Origin: Squalus acanthias
Lineage: Eukaryota
NCBI GenBank assembly: GCA_030390025.1
Contig: CM059432.1
Coordinates: forward strand, 94,056,001 to 94,120,000
Length of the DNA: 64,000 nucleotides
Direction: 5' to 3'
Numbering within the stretch: position 1 is the stretch's first letter; each line of letters opens with the position of its first letter. This document shows positions 1 to 64,000 of this stretch, one piece after another. The notes beneath the pieces were generated by a model that was not told the origin of the DNA, made no database searches, and saw only the letters and a program-made list of their open reading frames with translations. Both the position numbers and the translations under genes were made by a program.

Positions 1-849
1 CTTCCAATTTCAACTGAAGTGGGCAGAGAAAAAGTTAAGCAGAGAAAAGAAAGGAGGGCATATTTATTTTTGGTCAGCTAAGTATATGCCTCACACAGAA
101 ACTCATTACCATGTTTAAGAATCTTCAAGCCAACCTAGTGAAAAATTCACAACTGCAGAATTTCTGATTGCTCAATAATGCACACTCTTCCTCGACTGCC
201 ATAGGGATACAACCCAACTTAAAGACAAAGAGGTAAGGCACAGCTTGGCAGTGCCAACATTTCAGGACTCTCCAAATGTGTACAGGGTACTGCTAGAGCA
301 CAAGTAGTTAAAACTGCACAAGTTACCAGTACAGAACCCTGGCAAAGTTTCTACTGTTTGACCAGTTAGGGTTACCCTACCATTAAGATGTTGGCTTGCA
401 TGGTTCTCTGGAGACAAATTGAAAGAATCCCAGTCCTTAATATAGGACTACTATTCCAGGTTTCACTAGTGAAACAAATTGGTTCGTCAATCATCAGCAA
501 TACCCTGAAGTACTGCAGGCCTGCCTGGTTCAGTTATCAATTACCAAATCTGCTACAAGGGGTCAACTTGGTTCCAAACTTAACAGGCATGTCATCTTGG
601 TGCCATCTTAATCCAAAAAGACTCCAGTTATCTCCTCCACTCTCCAAGGAGGATAGTCACTAGTTGGTCAGTAGACAACTAATTAGTTGGTCATCAGACA
701 ACTAAAAAGCATAGGTTTTAACTATTGCTGGGTCGACAGCAAGTATGAGGAGCCCTTCACAAATGGTATGATAAGCAGCACAACTCACCATAAAATGTGA
801 GTGCTTCTCACTCTCCTGCTAATTACAGCACTGACACACACCAAACCTT

Positions 850-1600
850 ACAGAACAGTAGTTGAAGGTGGTGAGCTTTAGCAGTGCCTGCTTATCTCTC
901 TGAAACCTAATCATGGCAAGTACCAAACCCTAGATATATGAGCACATATCCTCATGTCTGGTCTCCAGATGACACTTTCCAGCAGCAGTCATCCCCGAGT
1001 TTCTTCATCAGCACTGCAATAGACATCTGCCAGTGTGCTGGAAGGATCTAAACAGGGTAGCTTGTGTCATGCCAGTCATACTATAACACTCTGCTTTCTG
1101 AACTCCCAGGTACTGATATGAATCAACAATTGGAACACATGCTACTTGCATCTTTCAATCAAAAGCTCAAAGATCCCTTCATATGCCATGCAAAGTCATA
1201 ATACTGCAGTTGTGGACACCCAGTAAAATATCCCACAAGTTAGCCCATTGTTGGTAGATTATATCGACCATTTTGAACAACACAATATCATCTGTTAAGA
1301 AGGAAAGCCTCAATACAGAAGGTTCCAGGAACAGACAATCCCAAGTCCATCCCTCAATATGCTATCCAATACACGGTTGATGAAAACACTGAATAGGAGG
1401 ACAGTGGAAACTGTGCTTCACTCCCCTTTTGAAAGAGACATTCAATGAGTTTCTCATCCATCGTACATGGATATTGGAGCTGCAATATGCAACCCAGATT
1501 AAATTGAAGATTTGGCCATGCACTGCTGGAGCTTTTAATTTTTCTATGAGGCACTAGATATAAAGCCATTAGGAAAATCAATGATAGCAATGTAAGTGGG
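850..1600 (-). pseudogene. Ancient, heavily decayed non-LTR retrotransposon reverse transcriptase remnant
   Basis: Minus-strand translation across frameshifts gives RT motifs in the expected order: IDF..ALY.VPH, KRGVKH..PLSS..FSVFIN, LTDDIVL, QWANLW, YQYLGV. Confidence 0.55.
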
Positions 1601-1881
1601 TCTCCCCTCCCACCCACGCGAGCCTTTCAATGTTCTGAGATCTTCAAAAAAGCCACAATCTAATTCTCAACATTCCTTAAAAAAGCAGAAACCAATCCAA
1701 GTTATCTACTATTGCGCCTGTTCAACCAGATAATTACAAAGTGTCATTCTCAGGTTTGATAACAGGTTACAGTACCTCTTGGTTGGCAGTGCGAATGTGA
1801 GGGAACACCACAGATTTTTTTTCTAGATCAAAAAATATATTTACTAAAAGAAGAATGTACAGTTCAGTTTCAAGACTTATC

Positions 1882-2279
1882 GGGTACGGTAGCGTAGTGG
1901 TAATGTCACTGGGCTAGTAATCCAGAGGCCTGGACTAATGATGCAGAGACGTGAGTTCAAATCCCACCACGGCAGCTGGGGAATTTAAATTCAGTTAATG
2001 AAATAAATCTGGAATAAAAAGCTAGTATCAGTAATGGTAACCATGAAACTATCGGATTGTTGTAAAAACCCATCTGGTCCTTTGGAGAAGGAAATCTGCT
2101 GTCCTTACCTGGTCTAGCCTATATGTTGACTCTTAACTGCCCTCCGAAATGGCCTAGCAAGCCACTCAGTTGTATAAGGCGGCTCACTACCACCTTCTCT
2201 AGGGCAATTAGGAATGGGCAATAAATGCCGGCCTTGCCGGCGACGCTCACATCCCGTGAATGAATAAATTAAAAAAAAA
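1882..2279 (+). mobile_element. tRNA-derived SINE
   Basis: A-box-like TAGCGTAGTGG and B-box GAGTTCAAATCCC; LINE-like 3' tail (GGGCAATAAATGCCGGCCTTGCC...GAATGAATAAA) followed by an A-run. Confidence 0.8.
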
Positions 2280-3139
2280 CTTAGCTGCTTAGTTGACCTT
2301 TACTCATCATGATTTACAGTATTAGGGGGTCTAACAGCAACCCGCTACCACATACAATTCTATGAACACACTGTTCATCTGAAGTATAACTCTTTAGTCA
2401 TTTATAATAAGTACTGCCTAAAAATGTAACATTTGTACAAAATGTACCAAAAATTCGATTTTATTCAAATACAATTTGTATTCACCAGTCACCTTAAAGG
2501 ACTCAGAATAAAGAGGTTTAGTGGTATTCTTCAACAGCAATTCTAACAGAAGAATTCTTTTTACCAGATCATATTGAGTGGCAGGTTGTGTGAGACAAAA
2601 AATACAGGTTACTGTACTACAGACTAACATTTTCAGACAGAGGGGGTGAAATTCACCTTCAGGAGGGGCACAAATCTGGCAGTAGCAGATCAGCCGCCAG
2701 TTATACACCTGCCTGATTCTACTTTCCATTGAAGTCACCCCAGAAAATCTATAATGAAATTCCCATCTCAGTTGTTATAACTTTGAGAGTTGGCATGGGG
2801 CATGGTTAAGTAACCAACAAATATATATTTATTTAAAAAAAATTAATAGCCTATATATTTTGTAAACAGATTTATGAGCATTTGTTAACATGAACCCAGT
2901 TTGTAGAAGCCGCTTAGTGCCAAAGCATAGCTAAGCTTTAACCCTAGACACAGATTAATGGAAGCTTCAACATGTTAACAGTTGCATGCCACTTGCAATA
3001 GCTGTGCAATCTAAATGTACTATATATAGATTACCCCCGTAATCTACTGCAAATGATTCCTCGTAATGCTGCAGTAATTGCATCACAAAAACGAGGTTAA
3101 TACCCACTTGTGAGCTCACACAGCTCGGAGATGTTTGAA

Positions 3140-3495
3140 GTAAACAAAGAAAACGCTGGATGTACAGCAGGTCAGACAGCATGTACAAAGAGAAAAGACA
3201 GGAAGACATTTTTGGGTGCCTACCCTTTATCAAAACTGAAGATCTGTGCGAACCTCTTCTGTGCCTTCTCATCCCACAACTATTTGCACATTCTTTATTC
3301 CTTTTTACTTTTCTGCATCATCTCAGATGATATTTTATATAAGCCAACAGTTTACTATTAAGCAGTTTCCTGATCATTAACTCTGATGAAGAGTACGCAC
3401 CCGAAATAGCATAACCTGCTTTTTTTGCTCCTCTTTACAGAGGCTGACTGGCCTGCTGTGAATTTTCAGAATGTTCTGTTTTTATTTCACATTTC
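3140..3495. mobile_element. Short Penelope-like element remnant with inverted terminal (pLTR-like) arms
   Basis: The arms at about 3140-3240 and 3380-3495 are diverged reverse complements of each other and resemble the Penelope terminus at 13180-13310. Confidence 0.6.
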
Positions 3496-3535
3496 CTGCA
3501 TTTACACTAAAATATTCGATCTCTCCAAAAAGCAA

Positions 3536-4290
3536 GGAACCAAAATTTGCAGTCCCAATGACGGCGAACTGGCAGCGTTGTGTCCATCATTCTGCCTTTG
3601 AAACTGACCGCAACTTCAGGATTTACCGCATGCGCAGCCTAATGCGGAAATCCTGAAATTGTGGCCCGTCATTCACTACTCCTCCACAGGCAGCGCTGTG
3701 CCCCCCATCCCATAGAGCTGGCAATCAGTGAAATCTCTCAAATCAGGGAAACTGACGAAAACTTCAGCAGTAATTACTCTGTTAAATTCCCCACTAAAAG
3801 TTAGACCCAAAGGGATTAGGTGTAACTGGGGTTTTAACAGTGTATTGACTGCTAAACAAAGGTTATGGGCCTGAAAAACTAATTTTAATTTTGTGCTGTG
3901 TCAAATTTATCCATTTTAATAAAAATTACAATTGAATTTTTTTTTCAAGATCTTTTTTTAAAGTTTGTTCATCTTAATTTCAGATTTGCCTTTTCCCCAT
4001 GTGAGAGCCCCAATCTTTGTTTTACTCTCTAACATTTTTAAAAAGTTAGATGTTTAGGAGCTTACCCACTTCCTGGTTCGCTATCTGTGAGAATTCTGTG
4101 TTTTGATTGGCTGCTTAGACAGCTTGTTGAGGTCACAGCAGCTCGCACTATGGGATTCCCACTAAACAACGTTGATTTGAATTACATGTCAGAAAACCCG
4201 AAATTCTCAACACAGAGATCTTTGTGCGAAGCTTACTTCGGGGCCAGCGGCGAATGCCTTTGCTTCGCCGCTGGCCGCAAATTTCAGGCC
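3536..4290. mobile_element. Non-autonomous DNA transposon (Harbinger-like MITE)
   Basis: Imperfect TIRs GGAACCAAAATTTGCAGTC and (reverse complement) GGCCTGAAATTTGCGGCC; CpG-rich subtermini around an AT-rich core; related in reverse orientation to 26400-28272. Confidence 0.6.
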
Positions 4291-4439
4291 ATTAATTTAC
4301 AAATTTAAAGATAACTCAACATTCTTAGTTTTGTTCAGTCTAATTCAGTTAATGCTTTGCTTTTTTTATGTTTAAGTAGTGACTGTTGAGGACATCATCT
4401 GTGACACTAGCTTAGAAAGGTTACTGAAGCCAAGAGCAT

Positions 4440-4635
4440 GAGAGATGTGCTGTCTTTCAGATAAGACACTGAACTGAAGCTCCGTCTTCCCTCTCAGATA
4501 GACGTAAAAGATGCCATGGCACTTTTTGAAGAGCTGGGGAGTTGTCTTGGTGTCCTGACCAATATTTATCTCTCAACCAACATCACTTTAAAAAAAGATT
4601 ATCTGGTCATTATCACATTGCTGTTTGTGGGAGCC
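4440..4635 (+). mobile_element. Deu-domain SINE fragment (SacSINE1/AmnSINE1-like)
   Basis: Matches the internal part of the fuller copies at 34763 and 50530 (GACGTAAAAGAT.CCATGGCAC...CTCAACCAACATCAC...GCTGTTTGTGGGAG). Confidence 0.7.
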
Positions 4636-6569
4636 ATATCATCAGGGTTAACGGGGCGGTAAGGCTAATGACCCCATTTTGAGGCTGTTACCATCCAGTT
4701 AGCGCCAGGTGAAGCAAGTGAAGAAAAAAAAAAATCGACCCCTCAGTCCCTTGCTGTGACTCAATGTTTGTATTTATTATTGAACCTGTAAATACATCTA
4801 TTTGATTAACCTTTTCACATTCGTCTGACAGCGTGGTACTTTGTCTTTTAAGAGACAGAAGAACAAGCTGGGCATCCCACATGATCTCCATGGTCAATAC
4901 CTCAATTAGGACGATTGATGATACTGGGCATGCTATGTCACCACACCACAGAATGGCACAGGCTTCGGTTCATTGGAGACTTGGTCAGCTTATGGAAACC
5001 ACGGCCCTGAATTTCTGCAGGGGTTCTCTCGATCTCTTGCCGAAGTTATGATAGGAGACTGGGAGAAAAACCATGGAAATTGTCAGCCCACCTTTTTGTA
5101 ACGAGCCCAAACTACAACACTAGTATTCTCTAGGTTCAGAGAACTGTTTCACTGCAGCTTCATTCTTGGAAGTTTACAGTACCATCCAAGTCCCTCGATT
5201 AGAGTCTTGATACCAACACCTGAATATCTATTATATGTTGCAGAAAGTGCATTTCTATAGTTCTACAATGTCCCAATTGCCTGATTCAATTTGAAAATCC
5301 AAGACTGAATTGCAACATTTTACAGTAACACTAACAGTTTATGCAGAGATGACTAATTCAGTTACTAGTAAAGAATATACTCCAACATAAATTCAAAAAT
5401 AACTGACTTAACAATTGGTTTTATTCTTCCAATTTCATGTTAAATCAATGTATGGCCTTCATATTACATTAAGATTAATTGTACAGGAACTATTCTTTGA
5501 TTCTAAGGAACTGGACATGGTTCATTTAATTTTAGGCATAGTTCAAGATTCTTATCCTTTACCAGCTAAGTTGCAGAAGATATTTGGGCCGGCGGGGGGG
5601 TAAAACATTATTATGCAACTATTTAATAGCAAGTAACTGCTAGCAGCAACATTTCACACAACGACTTTTTTTTTTAAAAAGCAATTAAATTTAGGATTTA
5701 GACATGATTCATCCCATACTGAGATTATGGTATAGTGAGGTACAGAACCAGTGAGGCCAGACACTTCCGCACAGAAAGCAAGAGAAAATCGAAAGAAACC
5801 TGGACAGCCAGTCACTCCAAGCCCTCCTGCACATCTTTGCAACCAGCCACACGCTGGCAGACACCACTGATAAAATCTCCACCCTAAATTGTGTGTCAGG
5901 GAAGAAAAGGTATGAGCAAAAATAAACTCCTGGGTATACTTCTAATGCCTAGTATTTGTGTAGGAAATTGGCAACTGTTTTATGGTTGAAATCCTCATCT
6001 ACAAAATAACAGACCCGGGGCTATTTTTGTTTTAAGCATTCTGCTTTAATAGCACAATTGGAATCTCCCACATGTACAATTTGAAGCGTCCATTTGGCTA
6101 ATGACATCCATGCGACTGCAAAATGAATTCCATGCATCCCATAATCACTGACGAAGGTTCAAGGAAATCTCTACAGTACACAAATAAATGTTCAATAGGT
6201 AAATGATTAACCTTAAAAAAAATTAATACTTGTGAAATAAAAATATAGAATGCTACCGAGGGTCTGATGAATTTATAGTTAAGCATAACAAAGTCAATTG
6301 ACTACAGATGTATTTAATATTTGCAAACTATTTGGTCAATGACTGTTTTTGTATTGCTGTTTTGGTGCATTTGTTTTTATATACTGTACGCATTAATCCA
6401 GCAATCACAATAAAATTGTTGTGAAGTAAAACCCATAGAAAGTAAAACTACATTTGTTCCAGACTTTGGAAACTTGCATAACTTATTACTACTATGTAAT
6501 TCATTTAATACTTTTATAATAATGGGTAATAAGTCATTTATTACTTACAAATCACTTTACTGTACTAGG

Positions 6570-7560
6570 GGATTGAGGATAGGCACACCAATGAAGGATA
6601 GGACCAAACGTTCAGTACTTCAACCCACTTCACATTTACATGGCAGGTATTGAGCAGATGGCCACCACTGCTCCTTCCTGCCTGCCCTTCCAAACCTCCT
6701 ATGAAGTTCTTTACTATAATTCTAGAAATAATAGCCCTACATCCCCTTTCCTATCAGGAACTTATCCAGTTCTTTTTCTGTTCCACCACCACACTAGTAA
6801 TCTGTCCCATAATTCTATCACCCTCTTACTAAAAATAAATGTTGCCCAAATGTTATGTTTCCCTTTGACACCATTAACTTAAAATGTGTCCCCTAGTCCT
6901 CGAACCCTGTGCCGAACAAGAGGTTTCTTGAATCCAAATCTCTCTACCTATGAAAATATTCAAAATTTCTACTAAGTCCCTCCTCCTCCTCCTATCCAGA
7001 AAATAACCCAGCCCTCTTAGCTCAAGGTCAGCTTAGTGCCCTCCACGTATCCAACAGCTCTCTTTCCTGTTGTTAAATTCTAACATCTTCAACTAACCTC
7101 ATCACTTTACAACTACCCGTGTTAAATTCCATCTGCCAACTCTCTGCCCATTGACCTTGCCTATCCAGGTCACTCTGGACTATCAGACATTAGTTGGATC
7201 ACTGGTCACTGCACCCAATTTGGTGTCATCTGCAAAGTTAAGATAGAGTATGGAATATTGTTCAAGCTAATTATAAACAACAGTGGCTCCAGCACTAACT
7301 GCACTGGGATCCACCCATCAACCGGTTTGCATTCTGACACTCCCCCATGCACCACCAATGTTTCGGCCATGCATCAATCAACCTATCTATCCCCATGGCC
7401 ATGCACCTTGTGAATCAGTCCGTTATTTGGCACAGTATCAAAAGCCTTACTGAAATCCAGGATGATAATATCCACGGCCTCATCCTCACCAGATCTGTAA
7501 ACCAATCTATGAAATCCAATAAGTTAGTAAGGCACAACTACTCGCTTTTGAAAATGTGCT
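6570..7560 (-). mobile_element. Decayed CR1 LINE, RT and 3' portion
   Basis: Minus strand retains FADDTKLG (CCCAATTTGGTGTCATCTGCAAA on +) and YLDFSKAFD-like remnants. Confidence 0.65.
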
Positions 7561-7617
7561 GGCTCCCTCTAATCGGACAAGTCTATAACTTGATGATTCA
7601 TGTGTTACCCCTGGAGA

Positions 7618-8346
7618 GGCCTGGAGTTTCCGCTCGATTGCGCTAGTTTTTTCAGTGCAAATCGCCCGATATCGGCGTAACCAGCGCAAAAGATTGAGGA
7701 ATTTTAACCACAAATTGCATTCAGCACGACTCTAGTTTCCGTGATCTTTTTCGCTAGTTTTAACATCATCGCACAAGAAGCTGGCTCCGCTCACAAAACT
7801 GGCTACACCCCCAGGATGAATTAATACCATTGGGGGTTTCCGCTAATTGCACTCATTTGCAGGCCTTCGAGGAGGCTCCGAAAGTTAAGCTGGAACTTTT
7901 GATATAAGACATCAACAGGTACGTTTTGAAAGATTTTTTTTTAATTTACTAAAGGAACTGACTACTGTACCCCAATCTAATTGGAAAATAATTGTACATT
8001 TTTATTAAAAGTTATTTTCAGTAATTTTAAATCATGTTACTCTCAGGTGGTGGATTGACACCGATTTAAAATACTTATTTTTGTGATAAACCCATTTTCA
8101 GCTATATTAATCAAACTTTACCAAGCTACTACTCTTAAATATATCAAAGGAATATTTTTCAAAGCTATATTATTGATAAAAAGAATTACACTTTAAAACG
8201 CTGCCCGATTGCACTGGTTCACGGCAGATTTTGCAATATGCAAATGAGTTTGAGCTGAAACTCGAGGCGGGGGTGGAAAACACTTTCAAAATAGGTGGAA
8301 GCTGTGTCAGAATCACCGATTGCGCCCAAAACAGAAACTCTACCCC
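7618..8346. mobile_element. Harbinger-like MITE
   Basis: Imperfect TIRs GGCCTGGAGTTTC and (reverse complement) GGGGTAGAGTTTC, 10/13 identical; flanked by a 3-bp AGA duplication (7615-7617, 8347-8349). Confidence 0.6.
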
Positions 8347-8649
8347 AGAGAATATACTAATGGATGATACTGTGATATAGCTTCATAGAGAAAGCAATTA
8401 ATTATTTTGAAGCACAAAATATGTTGGTAGGCTCTCCAGACAGAGGTGGAACCATTATAGAGCAGCACTTATGCCTGAAAAAAAGAATATGATAAAAGGA
8501 TAAAAGATAGGAGATAGCAAACTTGGCAGGCCAACAGATTAGCAACACTGATAGTGAGACTGAAAACTTACAATAGCTTACTTTGTGGATAACATATCAG
8601 TGATAGAATACTGTTTAAGAGAAGAGCCTACTGTTTAAGAGAAGAGCCT

Positions 8650-9448
8650 ACAACAACTTGTATTTATATAGCACCTTTAACGTAGTAAAACGTCCCAAGG
8701 TGCTTCACAGGAGACAATAAAAAGTTGGCACTGAGCCACACAAGGAGAAATTAGGGCAAGTGACCAAAAGCTTGGTCAAAGAGGTAGGTGTTAAGGAGCA
8801 CCTAGAGGGAGAGGAGAATTCCAGAGCTTAGGGCCTAGGCAACAGAAGGTATTGCCACCAATGGTTGAGTGATTAAAATCAGGGATGCTCAAGAGGGCAG
8901 AATTAGAGGGGCGCAGATATCTTGGGGGTTGTGGGGCTGGAGGAGATTACAGAGATGGGGAGGGGCAAGGCCTTGGAGGGATTTGAAAACAAGGATGAGA
9001 ATTTTAAAATCGAGGCTTTGCTTAACCGGGAGCCAATGTAGGTCAGCGAGCACAGGGGTGAGTGGTGAATGGGACTTGGTGCGAGTTTGGACACAGGCAG
9101 CCTAGTTTTGGATGACCTCAAGTTCACGTAGGGTGGAACGTGGGAGGCCAGCCATGAGTGCGTTGGAATAGTCAAGTCTGGAGGTAACAAAGGGATGGAT
9201 GAGGGTTTCAGCAGCAGATGAGCTGAGGCAAGGGCGGAGACAGGCGATGTTAGAGGTGGAAATAGGCGGTGAATGTGGTTGGAAGCTCATTTCAGGGTCA
9301 AATATGACACCAAGGTTGCGAACAGTCTGGTTCAGTCTTAGACAGATGCTAGGGAGAGGGATGGAGTTGGTAGCTAGGAAACAAAGTTTGTGGCGGGGAC
9401 CAAAGACAATGGCTTCGGTCTTCCCAATATTTAATTGGAGAAAATTTC
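8650..9448 (-). mobile_element. L2-clade LINE, 3' fragment
   Basis: Translation AETLIHPFVTSRLDYSNALMAGLP...IQN is typical of the L2 RT C-terminus; 3' end GGTGCTATATAAATACAAGTTGTTG. Confidence 0.85.
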
Positions 9449-11384
9449 AAATTTTTCAAATAGGGAGACAAGCCATACCTTAACTCCTGGCCTTGCAACT
9501 TAAGGAAGCAGAAAATAGAAATTCAGACAGAAGAGTACAGAAACTCAAGAAAGATCAGTAGAGTAAATGAGAGACACTGCAGAGAGCTGTATAAATCAGA
9601 ACTATCTTAACAAGTCAGATTATGAGTGCCTTTGGAGAACTTATATTGAAGATGCTAACTACAGCTGTTCTCTCAATTCAGTTGAATGTATCGGCAACAC
9701 ATACTATTTAACCATACTTTTAATAAAGATATTTTAACGTACAATGGGATAGCTACACCTTGTAAAACTGCTTCCTGGTCCTCTGATATTGAAGAAAAGT
9801 AGGAGGGAAAATAACCTTGACACTTAAAATATCTGATAAACAGGGTCAGCTGTAAATACTGGCTCAAATACACATAGAGCAACAGGTCTGCCGATTGCCA
9901 TAGCTGAGAGAGAAGCAGCCTATACTGTGGCAACAATTCCTTGGGATTTTATTCCTGGGCATAGTTAGTGCATTTGAGAAACGATTGACTCTGTAACTCC
10001 AGTGTCCTGCTCTATCAAAAAGAGCAAGTTATTTTTTGGGAGGGTTGAACTTTTGGCGAGTTTCCATTTTGCACATCCAATACCAGCATCAGCACATCCA
10101 GATCAGTTAATATGTAACCAGCTCCACAACCTCCCTTTAATATTAAGATGTGCTGACTTTTAAAAAAAATTATAATTTAAAAAGAGTACTGTTAAAAACT
10201 GTTTAGAATGCCCTCCCGACATGCCTTCTCTCTATTAAACACCAGAAGGATTTTTAAAAAGCTTATTTTCATTTTTCTATTTTCCATTTATTTTTAAGAA
10301 TTAGTAAGTAAAGCTTCAAAGGAAGTAAGGAAAAACAAAATACTAACTCACTGATGAATGTTGCATGATCTTTATTGTAATAAATTTATTTCATAATGAT
10401 TGTGGAATAAAAAAAAGTTACAAAGATTATATTGAACATGGTCATCTCATCGTATTTTCTAGCCCCTTAAATTGCCCAGCTACATTATATTTGTGCAGAA
10501 CTAGACTACTCTAACCCTCAAACAAGCAAGTGGACTTATCAGTATAGCAAGTTATGGAAAGAAATATGCTTGTATATAATGAATTTACATTTTGGTTGTC
10601 TAGAAGTCTGGCCTATTGGAAAGGGAAGCAGCAAAAGGCCCAGGAAAAGAAAAGATTTTCCTTGCTATAGTATCCTAATATTTTGTTTCTACTCTACCAT
10701 AGGAGTGCAACTGAAGAAAATGAGAGGTACAGGCCAAGGTGAACAGAAGTTATGATTGAGTATTACCTAATACTATCAGAGAATCAATTATGTAGCCATT
10801 TAGATTAAGAACAGTGTCACTAATATTCAAATAGGAATAACTGGTATTAACATTCAGGAGAAACTGTTCCTTTATATGATAACACTTCCATAATAGTATT
10901 TGGTATTTACCACAGTAGTCAGGCATTCAGAGCCAGTCAACCACAAAAAAACAAGCTATCCCTGCACACACACCTCTAATGAACAAATAAAGGGCAGAGT
11001 GGGAAAAAATAATCTTTCTCTTGACAGGATGACCTTCATAGCCCAGGCAAGATAAAATGTGCATTCACACAACAAAGTTCAATAACAACTAACACTCCAG
11101 ATCATTATCGTCCACAAACATTTTTATTGTGATTTTAGAATTTTAGAAAAAGACATTCATGGTCAAATCAACTGGCACATATCATACATCTCGTCAAAGC
11201 CACAGCCTTCCTCTAAGTCACCGTTAGCCTAATGTCTCACAGATACGTACATATCCACTCCATCCTCAGTCAAACATCAGTTTAATTCAAAAGCTCAAGC
11301 TAAAATGTTTTGTTCCCCCTATTTTACTCTCCAATTGTCTGTCCCTGCCCGAAATCAGTGACTCCTGCTGGTTTGACTTCATAG

Positions 11385-11675
11385 GTGGAGGTGGCCCTAC
11401 AAGTGGCCATTCTTTACATGGGCATTGACATGCTATTTAATAAAGACCGTCAAAGCCAAGTCCAATCCTGTCCTTGCCTAACGTTTACACATGTGCATTT
11501 CTAGTAGAGATCACAATCATAAGCAAGAGCTTTTATCCCTTCTTAGATGTGCCAAGGACAATTGCAGCAATAGCTGAAAACAGCTAACTCAGCACAGATC
11601 AGGATTTGAACCTGGACATTCTTGATCTGCATGGCTTAGTACCACACCATGCAGTACATGTACCCACTGAGCCAA
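11385..11675 (-). mobile_element. Decayed tRNA-derived SINE
   Basis: Minus strand has A-box TGGCTCAGTGG and B-box GGTTCAAATCC. Confidence 0.55.
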
Positions 11676-12284
11676 AGAAACTCCACAAGGGACACATTTT
11701 TATTCTTGCCAGGTAAAGCATTTTAATTTACCTCATGTTCTACCAAATGTCTATGGAGAATTCCTTAACAGAAGTTACATTTTAATTCAAAACAGATGGA
11801 TACATTTTAAATCAGATCAGCAACAACTGCCAATTGCAATATCAATGTAAATAGAACAGTGGATTCTCAAACTAGTAACTACAGTATTGCCTGAGTACCA
11901 TCCCACAAAAAACATTAAAAATTAAAATAAACATCAGCAGCTGCAGTTACACTGAATGTCCCGACCATTAAATTCCAAGGAGGACAAGTAAAGTCAGTAG
12001 AAAATTAGGACAAAAGTGAGAAAAAAGCAGCTACATTCTGTCGCTGTTGTATGTGCCTCCATTAGAACACACACTTTGAGAATGTGTAGAACTAAAATCT
12101 ACACAATATCCATTGTAAACATACTATGCCTTCTTCCCATGTATTATTCCCCCCAAAAAATGCACAATAGGTTTTCACTACTTCATAGAAATAGCCCAGC
12201 ACAGGATTTCTGAACACATTTCTCCTTGGACATCATAGTATATATTAGACGTTATAGTACATGTTAGAATGTTATAAAATATTT

Positions 12285-13312
12285 CCGCACTTCTGCTCTC
12301 ACCCCTTCCCTTCCCTCCCAGAACCACGATAGGGTTCCCCTTGTCCTCATCTTTCACCCCACCAGCCTCCACATTCAACAGAACATCCTCTGCCATTTCC
12401 GCCACTGCCAACGTGATCCCACCACCAAACACATCTTACCCTCCCCTCCTCTCAGCATTATGAAGGGACCGCTCCCTCCGCGACACCCTGGTCCACTCCT
12501 CTATCACCCCAAACGGCACCTTCCCGTGCAAGCGCAGGAGATGCAACACCTGCCCCGTCACCTCCTCCCTTCCCACTGTCCAGGGCCCCAAACACCCCTT
12601 CCAGGTGAAACAGCGATTTACTTGTACGTCTTGCAATTTAGTATACTGTATTCGCTGCTCACGATGCAGTCTCCTCTACATTGGGGAGACCAAACGCAGA
12701 TTGGGTGACCGCTTTGCAGAACACCTCCGTTCAGTCCGTAAGCATGACCCCCCGAGCTTCCGCTTGCCTGTCACTTTAATTATCCGCTCCACTCCTGCTC
12801 TGTCCTCAGCCTCTTACACTGTTCCAACGAAGCTCAACGTAAGCTCAAGGAACAGCACCTCATCTTTCGATTAGGGACTTCACAGCCTTCTGGACTCAAC
12901 ATCGAGTTCAACAATTTCAGATCATAACCTCTGCCCCTATTTTTTCCCCACATGGCAGCTGTTGATGATTCTAACATTCCCATTTACATCTCTTCTAGAT
13001 ACATCTTTTGTTTCTTTACTTGTCCCATTACCATCTCCTTTTGTGTACTATCTTATCTTTTGTCATTTAATCACTCCTGCCTTCCACCCTAACAGACCTT
13101 GTCTTATGTTCTTTCCTCCCCTCTCCCCTTTCCCTGCCCTGCACTTGCTTAAAATCTGTTACATCTCTAACTTTTTCCAGTTCTGACAAAAGGTCATCAA
13201 CCTGAAACGTTAACTCGGTTTCTCTCTCCAGATGTTGCCTGACCTGATGAGTATTTCCAGCATTTTCTGTTTTTATTTCAGATTTTCAGCATCCGCAGTA
13301 TTTTGCTTTTGT
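12285..13312 (+). mobile_element. Penelope-like element, 3' part (GIY-YIG endonuclease plus pLTR)
   Basis: ORF 12605-12874 reads FTCTSCNLVYCIRCSRCSLLYIGETKRRLGDRFAEHLRSV, the Penelope GIY-YIG signature; terminal sequence is shared with 36250-36400. Confidence 0.9.
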
Positions 13313-16160
13313 ATAAAGTAGTGTAACTGGAAACACTCAGGAAAAATATCATTTGCTAGATTTTATGGGGCAAGTTACTTTGCAAGCTTGGTGAGCTGCA
13401 AAGCTAAATGGAACACCAGTGTGATTCTCCCACCGTCTCCTTGTTGGTATTTCTACTTAAGATCTTTTATTAGCTTGCTACAATCTTGTTGCCCTAACTG
13501 CATGTATTATTCTCATTTGGTCACTTTTAAGTTCAATTAACATGCTTGAACAAGAAGTATCAAAGGAAAATACACATACACACATTTTTCTAGCATTAAT
13601 GTACTTAAAGAGCTTTCAGTGTTGAACTTTAATTTGATGTAAACTTATATAAAGACACACAAAAGTCACTTTTACAGTTTTAAAGTGTCCATTAAAAGGG
13701 GTTTTCTTCTTTTATGTTGCCTAGCAGTCCAAACGTGGCAAGAGATAGCAAGTTATCAACACACCAAAGTTAATGTTAATTTCTACAGTATATAGATGTA
13801 ATAACAGGTTACATTTTAGTGCCACATATGACCTACTGGTACACAATAACAAGCCAAAACCAAGTTTTTTTGTGAAATGTAACACACTATCAGTTTCAAA
13901 TGACTTTCATGTGGATTAGCAAATATAATCATTTGTCTCCATACTACAACATTACAACCCAAACATTAAAATATTAAAAATATCTATTTCAAATATCAAA
14001 CTAGTTGTGAAATGTACTTGCAGCGATAAAATTATATACTTTCGGTGATTAAATTGTATAAATAGATTTGATCTTTGTGTACAATTAACCTCACCCTTAT
14101 AGTTTAGTAATTCACTATATAGTTCATAGAAATTTACAGCACAGAAGGAGGCCATTCTCTCATTTGTATTATACAACTAGCATTCTCAGGGAATACATTT
14201 TACAATAAAGTACTCACAGAGATGAACCATGTCCCAAGTCCAGGAAAGATGTTAAAATCACATTATGGATTGTTGTGTGTCAGGGTCGTAACATGAAAAA
14301 CAAAATGAGCAATGAGATCAAAAGAATAGTAAGTAGAAGTCAAGAAACGCAAGTTTACCTCTGAAGTATATTTATCATATTTCAGCCCATCTTGTAGAAA
14401 CACAGTGCAGATATTAGTCAGAACAGAATACTGAACTTAATATAAATAATAAGTAAAAACAATTAAAATTAGTTTATATAGTTATATGTACACATATACA
14501 TGCACATGTCTTTCTCCTCTCCTCCTCCCCTCAAAACTTGCAGGCAATACGGAGTTAGAAATGGAGGCAAAAAGGGCAGCCTTTAAAGTTGCTGCATCAA
14601 AAATTTATCACAATTTATTTAAAAATCTAATACATGACATCATACATAAATAAATGAATATTTTAATACTATAAATTATACAATATATTCAAGTTTTTGC
14701 AGGTTTCTGCCAAAACAAAATTAAAATTCAGTGAAGAGTGCAGTTCAGCACATGATGAACAAAGAATGCATTTCTGGCATTTCAGTGTTGAAAAGAATTT
14801 CATTTTCCCTTTAATTTCTACCTACAGGTTGATTTTCCTTGAAGCAAATAAATATACTTTATAATTTCCTGAGTAAGAAACGACAGAACTAAAACTCTGA
14901 AGTTCAATTCAAGACAGCATAATATAATACTTTTGGTTAAATATGATTGGGGAACAGCTATATCTTTACCACAAGCTAAACATATACTTTACTCTTAAAT
15001 GTAGTTACTACTTAAACCAAATAACTGAAAATAAATTGGTTCTAACCTTACTCTGCAGTATTCAGCTTATGCAAATTCAAATTACAAGGCTCTCTTCAAA
15101 GAATTAATAAAAGCAGAAATGAAACTAAAAAATGCTGATTTTCTTTTAATTTTGCACTTTGATCTTTGTTACGAGTCAGCACAAGAAATTTATCTTCAAT
15201 TAAACATAGCATAGGCTTATCATTCAGAAACAACTTGATGCCAGTTGTAAATGAATGCAACTTAATCAGCAGCCCTCCAATCACCAAACTGCTACATAAT
15301 TAAATTAAACTGGATCAGCTGATGACTGCTCTTTTCCACTGCTTGCTCCAGCAAATCAATGAAATGCATTAGTTATGGCAAAGGATACACATTATAAACA
15401 TGATGCATTTACTGCATTGAAAAGCTTCTACTTATTAAACTGTACAGTAGTGTAAAAATCTGTGCCATAAGCAATTAAAACTCAATCTAAATTGTACCTT
15501 ACATTAAGATTTTTTTTAATGGCTTTTTAAGACTAAGCGGTTTAGAAAGCAACCACACACGTTCCCATCAATACATAAGGTTTTCTTACTGTTCGTTTCA
15601 TATTTATATAGCACACATACAATTGTTTGTGAAAATACGCAAATGGAAGTTGCAAAATCTCTGCACTTAGTTAAATAGTTTCACATTTACTGTATGTGTT
15701 AAGATCATAGAGACAAATGACATTTTGATGTGTTTATACAACTGGTGCAAGGTTGGAGAGCAGTAATTTTGCTGTTTGTGTGATGTAAATAATTGTGACA
15801 TTTTGATTTTTTTGCTCCAAATACAACTGCTAGCTGCCAACGTTTCTGAAAAAGTATAATACTGATAATGTTCATGAATTCTGTGCCTGTACCAACAATT
15901 AGTTTACTTTTCAAAGTACTGTAATTTGAATAGCAAATTATCCTCGATAAAACATTAAGCCTCACGTTGAGATATTTGGAGCATATTCGACATTAACACA
16001 GGTCTGATCTCTATCATACAATAACCTATTGGACTTCGGTCAAACTCAAATCTGACAAAAAAGATATTCTGCACATACTAATCTGCCTTTTCAGATAATT
16101 CATCGGGGTTGCAAAGCGAAAGAAAACACAATTTAACCTTCAGAAAACAAAACCCCTTAC

Positions 16161-16870
16161 CTGTCCCCCTTTTTAAAAAAAATCCTCAGGCAGGAGTCTT
16201 TGAGCAGCCCGAGTAAGAAATGACTCAAACGTTGAAAAGGCCAGCATAAAAGTCTGATCCGTTTGTTTAGATGTTTCTTTTTTTTATGGTGTTGGAAATA
16301 AACACTGAATAAACATACATCCACCTGCAAAACATCGCAAATCCAATTCCTTCTTTCCAAATACACTAACTGAAAACCCCTGGACGACACCCTTCCACCT
16401 CCTGTCAACTAATCGAAGCGCACTCCACACACCACGCACTGCCGAGCAAAGGGGCGGATACACCAATACTATTGGTCAGCCTCATTCCCGAGCCGTCTGC
16501 CCGTCCCAATCGGAACAATGGCAATGTTGATCGAGTGTGGGGGCCACAGGAGCAGTCAATCATAAACCCTGTGTCAGCCTGCTCCACTCAGAGCTGCTGT
16601 CAATCAGGATAGGATAGGTAAGTATTTGAACTCGGTTTTAACCTGATAGTGGCTGTTAAAAGGCTTCAAAAAGCGAGGGGAAGGGGCAGATTAGTAAAAG
16701 GTAGTGCGCTGGTTTATTATGAGGGAGGAAATGTAAAATATTAATAAATTCTGAACCAAAAATCACTGTTTAAAATACAGTTAGCCCGGCGCTTCTCTTA
16801 GTTGTGGCAAAGTTGATTCTTAAAATAGTTCGGGACGAAGCTTGCAGCAACGGAATGCGGAAGTCAATTC
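16161..16870. promoter_or_regulatory. Candidate bidirectional Pol II promoter with divergent non-coding first exons
   Basis: Local CpG retention outside any repeat; GC box at 16451; CCAAT/ATTGG at 16463, 16471 and 16506; ETS-like CGGAAGT near 16858. Outward-facing donors: CAG|GTAAGG on minus (16161/16160) and TAG|GTAAGT on plus (16617/16618). Confidence 0.55.
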
Positions 16871-17189
16871 AGACCTCTCACTCCAACCCCGCAAAAAAGC
16901 TTCTTTGTGTGCAACAACCATTGAATGCCGTTTTTCGGAAACAAATAAAAATACTTGCAGATTATTAGCAGTTAGGGAAACAACTTGAGACCAAGTGTGG
17001 GCCAGATTTTGCGGTCAGCGGCAACACCCTCACTTGTAACTTGGGGCGAGACTGGTACAGTATAAAAGTAAACAGGTCTTCAGAGCACAGAGCGGCATTA
17101 AACGGAGTGCACTTAAACAGAGTGTATTAATTGGGAATTTGGAAAGAGTGGGAATTACCTAATTGGCGGTGTACTCTTTTGGGTACGAA

Positions 17190-17920
17190 CAAATAAACTG
17201 TAAATTAACAAAACTACATTAAATGAAACTTAACAACTTAAATTAAAATTTGGTTGCCGGGGGTGATGAAGCACTCCAGTCCCTGGTCGCGGAAGGCCTC
17301 GAGCGTGCCGGCGGACGCCGCGTGCTCCATCTCCAGAACCACCCGGGCGCTAACGTGGCCGCGGAAGAGAGGCAGGCAGTCGGGCCGAACGACCCCCTCG
17401 ACCACCCGCTGCCTGGACCAGTTGATGGCCACTTTGGCCAGGCCCAGGAGCAGTCCCACGAGGAGGTCCCCCGATCTGCCCGCTCCCGCTCCGCACCAGG
17501 GGACCAAAGATCAGGAGCGTGGGATTGAAGTGCAGCCAAAAATCGAGGCGCAGCCCTTTCAAATAATGTAAGAGGGGCTGCAACCCCTCACATATTACAT
17601 ATACATGGAACACGGACTCCCCCAGGCCGCAGAAAAGGCAGGCGGCCTGGGAGTCCGTGAAACTACTTAAAACTTTATTGCACGGGATTGCTCCGTGCAA
17701 CACTCTCCAGGCCAAGTCCCCAATAGATAAAGGGAGGACTCCCGCATAGAGAGCCCTGCATTTGGGGACCCCCGCCTCCGCCGGACGGCAAGATGGTGCG
17801 CCAAGGCGTGTCCGGATGGCAGACGAGGATGGCAAAGTGGAGGGTGTGCAAGAGCAGCCCGTACAAGAAACCCCTCCATGCAGAATGAAAAGGCACGGCG
17901 GGCATTTCTAATTGGCAGTG
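17190..17920 (-). mobile_element. Tx1/L1-clade LINE, 3' fragment (zf-RVT region)
   Basis: GDLAWRVLHGAIPCN...ACLFCGLGESVFHVYVIC; CpG-rich; homologous to 58540-59660. Confidence 0.85.
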
Positions 17921-17921
17921 T

Positions 17922-18875
17922 AACATAGAAACATAGAAGATAGGAGCAGGAGTAGGCCATTCGGCCCCTCGAGCCTGCTCCGCCATTCGATGAGATCATG
18001 GCTGATCATCCCTGTACCTGTACCTGCCTTCTCCCCATATCCCTTGATACCTTTAGCTTTATGAAATATATCTAACTCATTCTTGAATATATTTAATGAC
18101 TTGGCCTCAACTAACTTCTGTGGTAGAGAATTCCACAGGTTCACCACTCTCTGGGTGAAGAAATTCTTCCTCATTTCTGTCCTAAATGGCTTACCCCTTA
18201 TCCTCAGATTATGACCCCTGGTTCTGGACTTTCCGACCATCGGGAACATTCTTCCTGCATCTAGTTTGTCCAGACCTGTCAGAATTTTATATGTTTCGAT
18301 GAGATCCCCTCTCATTCTTCTATACTCCAGCGAGTATAAGCCCAATCGACCCAATCTCTCCTCATATGTCATTCCTGCCATCCCAGGTATCAGCCTTGTG
18401 AATCTTCGCTGAACTCCTTCCATGGCAAGAACATCCTTCCTCAGATAAGGCGACCAAAATTGCACACAGTACTCAAGGTGTGGTCTCACCAAGGCCCTGT
18501 ACAACTGCAGCAGGACATCCCTGTTCCTGTACTCAAACCCTTTCGCTATGAAGGCCAACATACCATTTGCCTTTTTCACCGCCTGCTGCACCTGCATGCT
18601 TACCTTCAGCGACTGGTGCACAAGGACACCCAGGTCTCGTTGCACTTCCCCATCTCCCAATCTATTGCCATTCAGATAATAGTCTGCCTTTCCGTTTTTG
18701 ACACCAAAGTGGATAACCTCGCATTTATCCACGTTATATTGCATCTGCCACGCTTCTGCCCACTCACCCAACCTGTCCAAATCATCCTGGAGTTTCTCGG
18801 TATTCTCCTCGCAGCACACACTCCCACCCAGCTTTGTGTCATCTGCAAACTTGGAGATATTACATTTAGTTCCCT
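17922..18875 (-). mobile_element. 5'-truncated young CR1 LINE
   Basis: Open frame [12 protein letters not shown]...RDLGV...RPHLEYCVQFWSP; (TTCTATGT)n tail at 17922. Confidence 0.95.
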
Positions 18876-19115
18876 TCGTAACCTTCGACGATTTCCAAAA
18901 AAACAAGGAGGACAGCAGGTAGGTGATTGGTTGGTGAGTATTAAGGTTTTATTTTCTTTCTAACATAGGACAGTGGTTTAAACTAGGTGCAGGAAACTAT
19001 AAAGTACTGCATTAAATTTATAGCTTACCTAGTTAAACTAATTAATATAACTATAAATAATCGTTGAATAAAGACTTTCACTAATTAAATAAATAAAATA
19101 AGGCTGGTCTAAGAT

Positions 19116-20042
19116 ATGGCAGAGCAGGTTGTGTTTCTGGACAGCGAGACTATCCCAAGCAAACACGTCTGCAGGAGATGTCTCCATCTTAATCCTCTCC
19201 TGCTCAGTGTCATTGAGCTGGAGTGAGAGTTGGAGACACTCCAACACATAAGGGAGGTGGGAGGAATATATGGACAGTTTCATCCAGAATACAGTCACAC
19301 CCCAGAGGAAAGCACAGGTTCAGGAAAGGGAGGGTGTGACCGTTAGGGAGACAGGTAGCAGGGATTTCGGAGAGGTTGAGAAGGAGGTCCTGCAGACACT
19401 GGTCCTGTCCAACAGGTACGATGTACTCGCTACCTGTGAGAACAAGGAGAAAGACTGCAGGGAGGACAACCACAATGCAGACCAAGGCACCGTGGCTCAG
19501 AAGGCTGTCCAAGGGGGGGAAGAGCAGAATAGAAATGTGGTAATGATAGGGGACTCTATAATTAGGGGGATAGATAGCGTCCTCTGCAGCCAAAAATGAG
19601 AATTTCAAAGGGTGTGTTGCCTACCCGATGCCAGGGTAAGGGATATCTCATGGCGGCTGGAGAGCACTTGGAAAGGGAAGGGGTAAATCCAGTTGTTTTG
19701 GTTCATGTTGGAACAAATGATACAGGTAGGAACAGGGAGGAGGTCCTGCTGAAAGAGTATCAGGAGTTAGGCTCTAAATTAAAAAGCAGGACCTCGAGGG
19801 TAATAATCTCTGGATTATTGCCCGAGCCACGTGCAAATTGGCATAGAAGGAGGCAGATCAGGAGAATTAACACGTGGCTAAAGGGCTGGTGTGGGAAAGA
19901 GGGGTTCCTTTTCATGGGACACTGGCACCAGTTCTGGGAGAGGAAGGAGCTGTACCGATGGGATGGGCTCCACCTGAACCGGGATGGGACCCATGTCCAA
20001 GCGGAAAGGGTAAATAGGGAGGTGGCAAAGGCTTTAAACTAG
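19116..20042 (+). pseudogene. CR1 ORF1p (zinc finger/leucine zipper plus SGNH esterase), disrupted
   Basis: HVCRRC followed by a heptad leucine pattern, then esterase blocks IGDSIIR, HVGTND and DGLHLN; one stop and a frameshift. Confidence 0.85.
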
Positions 20043-21845
20043 TAAGATGGGGGAAGGGATCGACAAGAAAAATAACCAGCCTAAATAGAAACAAAACCAG
20101 GAAAAGAGAGCACAGGAAAGAATAAAGTAAGGAAGGACATTGATGGCAAGGGAATAAATAGAGTTATAGAACAGGAGTCTAAAAAGATGGTTAAACATAA
20201 AGTGAGAGGAAATCCTATTAAAAATGAGTTAAACTGGCTGTACAGCAATGCACACAGTGTCCATAATAAAACAGGGGAGCTGGAGGCAATCATACATTAC
20301 GAGGAACCAGACATAGTAGGGATTACTGAGACATGGCTACAGAAAAATTAGGACTGGGAATTAAACATTGCAGGGTATAACATATTTAGAAAAGATAGAG
20401 AGGGAAAAAGGGGAGGTGGAGTAGCTGTACTTATTAGGGACAACATAATCGCTATAGAAAAAAGTGACGCAGCTATCTGCAAGACAAAAATAGAATCCAT
20501 ATGGATAGAGATAAAAGATAATAAAGGATCAATCACACTAATAGGCGTAGTCTACAGACCACCTAATAGTGGAAGGGAGGTGGAGGAAGAAATATGCAGA
20601 CAAATTAGGGAAATGAGTAAAAAACATAGAATAATAATCATGGGGGATTTCAACTACCCCGATATTAATTGGACAGAAGAGGTAGGTAAAGGAAATAAGG
20701 GAATGGAGTTCCTACAATGTGTACAGGACTCCTTTCAAACCCAATATGTAAAAAGCTCAACAAGGGAGAATTCGATATTGGATCTAGTAATGGGGAATGA
20801 ACCAGAGCAGATAAGAGAAGTAAAAGTCGGGGAACATCTAGGCAATAATGACCATAATATAATACACTTTAAGATGATAATTGAGAAGGACATAAGTATG
20901 ATGAAAACCAGGGTAATAGATTGGAGAAAAGCTGATTTTGAGGGGCTGAGAATAGAACTTGGGAAAATAAAATGGGCAACAATATTGGCAAAAAACGATG
21001 TAGAACAGCAATGGGAAATATTTAAAACCGTGTTCAAGAGACATCAGGAACAATATATTCTGCTAAAAGGAAAGAACAAACTAAACACTAATGAGACTCC
21101 ATGGATGAATAAAGCCATAAGGGAACAATTGATGGTAAGGAAAGAGGCATATATTAAGTGCATAGACTACAGGGGAGTGCACGATAAGGGAGAATATGAA
21201 AAGATTAGGAGAGAAGTCAAAAAAACAATTAGGAAGGCAAAGAGGAACTATGAAATTAGATTATCGAGGAACAGAAAACAAAATAGTAAAATATTTTACA
21301 GGCATATCAATAAAAAAGGGAAGGTTGGGATGGGAATAGGGCCATTAAGGGATAAACAGGATAATACCACCGGTAACGATAGAGAGATGGCAGAAATATT
21401 GAATAATTATGTTGCTTCAGTATTTACCAGGGAGATAGAACAGATGGACATGACATTGGATAATGAGATTAGTGATGAGATAAGTGCATTTAAAATAAAA
21501 AGAGGGGATATATTAATAAACTAATCAAACTCAAGATAAAACCCCTGGTCCGGATGGATTGCATTCATGCATTTTAAAAGAATCTAGGGAAGAGATAGCA
21601 GAAGTGTTACGACACATATTTAATAACTCGTTAGAAAAAGGTGTAGTGCCAGAGGACTGGCGGATAGCTAACGTAATACCTATATTTAAGAAGGGGGGTA
21701 GAGCATGTCCAGGGAATTATAGACCAGTCAGCTTAACATCGGTAGTAGGAAAAATAATGGAATCTCTATAAAGGAGAGAATAGAAGAACATTTAGAAACC
21801 AAAAACATAGGAATGAATAGTCAGCATGGATTTCAAAAGGAAAAG

Positions 21846-22860
21846 CCTGTGTCCAGTGGTGTTACGCAGGGATCGGTGCTGGATCCTTTGCTGTTTGTAG
21901 TGTACATTAATGATTTAGATATGAATGTAGGAGGTATGATCAGTAAGTTCGCAGATGACACGAAAATTGGTGGAGTGGTAAATAGCGAGGAGGGAAGCCT
22001 CAGGCTACAAGAGGATTGGTTAGATGGACAGAACAGTGGCAAATGGAATTTAACCCTGAAAAGTGTGAGGTGATGCATTTTGGGAGGACTAACAAGGCAA
22101 GGGAATACACAATGAATGGTAGGACCCTAGGAAGGACAGAGGATCAGAGGGACCTTGGTGTGCATGTACATAGATCCCTGAAGGCAGCAGGACAGGTAGA
22201 TAAGGTGGTTAAAAAGGCATATGGGATACTTGCCTTCATTAGCCGAGGCATAGAATATAAGAGCAGGGAGGTTATGATGGAGCTGTATAAAACGCTAGTT
22301 AGGCCACAGCTGGAATACTGTGTGCAGTTCTGGTCGCCACACTATAGGAAGGATGTGATTGCATTGGAGAGGGTGCAGAGGAGATTCACCAGGATGTTAC
22401 CTGGGCTGGAGCGCTTCAGCTATGAAGAGAGACTGGACAGGCTGGGGTTGTTTTCCTTAGAGCAGAGAAGGCTGAGGGGGGACCTGATTGAGGTGTACAA
22501 AATTATGAGGGGCATAGATAGGGTAGATAGAAAGGAACTTTTCCCTTTAGTAGAGGGGTCAATAACCAGGGGGCATAGTTTCAAGGTAAGGGGCAGGAGA
22601 TTTAGAGGGGATTTGAGGAAAAACTTTTTCACCCAGCGGGTGGTTGGAATCTGGAACTCACTGCCTGAAAGGGTGGTAGAGGCAGGAACCCTCACAACAT
22701 TCAAGAAGCATTTAGATGAGCACTTGAAACGCCATAGCATACAAGGCTATGGACCAAGTGCTGGAAAATGGGATTAGAATAGACAGGGCTTGATGGCCAG
22801 CGCGGACACGATGGGCCGAAGGGCCTCTTTCTGTGCTGTATAACTCTATGACTCTATGAT
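21846..22860 (+). mobile_element. Nested 5'-truncated CR1 LINE
   Basis: Starts at PVSSGVTQGS and ends in an (ACTCTATG)n tail; the host reading QHGFQK..|SCLTNL resumes at about 22862. Confidence 0.9.
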
Positions 22861-23261
22861 TCTTGCTTGACCAACCTTATTGAATTTTTCAAAGAGGTAA
22901 CCGAAAGAGTAGATAATGGTAATGTAGTAGATGTAATTTATCTAGATTTTCAAAAGGCCTTCGATCAGGTATCCCATAATAGACTGATGAACAAGGTCAG
23001 AGAATGCGGAGTCAGGGGACAAGTAGCAGAATGGATTGCTAGCTGGCATCAAGACAGAAAGCAGAGAGTAGAGGTAAATGGTAGCTATTCACAGTGGCAG
23101 AAGGTGGGTAGCGGTGTTCCACAAGGATCAGTGCTGGGATCACTGTTGTTCACAATTTATATTAACGATTTTGACTTTGGAATCAAAAGCACAATTTCCA
23201 AATTTGCAGATGACTCCAAATTGGGGGTGGGGGGTGTGGTAGTCAATACAGAGTGCAATGA

Positions 23262-23395
23262 GATCTTTTACATCCACCTGAGAGAGCAGACGGGGTCACG
23301 GTTTAACGTCTGATCCGAAAAACGGCACCTGCGACAATGCAGCACTCCCTCAGTACTACACTGGTGTGTCGGCCTAGATTTGTGTGCTCAAGTCT
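23262..23395 (-). mobile_element. Deu-domain SINE fragment
   Basis: Reverse complement of the 5' half of the copy at 34763. Confidence 0.7.
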
Positions 23396-23811
23396 CAGTA
23401 AATGTAATGCTCCTACAGTGCAGTTTGCTTTCTTTAGTAAAAAAAACAGCGCTCTGGGGAAGATCCTTTCAGTATGGAAAAAATGTATTGCTGCTAGTTC
23501 AGCCATAATTGTTGAGTGTTTCAGTACTGCATTCTGAACCCTGCCCCCTTTGACTTCCTGTTACTGAAAAATCTGTACATTTATACACAGTTCTTTAGAG
23601 ACGTACTGGCAGTTTATAATTGAGGTACAGGATTTCATAACTGTTACTGCTGAGTTGAGCAAGATTTTCCCACAATTATGGGCATTATCCTACAGCAGGG
23701 AAATCCAATACTGCTTATTACAGAATATTGTATGTAGCTTGGTGACAGTACCCCCAGGTTATGTGCAGGAGCTGCTATGTTCTTGGGCATCAGGGGGAAA
23801 ACTCTACTGGC

Positions 23812-24715
23812 AGGAGTCATAATTAGCACAAAGGAAGATGGTTGTGGTTGTTGGAGGTCAATCATCTCAGCCCCAGGACATCACTGCAGGAGTTCCTCAG
23901 GGCAGTGTCCTAGGCCCAACCATCTTCAGCTGCTTTATCAATGACCTTCCCTCCATCATAAGGTGAGAACTGGGGATGTTAGCTGATGATTTCACAGTGT
24001 TCAGTTCCATTCGCAACTCCTCAGATAATGAAGCAGTTTCTGACCGCATGCAGCAAGACCTGGACACATTCAGGCTTGGCCTGATAAATGGCAAGTAACA
24101 TTCGCGCCACACAAGTGCCAGGCAATGACTATCTCCAATAAGCGAGATCTAACCACCGCCCCTTGACATTCAACGGCATTACCATTGCTGAATCCCCCAC
24201 CATCAACATTCTGGGGGTCACCATTGACCAGAAGCCTAACTGGACAAGCCACATAAACACTGTGGCTACAAGAGCAGGTCAGAGGCTGGGTATTCTGCGG
24301 CGAGTGTCTCGCCTCCTGACTCCCGAAAGCCTTTCCACCATCTACAAGGCATAAGTAAGGAGTGTGACGGAATACTCTCCACTTGCCTGGATGAGTGCAG
24401 CTCCAACAACACTCAAGAAGCTCGATACCATCCAGGACAAAGCAGCCCGCTTGATTGGCACCCCATCCACCACCTTAAATATTCACTCCCTCCACCACGT
24501 CGCACCGTGGCTGCATTGTGTATCATCTACAAGATGCACTGCAGCAACTTGCCAAGGTTTCTTCGGCAGCACCTCCCAAACCCACGACCTGTACCACCTC
24601 GAAGGACAAGGGCAGCAGGCACATGGGAACACCATCACCTGCAAGTTCCCCTCCAAGTTACACACCATCCTGACTTGAAAATATATTGCCTTTCCTTCAT
24701 CGTCACTGGGTCAAA
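23812..24715 (+). mobile_element. CR1-group LINE fragment (different family from the HER1-like CR1s)
   Basis: [39 protein letters not shown]. Confidence 0.85.
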
Positions 24716-24719
24716 ATGC

Positions 24720-26398
24720 CATGATGAAAGGCCAAGGTTGGGTATCATTCATCCTATTTAAGGTGGCATTCATAGTGTGCAAGCCATTGGTGAAGGCTTG
24801 CATGCACTTGTGTGATTGCTGCGTTTGATGCTCCAAGCAGGTTGTCACTCTTTCTATGGACGAAGACATCATCGCAAAGGTCTGCGACATCATACCACTC
24901 ATGTTTGAGATGGATTCCTCCAATCTCTCTGCAATCATGTACAGTGCGCTTGGAAGACCTGCCAGTACATCACACATTCTCTGCTGCTGCTCAAGAAGTA
25001 TCCTCTTCGTCAGTGGCCCCCGGGGTGCAGCATCTGCATCCAGCTGAGCAGAGGATGGAGAGTCCTGCACCCTCTGACGTGGACTCTCCACTGCTGTTCC
25101 TGACTCCACCATCTGTTCTTGCTCACTTGTGAAGTGCAAGTCACCATGTGAAAACCCAACTATCGCTCTAACTTGTCCCACCGAAGTGCGAATATCTGAG
25201 CTGGTGCATGGTCTGCAGAAGTCCTGTGATGGTGCACCCTTGAAAGAGTGAGCTCCTCTGAGGAGTTGTCATCATCATGGGTGACCTGGACCACCTCCTG
25301 CTGAATGTGTGAAGGCCCTGTGGGAGATAAAAGACATGAATGATTGCTGTGAAGGTAAGAATGCTTGAAGTTATCATTATGCACATGATCATATTTCAGT
25401 CGCTGTTGACATCAAGTCAACATGACTGAGTGTTGTATGCCATGTGGCTGCCTGATATTTAATTCTGTCACGAGGTAACTGGCAGGCCCTCATCTCTGAC
25501 AGCCAGGCACACTGAGACTCCGCCGATCTCCAGCACCTCCTCCTCTGCAGATGTTAATTGCGAGATGGCTGGTGGGCCACCTCCAGTTCTCTGCCCCGCC
25601 CTCATTTTCTCTGCTGCCTTCTCCTGCAAGGAGGGAAAGAAAAGACGTATGTGTGCGATTATTGATGTGTTCACCCGATGGATGGAGAGCATTTGTTGAG
25701 GGTGACTATGAGGGATAGGCATGACATTGCATAAGGATGAGTGTCAGTGGTGGATGGATAGATGGGGATATGAGTAAGTGCACAAAGAGGGATGTCCGAA
25801 CCTGTAAAGTCAGTTGGAGTGATGTGCTGGAGTAAGCTTGGGAAGGCAGAGTGAGGGGGTTAGGGTGATATGCACATGTAGGGCAATGTGCCATTGCTCT
25901 CACCTTTGCTGCTGAGCTCATTGAATCGCTTACTGCACTGGATCCAGGAGCGTGACACCACGCTCCTGCTGCTGACCTCTTAGGCAATCTCCAACCTCGC
26001 TTTCTTTGTCTCAGCTGCTGGCTTATCCTTCCGTCACCAGGGAAGAGTATTTCCCTCCGGGTCCTTACAGCCCACAACACATCCAGGGAGGCGTTGCTGA
26101 AGCAGGGCGCAGCCTTTGCCCGTCTCAACTCCATAGCAGGAGATCTTTGGCTCTCCATGACAACTCCAAACTCCTTCAACTTGCATGTTTGGTGTGTGCC
26201 TTTAAATACTGGAGTTGTAATTCCGCCATGCGCGTCGTCATCACGCCCACTGACGCTAATTGGACGGGACACACGGAAGTAAAATGATAATGAGGTGGCT
26301 GAGTTAAAAAGCCACGAACAGACGCACTGCACTTCTGGGTTTCCCACCCACTATCGGACTCCCCCCGTCGTCGCGCGTCTGCACATTAAAATCCAACT
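24720..26398 (-). mobile_element. Harbinger/PIF transposon fragment with a spliced Myb/SANT-like DNA-binding protein gene (decayed)
   Basis: Exon 1 (about 26134-25904) AAPCFS..LDVL..AVRTRREILFP...W.QC.KRFNEL with donor AAG|GTGAGA; exon 2 from 25623 EKAA...RTGGGPP....LT.AEE; exon 3 from 25317; TIR-like GAGTTGGATTTT at about 26398. Confidence 0.75.
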
Positions 26399-26399
26399 C

Positions 26400-28272
26400 A
26401 CGCAGTCGAAACTAGGAAGTGTAAATTAGAATATTTAATTCAATGCCAAATCTTGTACAGAAAGCAAAATAAAGAGAGGGAAAGAAAGATGGGATTAAGT
26501 GAGCGAGAGAACAGAGATAAAAAGAAAAAGTAAAAAAAACTCATTTTTTAATGTTTTTAAATCTCCAACAGTAATTAAAATCTGAAGGAATGAGACTCCA
26601 CACTTGTAAAAGTTAATTTTCAGTTCCAGAGAGGTTGTTTGACAGTAATTAAAACTTATCACGCTGTTAGAAATTCACTTACATTTGAATGGACAAGCCC
26701 TAACTTTTTCTGGCGTGTTTAGTGGGTATCTCGTACCACAACTTCATGCTCTTAATGTATTTGAATGCTGAGTCTCTCGGTGAGGTACCGGGTAGCGAAG
26801 CTTCTGGAGGAGCAGGGCAACTCGGACAGCAACTTCCTGATTTCTACTTTAACTTCTTCTTCTTCTGAGGCAGTCCCTCGGAACCGAGGATGACTTGCTT
26901 CCACACTAAAAATTAGTTCTCAGGTGACTGATGAGTCCAATGCAGGACCTACAGTCTCTGTCACAGGTGGGGCAGTAGGTGGTTGAAGGAGTGGGTGGGT
27001 GGGGTGCTTGGGTTGCCATGCGCTCCTTGCGCTGCTTGAGCTTGGCTTCCGCTTGCTCCCGGCAAAGAGACTCGAGGTGTTCGGCGACTTCCCTAATGCT
27101 TCTCCTCTACTTTGTGCGGTCTTGGGCCAGGGATTCCCAGGTGTCGGTGGGGATGTTGCACTTTTTCAAGGAGGCTTTGAGGGTGTCCTTGAAGCATTTC
27201 CTCTGCCCACCTGGGGCTCTCTTGCCGTGTCGGAGCTCCGAGTAGAGCGCTTGTTTTGGGAGTCTCGTATCGGGCATGCGGACAACGTGGCCCGTCCATC
27301 AGAGCTGATCGAGCGTGGTCAAAGCTTCGATGCTGGGGATGTTGGCCTGAGCGAGAAGGCTGACATTGGTGCACCTATCCTGCCAATGGATTTGCAGGAT
27401 CTTGCGGAGGCAGCGTTGGTGGTACCTCTCCAGTGCTTTGAGGTGCCTTGCTGTACATGGTCCATGTCTCTGAAGCATACAGGAGGGCCGGTATCACTAC
27501 TGCTCTGTAGACCATGAGATTGGTGCTGGGTTTGAGGTCCTGGTCTTCAAACACTCTCTTCCTCAGGCGACCGAAGGCTGCACTGGCACACTGAAGGCGG
27601 TGTTGGACTTCATCATCGACGTCTGCCCTTGTTGACAGTAGGTTCCCGAGGTATGGAAAGTGGTCCACGTTGTCCAAGGCCTCGTCATGGATTTTGATAA
27701 TCGGGGAGCAGTACTGTGTGGCGGGGGCAGGTTGGTAGAGGACCTTTGTTTTACGGATGTTTAGTGTAAGGCCCCTGCTCTCGTACTCTTCGGTGAAGGT
27801 GTTGACGATGGTTTGGAGTTCGACCTCAGAGTGTGCACAGACGCAAGCGTCGTCTGCATACTGTAATTCGATGACAGAGGATGGGACGACCTTGGATCTG
27901 GACTGGAGGTGACGGAGGTTGAACAGTTTCCCGTTTGTTCTAGATTAGCTCCACTCCAGCGGGGAGCTTACCGAGGGTGAGATGGAGCATTGCAGCCAGG
28001 AAGATCGAGAAGAGCGTTGGTGCGATGACACAGCCTTGCTTGACCCCAGCCCGTACGTGAATTGGGTCTGTGGTGAATCCACTGGTCAGGATCACGGCTT
28101 GCATGTCGTCATGAAGCAGGTGGAGGATGGTGACAAACTTTTGAGGGCAGCCGAATTTGAGGAGGTACTTTAACTGCACATGTGCAGACACCGGATGTTG
28201 CTGACCGATTTACACTTTAACAAAGGTGAGTGCTGATGGCCTCACCGTTATTTGTACTGCAAAATCTGGGCC
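26400..28272. mobile_element. Harbinger-like MITE (partial), interrupted by an RTE
   Basis: Similar to the reverse complement of 3536-4100; ends in TIR GCAAAATCTGGGCC. Confidence 0.6.
26855..28165 (-). mobile_element. RTE-clade LINE, 5'-truncated
   Basis: GVKQGCVIAPTLF, YADD, VDHFPYLG, AFGRLRKRVF; (GAA)n tail; 10-bp TSD TACTTTAACT at 26845-26854 and 28166-28175. Confidence 0.95.
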
Positions 28273-28302
28273 ACTTATTATTAAATGAACATTGTCTGAA
28301 GA

Positions 28303-28613
28303 TCACAGAATCACAGAATCCCCACAATGCAGATAGAGGCCATTTCGGCCCATCGAGCCTGCACCGACACATATCCCACCCTATCCCCGTAACCCCACGT
28401 ATTTAATCCCCCTAACACTAAGGGTTAATTTATCATAGCCAAATCACCCTAACCCGCATATCTTTGGACTGTGGGAGGAAACCGGAGCACCCGGAGGAAA
28501 CCCACGCAGACACGGGGAGAATGTGCAAACTCCACACAGACAGTCATCCGAGGCCGGATTCGAACCCGGGTCCCTGGCGCTGTGAGGCAACAGCGCTAAC
28601 CACTATGCCACCA
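28303..28613 (-). mobile_element. HE1-like elasmobranch SINE (tRNA head, V-SINE-type core, CR1-like tail)
   Basis: TGGCATAGTGG and GGTTCGAATCC boxes; core GTGTGGAGTTTGCACATTCTCCCCGTGTCTGCGTGGGTTTCCTCCGGGTGCTCCGG; (ATTCTGTG)n tail. Confidence 0.9.
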
Positions 28614-29286
28614 TGTTTCCACTCTGGTTGAACTAGACGTAGAGTGCATACTTTGGGTGGTTAATTAAAATTTTAGGGTGGTACAGGGAACAAATGAAAA
28701 AGAAAACTAGCAGCTGTGGTTCAGTTGGTAGCAGTAAGAAAGAAAGTCTTGCGTTTATAGAGGGCCTTTCATGACGAAGGCGCTTTACAGCCAATGAAGT
28801 ACTTTTGAAGTGTAGTCACTGTTGTAATGTAGGAGAGGCAGCAGCCAATTTGCAAACAGCAAGGTCCCACATACAGTAATGAGAAACAGCAATGAGATAA
28901 TGACCAGGTAATCTGTTTTAGTGATATTGGTTGAGGGATAAATATTGGCGAGGACACTGGGTAAAACTCCCCTACTCTTCTTCGAATAGTGCTATGGGAT
29001 CTTTTATATCCACCTGACAGGACAGATGAGACCTCAGTTTAACGTCTCATCGAGACGGAACCTCTGAAAGTGCAGCACTCCCTCAGTACTGCACTGTCAG
29101 CCCACATTTTGTGCTTGAGTTTCTGTAGTGGGACGTGAACCCATAACCTTCTGACTCAGGCGAAACTGCTACCAACTGAACCACAGCTGCTAGGTTTTTT
29201 TTTCATTTGTTCCCTGCACCACCCTAAAATTTTAATTAACCACCCAAAGTATGCACTCTACGTCTAGTTCAACCAGAGTGGAAACA
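28614..29286. repeat. 122-bp inverted repeat pair (28614-28735 and 29165-29286)
   Basis: Direct comparison: reverse-complement identity with 3 mismatches; 429-bp spacer. Confidence 0.95.
28736..29188 (-). mobile_element. Deu-domain SINE, full length
   Basis: tRNA-like head GCTGTGGTTCAGTTGGTAGC, core shared with 34763 and 50530, (TTTC)n tail. Confidence 0.85.
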
Positions 29287-29504
29287 CAACTGAAGTTTTG
29301 GGCTCTAGAAGCAAATATAACCACTGTATTGATCCATTCTATTTGAAAATTCTAAGCATTTCAGAATCTGGTAACAGTACATTAGAAGGGTTCTCATACA
29401 AGTCTCTCTTGGATGTGAATCTGTAGAATCTCTGATCAATGTTAGGTAACAAAGAAGATAAAGATAAGCAAAAGATGTAAAGGTGTCTGTCAAGAAAAGT
29501 AAAA

Positions 29505-29730
29505 ATAGGAACAGGAGTACGTCATTTAGCCCCTCGAGCGTGTTCCACCATTCAGTTAGATCATGGCTGATCTGTATCTTTTAACTTCATCTACCTGCCT
29601 TGATTCCGTAACCGTTAATATCCTTGCCTAACAAAAATCTATCACTCTCAATTTTGAAATTTTCAATTGACTTTGCCGCGACAGCTTTTGGATGAGAGAT
29701 TCCAGATTTCTACTACCCTTAGTGTGAAGA
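29505..29730 (-). mobile_element. CR1 3' fragment
   Basis: 3' UTR similar to 17940-18150. Confidence 0.75.
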
Positions 29731-30057
29731 GGGTAAAAACGAATAAATTTGGTTTTTTTCTGAACTAAAAATATGAAAACTAATTGATATCAGCAAGAAT
29801 GATACTTCTTGAAATGCAGAGTTTGACTTTATTACACCAGAACTATAATTAGAACAGGCAAGAGTGAAGAGCAGAGAATAGTTTTTCTTAGCAAGCATTT
29901 TTAAATTCTATTAATGTGATGCAGTAGAAACTGTTGTGTGATCTGTCTGCCCCTAAACTCCTTGCTTCAGAGCTTGCATAAAATTATGAAAATTGAAGGG
30001 AGAGAAATAATAGTACCTACATAATAATAAGCAAACTACATACAAAAATTAGACATT

Positions 30058-31582
30058 TATAGAATCATAGAATGGTTACAGCACGGAACAAGGCCATTCG
30101 GCCCGTCGAGCCCGTGCCGACTCTCAGCTAGTCCCACTCCCCTGCCCTTTCCCTGTAGCCCTGCAAATTTTTTTCCTTCAGATACTTATCCAACTCCCTT
30201 TTGAAAGATAAGATTGAGTCTGCCTCCACCACCCTTTTCAGGCAGTGCATTTCAGATCTTAACCACTCGCTGCGTAAAAAAGTCTTTTCTTATGTCGCCT
30301 TTGGTTCTTTTGCCAATCACCTTAAACCTGTGTCCTCTGGTTCTCGACCCTTCTGCCAATGGGAATAGTTTCTCTCTATCTACTCTGTCCAGACCCCTCA
30401 TGATTTTGAACACCTCTATCAAATCTCTTCTCAATCTTCTCTGCTCCAAGGAGAACAACCCCAGCTGCTCCAGTCTGTCAACGTAACTGAAGTCCCTCAT
30501 TCCTGGAATCATTCTTGTAAATCTTTTCTGCACCCTCTCTAAGGTCTTCACATCCTTCCTAAAGTGTGGTGCCCAGAATTGGACACGATACTCCAGTTGG
30601 GGCCGAACCAGTGTTTCATAAAGGTTCATCATAATTTCCACACTTTTGTACTCTAAACCTCTATTTATGAAGCCCAGGATCCTGTAAGCCTTTTTAACTG
30701 ATTTCTCAACCTGCCCTGCCATCTTCAACATTTGTGCACACATACCCCTAGGTCTCTCTGTTCATGCACCCCCTTTAGGATTGTACCATTTAGTTTATAT
30801 GTCCTCTCCTCATTCTTTCTACCAAAATGTATCACTTCACACTTTTCTGCGTTAAATTTCATCTGCCATGTGTCCGCCCATTTCACCAGCCTGTCTGTGT
30901 CTTCCTGAAGTCTATCACTCTCCTCCTCACTGTTCACTATACTTCCAAGTTTTGTGTCATCTGCAAATTTTGAAATTGTACCCTGTACACCCAAGTCAAG
31001 TCATTAATATATATCAAGAAAAGCAGTGGTCCGAGTACCGACCCCTGGGGAACACCACTGTATACCTTCCTCCAGTCTGGAAAAACAACCATTCACCACT
31101 ACTCTCTGTTTCCTGTCACTTAGCCAATTTCGTATCCATGCTACTACTGTCCCTTTTATTCCATAGGCTTCAACTTTGCTGGCAAGCCTATTATGTGGCA
31201 CTTTGTCGAACGCCTTTTGGAAATCCATGTACACTACGTCAACCACATTACCCTCATCAACCCTCTGTGTTACCTCATCAAAAAACTGTATCAAGTTGGT
31301 TAAATACGATTTGCCTTTAACAAATCCGCGCTGGCTTTCCTTAATTAATACACACCTATCCAAGTAACTGTTAATTTTGTCCCTGATTACCGTTTCTAAA
31401 AGCTTCCCCACTACCGAGGTTAAACTGACTGGCCTGTAGTTGCTGGGTTTATCTTTACATCCTTTTTTGAACAATGGTGTAATATTTGCAATTCTCCAGT
31501 CCTCTGGCGCCACCCCCGTATCTATGGACGATTGGAATATTATGGCCAGTCCCTCCGCGATTTCCGCCCTCAATTCTCTCAA
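30058..31582 (-). mobile_element. 5'-truncated CR1 LINE
   Basis: Frameshifted RT ORFs ([31 protein letters not shown]); (ATTCTATG)n tail. Confidence 0.95.
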
Positions 31583-31705
31583 ACTGTATGAGAGATTACG
31601 TGTGTTTTTTAAAATTTAACTCGCAGTGTTTGAATTTTTCACTGCAGCTTTACGGTTTCTTTTGAATGTCATTCTCCGTATTTCTCTTTCTTATAATCTT
31701 GCTCT

Positions 31706-32600
31706 GGGGGGGGTGGCAAACAGTGATGATGATACCAATCGACTGCAACAGGACATAGAAAGGCTAGCAGAATGGGCAGACAAGTGGCAGATGGAATTTA
31801 ATACAGAGAAGTGTGAGGTGATGCATTTTGGCAGAAGGAACAGGGAGAGGCAATATACACTTCATGGCACAGTTTTAAAGAGTGTGCAGGGACAGAGGGA
31901 CCTGAGAGTTAATGTGCATAGGTCCCTGAAGGTGGCAGGACATATTGAGAGAGTGGTTAGCAAAGCATATGGGATCATGGGCTTCATAAATAGAGATTTT
32001 GAGTACAAAAGTAGAGAAGTTATGCTGAATCTGTATAAAGCGCTGGTTTGGCCACAACTGGAGTATTGCGCCAGTTCTGGTCACCACACTTTAGGAAGGA
32101 TGTGAAGGCCCTTGAGAGGGTGCAGAGGAAATTTACCAGAATGGTTCTGGGGATGGGGGATCTTAGCTACAAGGACAGGTTGGAGAAGCTGGATTTGTTT
32201 TCATTCGAGCAAAGGAGGTTGAGGGGTGATTTGATAGAGGTGTACAAGATTATGACGGGTTAGGATAGGCTAGACGGGGAAAGGCTGTTCTCACTAGTTG
32301 ATGGTACAAGGACTAGGGGACACAAATTTAAGGTTTTGGTCAAGAGATACAGGGGGGACGTGAGGAAAAACTTTTTTACACAGCGAGTGGTGATGACCTG
32401 GAATTCGCTGCTGACAGAAGTGGTGGAAGCGGAAACACTCAATGTTTTCAAGGGGAGACTGGATAGGCACTTGAGGGAAATAAACTTGCAGGGCTACAGG
32501 GATAGAGCGGGGGAATGGACTGACTGGACTGCTCTACAGAGAGCCGGCGCGGACTCGATGGGCCAAATGGCCTCCTTCTGTGCCGTTATGACTCTGTGAC
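31706..32600 (+). mobile_element. 5'-truncated CR1 LINE
   Basis: LQQDIERLAEWADKWQMEFN..KC, NFFTQRVV; ATGACTCT-type tail. Confidence 0.93.
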
Positions 32601-32650
32601 TCTTTTTTACTCCCACTCGTGTTGTTTGTATTTTCCAGTCCAACTACTAA

Positions 32651-34360
32651 GGCTGGAATTTTGCCTACCTTGGCGGGTCTGTGGTGGGTCGCAACCCCGC
32701 TGCTGGCTCCATCCCGCTGTTGAAAATGAACTTACCTTAATGGGGCCTATTAAGCCCGGCCAGCACATTACCCAGCCCAATTAGATGGAGCAGGTCTGGT
32801 GACATCATTCATGACGCGTTTTCAGCCGGGATCTTTAAAGGGACTGTGGCCACATTACATTTGAAGTTTAGTCTAACATAGTGCTGTCAGTGCTCTACAG
32901 CGTTGGAGTACTACAAACACTGACAATGACTGCACAGAGGCAGAGGGCTGCACCCAGGTTCTCTGATGACTCCCTCCATATGCTTATGGAGGGAGTCAGA
33001 GCACGCAGGGAGGTCCTCTTCCCTTCCAATGGGTGGAAGAGACCTCCCCAGGAGACCAAAACCGCCTGGTTGCACATTGCAGAGGAGGACACAAGCAGGG
33101 ATGTGGTCAGGAGGACCTGGGAGCAGTGCCGCAAATGTTTCAATGATCTCATTGGATCTGGAAACATTAGTACAAAGCCACACTCAACTTCATCCTGCTG
33201 TGTCTCTCCTCACATCCCCATCACTCTGCCTTCCCTACCCTACTCTTGCACATCCTTACTCACACCAACATACCTTGCACGTCCTCTCTCTATCTACATT
33301 ATCACATCCCCAACTTACTAGTCACCCCTCACACTCGCCCTCATCCTCGTGCAATCATACCAACTAACAACACACAAGGGTAGCCACTTGGGTATTTTAT
33401 CCAATGTTTATGTAAAATTTCTGTTAATGTGGTGTCTAAACATAAAAATCTTTATTTTCAACACTTTCCAGTCTTGGAGAGATTTGTGTGCACCTTTGGA
33501 AGTGGCTTAGTGAGTTGCAGTGAATGATGAGACATAACGGTACCCGCCCCCCCGCCCCCCAGCAATTGTGATGAGTATGAAAGGAATGGCTTGGTCATTG
33601 TACGGATCGTTTATAGTGTTGATGTGGGGTGGTGCCAACCTGGCGCATCATGTGGCAGCCAGGGTGTACAGCGTCAAGTTAACTAAATCTGGCCAAAATA
33701 GGCCATCCCTGGCTTCCCGAGCAGCAATGTGTTCGGGTGCTGATGCCCTCTGTCCTGTGGCAGCATCAGGTGATTGCGAAGAAGGTTGGTGTTGTTGTTG
33801 CTGCTGCCGGTGTGCCTGGTGCTGCTGGTGTTGTGGCTCATCGTGGTCAGATTCTGAGGACCAAGGTGAGACAGTATAAACGGCACCCATGTTGATGGAA
33901 TAGATGGTAGGTGAAGTAGAGATGACAGAAGCAATCTGTCAGTGGTGAGAGAGGTTCTTAAAATGAGGTGACACTGGATGGAGACTTTGCTTGAAAGACT
34001 TGCAGCCTGCAGAAATCTCAATCTATGTTGCAAATGCAGTGAGGAGCAGCTTGTGGCTGAGAAAAGTGATCAGTTGTCAGGTGGGAGCTTTATAGTACAT
34101 TTTATCCTGTCAACTAATCAGCTGGAGCAATGGCCACTCAACTCCCGCCTCAGGTTTACAGACATGCTTCCCGAGCAGCGTGGTCCCCATGGGCATCCAG
34201 TTAAATTTAAAAGATAAGGTTAAAAACACTCTTAAGGTTCTGACAACAAGCTAATAATTGTTTAAATTGGGTTGCCCACCTCTGCCGATCGGGTCGGGTC
34301 CACAATGACGGACGCGCCTGGGGGAAAGGTGTGTGGGAGCGAGATGACAGCGGGTTCCGC
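32651..34360. mobile_element. Internally deleted Harbinger-like transposon: Myb/SANT exon (+) and convergent probable transposase remnant (-)
   Basis: TAA followed by TIR-like GGCTGGAATTTT at 32651; 32926-33165 reads MTAQRQRAAPRFSDDSL...RREVLFP...AW..IA...RTWEQCRKCFNDL; convergent ORF 33890-33648. Confidence 0.7.
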
Positions 34361-34762
34361 TGTAGTAGTAATAGTTAATTACTATTCGTTTTAGTCGTGC
34401 TCCTCATTTTCTGGATTTAATAAAAATCCACATTCTGTAACACCTCACACAGCTGCTCTCCCCAGTGCTCATAAATGTATTATTTTTAGTTTTCCTTCAC
34501 ATTTTTTCTGTCACAATTCTCTTTATCGTGACTGCTCCGGCTCACTCTTTTGTGCTGGGAGTGGACCTCATCCCATCAACTTCTTCTGTGCTCATCACTC
34601 GCCAACACCAAATTTCCTGAAAACATAACTTGTGAAACTTTTCAGCACTTCCCATCACTCAACTTTTACCACTCACCTGTTAGACACTATCATGAGTCTG
34701 CAGACAACCTGAATGTTTCCTCCTCTTTCCTTATCTAGTGTTTCAAACCTCACATGTTGAGC

Positions 34763-35210
34763 TTAGCCGTGGCTCAGTTGGTAGCATTCTTGCCTCTGAG
34801 TCAGAAGGTTGTGGGGTTAAGTTGCACTCCAGAGACTTGAGCACAAAAATCTAGCCTGACACTTCAGTGCAGTATTGAGGGAGTGCTGCAGTGTCGAAGG
34901 TGCTGTCTTTTGATGAGACGTTGGGCCGTCTGCCCTCTCAGGTGGACGTAAACGATTCCATGGCATCATTCGAAGAAGAGCAGGGGAATTGTCCCAGTGT
35001 CCTGGCCAACAATAATTAGTCAACCAACACCTAAAACAGATTATCTGGGCAGAACCTCTTTGCTGTTTGTGGGAGCTTGCTGTGTGCTAATTGGCTGCTG
35101 CAATTCCTACATTACAACCATGACTACAGTTCAGAAAGTACTACGTTGACTGTAAAGGGCTTTGGGACATCCTGAGGTTGTAAAAGCTGCTATATAGTCT
35201 TTCTTTCTTT
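34763..35210 (+). mobile_element. Deu-domain SINE, full length
   Basis: Head AGCCGTGGCTCAGTTGGTAGC; core GCTGTTTGTGGGAGCTTGCTGTG..AATTGGCTGC; (TTTC)n tail. Confidence 0.85.
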
Positions 35211-35919
35211 CACATTGCTCTTCAAACTGCCTCCTTCTGACTGTCACTTCTCAAACTTCAACTTTCATTTCTATAAGTGAATATACTGACACTCATAAAT
35301 ATAAAATTCTTGAAATTCTTTTATTGTTGATTATGTTTAAGGCACTGCATTCAAATTATGATCTATATTTTACACACCTTATAAAAAAAATTGTGCTTTA
35401 TTTACACACAAAAATATCTATGTATATTAAAAACAGTGACTGGTCATGATATTCTAATGAAATTGCATCTGCAGATGTGATCTATTTAATAAAGTGAGGC
35501 TTCCCCTAACATGACATGACAGGCTGCTGTACTGTTCCACCCCTTAGGAAATTCAGAAATGCCAGTTATCCTCTTTAATTACAGTCAACTTTCATCAAGT
35601 GACTTCTGAAACTCTGTTAAACTGGCAAGAAATGAAAATTTACAACATCCCCAATGTTAATTTTCTATCCGGATAGGGCAGTGCAAAGGGTGTTCAGCAG
35701 CGCTCACAGAGTTTAAATGGCCAATTTTCTCACTGAATGGAAGCCTGTTTGAAAAACTTCCCTCTGCCGTAGAACAGATACTCCCAAAATCCTAGCTGAA
35801 GTTATCGAGCACAAGCAAATCACTGTAGTCACCACAATAAAGAAGTTGACCTTTGAGGCACTGATAGCCACCCATCAGAACTCCTGGTCAGTCAGCAAAG
35901 TAAGTGCACCAAAGATGAG

Positions 35920-36400
35920 TCTGGAAGGCTATAAAGTGCCGAATGGAAAGATGAGGTGCTGTTCCTCGAGCTTACCTTGAACTTCTAATAGGCACTTTAC
36001 AGCCTTCCGGATGCAACATTGAGTTCAACAATTTCAGATCGTAACCTTTTCAGACAGCTGCTGTTGATGATTCTGATATTCCCATTTACACCTGCTCAAG
36101 ACCCAGCTTATGTTTCTTTACTTGTCCCATTACCATCTCCTTTCACCTTGCATCATCATCCCTTTTGTCATTTAATCACTCCTGCCTTCCACCCTATCAC
36201 ACACATGCCCCCCTTTCCTTGTCTCTATACTTGCTTAAAACCTGTTACATCTCTAATTTTTTCCAGTTCTGACGTAAAGTCATCGACCTGAAACGTTAAC
36301 TCTGTTTCTCTCTTCAGAGATGCTTCCTGACCTGCTGAGTATTTCCAGCATTTTCTGTTTTTATTTCAGATTTCCAGCATCCGCAGTATTTTGCTTGTGT
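35920..36400 (+). mobile_element. Penelope-like 3' fragment with an inverted 5' segment
   Basis: 35990-36400 matches 12870-13310; 35920-35985 is an inverted copy of the Penelope ORF end. Confidence 0.85.
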
Positions 36401-37053
36401 TGCAGGAATAGCATGAATACTGGACGCTGCACCAAAACAATCCTCCACCCTCATACAGACCAAAACCAAATCCATTTTCCCCTCAACTGAGGTCATTTTT
36501 CCCCCCTGTTATATTAGACATCTGCACCAGGTTCTCCTCCCCCTGCCAACATACACATAATTGAGCAAACCCTTAGTACTTTATAATAAGCAACACTTTG
36601 GACCAACTCAGCACTGGCAGTTATTCATCCTCCACTGAACCCTTACCCCCACTAAGCAACATTTAGGACTTTGGTCATGTATCTCCCTCCTCCCACCTAA
36701 GCAATATTCTAATCTCTTCACCGCATCCCCACCCATTAGCAATTTCTCCTTCAGCCAAAGAAGAGTGCAATTCCACAGAAACCCCCTAAACTGAGAAATA
36801 TTCCAGCTTCCTCAGGCCCCCCAAATAAACAGGAATCTGGACCCTGCCCTCAAAATATAGTCCCTCCCCAACTATGAAGCATCTTTCTCCCCTCCCCCAT
36901 GAGGAATATTCTGTTCTACTCCCCCCTAAACCTTCCCTTCCATCTCTTTTCCCTCCTCTCCTATCCCCTCCAGCTCCTCACCTTACTCATCCCCCTTCCA
37001 CCTTCCCCTCCTGATGGATGCTGAGTATTATCGCAGTAATCAGAGTCTGAGAT

Positions 37054-38328
37054 TATTACAGTTGGTGAGGTTAATTTAGGGTTAACCCCCGAGATAGCTG
37101 ACAAGTTAACAGCTTTGATAGCCATTTTATTGTATAGGTTACCATCTAGATAATTGAGGTTAGTAATGTAGCAATGTGTAAGCAGACGACCTCTTTAAGA
37201 GTGGTGTGGTTGAGTCGGTCTCTTTCCTTTCCTGGGACAAAGGCGTTGGCTCCTGGAGCATCAAGTTGATGAACCCTCTTTCGGCAGCGAGGTTATCTGT
37301 TCCACTTGGATATTTGGTTCTGACTGAACCCACCTTGCACACAGGAGCTGGCTACATTCTCACCGTTCTCTGATCTCAGGCGCTTGTAAAGTTAAGTGAC
37401 CCGTTTCTCTGCCTGCAGTCTCACAGTCGATGTTTGGCTCCTTGTCCCGATATGCTGTACCTGCAAAGACACCTTTCTGCATCTGCTAAGTAAAAGTTCT
37501 TACAGAACAAAGAGCATCTAAGTGAACTAACAGAGAGAATGCTACTTCAACAAAGACAAAGAAAGAGACAGCTTGCTCACTCTAGAAACAGATTACTACA
37601 AACTGTCTACTACAGGCTACTACTACTGACTGTCTACCAATGGATCGGGTGCAGAACCGTTCATTTTATATCTTAATTTCAAAGGGAAGTCTCCCTGCGT
37701 TCACTGAGCCTTTGCCGAAAGGTCTCACTCTTCCCTCCCCCCACCCAGACCCCTTTTGCCAATCAAATCTGATAAATGTGAAGTCCTGCGACTCATTGAG
37801 TCGCTGGGGGATGGCTTTGCTTGGAGTGGGATCGATTTAGTGTCTTTATGTGTTTTTTTATTTAGTGTTTTATGACTCCCTTAATGATCCATCAAGGTGT
37901 TCTATATGATTTTGACAATTTGTTGTTTCACTAAGTGTTATTCCAAATGGGGAACAGCAAAACTTTTTTGCAGTGAGGAATGTTTGTATAAACACACATC
38001 TTCATGGTGCAAATAACCTAGAAGTTTTATGGCTTTAATTTGTTCATGGCTTTTGCATGACTTGAACAAGCTGAGAAACTGTGTTAGCTAAAAGCCTTTC
38101 CCCACATTCAGTTCAACAGCTAAACTTAATTTTGTGTGGTCAGCTTTCAAACAAAATGCCATTTTTGGCACATTTTAGGGCATTTCCCCTCTGAAACTTG
38201 AAGACACCCTTCAGGCAATTTACAGAGCATTGTTCCTACAAGCTCTGAGCTCTTAGTTGCCAAGAGGCAATATCACCCTCAGATATGTCTTCTGTTATCA
38301 CCCAAGATTTATTCACCTCTCAACAACA
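37054..38328 (-). mobile_element. Possible solo LTR (ERV or other LTR element)
   Basis: Minus strand begins TGTTG, has TATAAAA near 37670 and AATAAA near 37130, and ends in TGTAATA (possibly a decayed ...CA); no TSD found. Confidence 0.35.
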
Positions 38329-38419
38329 GGGGCACGTGGTGGGTGCCCCTCCATATATTTCTTCTAGGCAGCAATATAATTAAGTAGTTTCTCTATTCCC
38401 AAATTATAAATCATCATGC

Positions 38420-38900
38420 CAGAAACTGATTTCTGTGATGCCACAATGTTATAAAGAGATCAAATAAATAGATATTCTCATACTTAAGCTTGCCTTGTGC
38501 GGGAAGCCACATAATTTTCTCCTTTACTGGAAATCTGAGCATTTTTAAGATTGTTTCGGATCAGAACCGATCAAGGTACAACAATTGTTCACTTTTATGG
38601 AGATGTGTCAAGTAATGGCTAAAGCTTCCCTGAGCACCTCTTCAATAAAAAGGTGTCTGTACCCTCATTTTCCAGTGATACACCCATAATTCTGATATTT
38701 CTTCATTGGCCTTGATTGTTGAGATCATCAATATATTTATGGGACACATGCTCCTTTTTAAGTAAGTGAGTCATTACTGTCTCAAGCCTCATGAGGAGAT
38801 CTGCAGGGCGGGCTAAATATTCCTATACCATGTTTATTTTATCTTCAGTTTGAAAGTATGCAACTTTAATTTCTCCATTGAAGTTGCTTTTTGCAGGATC
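38420..38900 (-). pseudogene. Decayed L1-type ORF1p (Transposase_22/L1TD1-like) remnant
   Basis: Across frameshifts: IDDLNNQ..ENIRIMGVSLENEGTD..FIEEVLREAL...F.VKEKIM...GKLKYENIYLFD, resembling the L1 ORF1 pattern DLENRSRR.NIRI.G.PE..EG. Confidence 0.55.
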
Positions 38901-39413
38901 CTGATGCCTCACAGAATCTCGATAATCATCAATGCATTCGAGCCCCAGGCTGACATTGCCAATTAGTGATAATCTTTTTCACAGTAAGATTTCCTTGGTT
39001 AGCAGTGATCTTTCACTTTATTTGATGTTTTTGAGAAGGTCATACTGCTCATCTAGATGTAGCATACATTTATAAGTGAGTCTCTTGAGTAGGGTTATCA
39101 CTAAATAATGATTTAGACTGACATTGGGCAATGCATCAAAAAGCTGTCTGCATTACTAAAGCTGATGTCACACTGCAGAATATTTTAACACATAAGTAGT
39201 TGTAATATTTTTAAACTGCGGTTATATCTATGCTGCAGGGAATACATGTTGCAGGAAATGTTAGAAGTTTGAATATTTCTGTGATACAGCTTTTTTCCAT
39301 GACTATAGGAAAACCACTGTGGGCAAATGCTGTGCAGGTTCTGCTACGCTGAATTGACGAACAGTGACCATCAGCCTCTCTGTTAGCTTATTATGACATA
39401 TATACATAATTAC

Positions 39414-39628
39414 TGACGTAATAAAGACTCACTACGCACTTGAACATAAAGCAAGGCTTTAATCAACTTGTAACAAAACATGGAGGTCTAGTTAGCAGTC
39501 ACTAGCTTCCTGTTTCCAGATTGTCTCTGCCCAAGGTGGGCCCATGCCTGAGTATTTATACTCCCTGGACGGCGCCCCAGCTGGCCGCCCAGTAGTACTT
39601 CCTGAGTTGTTACTTGCGATTTATGACA
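39414..39628 (-). repeat. 3' LTR
   Basis: Direct repeat of 43710-43924; preceded on the minus strand by the polypurine tract. Confidence 0.97.
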
Positions 39629-39915
39629 TTCTTCCTCCCAAAAAGGTTTGGAAGTCCAGTCTTCCTTTAACGGACTAGGCGGACCAGAAATAGCCGTAGA
39701 CGTTTAGCTCTCTGCTTGTGACTGGAAGGCACGTCTCCCCGGACCGTGTCCTGGTCCCTGGGTTGCTTGGCCCGTACCGGTAAGTCAGTAGAGTCCGCGT
39801 CATCTTGATCATCCTGCGGAGGACTGGGAATATCATGACTCCGGGTGCGGGTCCCCACAGGTGCTGAGCTGGCCTCATCCCGGGTCGTGGCTGGAGATTG
39901 TCCGGCGTCCTGGTT

Positions 39916-41970
39916 TCAGGTGGCCATCCTACGGGGAGCGTCCAGCTCCCTGAGTTGATCCGGTAGCGTTGCCGGCAGATCCCCCGATGTCCCAGGCGGG
40001 GCGTCATTTTCATAGGGGTGCGGAGTGTTGATATCATTGTCGGGGGATCCTTCATCATTCGGGCCCGTGTGACCGGTTGGGCAGGGAGCCAGATCTCGGA
40101 GCGAGACGGTGGTCTCCCGGCCATCAGGGTACCGTACGTGCGCATACGTGGGGTTTACCTCCGTTAACTCCACCTCGTCAACGAGAGGGTCGTTTTTGGC
40201 AGACCGGACGAACCTCCGGAGTAGCACCGGGCCTGGAGCCACCAACCATGACGGTAGAGACGTCCCATATGTAGAGCGACGCCGGAATTTGAAGAATCGC
40301 TCATGAGGCGTGACATTAGTAGATGTGGAGAGAAGAGACCTGATAGAGTGTAACGCGTCGGGGAGCACCGTTTCCCACTGCTGGTCCGGCAGGTTGCGTG
40401 ACCTTCGTGCCAGACGGACAGCGTTCCAGATGATGGCATTGTATCGTTCAACCTGTCCGTTACCGATTGGGTGGTATGGTGTCGTCCTACTTGAGGCGAT
40501 TCCCCGTTGGGAGAGATAACTTTTAAGTTCACTCGACATAAAGGAGGGACCCCGATCAGTGTGGATAAAATTGGCCGTCCCGCAAAGGGAAAAGACCTGA
40601 TCGAGGCATTTAATTACCGTAGAGGTAAGCATATTAGGGCAGGGGAAGGCGAAGGGAAAGCGTGAATACTCGTCCACCATCGTAAGTAGGTAGGTGTTCC
40701 TTGTCGACGAAGGCAATGGCCCTTTAAAGTCTATGCTGAGCCTCTGCATAGGCTGCATTGCATGTATGAGTAAGCCATCTGATGGGCGAAAGAATTGTGG
40801 TTTCAATTCTGCACAAATCCTACAGGAGGAGCATGTTTTCTTTACGTCCTCGGTTGAAAATGGTAGATTTTTGGAGCGCACAAAGTGCAACATGCGGGTC
40901 ACACCAGGATGGCATAAGTCCATATGCAAATCCACCAGAGTCGACGTTGACATTGAGGAGCAAAATGCCCGTGTGAAGGTATCTGGGGCCACGTTCTGTT
41001 TGCCGGGTCGGTAACAGATAGTATATCCAAAGGCAGCCAGCTCCATCCTCCAGAGTTGAATTTTATTATTTTTGATTTTCGTGCACCTCCGGTTATCCAA
41101 CATGAAGGCCACAGAGCGCTGGTCAGTTATAAGCGTAAAATGACGCCGAGCAAGAAAATGACCCCATTGGCGTACAGCCTCGATGATGGCCGTAGCCTCC
41201 TTCTCGACGGGGGGGTAATGGAGCTCGCTACCCTGCAAGGTTCTGGATAGGAATGCCATGGGTCGGCCACCTTGATTCAAGGTAGCGGAGATCGCCACCT
41301 CCGATGCATCGCATTCGACCACAAAAGGAAGATTTTCGTCAATGGAGCAAAGCGTGGCTTTCTCCAGCTGTCGTTTGAGGAGGTTGAAGGCAGAAATAGC
41401 CGTAGCTTCCAATGGAAAAGACTTCGCATGGAGCAGGGGCTGTATTTTATCGGAGAAGTGTGGTATCCATTTTGCGTAATAAGCAAACATGCCAAGTGCC
41501 CGACGAAGAGAGCCGAGGTTCGTCGGGGGAGGGAGCTCCTGAAGTGGACGAAGTCGCTCTGGGTCCGGTTTAATAATACCGTTGCCCACCCAGTAGCCAA
41601 GAATGTTCACCGATGGCACCGACTTCACCGATTTGGATTCGTTTAACGTTAAGTGGCGACGGCGGAGTACGTCAAAAAATCTCTGAAGATTGGCGTCATG
41701 CTCCTTTTGATCATGGCCGGCAATAGTGATATTGTCTAAATACGGAAAGGTATCCGTCAAGTTCTCTTGCCGGACTAGGCCATCCATGGCCCGTTGGAAG
41801 ACGGCCACCCCATTAGTGACCCCGAATGGAAGGCGGCGAAACTGGAAAAGCCGACCATTGGCCTCAAAGGCTGTATACTTCTTGTCGGAGTCTTGCAGTG
41901 GCACCTGATGGTACGCGCTTTTTAAATCGAAGGTCGAGAATACCTTGTATTTGGCAAGGTTGTTGACCAT
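39916..41970 (-). CDS. pol: Gypsy Pol: RT, RNase H, integrase (the frame is open further upstream, to about 42048)
   Basis: FDLKSAYHQV, LPFG, YLDN, ECDAS, EKEA, LITDQ; HHCC zinc finger; DDE motifs SIDFKG, HTDRG, QVER. Confidence 0.95.
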   Translation of the reverse strand: MVNNLAKYKVFSTFDLKSAYHQVPLQDSDKKYTAFEANGRLFQFRRLPFGVTNGVAVFQRAMDGLVRQENLTDTFPYLDNITIAGHDQKEHDANLQRFFDVLRRRHLTLNESKSVKSVPSVNILGYWVGNGIIKPDPERLRPLQELPPPTNLGSLRRALGMFAYYAKWIPHFSDKIQPLLHAKSFPLEATAISAFNLLKRQLEKATLCSIDENLPFVVECDASEVAISATLNQGGRPMAFLSRTLQGSELHYPPVEKEATAIIEAVRQWGHFLARRHFTLITDQRSVAFMLDNRRCTKIKNNKIQLWRMELAAFGYTICYRPGKQNVAPDTFTRAFCSSMSTSTLVDLHMDLCHPGVTRMLHFVRSKNLPFSTEDVKKTCSSCRICAELKPQFFRPSDGLLIHAMQPMQRLSIDFKGPLPSSTRNTYLLTMVDEYSRFPFAFPCPNMLTSTVIKCLDQVFSLCGTANFIHTDRGPSFMSSELKSYLSQRGIASSRTTPYHPIGNGQVERYNAIIWNAVRLARRSRNLPDQQWETVLPDALHSIRSLLSTSTNVTPHERFFKFRRRSTYGTSLPSWLVAPGPVLLRRFVRSAKNDPLVDEVELTEVNPTYAHVRYPDGRETTVSLRDLAPCPTGHTGPNDEGSPDNDINTPHPYENDAPPGTSGDLPATLPDQLRELDAPRRMAT

Positions 41971-42016
41971 GTCATCTATGCGTGGCAGCGGGTAGGCATC
42001 CAGATCGGTATATTGA

Positions 42017-43609
42017 TTAATAGTCTGCGAATAATCGATACACAGACGTTTTTTTATGTTGTTTTAAGGGATTCCTCACGATGACGACCTGAGCCCGCCA
42101 GGGAGATGAACATGGCTCGATAATACCGTCGACTAAAAGGCGAGAGATTTCCGCCTCAATAAACGCTCGATCGTCTTGGCTAAAGCGCCGCGATTTGGTG
42201 GCTATGGGTTTACAGCGGGGGGGAAGATTGGCAAACAGGGAGGGTTCACCGAGTAAGGCCGCCGAGAGTGCACAAAACGGCACCTTAGAAATGGTAAGCT
42301 CCGGCCTTGACCCTCCAAACTCAAAAGTGATCTTCTTGTGCTGCTTCTGGAAGTCCTGTCCCAGAAGCACATCGCTACATAAGTTTTCGAGTACTCCGAG
42401 CCGGGTGGAGAGATACGTGCGGCCGTTGAGGATGAGGTTGACAAGACAGAAGCCAGAAGAATTGGTGGTCAGAGTCGTCAGAGCCATTGCAATCTCCCTG
42501 TCCGAGGGATAAGTGTGCAGTTTTAACCTGTTGACAGCCTGCTTACTAATGAAGCTGTCAGAGCTGCAGGAGTCGATTAGCGCGCTTAGAGTGTGCCCAT
42601 TTACTGAAACCTTCGTGGCTGCATGGGACAAACTTTGGGGAAAAACAGCCGTGATGGGAGGAGGGGCAATTTTCCCTTCGGCAACTGTAGCCTTAACAGT
42701 GGTTCCTGGGGGAGGAGCAGCTCCATAGATAGCAGCTGTGAAGCTAACAGGAGCTCTCGACCGGTATACTTTAGAGGAGCGGCCTTTCTTGTTAGCAAAG
42801 GCCCGTGACTGGCATACCTTGGAAAAGTGTCCTTTCTTGCTGCAATGATTGCAGGTCACATTACGAGCCGGGCAAAATTTTCTGTGATGGCACGCCCCTC
42901 CACAAAAGAAACACTTTCTTCCTGATTGCCAGGATGCTGCTAGGGCGGGGTCGTCATCAGCAAAGGCCTCAAGGGTAGGGTCGTCGTCCGTTAGAGTAGA
43001 GTCGACATCAGTGGGGGCATCCGCCCGAGACCTACCGAAAGACTCATTAAAGGAGATAGCCACCGCCCGTGCACGTGGTGGGAGATAAGTGTCTGCATTT
43101 TTCTTGGCCAAGTCCAAGGAACACGCCTGGTCATAAGCAGCCCGTAAATTGAGGGTTTTATTTTCCAGCAGGCGCTGACGTATAAAAGGGGACGCGATCC
43201 CATTGATAAAGGAATCGCGGATTAGTTCCTCTTGATACTGTTCAGCTGTAACTGCTTTAAGGTTACAATCCTTGCTGAGCCTGCGAAGTTTCTGGAGAAA
43301 TTCATCGAGTGATTCCCCAGGCTGCTGCCGAGTTGTGGCCAGTAGGTGTCGAGCAAAGATTTCATTTGGGGACTTGACATATAGCTGCTGTAAGATTTCG
43401 ATAGCAGTGTCATAGTCTATACAGTCCTCAATATAATCATACACATGAGGAGACACGTAGTTGATAAGCATTCGTAACTTATTAGGGACATCCGCCCCAC
43501 ATTCTTCAAGAAAGTTGCTAAAGGTACGAAACCAATGCTTCCATACCTTCGCTGCCGCAGGTGCATTCGGGTCCAGGTCGAGACAAGCGGGTCTAAGGAG
43601 TTTTTCCAT
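42017..43609 (-). CDS. gag: Gypsy Gag, aspartic protease and RT N-terminus
   Basis: RQQPGESLDEF motif; two CCHC knuckles (CFFCGGACHHRKFC, CNHCSKKGHFSKVC); LIDSCSS and VLLGQDF; IIEPCSSPW. Confidence 0.95.
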   Translation of the reverse strand: MEKLLRPACLDLDPNAPAAAKVWKHWFRTFSNFLEECGADVPNKLRMLINYVSPHVYDYIEDCIDYDTAIEILQQLYVKSPNEIFARHLLATTRQQPGESLDEFLQKLRRLSKDCNLKAVTAEQYQEELIRDSFINGIASPFIRQRLLENKTLNLRAAYDQACSLDLAKKNADTYLPPRARAVAISFNESFGRSRADAPTDVDSTLTDDDPTLEAFADDDPALAASWQSGRKCFFCGGACHHRKFCPARNVTCNHCSKKGHFSKVCQSRAFANKKGRSSKVYRSRAPVSFTAAIYGAAPPPGTTVKATVAEGKIAPPPITAVFPQSLSHAATKVSVNGHTLSALIDSCSSDSFISKQAVNRLKLHTYPSDREIAMALTTLTTNSSGFCLVNLILNGRTYLSTRLGVLENLCSDVLLGQDFQKQHKKITFEFGGSRPELTISKVPFCALSAALLGEPSLFANLPPRCKPIATKSRRFSQDDRAFIEAEISRLLVDGIIEPCSSPWRAQVVIVRNPLKQHKKTSVYRLFADY

Positions 43610-43709
43610 GATGGATCAGTTTCTTGCCCTAGTTCCCTTCTGTGGTTCGAGTTGCAGCTGGTTGTTCCAAATCACCCAAAGCGTGGAGACGATACCAAGT
43701 TGATTAAAT

Positions 43710-43924
43710 TGACGTAATAAAGACTCACTACGCACTTGAACATAAAGCAAGGCTTTAATCAACTTGTAACAAAACATGGAGGTCTGGTTAGCAGTCACTA
43801 GCTTCCTGTTTCCAGATTGTCTCTGCCCAAGGTGGGCCCATGCCTGAGTATTTATACTCCCTGGACGGCGCCCCAGCTGGCCGCCCAGTAGTACTTCCTG
43901 AGTTGTTACTTGCGATTTATGACA
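43710..43924 (-). repeat. 5' LTR
   Basis: Direct repeat of 39414-39628; TATAAA near 43855 and ATTAAA at 43759-43754 on the minus strand. Confidence 0.97.
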
Positions 43925-44467
43925 ATTACATTTCCAGATGTTGATTAAAATAGACCCAGCAAAAATGAAATTCAGATGGAGGTTATCTGACAAATCTAAA
44001 GGCCTGAACCTTCGTGTAGAAAAGGACAGCTGTCTGAAAGTGTGCTAACAGGCGAGACTAATACTGTTCCATTTTATTTCTGGTAACTTGCTACAGACTG
44101 TAGCTCAATAAATGTGTAATGATTGCGTTACAATCATTAATCCTTCAGTGATAATGACATCGTCCATTAGTTGCTGGAAATGTCCTCAGAAAAGGAACCA
44201 ACACAACACCAGCAATACAAAACATAAAGTAAAAGTAAAAGTAAGCAAAAATCAACCATAATGCCAGTATTTGTAAAATAAAATTTAAATGTATAGGTGG
44301 ACTGAATCTAGTGATCTCCTCTCTGGACTTAGATGAAGGTTTTAAACCACTTGAACTTTCCTTTTGCGCTTTATGATCACATTTGAATCCCTCAATGGGA
44401 TTACTTCTTGGTAATTGCTCCCAGGTATTTATTATTCTCTATGTACCACGATGTCAGGACTAAGAAG

Positions 44468-44602
44468 TAAAAACAGAAAATGCTGGAAAATACTCAGCAG
44501 GTCAGGCAGCACCTGTGGAGAGAGAATCTGTTTCTGCTGAGTGTTTGCAGAATTTTCTGTGTTTATTTCAGATTTCCAGCATCCGCAGTATTTTGCTCTT
44601 GT
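44468..44602. mobile_element. Tiny fold-back Penelope terminus insertion
   Basis: Inverted pLTR end fragments flanked by a 15-bp duplication TGTCAGGACTAAGAA (44453-44467, 44603-44617). Confidence 0.75.
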
Positions 44603-47412
44603 GTCAGGACTAAGAAAACTGTGTAAGGTATCAAAATTGCGCTTTCACGGTTTATGTCTTCACATTACAACCTTAATTGCCAAATTATTTCAGAACTTAT
44701 TTAAAAAAAGAAAAAATAGTTAGTGTTTCTTGGTGTTTATTTAAACCTGTTAAATGACTGTACACAGAACAACAATTGATGTGTGCCATGATATATATAA
44801 TTTTGAAATTAGGTATTGTTACTGTAAATAATTATTCTCATTCCTCATAATGTATAGTTCTTAAAATAATGAATAATTGAAATGGATATAATTAAGACAT
44901 CCCTAATCCTGCTAGTCTGGTATCCTTCGATTCTGCCTGCCATTGAGCTGGTGCAAAGACTTGTTGAAAAGGGTGTTTTGCTTCATAGCCAAACATCAGA
45001 GGCCTTATGTAATATAATTTACATTTTAATTATTGAAAATAGTTGACAGTTTTGTCAGGTTTTATTCAATCAGGAAACATTGTACCAGCATCAAATGGTG
45101 GCAAGCTTCACTCTGAGTATACACTTGGGGACATATACAGAGAACTGATTTCCTCAATTTCACAGAGATGCAAGCAGGCAGTGAAAATGCAGCTCTACAT
45201 TCACATTGCTGTGAAAATACAGCTGGCACTGGGTAGAGTGTACAAGTGGCATAATACACTTTGGCTCAGTGCAGTAACATTTGAGTGATTAGTTTAGCAC
45301 AATAGTTTTCCCCTTTCGATAATATGTGTATAATGTAATTCAAAGTCATCCCTTTTGAGAGAAGTGCGCTTCAAAGGTATTTGGGTTCTTTTGATCATGT
45401 AATCTCTAAACGTTTTTGTTATGTACAACTCAGATATGATATCTGTGAAGCAATGGGTCAAATGCTTCTTATCCAAGTAAACCAGACCTGAAATTGTTCT
45501 CAGATAAAGTCTGGATATGCCTGCATTTCATATCTAAAACATACGCTTATCTTGGGCAAACAAGATGAAGCCTGTATCTATAATGGTTGGATAAGAAATC
45601 TCTGGAAACTGACAGAATTAAACAAGCAGTGTTTTTGAAAGCAAAAGTTTTTTGCAGATCTTTTTTATTTGCCATTTGTTTGACACATAACTTTTTAATA
45701 TGTGGTAAAAAATATCACTGGGTTAGTTGCATATAATAGTATAACAATTCCAGTCACTATTCGGAGGCCAGTAATGTAAACATTCTTTTATATATCCAAG
45801 ATGTGGTGCCTATCTTGACTGTGTTGCAGAGAAGCAGGCTCCTTATTTCCAAATGCCAGAGCCACTGTTCAATGGGGTATGTGTCAATGCTGTGGTCCTG
45901 GCAAGGACTTAAACTTGCACATTAACTGTCTAATGACAAACAAATGTCAAACTTCCTTGGGAGAGGAAAAGTAGAGGAAGCCAGGTCTCTTTTGGATCAA
46001 GTTGGTTCCAAGATGACAGAACATACAAACAAAAGAGTGCACTAACAAATAGGGTCCGGGTAAGAAAAAATGGTAATAAGACAAATAGGGCCATAGTACA
46101 AAAAAATGTTAAGATGTCTAAAAATGTTAAAAAGACAAATCTAAAGGCACTGTATCTGAATGCACGAAGCATTCGTAATAAGGTAGATGAATTAACAGTG
46201 CAAATAGATGTAAACGGATACGATATAATTGCGATTACGGAGACATGGCTGCAGGGTGACCAAGGTTAGGAGCTGAATATCAAGGATATTCGATATTTAG
46301 GAAGGACAGGCAAAAAGTAAAAGGAGGGTGGGGTGGCGTTGTTAGTGAAGGATGAAATCAGAGCAATAGTGAGAAAGGATATTGGCTCAGAAAATCAAGA
46401 TGTAGAATCAGTCTGGGTGGAGCTAAGAAGCACCAAGGGGCAGAAAACATTGGTGGGAGTTGTCTATAGGCCTCCAAACAGTAGTGGTAATGTAGGGGAT
46501 GGCATCAAACAGGATATTAGAGATGCATGTAACAAGGGTACTACAGTAATCATGGGTGACTTTAATCTACATATAGACTGGCCAAACCAAATTAGCAATA
46601 ATAATGTGGAGGATGAATTCCTGGAGTGTGTACGAGATGATTTTTTAGACCAGTACGTTGAGGAGCCAACAAGGGAACAGGCTATCCTCGATTGGGTATT
46701 GTGCAATGAGAAGGGGTTAATTAATAATCTTGTTGTGCGGGGTCCTTTAGGGAAGAGTGACCATAACATGATAGAATTCTTCATTAAGATGGAAAGTGAA
46801 GAAGTCCAATCCGAAACTAGGGTCCCAAATCTAAACAAAGGAAACTACGAAGGTATGAGGAGTTGGCTATGATAGATTGGGGAGCTTCATTAAAAGGCAT
46901 GACAGTGGATAGGCAATGGCTAACATTTAAGGAATGATTGCATGAATTGCAACAGTTATACATTCCTTTCTGGCGCAAAAACACAAAAGGAAAAGCGGCC
47001 CAACCATGGCTAACAAAAGAAATTATGGATAGTATTAGATCCAAAGAGGAGTCATTTAAAGTTGCCAGAAAAAGTAGCAAGCCTGAGGATTGGGAGCAGT
47101 TTAGAGTTCAGCAAAAAAGGACCAAGAGATTGATTAAGAGGGGAAAAATGGAGTATGAGAGTAAACTTGCAAGGAACATAAAAGCAGATTGTAAAAGCTT
47201 CTACAAGTATGTTAAAAGAACAAGATTAGTGAAGACAAATGTAGGTCCCTTACAGTCAGAAACGGGAGAATTTATAATGGGGAACAAGGAAATGGCAGAG
47301 CAATTAAACAAATACTTTGGTTCTGTCTTCACGGAAGAGGACACAAATAACTTCCCAGAAATGCTAGGGAATCAAGTGTCTAGTGAGAAGAAGGAATTTA
47401 AGGAAATCAGTA

Positions 47413-48649
47413 CAGTAAACTCTTGTTTAAATGGCACCTAATTATCCGGAATTCTCTAATAACCGGCAAAATTCAGGAGTAGGTTCAGGAACCCAAAGGT
47501 AAGTTTTACTGTATATTTGTGGCTGTGTAACTGGGGTTCTCGTACCTTTTGCCATGTAACCATGGCTCCTGCACATCTGGTTGTGTAACCGGGTTCCCTG
47601 TACCTGTGGCCGTGTAACCGGGGCTCCAGCACTTGTGGCCGTGTAACCGCGGCTCCTGTACCTGTGGCCGTGTAACCGTGGCTCCTGTACCTGTGGCCGT
47701 GTAACCGCGGCTCCTGTACCTGTGGCTGTGTAACCGGGACTCCTGCACAAGTGGCCGTGTAACCGCTGCTCCTGTACCTGTGGCCGTGTAACCGGGGCTC
47801 CAGTACCTGTGGCCGTGTAACCGGGGCTCCTGGATCTGTGGCCGTGTAACCGGGGCTCCTGTACCTGTGGCCGTGTAACCGGGGCTCCTGTACCTGTGGC
47901 CATGTAACCGGGGCTCCAGTACCTGTGGCCGTGTAACCGGGGCTCCAGCACTTGTGGCCGTGTAACCGGGGCTCCAGCACTTGTGGCCGTGTAACCGGGG
48001 CTCCTGGATCTGTGGCCGTGTAACCGGGGCTCCTGGATCTGTGGCCGTGTAACCGGGGCTCCTGGATCTATGGCCGTGTAACCGGGGCTCCAGTACCTGT
48101 GGCCGTGTAACCGGGGCTCCAGCACTTGTGGCCGTGTAACCGGGGCTCCAGCACTTGTGGCCATGTAACCGGGGCTCCTGGATCTGTGGCTGTGTAACCG
48201 GGGCTCCTGGATCTGTGGCCGTGGAACCGGGGCTCCAGTACCTGTGGCCGTGTAACCGGGGCTCCAGCACCTGTGGCCGTGTAACCGGGGCTCCTGTACC
48301 TGTGGCTGTGTAACCGGGGCTCCAGTACCTGTGGCTGTGTAACCGGGGCTCCAGTACCTGTGGCTGTGTAACCGGGGCTCCTGTACCTGTGGCTGTGTAA
48401 CCGGGGCTCCAGTACCTGTGGTTGTGTAACCGGGGCTCCTGTACCTGTGGCTGTGTAACCGGGGCTCCAGTACCTGTGGCTGTGTAACTGGGGCTCCAGT
48501 ACCTGTGGCTGTGTAACCGGGGCTCCAGTACCTGTGGCTGTGTAACGGGGCTCTCGTACCTTGGTAGGTATACCTCTCCGTTATCCGGAATTTTTAATCA
48601 ACCGGCACCATCCCGGTCCCGTAGGTGTCGGATACGAAAGAGTTTACTG
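47413..48649. mobile_element. pogo/Tigger-like (Tc1/mariner) MITE
   Basis: Perfect 12-bp TIR CAGTAAACTCTT, extending imperfectly to 28 bp; TA TSD; removing it restores the CR1 reading KEISIRKKIVLEKL. Confidence 0.9.
47518..48561. repeat. 29-bp minisatellite, about 36 copies
   Basis: Unit CTGTGGCCGTGTAACCGGGGCTCC(A/T)GTAC with a few variant types; 29-aa periodicity in the translated ORFs. Confidence 0.97.
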
Positions 48650-50529
48650 TATTCGTAAAAAAATAGTGCTGGAGAAATTAATGGGACTGAAAGCTGATAA
48701 ATCCCCAGGGCCTGATAATCTGCATTCCGAGAGTACTAAAAGAGGTAGCCATGGAAATAGTGGATGCATTGGTTATCATCTTCCAAAATTCTATAGATTA
48801 TGGAACAGCTCCTGCAGATTGGAGGGTGGCAAATGTAACCCCACTATTTAAAAAAGGAGGGAGAGAGAAAACAGGGAACTACAGACCGGCTAGCCTAACA
48901 TCAGTAGTAGGGAAAATACTAGAGTCTATTGTAAAGGATGTGATAACAGGACACTTAGAAAATATCAACGGGATTAGACAAAGTCAACATGGATTTATGA
49001 AAGGGAAATCGTGTTTGACAAACCTACTGGAGTTTTTTGAGGATGTAACTGGTAGAATAGATAAGGGAGAACCAGTGGATGTGGTGTATTTGGATTTTCA
49101 GAAGGCCTTTGATAAAGTCCCACATAAGAGGTTAGTGTGCAAAATTAAAGCACATGGGATTGGGGGTAATATACTGGCATGGATTGAAAATTGGTTAACA
49201 GACAGGAAACAGAGAGTAGGAATAAATGGGTCTTTTTTGGGGTGGCAGGCGGTGACTAGTGGGGTACTGCAGGGATCAGTGCTTGGGCGCCAGCTATTCA
49301 CAATATATATCAATGATTTGGATGGGGGAACCAAATGTAATATTTCCAAGTTTGCTGACGACACGAAACTAGGTGGGATTGTGAGTTGTGAGGAGGATGC
49401 AAAGAGGCTTCAAGGCAATTTAGACAAGTTGAGTGAGTGGACAAATACATGGCAGATGCAGTATAACGTGGATAAATGTGAAGTTATCCACTTCGGTCGT
49501 AAAAACAGAAAGGCAGAGTATTATTTAAATGGTGATAGATTGGGAAATGTTGATGTACAGAGGGACCTGGGTGTCCTTGTACACCAGTCACTGAAAGCAA
49601 ACATGCAGGTGCAGCAAGCAGTTAGGAAGGCAAATGGTATGTTGGCCTTCATTGCAAGAGGATTTGAGTACAGGAGCAAGGATGTCTTACTACAGTTGTA
49701 CAGGGCCTTGGTGAGACCACACCTGAAATACTGTGTGCAGTTTTGGCCTCCTTACCTAAGAAAGGATATACTTGCCATAGAGGGAGTGCAGCGAAGGTTC
49801 ACCAGACCGATTCCTGGGATGGCAGGACTGTCATATAAGGAGAGATTGGGTCGACTAGGCCTGTATTCACTAGAGTTTAGAAGAATGAGAGTGGATCTCA
49901 TTGAAACGTATAAAATTCTGACAGGGCTAGACAGACTGGATGCAGGGAGGATGCTTCCCCTGGCTGGGGGTTCTAGAACGAGGGGTCACAGTCTCAGGAT
50001 ATGGGGGAGGACATTTAGGACTGAGATGAGAGAAATTTCTTCACTGAGGATGGTGAACCTGTGGAATTCTCTACCACAGAAGGCTGTGGAGGCCAAGTCA
50101 CTGAATATATTTAAGAAGGAGATAGATAGATTTCTAGACACAAAAGGCATCAAGGGGTATGGGGAGAGAGTGGGAATATGGTATTGAGATAGAGGATCAG
50201 CCATGATCATATTGAATGGTGGAGCAGGCTCGAAGGGCCGAATAGCCTCCTGCTGCTCCTATTTTCCTATGTTTCTATGCCTGGTGATGAGAGATTGAAA
50301 GCAAGGCAATGGCAAACTCAATAGTCTGTAATCTGAGCCAGGCAGGTCCATAGTACTCCAGACTACAAGTGATGATTGACCAAGTGATGCTAGATTAACT
50401 TATTGTTGAGACCTAGAGGGATAGACCTGTCACTGGGTGATGAGGCTCTTTCCACTCACCTCCTTGCAAGTAATTGGATAAACAGTGGCAAACCTAACGT
50501 GCCTTGAGCTGGTAATTTTAAACTGTTTG

Positions 50530-50962
50530 TGGCTGTTTGGCTTAGTTGGTAGCACCCTCATCTCTGTGTCACAAGGTCATAGGTTCAAATCCCAATCCAG
50601 AGACTTGAACAGAAAATCTAGGCTAACACTCCAGCGCAGTAATGAGCGAGTTCTGCACTGTCAAAGCTGCCATCTTTTGAATGCGATCTTAACCCGAGGC
50701 CCTGTCTGCCCTCTCAGGTGGATGTAAAAGATCCCATGACATTATTTCTAAGAAGAGCAAGGGAGTTCTCCCCGGTGTCCTGGCCAATATTTATCCCTCA
50801 ACCAACATCACTAAAACACTGGTCATTATCACTTTGCTGTTTGTGGGACCTTGCAGCGCAAATTGGCTGCTGTGTTTCCTACATTACAACAGTGACTCAC
50901 TTCAAAAAGTACTTCATTGGCTGTAAAGTGCTTTGGGATGTCCTGAGGTTGTGAAAGGCGCT
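50530..50962 (+). mobile_element. Deu-domain SINE
   Basis: TGGCTTAGTTGG and GGTTCAAATCC boxes; same core as 34763. Confidence 0.85.
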
Positions 50963-51599
50963 ACCTGTAGGCCTTGTCTTTCCAGCACACGTGGCTATCT
51001 ATTTTCCTGAGCAAGGAATGCTCAACAACAACCATCTCTTTATGGTTTACAGATTGTGTCTTAGTTCAATTTATCCCCTCTGGTATTCTTGGTGCCTTTT
51101 CTTCAAGGGCCTTATTACCTCTGCAGTTTTGGACAGTACTTGGTGTCTACTCATTATTGGGAGATTGTGGGTGTCTTTGCAGGTTTTCTTACCATGCAAG
51201 TCCTTGTTTTTTAAGCTACATGGTTTTAGCTAGTTAAACTCCGAGCAGTATCATATGCACATTTATGGTCCCAAAACCATGTTCTTTGGCAATCTGTACC
51301 CAAGTTCTCTGGGTAAGTCGGCATGGGAAGATAGTGTGCAGTCCGTATCAGTCAAGTATACACTCTACTTAATGTTGGTTTCTCAGTAATTTAGTTTGGA
51401 GATTAAAGATGGCTCTGTAATGAAACATCAACCCATTTACTTTCTAAACTTGTGGTTTAAAATCAGCTGTGTTAAAGTTTACAACTCTCACCCTGAAAAA
51501 TAAGCCTTTACTTTATACTTCTGTCAGTCTGGATTGATATAATATTAAGCAGAGTCACTTTTACATCAACATTAACTCATGTGGGGTAACATTTTTAAA

Positions 51600-52010
51600 A
51601 TGTTGATGGGTTTTTGTACATCAGGCACCCAGAGAGCGTGTTTACATGGGGTCAGGTCATGAATGTACTCCCACAGAGCTCTGTGCTGGGATCATTGCTG
51701 TTCATCATCTTTATTGATGATTTGGATGATGACATTAATGGGACCATTCACAAGTTTGTAGATGACACAGACCAATTTAGATAAATTAGGCAAATGGGCC
51801 TGTGTGTGGCAGATGTCCTGCAATATGGATAAGTGAAGTATAATGCATTTGATTCTGGGAAACGCCAGGCATATGTATACAGTGCTAAAGGCTGGAGAGT
51901 AGGAGTAGGACCTGGGGAGTCGTAACTGATAAATCACTGTCGGTCCACAGGCAGTGTGATGAGACCATTGAGAAGACAAATGGGGTTTTAGGATATATTG
52001 CTAGGATAGT
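51600..52010 (+). mobile_element. Decayed CR1 RT fragment
   Basis: [18 protein letters not shown]...KFVDDT remnants. Confidence 0.6.
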
Positions 52011-52039
52011 ATAAGCTTACCCCCCAACCCCCTCAGGAT

Positions 52040-53100
52040 CAACATTATTTACCTCCCAGTTGTCCTTGACATGTATGGCTACACCACCTCCTGTTCTGTC
52101 CTTTCTTAATACTCTATACCCCTGAACATTAAGGGGGAAAAATTGAGTCATGCCCTCTTTGGGGCGCTAACTTCGCCGGGGCGCTACCCGAAAAAATTAG
52201 CACCCCCATGGCCAAAATTCATCGGTAGCGCCCCAAGAGGGAAGCGCCCCGCCTCCCTCTTGGAACGCTGCGAGGGAATATCGCGGCGCTACGTGCCGCA
52301 GCACCACACGCTGCGGCACGTCACGCCGCGGTATTGCAGGCTTTCCTCCTCTTCTTAAAGGGGTGGGGCCTTGCGCAGCATGACCTGGGGCTCAGCTGGG
52401 CCACCGGGATTGGAGTGCCGGCAAAAGAGCCCGGCACTCAAGAGAAGTGCCAGGCTCATGGAGCACAGCTAGCACTCCGCGTGGGGGGGGGGGGGGGGTG
52501 GGGGGCAGTGCTGCTCAGGAGGCCAGGGACGGCAATGGAGGCAGGTGCTGGCAGGTGGCCAGCAACAAAAATGGCCGCCTGGCACCTCGCCTTTAATTAG
52601 CGCCGCCCCTGCCACAGGTAGGCCCCCCTGACTCCGTCAGATGTAGCGTCTGGCGGTAAGTCAGGGGGCGCTACCAAAGATCGCGGCTGGGGCACTGCGC
52701 ACGGCGATGATGTCATCGCCGGCAGCGCAGCGCCGCGGGGCACTAACGGTTACCGCCACCGCTAACCTCCTGCTGAATTTCGCGGGAGGCATTGGCGGTG
52801 CCGCACCCGGGCGCTAGTTGCTTTGCGTCCCATTAGCGCCCAACGGGAGGCGCAAAGCAACCGAATTTCTCCCCCTAAATTTGTTGCCATCCTCTGGGGT
52901 TAGCCACATTTCTGATATCCCCATCATATCATAGTTTCTACTGTCACAATAGCTTCCAGTTCTGTTATCGTATTTCTAGCATTCACATGTCTCCAAGCGT
53001 CAGGTTATTCCTGGACTCTTGTACTTGTGAGTCTCTCAGGGTTACTGTGTTCCTATCAACCTCCTAACTACCTTCTAACCAATGATCCCTTCTATCTGGG
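52040..53100 (-). mobile_element. Decayed CR1 endonuclease region split by a MITE
   Basis: VNAR...ELEA...YDMMGISEMWL, then after the MITE NVQGYRVLRKDR.GGGVA. Confidence 0.6.
52133..52875. mobile_element. Young GC-rich Harbinger/PIF MITE
   Basis: TIRs GGGGGAAAAATT and (reverse complement) GGGGGAGAAATT; TAA TSD (52130-52132, 52876-52878); CpG-dense. Confidence 0.88.
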
Positions 53101-53169
53101 ATCGAGTTACCTCCTGTCTGTTTCCAACCCCCGCCCCGCCCCGCCCCATCTTGTTTAAGTGGTTTTTAA

Positions 53170-53392
53170 TTGCTGGACCCTAAGCTCTGGAATTTCGTCC
53201 CTAAACCTCTCCGCCTCTCTTTCCTCCTTTAAGACGCTCCTTAAAACCTACCTCTTTAACCAAGCTTTTGGTCATCTGCCCTAATTTCTCCTTATGTGGT
53301 TCGGTGTCCAATATTGTTTTATAACACTCCTGTGAAGCGCCTTGTGACGTTTTACTACGTTAAAGGTGCTATATAAATACAAGTTGTTGCTG
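53170..53392 (+). mobile_element. L2 3' end fragment
   Basis: Reverse complement of 8650-8840. Confidence 0.85.
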
Positions 53393-54329
53393 CTTCAATG
53401 TTCCTTGCAAGTCTCTTTGTTCCTCTTTGATTAAGGTGCAGCCCCTCTCTCATGTAGCATTCCATTTTATTCTGATAGTGTTCCTAGTTATCTCTGAAGG
53501 TAGTATTGTTGCTTTGACACCAGCCTGCCTTTCATTTATTTACATCCCTAATTTTATTAGTGAACTCCTCCTTTCCCAAATACTGGAAGTATACCAGAGA
53601 ACTCAATTTTGCATCCCTATTTTTGAATTTTCAGGCAATTTTCATGTCTGTGCCTTTTAAGGCCATTATATTATTTCTTTGTGTGTAGTTTACTCCTATA
53701 TAGAGTACTACCACTGGCACCTTCAGTATCCCTTCTCACTTTTCCTCATTGTGTACTGCTCTAGCTCCAGGTCGACAGCGCAGCATTCTGTGGGCCTTGT
53801 CTTTCTAGCACGCATGGCTATCTATTTTCTTGTGCAAGGAATGCCCAACAACCACAGTCTCTTTATGGCCTACAGATTGTCTTAGTTCAAGCTATCCCTT
53901 CTTGTCTTCTTGCTGTTTTTTCTGTAAAGGACCTCATTACCTCTGCAGTATTGGACAGTACCTGGTATCTACTGATTATTGGGAGTTTGTGGGTATCTTT
54001 AAAGGTTTTTTTTACCATTCCTACTTCCTTTCCCGACCTTAATCCATCCAGCAACCCCCCTTCTTTGGTTTTCCTCTGTATTAATCTCCATATTATCACA
54101 CCCCTGTCACTTGTACCACATATACTTCTATCTCCCTTTTTCTTTCTCTCCTCCTTACCACTCTTAGGCCCTTCTTGCCTCCCTGTTATCCAGTCATGCC
54201 TCCTTTCATTTCTCCAAGCTTGGTTACTTTGCTGCCCCCCCCCTGACATCAACCCTTCCTACTCTTTTGCCACCGTCCCAAGCTTGACTCACTCTTGGAT
54301 AAACCCACAGCTTCCCTCTGTGCCACTCT

Positions 54330-54641
54330 CGGCATTCTCCGACAGTCCCATCAAGGCATTTGTTGCTGCCTCTTTATGAGCAGCAGCCCCAACTGCTACA
54401 TCCTATTCCCTCATCAACCTTTTCATCCAGTGTGCCCATTGGGGGCTACTTTTGCCAACCTCTTTCCTGTCCCACTCATCCCTCCCACCACTGACCCCGT
54501 GGACTTTGCCAGTTCATCAACAATCACCTCCCCTCTCCGTATCTCCTTCCTGAATGTCTGTTCACTTGTGTACAAGGCCCATGCCATCCATGACACATTA
54601 TTGTGGATAATTGCATCAACATTATGGCCTTGACAGAAACT
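54330..54641 (+). mobile_element. L2/CR1-type ORF2 N-terminal (APE) fragment
   Basis: LRISFLNVCSL..KA.AI.D...INIMALTET. Confidence 0.6.
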
Positions 54642-57156
54642 TTGCTGTAATAAGTTTCTGTATTATTTGCAATTTAATATATATTTTTGTTCTTACCTTC
54701 CTACCAATTCTGTTGTTCATACTTCATTTATATGTGTTAATTCAGTCTTGTGTAAAGATAAAGAAAATGACCAATTGAAAGGACATGGAGCAAACAGTGA
54801 AAATATGTTGAGTTAGCTCTTGTGGCACAGTGAAACTGTATTTCACACTCGTGGTTCAAAAACAACAGAGAATCAAAATAATTTGAACCTCTGCTGGCCT
54901 TTTTTCTTCTTGTACAGCACGTGCACATATCAGACAGCAATTTGATACCAGTCAATGCAGGTACAGCTTCAGGGACAATACACAATTAACTGCTGAGAAG
55001 ATAGAATTCAATTGAAATCAATAATCATGAATTGAATTTGAGCTCCTGTGTAAATGGGCTTTCAGTGCCATGTCTAATTAAGGGTCAGTGTACTACATTA
55101 GGTTCGCAGGCGCAGAGTCTAATTAAATACTCATGGTGGATGCACAATATTATATGTCACCCGTTGGAAATGCTCAAATCGGTGTTCTGTCAAGCCAAGT
55201 AATGGAATTAAAAGATTTTCCCCCTAATTATATTTATTATTTAGATTTTTCTGCAATGAAGCAACATATTTACAACTATTGATGGCAGATCTGAAATGAC
55301 CATGCAATCTTCTAATAATATTAATGCTAGTAACCTTCAGCTGAAACCTGGTGAGCAGGGATATTGCTATCCTTGCTACATTGATACTTCAGATAGCTCA
55401 AAGCTGAAATGCTATTTACTTAACCAGCTGAGCCATCATGAAGGCATGTGGTGAGTAATTCCTTTCACTAAACTGTTATATGAATAAGTGATAGCAACGT
55501 TGATAATTTTACTTGCAGTTTAAAAAAATATTTGGATGACTAAATCATGGAGCTAGAAATCTGAGCCAGTTTTGTGATAAACAGGCAAAAGGTAATGTCT
55601 GTACTTGCTAAACTAAAACTGGAACAATCACTTAGTCCTAAATGTATGCCCTGCCCCTCAAAATATTTTGCAGGTTGTTAGTTCAGTTACATTGGGAAGT
55701 GATATCTGCCAACAGACTAAGGATGTTTTTTTTTAAATCAGCAGTGTTGGCACAAGCTTGTAATTCATGGTAAAGATTTGACTTTCTATTTATTCTGTGA
55801 ATGACTCATGTTGGGGAGAAATTTCAGTATTATCTTCTTCGAAGTGTACTTATTGCTTCCCTTCGGGGTCAGTGTGGGCAAGTAGTACATGGTCTGTGGC
55901 GGGAATGGAATTGATGGTCAATGGACCCTTTTCTCATTCCACAATTCTTATGATTTTCCCTTCAATTTTCACCACTGCAGTAAACTAAGATTTTACATCA
56001 AAGGCTTGACATTTACTTCTATTTTTAAAAACATTTTCAAACCATACCATCTCTGATGCTGTGTGACATGTTACATATAACATTGACATCACAGGAATAT
56101 TTGTGAAAGGTATTACTTTTAAAGAAAGATCTTAAAGAATGGGCAGGAGAGAAGGTACACAATCAAGTGAATGAGAAATGCAAAAAAAAATAATAAAATT
56201 GTTAGCATTTTATTCAAAACACTGCTCAGTAGCAAAATAGTAAACTTTGTATGGAGGAGAATCTGTTATACATACAAGCCTAGAAAATATGGAAAAAATT
56301 AAATACTTGGTTTACAAATTAATTATACATATTGTAACCACTATATTGTAATTAAATTGTACTTTAAGCCAGATTTTTCCTCGATGTAATGCAGAGATTG
56401 TTTGTAACTCTGAGATGTGGGGCATGCAGATGAACTCTCCTGTGAAGGGAGGTGCTACCCAGGTACAATTACAACAAAATAGAATAGACTTTGTTAAAGT
56501 AAGGAATACCGAAGGAATAAAACCATTCTCTTATAGTTTAAATTGTTCATCAAATGCAAAATTTCATAATTATTCACAACCATTAAGTAATAACAAACTC
56601 CTACTCCTTGGCAACAGATAATAATCAGGAACCACAGAATGCTTCCATAGAGATGAAGATGTGATAGACAATAACAGAAAGTTCTTTGGAATTTAATCCA
56701 CTATTAGAAACCAGAGATGATCCAACATGAATATTTGGAATCATTTGTACAAAGAGAAATAAAAAGTGTTAATTAGTCCACTGAAGTCGCAGTTGGGAAC
56801 TTCTTTCAGTAGTCTCTGGTTTGGTTTATTAGGTACTGCTGTGTCCAGAAAGAAACAGGGAATTGAATTTGGAAAAAAAATCCTCAAAAGAATAAAGTAA
56901 AACCAAGGCCATGAGGGGAAAAGTTGTGTTTTCTTTAAATAGCATTAAATTAATAGTATTGCTTAAGAGGTGGCAGCTGCAGTTGATAAAGTTTAGGTTA
57001 AAAAACAATAAATAGTGGAGTTTATTAAAGGTGTTTTTAAAATCCATTTAATGTTGAAATGTGCACATTTAAGCATTTTATTTCTCATAAAATGGATTCG
57101 TTGAAAGAATATATTTTTATGATATCGTTTTTAGTGGTTGGGTTGAATATAATGTT

Positions 57157-58090
57157 CATAGAGTTTACAGCGCAGAAGCAGGCCATTGAGCCCAACAGGT
57201 CTATGCCGGTGTTTATGCTCGAGCCTCCTCCCACCTTACTTCATCTCACCCTATTAGCATATCCTTCTATTCCTTTCTCCCTCATGTACTTATCTAGCTT
57301 CCCCTTAAATGCATCAATGCTAGTCACCTCAGCTACTCCATATGGTAGCAGGTTCCACATTCTAACCACTCTGAGTAAAGAAGTTTCTTCTGAATTCCTT
57401 ATTTGATTTATTGGTGATTATCTTATATTTATGGCCCCTAATTTTGGATTCCCCACAAGTGGGAACGTCTTCTCTACATCTACCCTATTGACCCTCTTCA
57501 TAATTTTAAAGACCTCTATCAGTTCACTGCTCAACCTTCTATTTACTGCAGAAAAGAGCCCCAGCCTTTTCAGTCTTTCCTGATAGTTATAACCTCTCAG
57601 TTCTGGTATCATCTTTGTAAATCTTTTTTGCACCTTGTCCAGTATCTCTATATCCTTTTTGTAATATGGAGACCAGAACTGAGCACAGTACTCCAAGTGT
57701 GATCTAATCAAGGTTCTATAAGTTTAATGTAACTTCCCTGCTTTTCAATTCTATTCCTCTCGAAATGAACCCCAGTGCTTTTTGTTTTTTTATTTAAATG
57801 GCCTTATTAACTTGTGTTGCTACTTTGAGTGATTTGTGTATCTGTACCCCTAGATCACTTTGCACCTATACCCCATTTAGACTCTTATTTTCCAAGGAGT
57901 ATGTGGCCTGCTTATTCCTGCTACCAAAATGCACCACCTCACACTTATCTATATTGAAATTTATTTGGTATTTACACGCCCATTCTGCAAGTTTATTACT
58001 GTCTTGTATTTTGTCGCACTCCTCCTCAGTATTAACTATACTCCCCAATTTGGTGTCTTCTGCAAATTTCGATTTTCTACTTCCGATTCC
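57157..58090 (-). mobile_element. CR1 3' fragment
   Basis: FAEDTKLG, RSHLEYCAQFWSPY. Confidence 0.9.
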
Positions 58091-58175
58091 AGAGTTCCTG
58101 TGGGCATAGACTTGTTCTAGATTATCTTTTTTTTTTTAAATTTGAAACAAAAAACATTCTTGTGTATCCCCAAAT

Positions 58176-58374
58176 TAAATGAACACAAGTCCCACACTTC
58201 AGACACTGCCACATTAAATGAACACAAGTCCCACACTTCAGACACTGCCACATTAAATGAACACAAGTCCCACACTTCATACACTGCCACATTAAATGAA
58301 CACAAGTCCCACACTTCATACACTGCCATATTAAATGAACACAAACCCCACACTTCATACACTGCCACATTAAA
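58176..58374. repeat. 39-bp minisatellite, 5 copies
   Basis: Unit TAAATGAACACAAGTCCCACACTTCA(G/T)ACACTGCCACAT. Confidence 0.95.
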
Positions 58375-58539
58375 ATAGGATGTCATGACTTGTTCCACAG
58401 TTCTTCATGCAAAACGTTAATACCTTAAGTCCTCCACCTGAAATAGAGCTCAGGAACATTTTTTTAAAAACTTGCTCAATACAATCGAAAGCTATACATG
58501 GGCAGTTAAATTATGACAGGCAGTTTCTTTTCATAAAAC

Positions 58540-59660
58540 TACATGGAATGTGAGTGACCTTGCAGGAGTTGGTTGTGTTTTATCAGGATTTGATCAGTGT
58601 TTGGAACATGGCTTCCTCCAGGAGCTCTTCCCCGCCAGAGGTAGCGACCATTCTATCGGAGCCGCTACTAGGCAATCCACGCTTCCACATTGTCGACTTT
58701 GGTGATATGTGGATGGCAAAGCGAAGGACCCTGGCTGTGAATATAACCAGAGTCAGGGATGTACAGGATGTCACTAGAGGTGTTGACAGCTCGGATGTCC
58801 TGGTGCTACATCTGGCCCGAGGCCAAAGCCATCCAGGTGCTGAAAGTTGCACTAGGCCCTGATTCTACTAGGTGCATTGAGAAGAGTCAAGCATGTGGAG
58901 TGATTCCATCTAATCGTACCTCTGTTCGGATGGAATTTCTTATCGATGTGAGGCCTTGCGAACCTCCGCCTTACAGCTGTCTCTTGGAAATTCCTCCGTG
59001 CAATTCCATTCTGCATGGAAGAATTTCCTGTATATGTTCATCCTGCACTCTCCACTTCCTTACTCTCATCTTTTGTCCGAACACTCCTTGGTGCACCACC
59101 TTGCCATCCATCAAAGGTGGATGCCCCCAGTGGAAGGCTCTGTACGCAGGGATCCTTCCCTGCATTATTGGGGACCTGGGGTGGAGGGAGTTGCACGGAG
59201 CAATAGCATCTAACATACTACCGAGCCACTTCACTGATACCCAGGTCGCGTGCAATTTCTGTGCCCTGGAAGAAACTGTGCTTCACATTTCCATGGACGT
59301 GCGAGAGGTTGCATGCCCTATTCTCCTATTCAAGGGGGCTTCTCCTCAACCTTTGGCTCTATCATTTTAGTCCTATGCTCTTGATCTTTGGCCTCCCAGT
59401 ACAGGGGAGGGGGAGGGTGGGCGAGTGAGAGGACCTTCTTGTGGGTCTGCTCCTGAGCTTGGGCAAAACAGCCACCTACAGGTCCAGGATGCGTGGGACA
59501 CGTCACTCTGGCTGCTTACCTCTCTTCCGCGGTTGTATCCATAAGGAGAGGGACCATGAGGTGTCCACCGGTACGCTCAAGGCCTTCCATGACCGGTGGG
59601 CACCGCAGAACATTCATTGCTTAATAGACCACAACAAGGAGTTCCTGATTTAGTTTACGT
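58540..59660 (+). mobile_element. Tx1/L1-clade LINE 3' fragment, decayed
   Basis: FYQDLISVW, GDLGWRELHGAIASN, CNFCALEETVLH; homologous to 17190-17920. Confidence 0.85.
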
Positions 59661-60729
59661 AATGCTTCTTTCAATTTGATTGGGCCTCAGGTTAGATTGT
59701 ATTAGTGGTGCCCTTGTGGTACTGATTTCTGACCAGTTACCCAGTGCCAGGCCTATTGGTATAATTAAAATGGGCTACACAGGCCAGTGGACTGGATATG
59801 GATATTCTAATCCATGCCATAGAGCAATTCTTCAACATCCGAGAAATGTGGTTCGGCTAAGGGTATGACTGCAATGGATCACAACAGTTGTTAACATTTC
59901 AGCTGCACATCTAAATTTCATACCAGGCACACAAGAACTGTCGCCACTCAGAGAGGTTCTGTATCAATGCACAATCGCCCTTGTTCCGTATTCCCAGGTG
60001 TAAATAGCAACCAACTATGGAACGACGAAAAAGGCTATTAAACCGGTAACTGCACTTCTAATTCCTTTGATATTTAAAGTGACAATTCCCTATTTCAACA
60101 TAACGAATAAACCGGGGTACCTATTTTGCATAAAAGAGCGTCGATTAAACCTAAAATCACATTCACTGATAAGAAACAAAAAACCATTTAAACCCATGAA
60201 GCATCAATGTCTAACATGATTTACCACAGTTTTGAATTGGTGCCTGTAAAAAGGTGCAGGGCTCAGCAGCGCCGGTCGTAAGCTCAGCACTCGGCGAGGT
60301 ATAATAATTGATACGTGTATAGTGGTATTGTACAAGCATGTTTCTGGAATATAAACGTCTCTTCTGCTGAAGATATATTATTACTAGCAATTCCAAGTCA
60401 TAATTTGGGTCCAATGCAATTCAAATGGTAGACGTGATCATCGAAGCAGGAGACTGAGATTTGGATTGGGCGCTAAAATTGTCCAATCGAAAGCAGCAGC
60501 AACCAAGTGAGTCACGGGGTAACATTCACTCGTGTATGTTGTGCAGATTGACAATTGGGGCCATTCAGCACCCACACGTGGCTCTTGTTGGAGGTTTGAC
60601 GTTTCTGCTGTTGGATGGCAACCTGTTAATGATAAAACTGTATTCCGTAACGCCTTATAACTTAGAAAATCTCGTAGACTTTCTACACTTTGGTGGGAAA
60701 ATTCAAAGTTTGGCTTACGTTGTACTTTC

Positions 60730-61440
60730 ATAAAATTATACGGCACAGAAGGAGGCCAGTCGGCCCATTGAGCCCGTGGTGACTCTGCTATTCAATTATT
60801 CTTTTCCCCCATACCCACTTTTTTTTCCTTTTTCAGCTGTTTATGTACTTCCCTTTTAAAAACCATTATGGATTCTGCCGATATAAGTGTTTCTGGTGAG
60901 ATATTCCATGTCCTCTCTGCCCTCTGCAATAAAAACCATATCCTAACTTCTCCCTTTGTGTTTTCAGTAACTATCTTAAATGTATGTCCTCTGGTTGTTG
61001 ACCAGTAGAAGTAGTTTTTCCCCCTACTTATCTTATTAAAGCTGTAAATAATTTTGAACATTTCTATCAATTCTCCTTAACTGCCTCTGTCTACTGAAAA
61101 AGCCCCAGTTTTTCTAACCTGTCCTCACACCTGTAGCCTTTACCCCTTATATAATCTTAGTGGCTCTCCTTTGCACGCTCGCTGTAGCCTTGATTTCTTT
61201 CCGAAAGTGTAGTGTTCAAACCTGGATACAATATTCTAACTGGCCTAACCAATGATTTGTACAGGTTTAGCATTGCCTCTACTTTTGTGCCTATGCCCCT
61301 GTTTATGAAACCTAGAATTCTATATGCTTTTAAAAAAAAAATCTTTGCCAACTTGTCCTCAAACTTTTAAATGTTTATGTATTGTAAGTGTTTATATATC
61401 TGAACCTGTAAATCTCACTGCTTTTAAAGTTGCACCATTT
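60730..61440 (-). mobile_element. Decayed CR1 3' fragment
   Basis: KAYRILGFINRGI, LYKSLVRP, TRGHTFK. Confidence 0.8.
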
Positions 61441-62258
61441 AGTATCTATTGGTTGTGTTTTATTGGTTAACTTGTGTATTTGACACATATGTTTGAAGTA
61501 AATCTTTCTCTGGAGTGGAGCTATCCTCTGATTCATGACCCCATAAAATTAATGTTATCTGGACTAAATGTTGTAGTGATTAGTTGGCTAACCTCTGTTA
61601 GAAAACTTGTTTTCCATAATTGAGAGTCAGTGCATTAAAGGCAAGCGGTACTGAAGAGCAGTGGTAATTATAGAAACATGTGAGCTGACCACAGCATGCC
61701 TTGAACAAAATAAGAAAGTGTTGTTTATTAAAATAATTCAAATTTTAATTCATCTTTGTCTGATACACGTAACTGAAGCAAATTGTGTAGAGCAACTGAA
61801 GCCCACCAGGGCAGTACTCCCATTCATAATCTTTTATATATTGCTTCTAATTCAGAAAGGTAGAAACTCTATTTGCCAGTCAAGCCTTGAATCACAGATC
61901 CTTTGATCAGTTCAAGAGCTGCTTCATTTGGAGACTTTCTAACCAACAACTTTTAGTGGCCATTTTGACAGGTTGGGCTCAGCTGCCAGCTTTACTGAGA
62001 TATTAGCTGAGTCTATTCTGTAGGAAAGTGCCCAGGATTAGGTCTCTGTGCTTTTTTTTATTTGTTTCCTTTTTCCCTGCCCCAAAGTTCCTGATCTTAA
62101 CTGACTATGTGATCAGCATTATTCTGGAACACCAGCCTTAAAATGACACTGAAGAAGAGTTGGTTGGTGTGGTACCGGTGGGCGAGTCTTCTGCTGTTGA
62201 AGTGGCATTGTTTTCTTTTCTTTTCTTAAAAAAAATTGCACTACACAATTTGTTTCAG

Positions 62259-62291
62259 ATTCAGAGGAAGATAGTCGGAAAGATGTTGCAG
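62259..62291 (+). CDS. Candidate 33-nt microexon of an unidentified host gene
   Basis: Pyrimidine tract and TTTGTTTCAG acceptor, CAG|GTAATA donor, length divisible by 3; phase-1 reading (D)SEEDSRKDVA. Confidence 0.35.
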
Positions 62292-62351
62292 GTAATATAT
62301 GTGTTGAAGTATTGGGGATGGAGTGGGAAGTAAAGGATGATTTGGGTTTAG

Positions 62352-62435
62352 AAAGAAAGACTTGTATTTATATATCACAGGACATCCCAAAGCACTTTAC
62401 AGCCAATTAAGTACTTTTGAAGTGTAGTCACTGTT
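62352..62435 (-). mobile_element. Deu-SINE tail fragment
   Basis: Matches 28740-28825. Confidence 0.7.
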
Positions 62436-63509
62436 CGTAGTGTTGGGAGGTGGTCTAGGTGTCGGAGAACGCAAAGGGATGTTGAAATGTAGGAATATTT
62501 GATATTGGATTACTGAAATGAGGTTCTAGAGTATATAAGTGGTGGGAAAAGATGTTGGGGTGTGGTAGAATAGTGGTCTTTGGGTTTGAGAGAATGGGAA
62601 TAGTGATGTGCTATTAGAGTCTGGTGGGTGGGAACAGTGGGAGGAGAGTTGCTGGTATGTGGTATAGCCACATCTGCAGCTGTGACCAGGACTGGGGTAT
62701 AAGATGTTTTAGGTGCTTCCTGCACTTTAGATCTGGGTAACAATGCTGTAATATTTAAAAGAACTTCAAGCTGGTTCCCCAGTCGTGGTTGCGATCGTGG
62801 TAATAGAAGGTAGGCAATGGGTGGAAAGGTGTAGGCACTTGGAGTTGGTGGTGTGAGACAGGAGGGAGTGAAGGGAAAGGTCTGGAGTGTTATGGTAGGA
62901 GCAGGGGTGAAGGGTTGAGAATGAAGACTTTAACCTCCCAATTCCCTCCTTATCTCAGAAGTTAAAAAAAAATAATGGGCCTCTTGTTCAAAGCTCAAAC
63001 CGTGCTCGCACTATACTATGAAGTTTGCATTAGAGGCTTCCCCAATATATTATAAATAAGATTGGGAGCGATTACAGGCCTGTCATAAAGTATGAAGCAA
63101 GAAAACTGTGGAGACATGGTACAAATAGCTTAATCTGTGTTTTTTCCCCTTTCACCTGCCATTTTTGCTTTCTGGTCAGGAAGTCAATCTGGCTGCCAAT
63201 CCAAGATGTAGTGTTCTTACTGACATCCTCCTTCCATGTTCAAGTAATTGCATTTCAAATTGTGAGACAATTATGACACATATATACTCACACATTTTTC
63301 ATAAGATTAGAGGCTAGTGAGATTAAAGGCTGACCTGATTTACATCTGTAATGTGTGTGCTTGGGGGGGGGGGGGAAATAAAAACCCCAGGTGGAAGAGT
63401 GCCCCCTGCGCCGCCCCCCTCTCCCAACCCTGCAAATAAAATGCAAGGCTGGCACTGTTAATACAGAATTAAGAGTATCTTGTAACCTATGCCTGTACAT
63501 ATTGGCCAT

Positions 63510-64000
63510 GGCACCATGGGTGGCTCAGCTGTACAAGGCGGGAGGGGGAAGGTCTGGCGGAGGTGGGAGCTGCACAAGTCGGACGGGTTGTAGCTCAACA
63601 GGGCTGGGAGCAATGTCCTCGCAGGGAGGTTTGCTAGTGCTTTTGGGGAGGGGGATGGGAACCTGAGCGTAGATTCAGAAGGGAGAGAAGCAAAGCTGGA
63701 AATGGAAAGCAGAAAATTACTAAGTGAATTTGGAAGGCAGAGGAAAGAAAGGCTAGAAAATAGGGGGGGGGGGGGAAAGGGGTTTGACAGTGCTTAATGG
63801 TATACACTTCAATGCAAAGAGTCTAGTGAATAAGGCAGATATGCTGAGGGCACAGATAGACATGTGGAAGTATGATGATATAGCTATTACTGAAACATGG
63901 CTGAAAGAAGGGCAGGAATGGCAGCTCAACATTCCTGGTTACAGGGTTTTCAGACGAGATAAAGAGGGGGATAAAAAAGGCGGGGTGGGGGGGGTGCGTT
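63510..64000 (+). mobile_element. CR1 LINE: end of ORF1 and start of ORF2, running off the window
   Basis: DGL.LNRAGSNVLAGRF, then HFNAKSLVNK...IAITETWLKEGQEWQLNIPGYRVFRRD. Confidence 0.85.

Follow-up and report, generated by a model that had tools for sequence, protein, structure and literature searches.

A young Gypsy family of Squalus acanthias whose primer site complements its own LTR: a candidate self-priming retrotransposon

To our knowledge, priming of reverse transcription by an element's own RNA has been proven experimentally only in fission yeast, and it is usually taken as a mark of the Tf1/sushi chromoviruses. In a 64,000-nt stretch of Squalus acanthias DNA (hereafter the window; contig CM059432.1, positions 94,056,001 to 94,120,000), a sequence-only reading had singled out a Gypsy element in which the 5' LTR is followed, one base on, by a 13-nt complement of the LTR itself instead of the TGG of a tRNA primer-binding site. 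The question raised by this locus is thus whether the element supplies its own primer and, if so, whether it does so outside the lineage in which self-priming is known. The reading that we favor, with a probability of roughly 0.8, is that the element would prime reverse transcription in cis with a 13-base piece of its own RNA, in the manner of Tf1; that the primer is derived from the element, by whatever route, is very probable.

The element and its primer site

The element lies on the minus strand (43924-39414, about 4.5 kb; Table 1) and has the Gypsy domain order: PR-RT-RH-IN together with TG...CA LTRs, a target-site duplication and a polypurine tract, which is the combination that characterizes Ty3/Gypsy elements. 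The nearest solved structures are those of Ty3. Its Gag contains two CX2CX4HX4C knuckles, in keeping with the two-knuckle Gag initially read from the sequence. A frameshift near the start of RT breaks the window copy, and other copies in the genome consist of a single frame of about 1315 aa. Exact pattern counts over the 3.7-Gb host genome gave 653 copies of this family with an intact junction, and both arms of the complementarity were unchanged in all 30 copies fetched by DNA search. The window element is a young, high-copy Gypsy retrotransposon.

Table 1. Features of the element in the window (positions of the window; all on the minus strand)
Feature	Position	Strand	Remarks
Target-site duplication, upstream copy	43925..43929	-	identical 5-mer (GTAAT) at both element ends
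5' LTR, 215 nt, TG...CA	43710..43924	-	214/215 bases shared with the 3' LTR
TATAAA box, candidate promoter	43851..43856	-	starts 90 nt before the arm; shared with the second family of this genome
CA, candidate start site (predicted)	43824..43825	-	follows the first T of the TATA box by 32 nt and precedes the arm by 58 nt
LTR arm, predicted 13-nt self-primer	43754..43766	-	predicted cut 43754/43753; pairing, covariation, hot spot
ATTAAA, poly(A)-signal-like hexamer (candidate signal)	43754..43759	-	3' end of the arm
Predicted 9-bp U5 hairpin within the loop	43712..43733	-	minimum-energy and centroid folds; not conserved as such across families
Spacer, single A, between LTR end and primer site	43709	-
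Primer-binding site, complement of the LTR arm, no TGG	43696..43708	-
Site of recurrent mutation, first base past the helix (position 14)	43695	-	653 copies and tree
Gag (two zinc knuckles), protease and RT start	42017..43609	-	broken by a frameshift in the overlap with the next frame
RT, RNase H, integrase; without chromodomain or envelope frame	39916..42063	-
Polypurine tract, AA-terminated, before the 3' LTR	39629..39639	-
3' LTR, with second arm copy at 39470-39458	39414..39628	-	1/215 mismatch to the 5' LTR
Target-site duplication, downstream copy	39409..39413	-	GTAAT, equal to the upstream 5-mer

The sequence-only reading gave the letters and coordinates of the self-complementarity, its 45-nt loop and its priming polarity, and all of these proved correct: 43708-43696 and 43766-43754 form 13 ungapped Watson-Crick pairs, the flanking bases are unpaired on both sides, and the LTR arm has its 3' end toward the LTR boundary, i.e. 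the polarity required of a minus-strand primer. The 13-mer occurs three times in the window (in the site and in the arm of each LTR) and in none of 100 shuffles of the window. Folding of the 83-nt stretch that contains both arms gave a z of -3.7, with none of 200 shuffles equally stable.

The absence of a TGG directly after the LTR, which had likewise been claimed, was confirmed. A TGG is present only 11 nt further on (43697-43695), where it reads TGA in 10 of the 30 fetched copies and is kept in only 108 of the 653 copies genome-wide; we rejected it as a displaced tRNA site because its third base varies among copies. The longest match between the primer site and 78 host tRNA genes (Lys, Cys, Gly and Thr genes plus two unclear calls only) was 7 nt. 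The sampled tRNA genes were mostly tRNA-Cys and tandem arrays of tRNA-Lys(TTT) with a spacing of about 1.8 kb.

At the other end of the element, the polypurine tract ends in AA ahead of the TG of the LTR in most loci with two LTRs, while the primer side reads CA-A and then the site; the two cDNA ends may therefore carry unequal overhangs. Elsewhere in the window, an array of more than 30 copies of a 29-nt unit (47428-48600) is found inside a LINE-like element, whose RT-like frame resumes at 48691-50187.

Pairing among copies and relatives

The host genome contains a second family, with a Gag about 77% identical to that of the first, in which a matched one-base indel in both arms leaves a 12-bp helix; this helix is perfect in nine of the 11 copies fetched. 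A separate Gypsy lineage of the same genome provided a tRNA-type control: TGG was found near the LTR end in six of six loci with both LTRs (10 fetched), and the longest self-match was 7 nt. Gypsy families with a TGG primer site are represented by L252, L253, L257, L258, L260 and L261; L252 has a Gag with a weak PNMA match, and frames of about 1335 aa occur in many copies of its family. Within the host genome, a matched double change in the 5' LTR and the site was also seen in L172/L191, a recombinant-looking case with mismatched flanks, and the variant recurs in a solo LTR. Solo LTRs are present (L192), and one copy (L081) is inserted, on the evidence of its upstream flank, within an older, diverged LTR of its own family.

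Covariation in relatives had been proposed as a check on the original reading. Of 393 stretches confirmed with an alignment of 43 Gag proteins, the best 80 gave us 78 metagenome loci, which together with the window and two second-family copies fell into 35 clusters at 80% DNA identity. The helix test set consisted of the 70 loci in which 150 nt or more of sequence precede Gag. A perfect inverted repeat of at least 12 bp was present upstream of Gag in 57 of the 70 loci and in 27 of 29 clusters, as against 0/70, 0/62 and 1/41 in control windows of equal size taken inside Gag or in the flank (1/173 overall). The helix fell short of 12 bp in 13 of the 70 loci and was absent from two clusters with enough upstream DNA (L103 and L134); among six clusters with shorter upstream DNA, it was visible in two.

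The 29 helix-positive families have helices of 12-19 bp (lengths above 13 being inflated by T-rich arms and A-rich sites) and loops, i.e. arm-to-site distances, of 24-72 nt. None has TGG at the primer site. Pairing was kept while the letters changed: the 29 families contain 25 distinct 12-nt primer sites, each matched by its own LTR, and when the arm of one family was set against the site of another, the mean match was 7.5/12, with 12/12 in 10 of 812 pairs. Position 13, which was not selected for, pairs in 26 of the 29 families versus 13.2 by permutation, and pairing fades by position 16; as the families are related and positions 1-12 were chosen for pairing, the permutation values overstate independence. 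The trinucleotide CA-A directly precedes the primer site in 28 of 29 families, the LTR end having been verified against a 3' LTR in six of them, and the arm ends in ATTAAA (13/29) or AATAAA (7/29).

Compensation was also seen on a finer scale. In L112, a changed base is found in both LTRs with the partner change in the site, and matched double changes within families occur in L107/L108/L114 as well. Of six variants in the primer site (positions 7 and 10), five are without a matching LTR change, all five leaving a G-U pair, and two arm variants confined to the 5' LTR are without a corresponding change in the site, as expected for changes that occurred after insertion. Two further candidates for compensation, L150 and L148 (positions 14 and 17), were discarded: position 14 is variable anyway, and the L148 change is present in one LTR only.

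As for the loop, a hairpin of at least 4 bp starting at the first base after the arm was found in 22 of the 29 families (shuffles: mean 5.9, maximum 12), compared with 9-16 of 29 from other start points; it is absent in that form from the family of the window and its sister family. General folding of the loop was unexceptional (mean z -0.2; 8/29 families below -1). With regard to the three-duplex 'pretzel' of Tf1/sushi elements, pairing of at least 6 bp between the loop and the 20 nt past the site occurred in 22 of 29 families (shuffles 17.8, p=0.02), and pairing between the loop and the LTR end in 10 of 29 (shuffles 8.4, p=0.32). Scanning viral contigs for relatives returned none, and an atlas search returned generic Gag clusters only.

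A mutation hot spot and the possible modes of priming

The base directly past the helix, 43695 (position 14), is A, G, C and T in 529, 108, 15 and one of the 653 copies, respectively, with the variation recurring across subfamilies. A base other than the commonest one is thus found there in 124 of the 653 copies, versus 4, 2 and 3 copies at positions 7, 10 and 13. We then built quick trees of 68 copies (70 kept from 73, two duplicates dropped), each without the tested site. On these trees, whose copies were picked by searches that enrich G and C, 43695 changes 24 times (0.81 of the shuffled value) and takes two or three states on all five repeated haplotypes; 14 internal sites treated alike change 1-5 times (0.07-0.44 of shuffled). 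A CpG site in U3 (43883) is likewise homoplastic (10 changes, 0.69). At the corresponding spot, the second family shows five junction forms among 11 copies.

This hot spot would fit a plus strand that terminates on a 13-nt self-primer. A primer that extended upstream beyond 43766 would template T next, and T, the base expected from read-through past 43766, is the rarest state of all. The primer as used seems to begin at 43766. MMLV RT is reported to add +A, +C or +G where the RNA end is uncapped, and chiefly +C where it is capped (PMC6885630); the spectrum here is like that of uncapped ends, a weak comparison in that the enzyme differs and the states are inherited. In Ty1 and Ty3, the primer site is described as not being rewritten from the primer (PMC5371799), and our interpretation of the hot spot accordingly assumes a plus-strand transfer of the retroviral kind.

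The single copy with T (L278:679-4100) is one insertion with an intact target duplication. It reads LTR, spacer, site, reverse complement of the arm, U3, polypurine tract and 126 internal bases, and then jumps to element base 1603: a 297-nt inverted segment starts from the primer site, and element bases 230-1602 are deleted. No microhomology was found at its second junction. This arrangement fits a plus strand that ended in the site and annealed to the 3'-LTR arm, or rare priming by that arm; it could instead reflect a later template switch between DNA copies at the 13-nt repeat.

Where the RNA starts bears on how the primer would be made. A TATA about 90 nt upstream of the primer segment had been pointed out from the sequence, and a TATAAA box does start at that distance (90 nt) from the arm. 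Both families of the genome conserve the TATA region, and a CA occurs at equal TATA spacing in one second-family copy. With the start at this CA, the RNA would begin about 58 nt upstream of the arm, and a second cut would be demanded to free the primer. Alternatively, the RNA may start at 43766 itself, which is a C; 24 of 29 families have a pyrimidine at position 13. The interval 25-35 nt upstream of the arm contains a TATA box in none of the 29 families, and one lies anywhere within 130 nt in three (four of the families have less than 130 nt). A start at the A of the conserved AGT, which would give an 11-nt primer as in Tf1, was set aside: positions 12 and 13 pair, and the hot spot is at 14. 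We put the two-cut form, in which the primer is freed at both ends from an RNA that starts about 58 nt upstream, at slightly less than even odds.

In the mechanism that we propose, the LTR arm would fold back onto the primer site, and a nuclease, perhaps the element's own RNase H by analogy with Tf1, would cut just after the ATTAAA hexamer. RT would then extend the cut 3' end through the spacer and U5. The plus strand would later copy the primer up to its 5' end at 43766, where RT would append an untemplated base that the second strand transfer would fix at 43695. In this way the arm would serve as the template from which the primer site is renewed, which would keep the two perfectly paired; the paired arm would also conceal the 5' copy of the poly(A) signal. 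Self-priming, as initially suggested for this element, is supported twice, by the covariation across relatives and by the hot spot at the position where the arm ends.

It is unlikely, in our estimation, that an element-derived primer acts in trans, i.e. that a short LTR RNA anneals to the site with no 5' fold-back needed, the conceivable sources being a solo or 3' LTR transcript, a product of a small-RNA pathway or an arm near the 3' end of a packaged RNA. Covariation and hot spot fit cis and trans priming alike, the arm is present in both LTRs, solo LTRs such as L192 could be a source, and the fold-back structure of the T copy is what one would expect if a 3'-LTR arm, attached to U3 and the polypurine tract, had primed once. 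However, with the 3'-LTR arm attached, the base templated at 43695 would be T, the state of one copy in 653; moreover, the arm-to-site distance keeps to 24-72 nt throughout the 29 families, and the hairpin found right after the arm in 22 of them suits a local structure that positions the cut.

Still less probable is that the helix has no role but to mask the 5' poly(A) signal or to regulate translation, with a host RNA such as a tRNA half serving as primer. A role in hiding the signal would agree with the hexamer that ends the arm in 20 of the 29 families, and priming by a host RNA with the half-tRNA primers described for copia elements (PMC6317226) and with the limited set of tRNA types to which the site was compared. 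Occlusion, however, predicts no T-poor hot spot one base past the helix, and the site keeps its place one base from the LTR end; as to a host primer, 25 different sites would each require a host RNA, and the best tRNA match is 7 nt. Finally, a chance inverted repeat or a copy-specific rearrangement, which the AT-rich 13-mer might bring to mind, is hardly credible given an intact junction in 653 copies and a helix in 27 of 29 clusters as opposed to 1 of 173 control windows.

Priming in cis by the LTR arm remains the reading that we prefer. A more specific version of it, which we regard as possible but doubtful when all its parts are taken jointly, is that a large non-chromovirus animal Gypsy lineage evolved self-priming independently, with the poly(A)-signal segment as primer and, in the families of the host genome, an RNA start about 58 nt upstream driven by a TATA promoter, and that the primer is excised at both ends of an RNA-RNA duplex, with 43695 recording its uncapped 5' end in hundreds of copies. 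Cutting the primer at both ends is a step not described for Tf1.

Lineage and comparison with known systems

Domain content bears out the original remark that the element lacks a chromodomain and is unlike Tf1/sushi. In the window, no chromodomain match was obtained at E<=0.1, PF00385 and PF24626 (the Tf2-type SH3) both being absent, and neither domain was found in 11 long relatives, 14 deeper relatives or 120 listed Pol homologs. The search does detect chromodomains: most of 120 chromovirus-type proteins used as a positive control carry both domains. Host matches to PF24626 were considered as chromovirus references and dropped, being weak, with the five that were extended proving retrovirus-like. 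The host retrovirus-like elements L197-L201, with two RNase H domains, served as outgroup.

In an RT-RNase H tree of 47 rows, which contains neither Tf1 nor a sushi sequence, 13 members (six of them proteins without DNA) form one clade with support 100, outside 10 plant and algal chromoviruses. This clade joins Mag-like and Gmr1-like rows, including the TGG-type L252, at a support of only 82 and an identity of 32%; the two labels are our own presumptive ones, L252 being called Mag-like from its site and size. A grouping of the 13 members with the chromoviruses was not rejected (AU p of 0.158), and RT-RNase H identity to the sampled chromoviruses is only 29-34%. These data support the view that the element, judged by domain content, is not a member of Tf1/sushi; an independent origin of self-priming seems likely, if unproven. 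A neighboring Gypsy-like frame at L140:9507-11402 (minus strand) has an integrase C-terminal match ahead of RT, i.e. the Gmr1-type order.

A catshark protein is among the named homologs, the others being from cnidarians, molluscs, crustaceans, echinoderms and tunicates, and most full-length relatives have one frame of about 1170-1250 aa. The Pol encoded at 39916-42063 is 68-84% identical to its ten best matches, 70-71% to Nematostella and Xenia proteins and 61% to the catshark protein, a pattern that would fit horizontal transfer among marine animals.

A separate, widespread lineage that carries a self-priming signature with strong covariation, and that was recently active in a genome of vertebrate size, is relevant to the order in which tRNA priming and self-priming arose and to how often the mode of priming has switched. 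Since primer and poly(A) signal overlap, a single helix may have two jobs. By means of a hot spot past the helix, primer ends could be mapped from genome copies alone, in any young LTR family, and LTR finders that require a tRNA match will misjudge this lineage. Among the papers that our searches listed, none described self-priming in the lineage of the window element; Repbase Reports, whose entries sometimes mention self-priming, and paper supplements may contain an earlier note.

Cigr-1 of Ciona reportedly combines short LTRs with a single frame of about 1210 aa. Our lineage resembles Cigr-1 in the single long frame of most full-length relatives and in related hosts (tunicates, molluscs); membership of the Cigr-1 clade, which has been reported in molluscs and annelids (PMC6238403, PMC8556966), is a lead only.

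Self-priming has also been predicted in plants, for Tcn1 (gypsy) and TAR (copia), by the rule that a complement of at least 10 bp lies 0-5 bp after the 5' LTR (PMC6317226). The window element falls under this rule, as Tcn1 and TAR do, although lineages and hosts differ, and the prediction for TAR, a copia element, implies that self-priming can arise outside Tf1/sushi. The parts of PMC6317226 drawn on here present no footprint of the primer end for Tcn1 or TAR, whereas the present element has the hot spot. In the fungal GalEa copia elements, the Conserved Hairpin Site is described as a conserved pairing at the primer position, with no tRNA site (PMC5445492). As described there, both GalEa arms lie downstream of the LTR, with no LTR complement; in our element, by contrast, one arm is inside the LTR and has priming polarity.

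The closest parallel in mechanism is with Tf1/Tf2 of S. pombe and Tj1 of S. japonicus. As in these elements and the Tf1/sushi group, whose primer site is reported to complement their own LTR (PMC7175516, PMC4600332, bioRxiv 10.1101/2022.12.06.519325), a site complementary to the LTR is combined with a Gypsy domain order. Unlike Tf1/sushi, the window element has neither a chromodomain nor a Tf2-type SH3, and its Gag is of the two-knuckle type. In Tf1, the RNA's initial 11 bases pair with the site, and RNase H is reported to cut between bases 11 and 12 (PMC7175516); the primer predicted here is about 13 nt long and ends in a poly(A)-signal hexamer and, with the TATA box 90 nt upstream in the host genome, may not be the 5' end of the RNA. 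Finally, where Tf1/sushi elements have a 'pretzel' of three duplexes, most relatives of the window element show a local hairpin after the arm rather than a clear pretzel.
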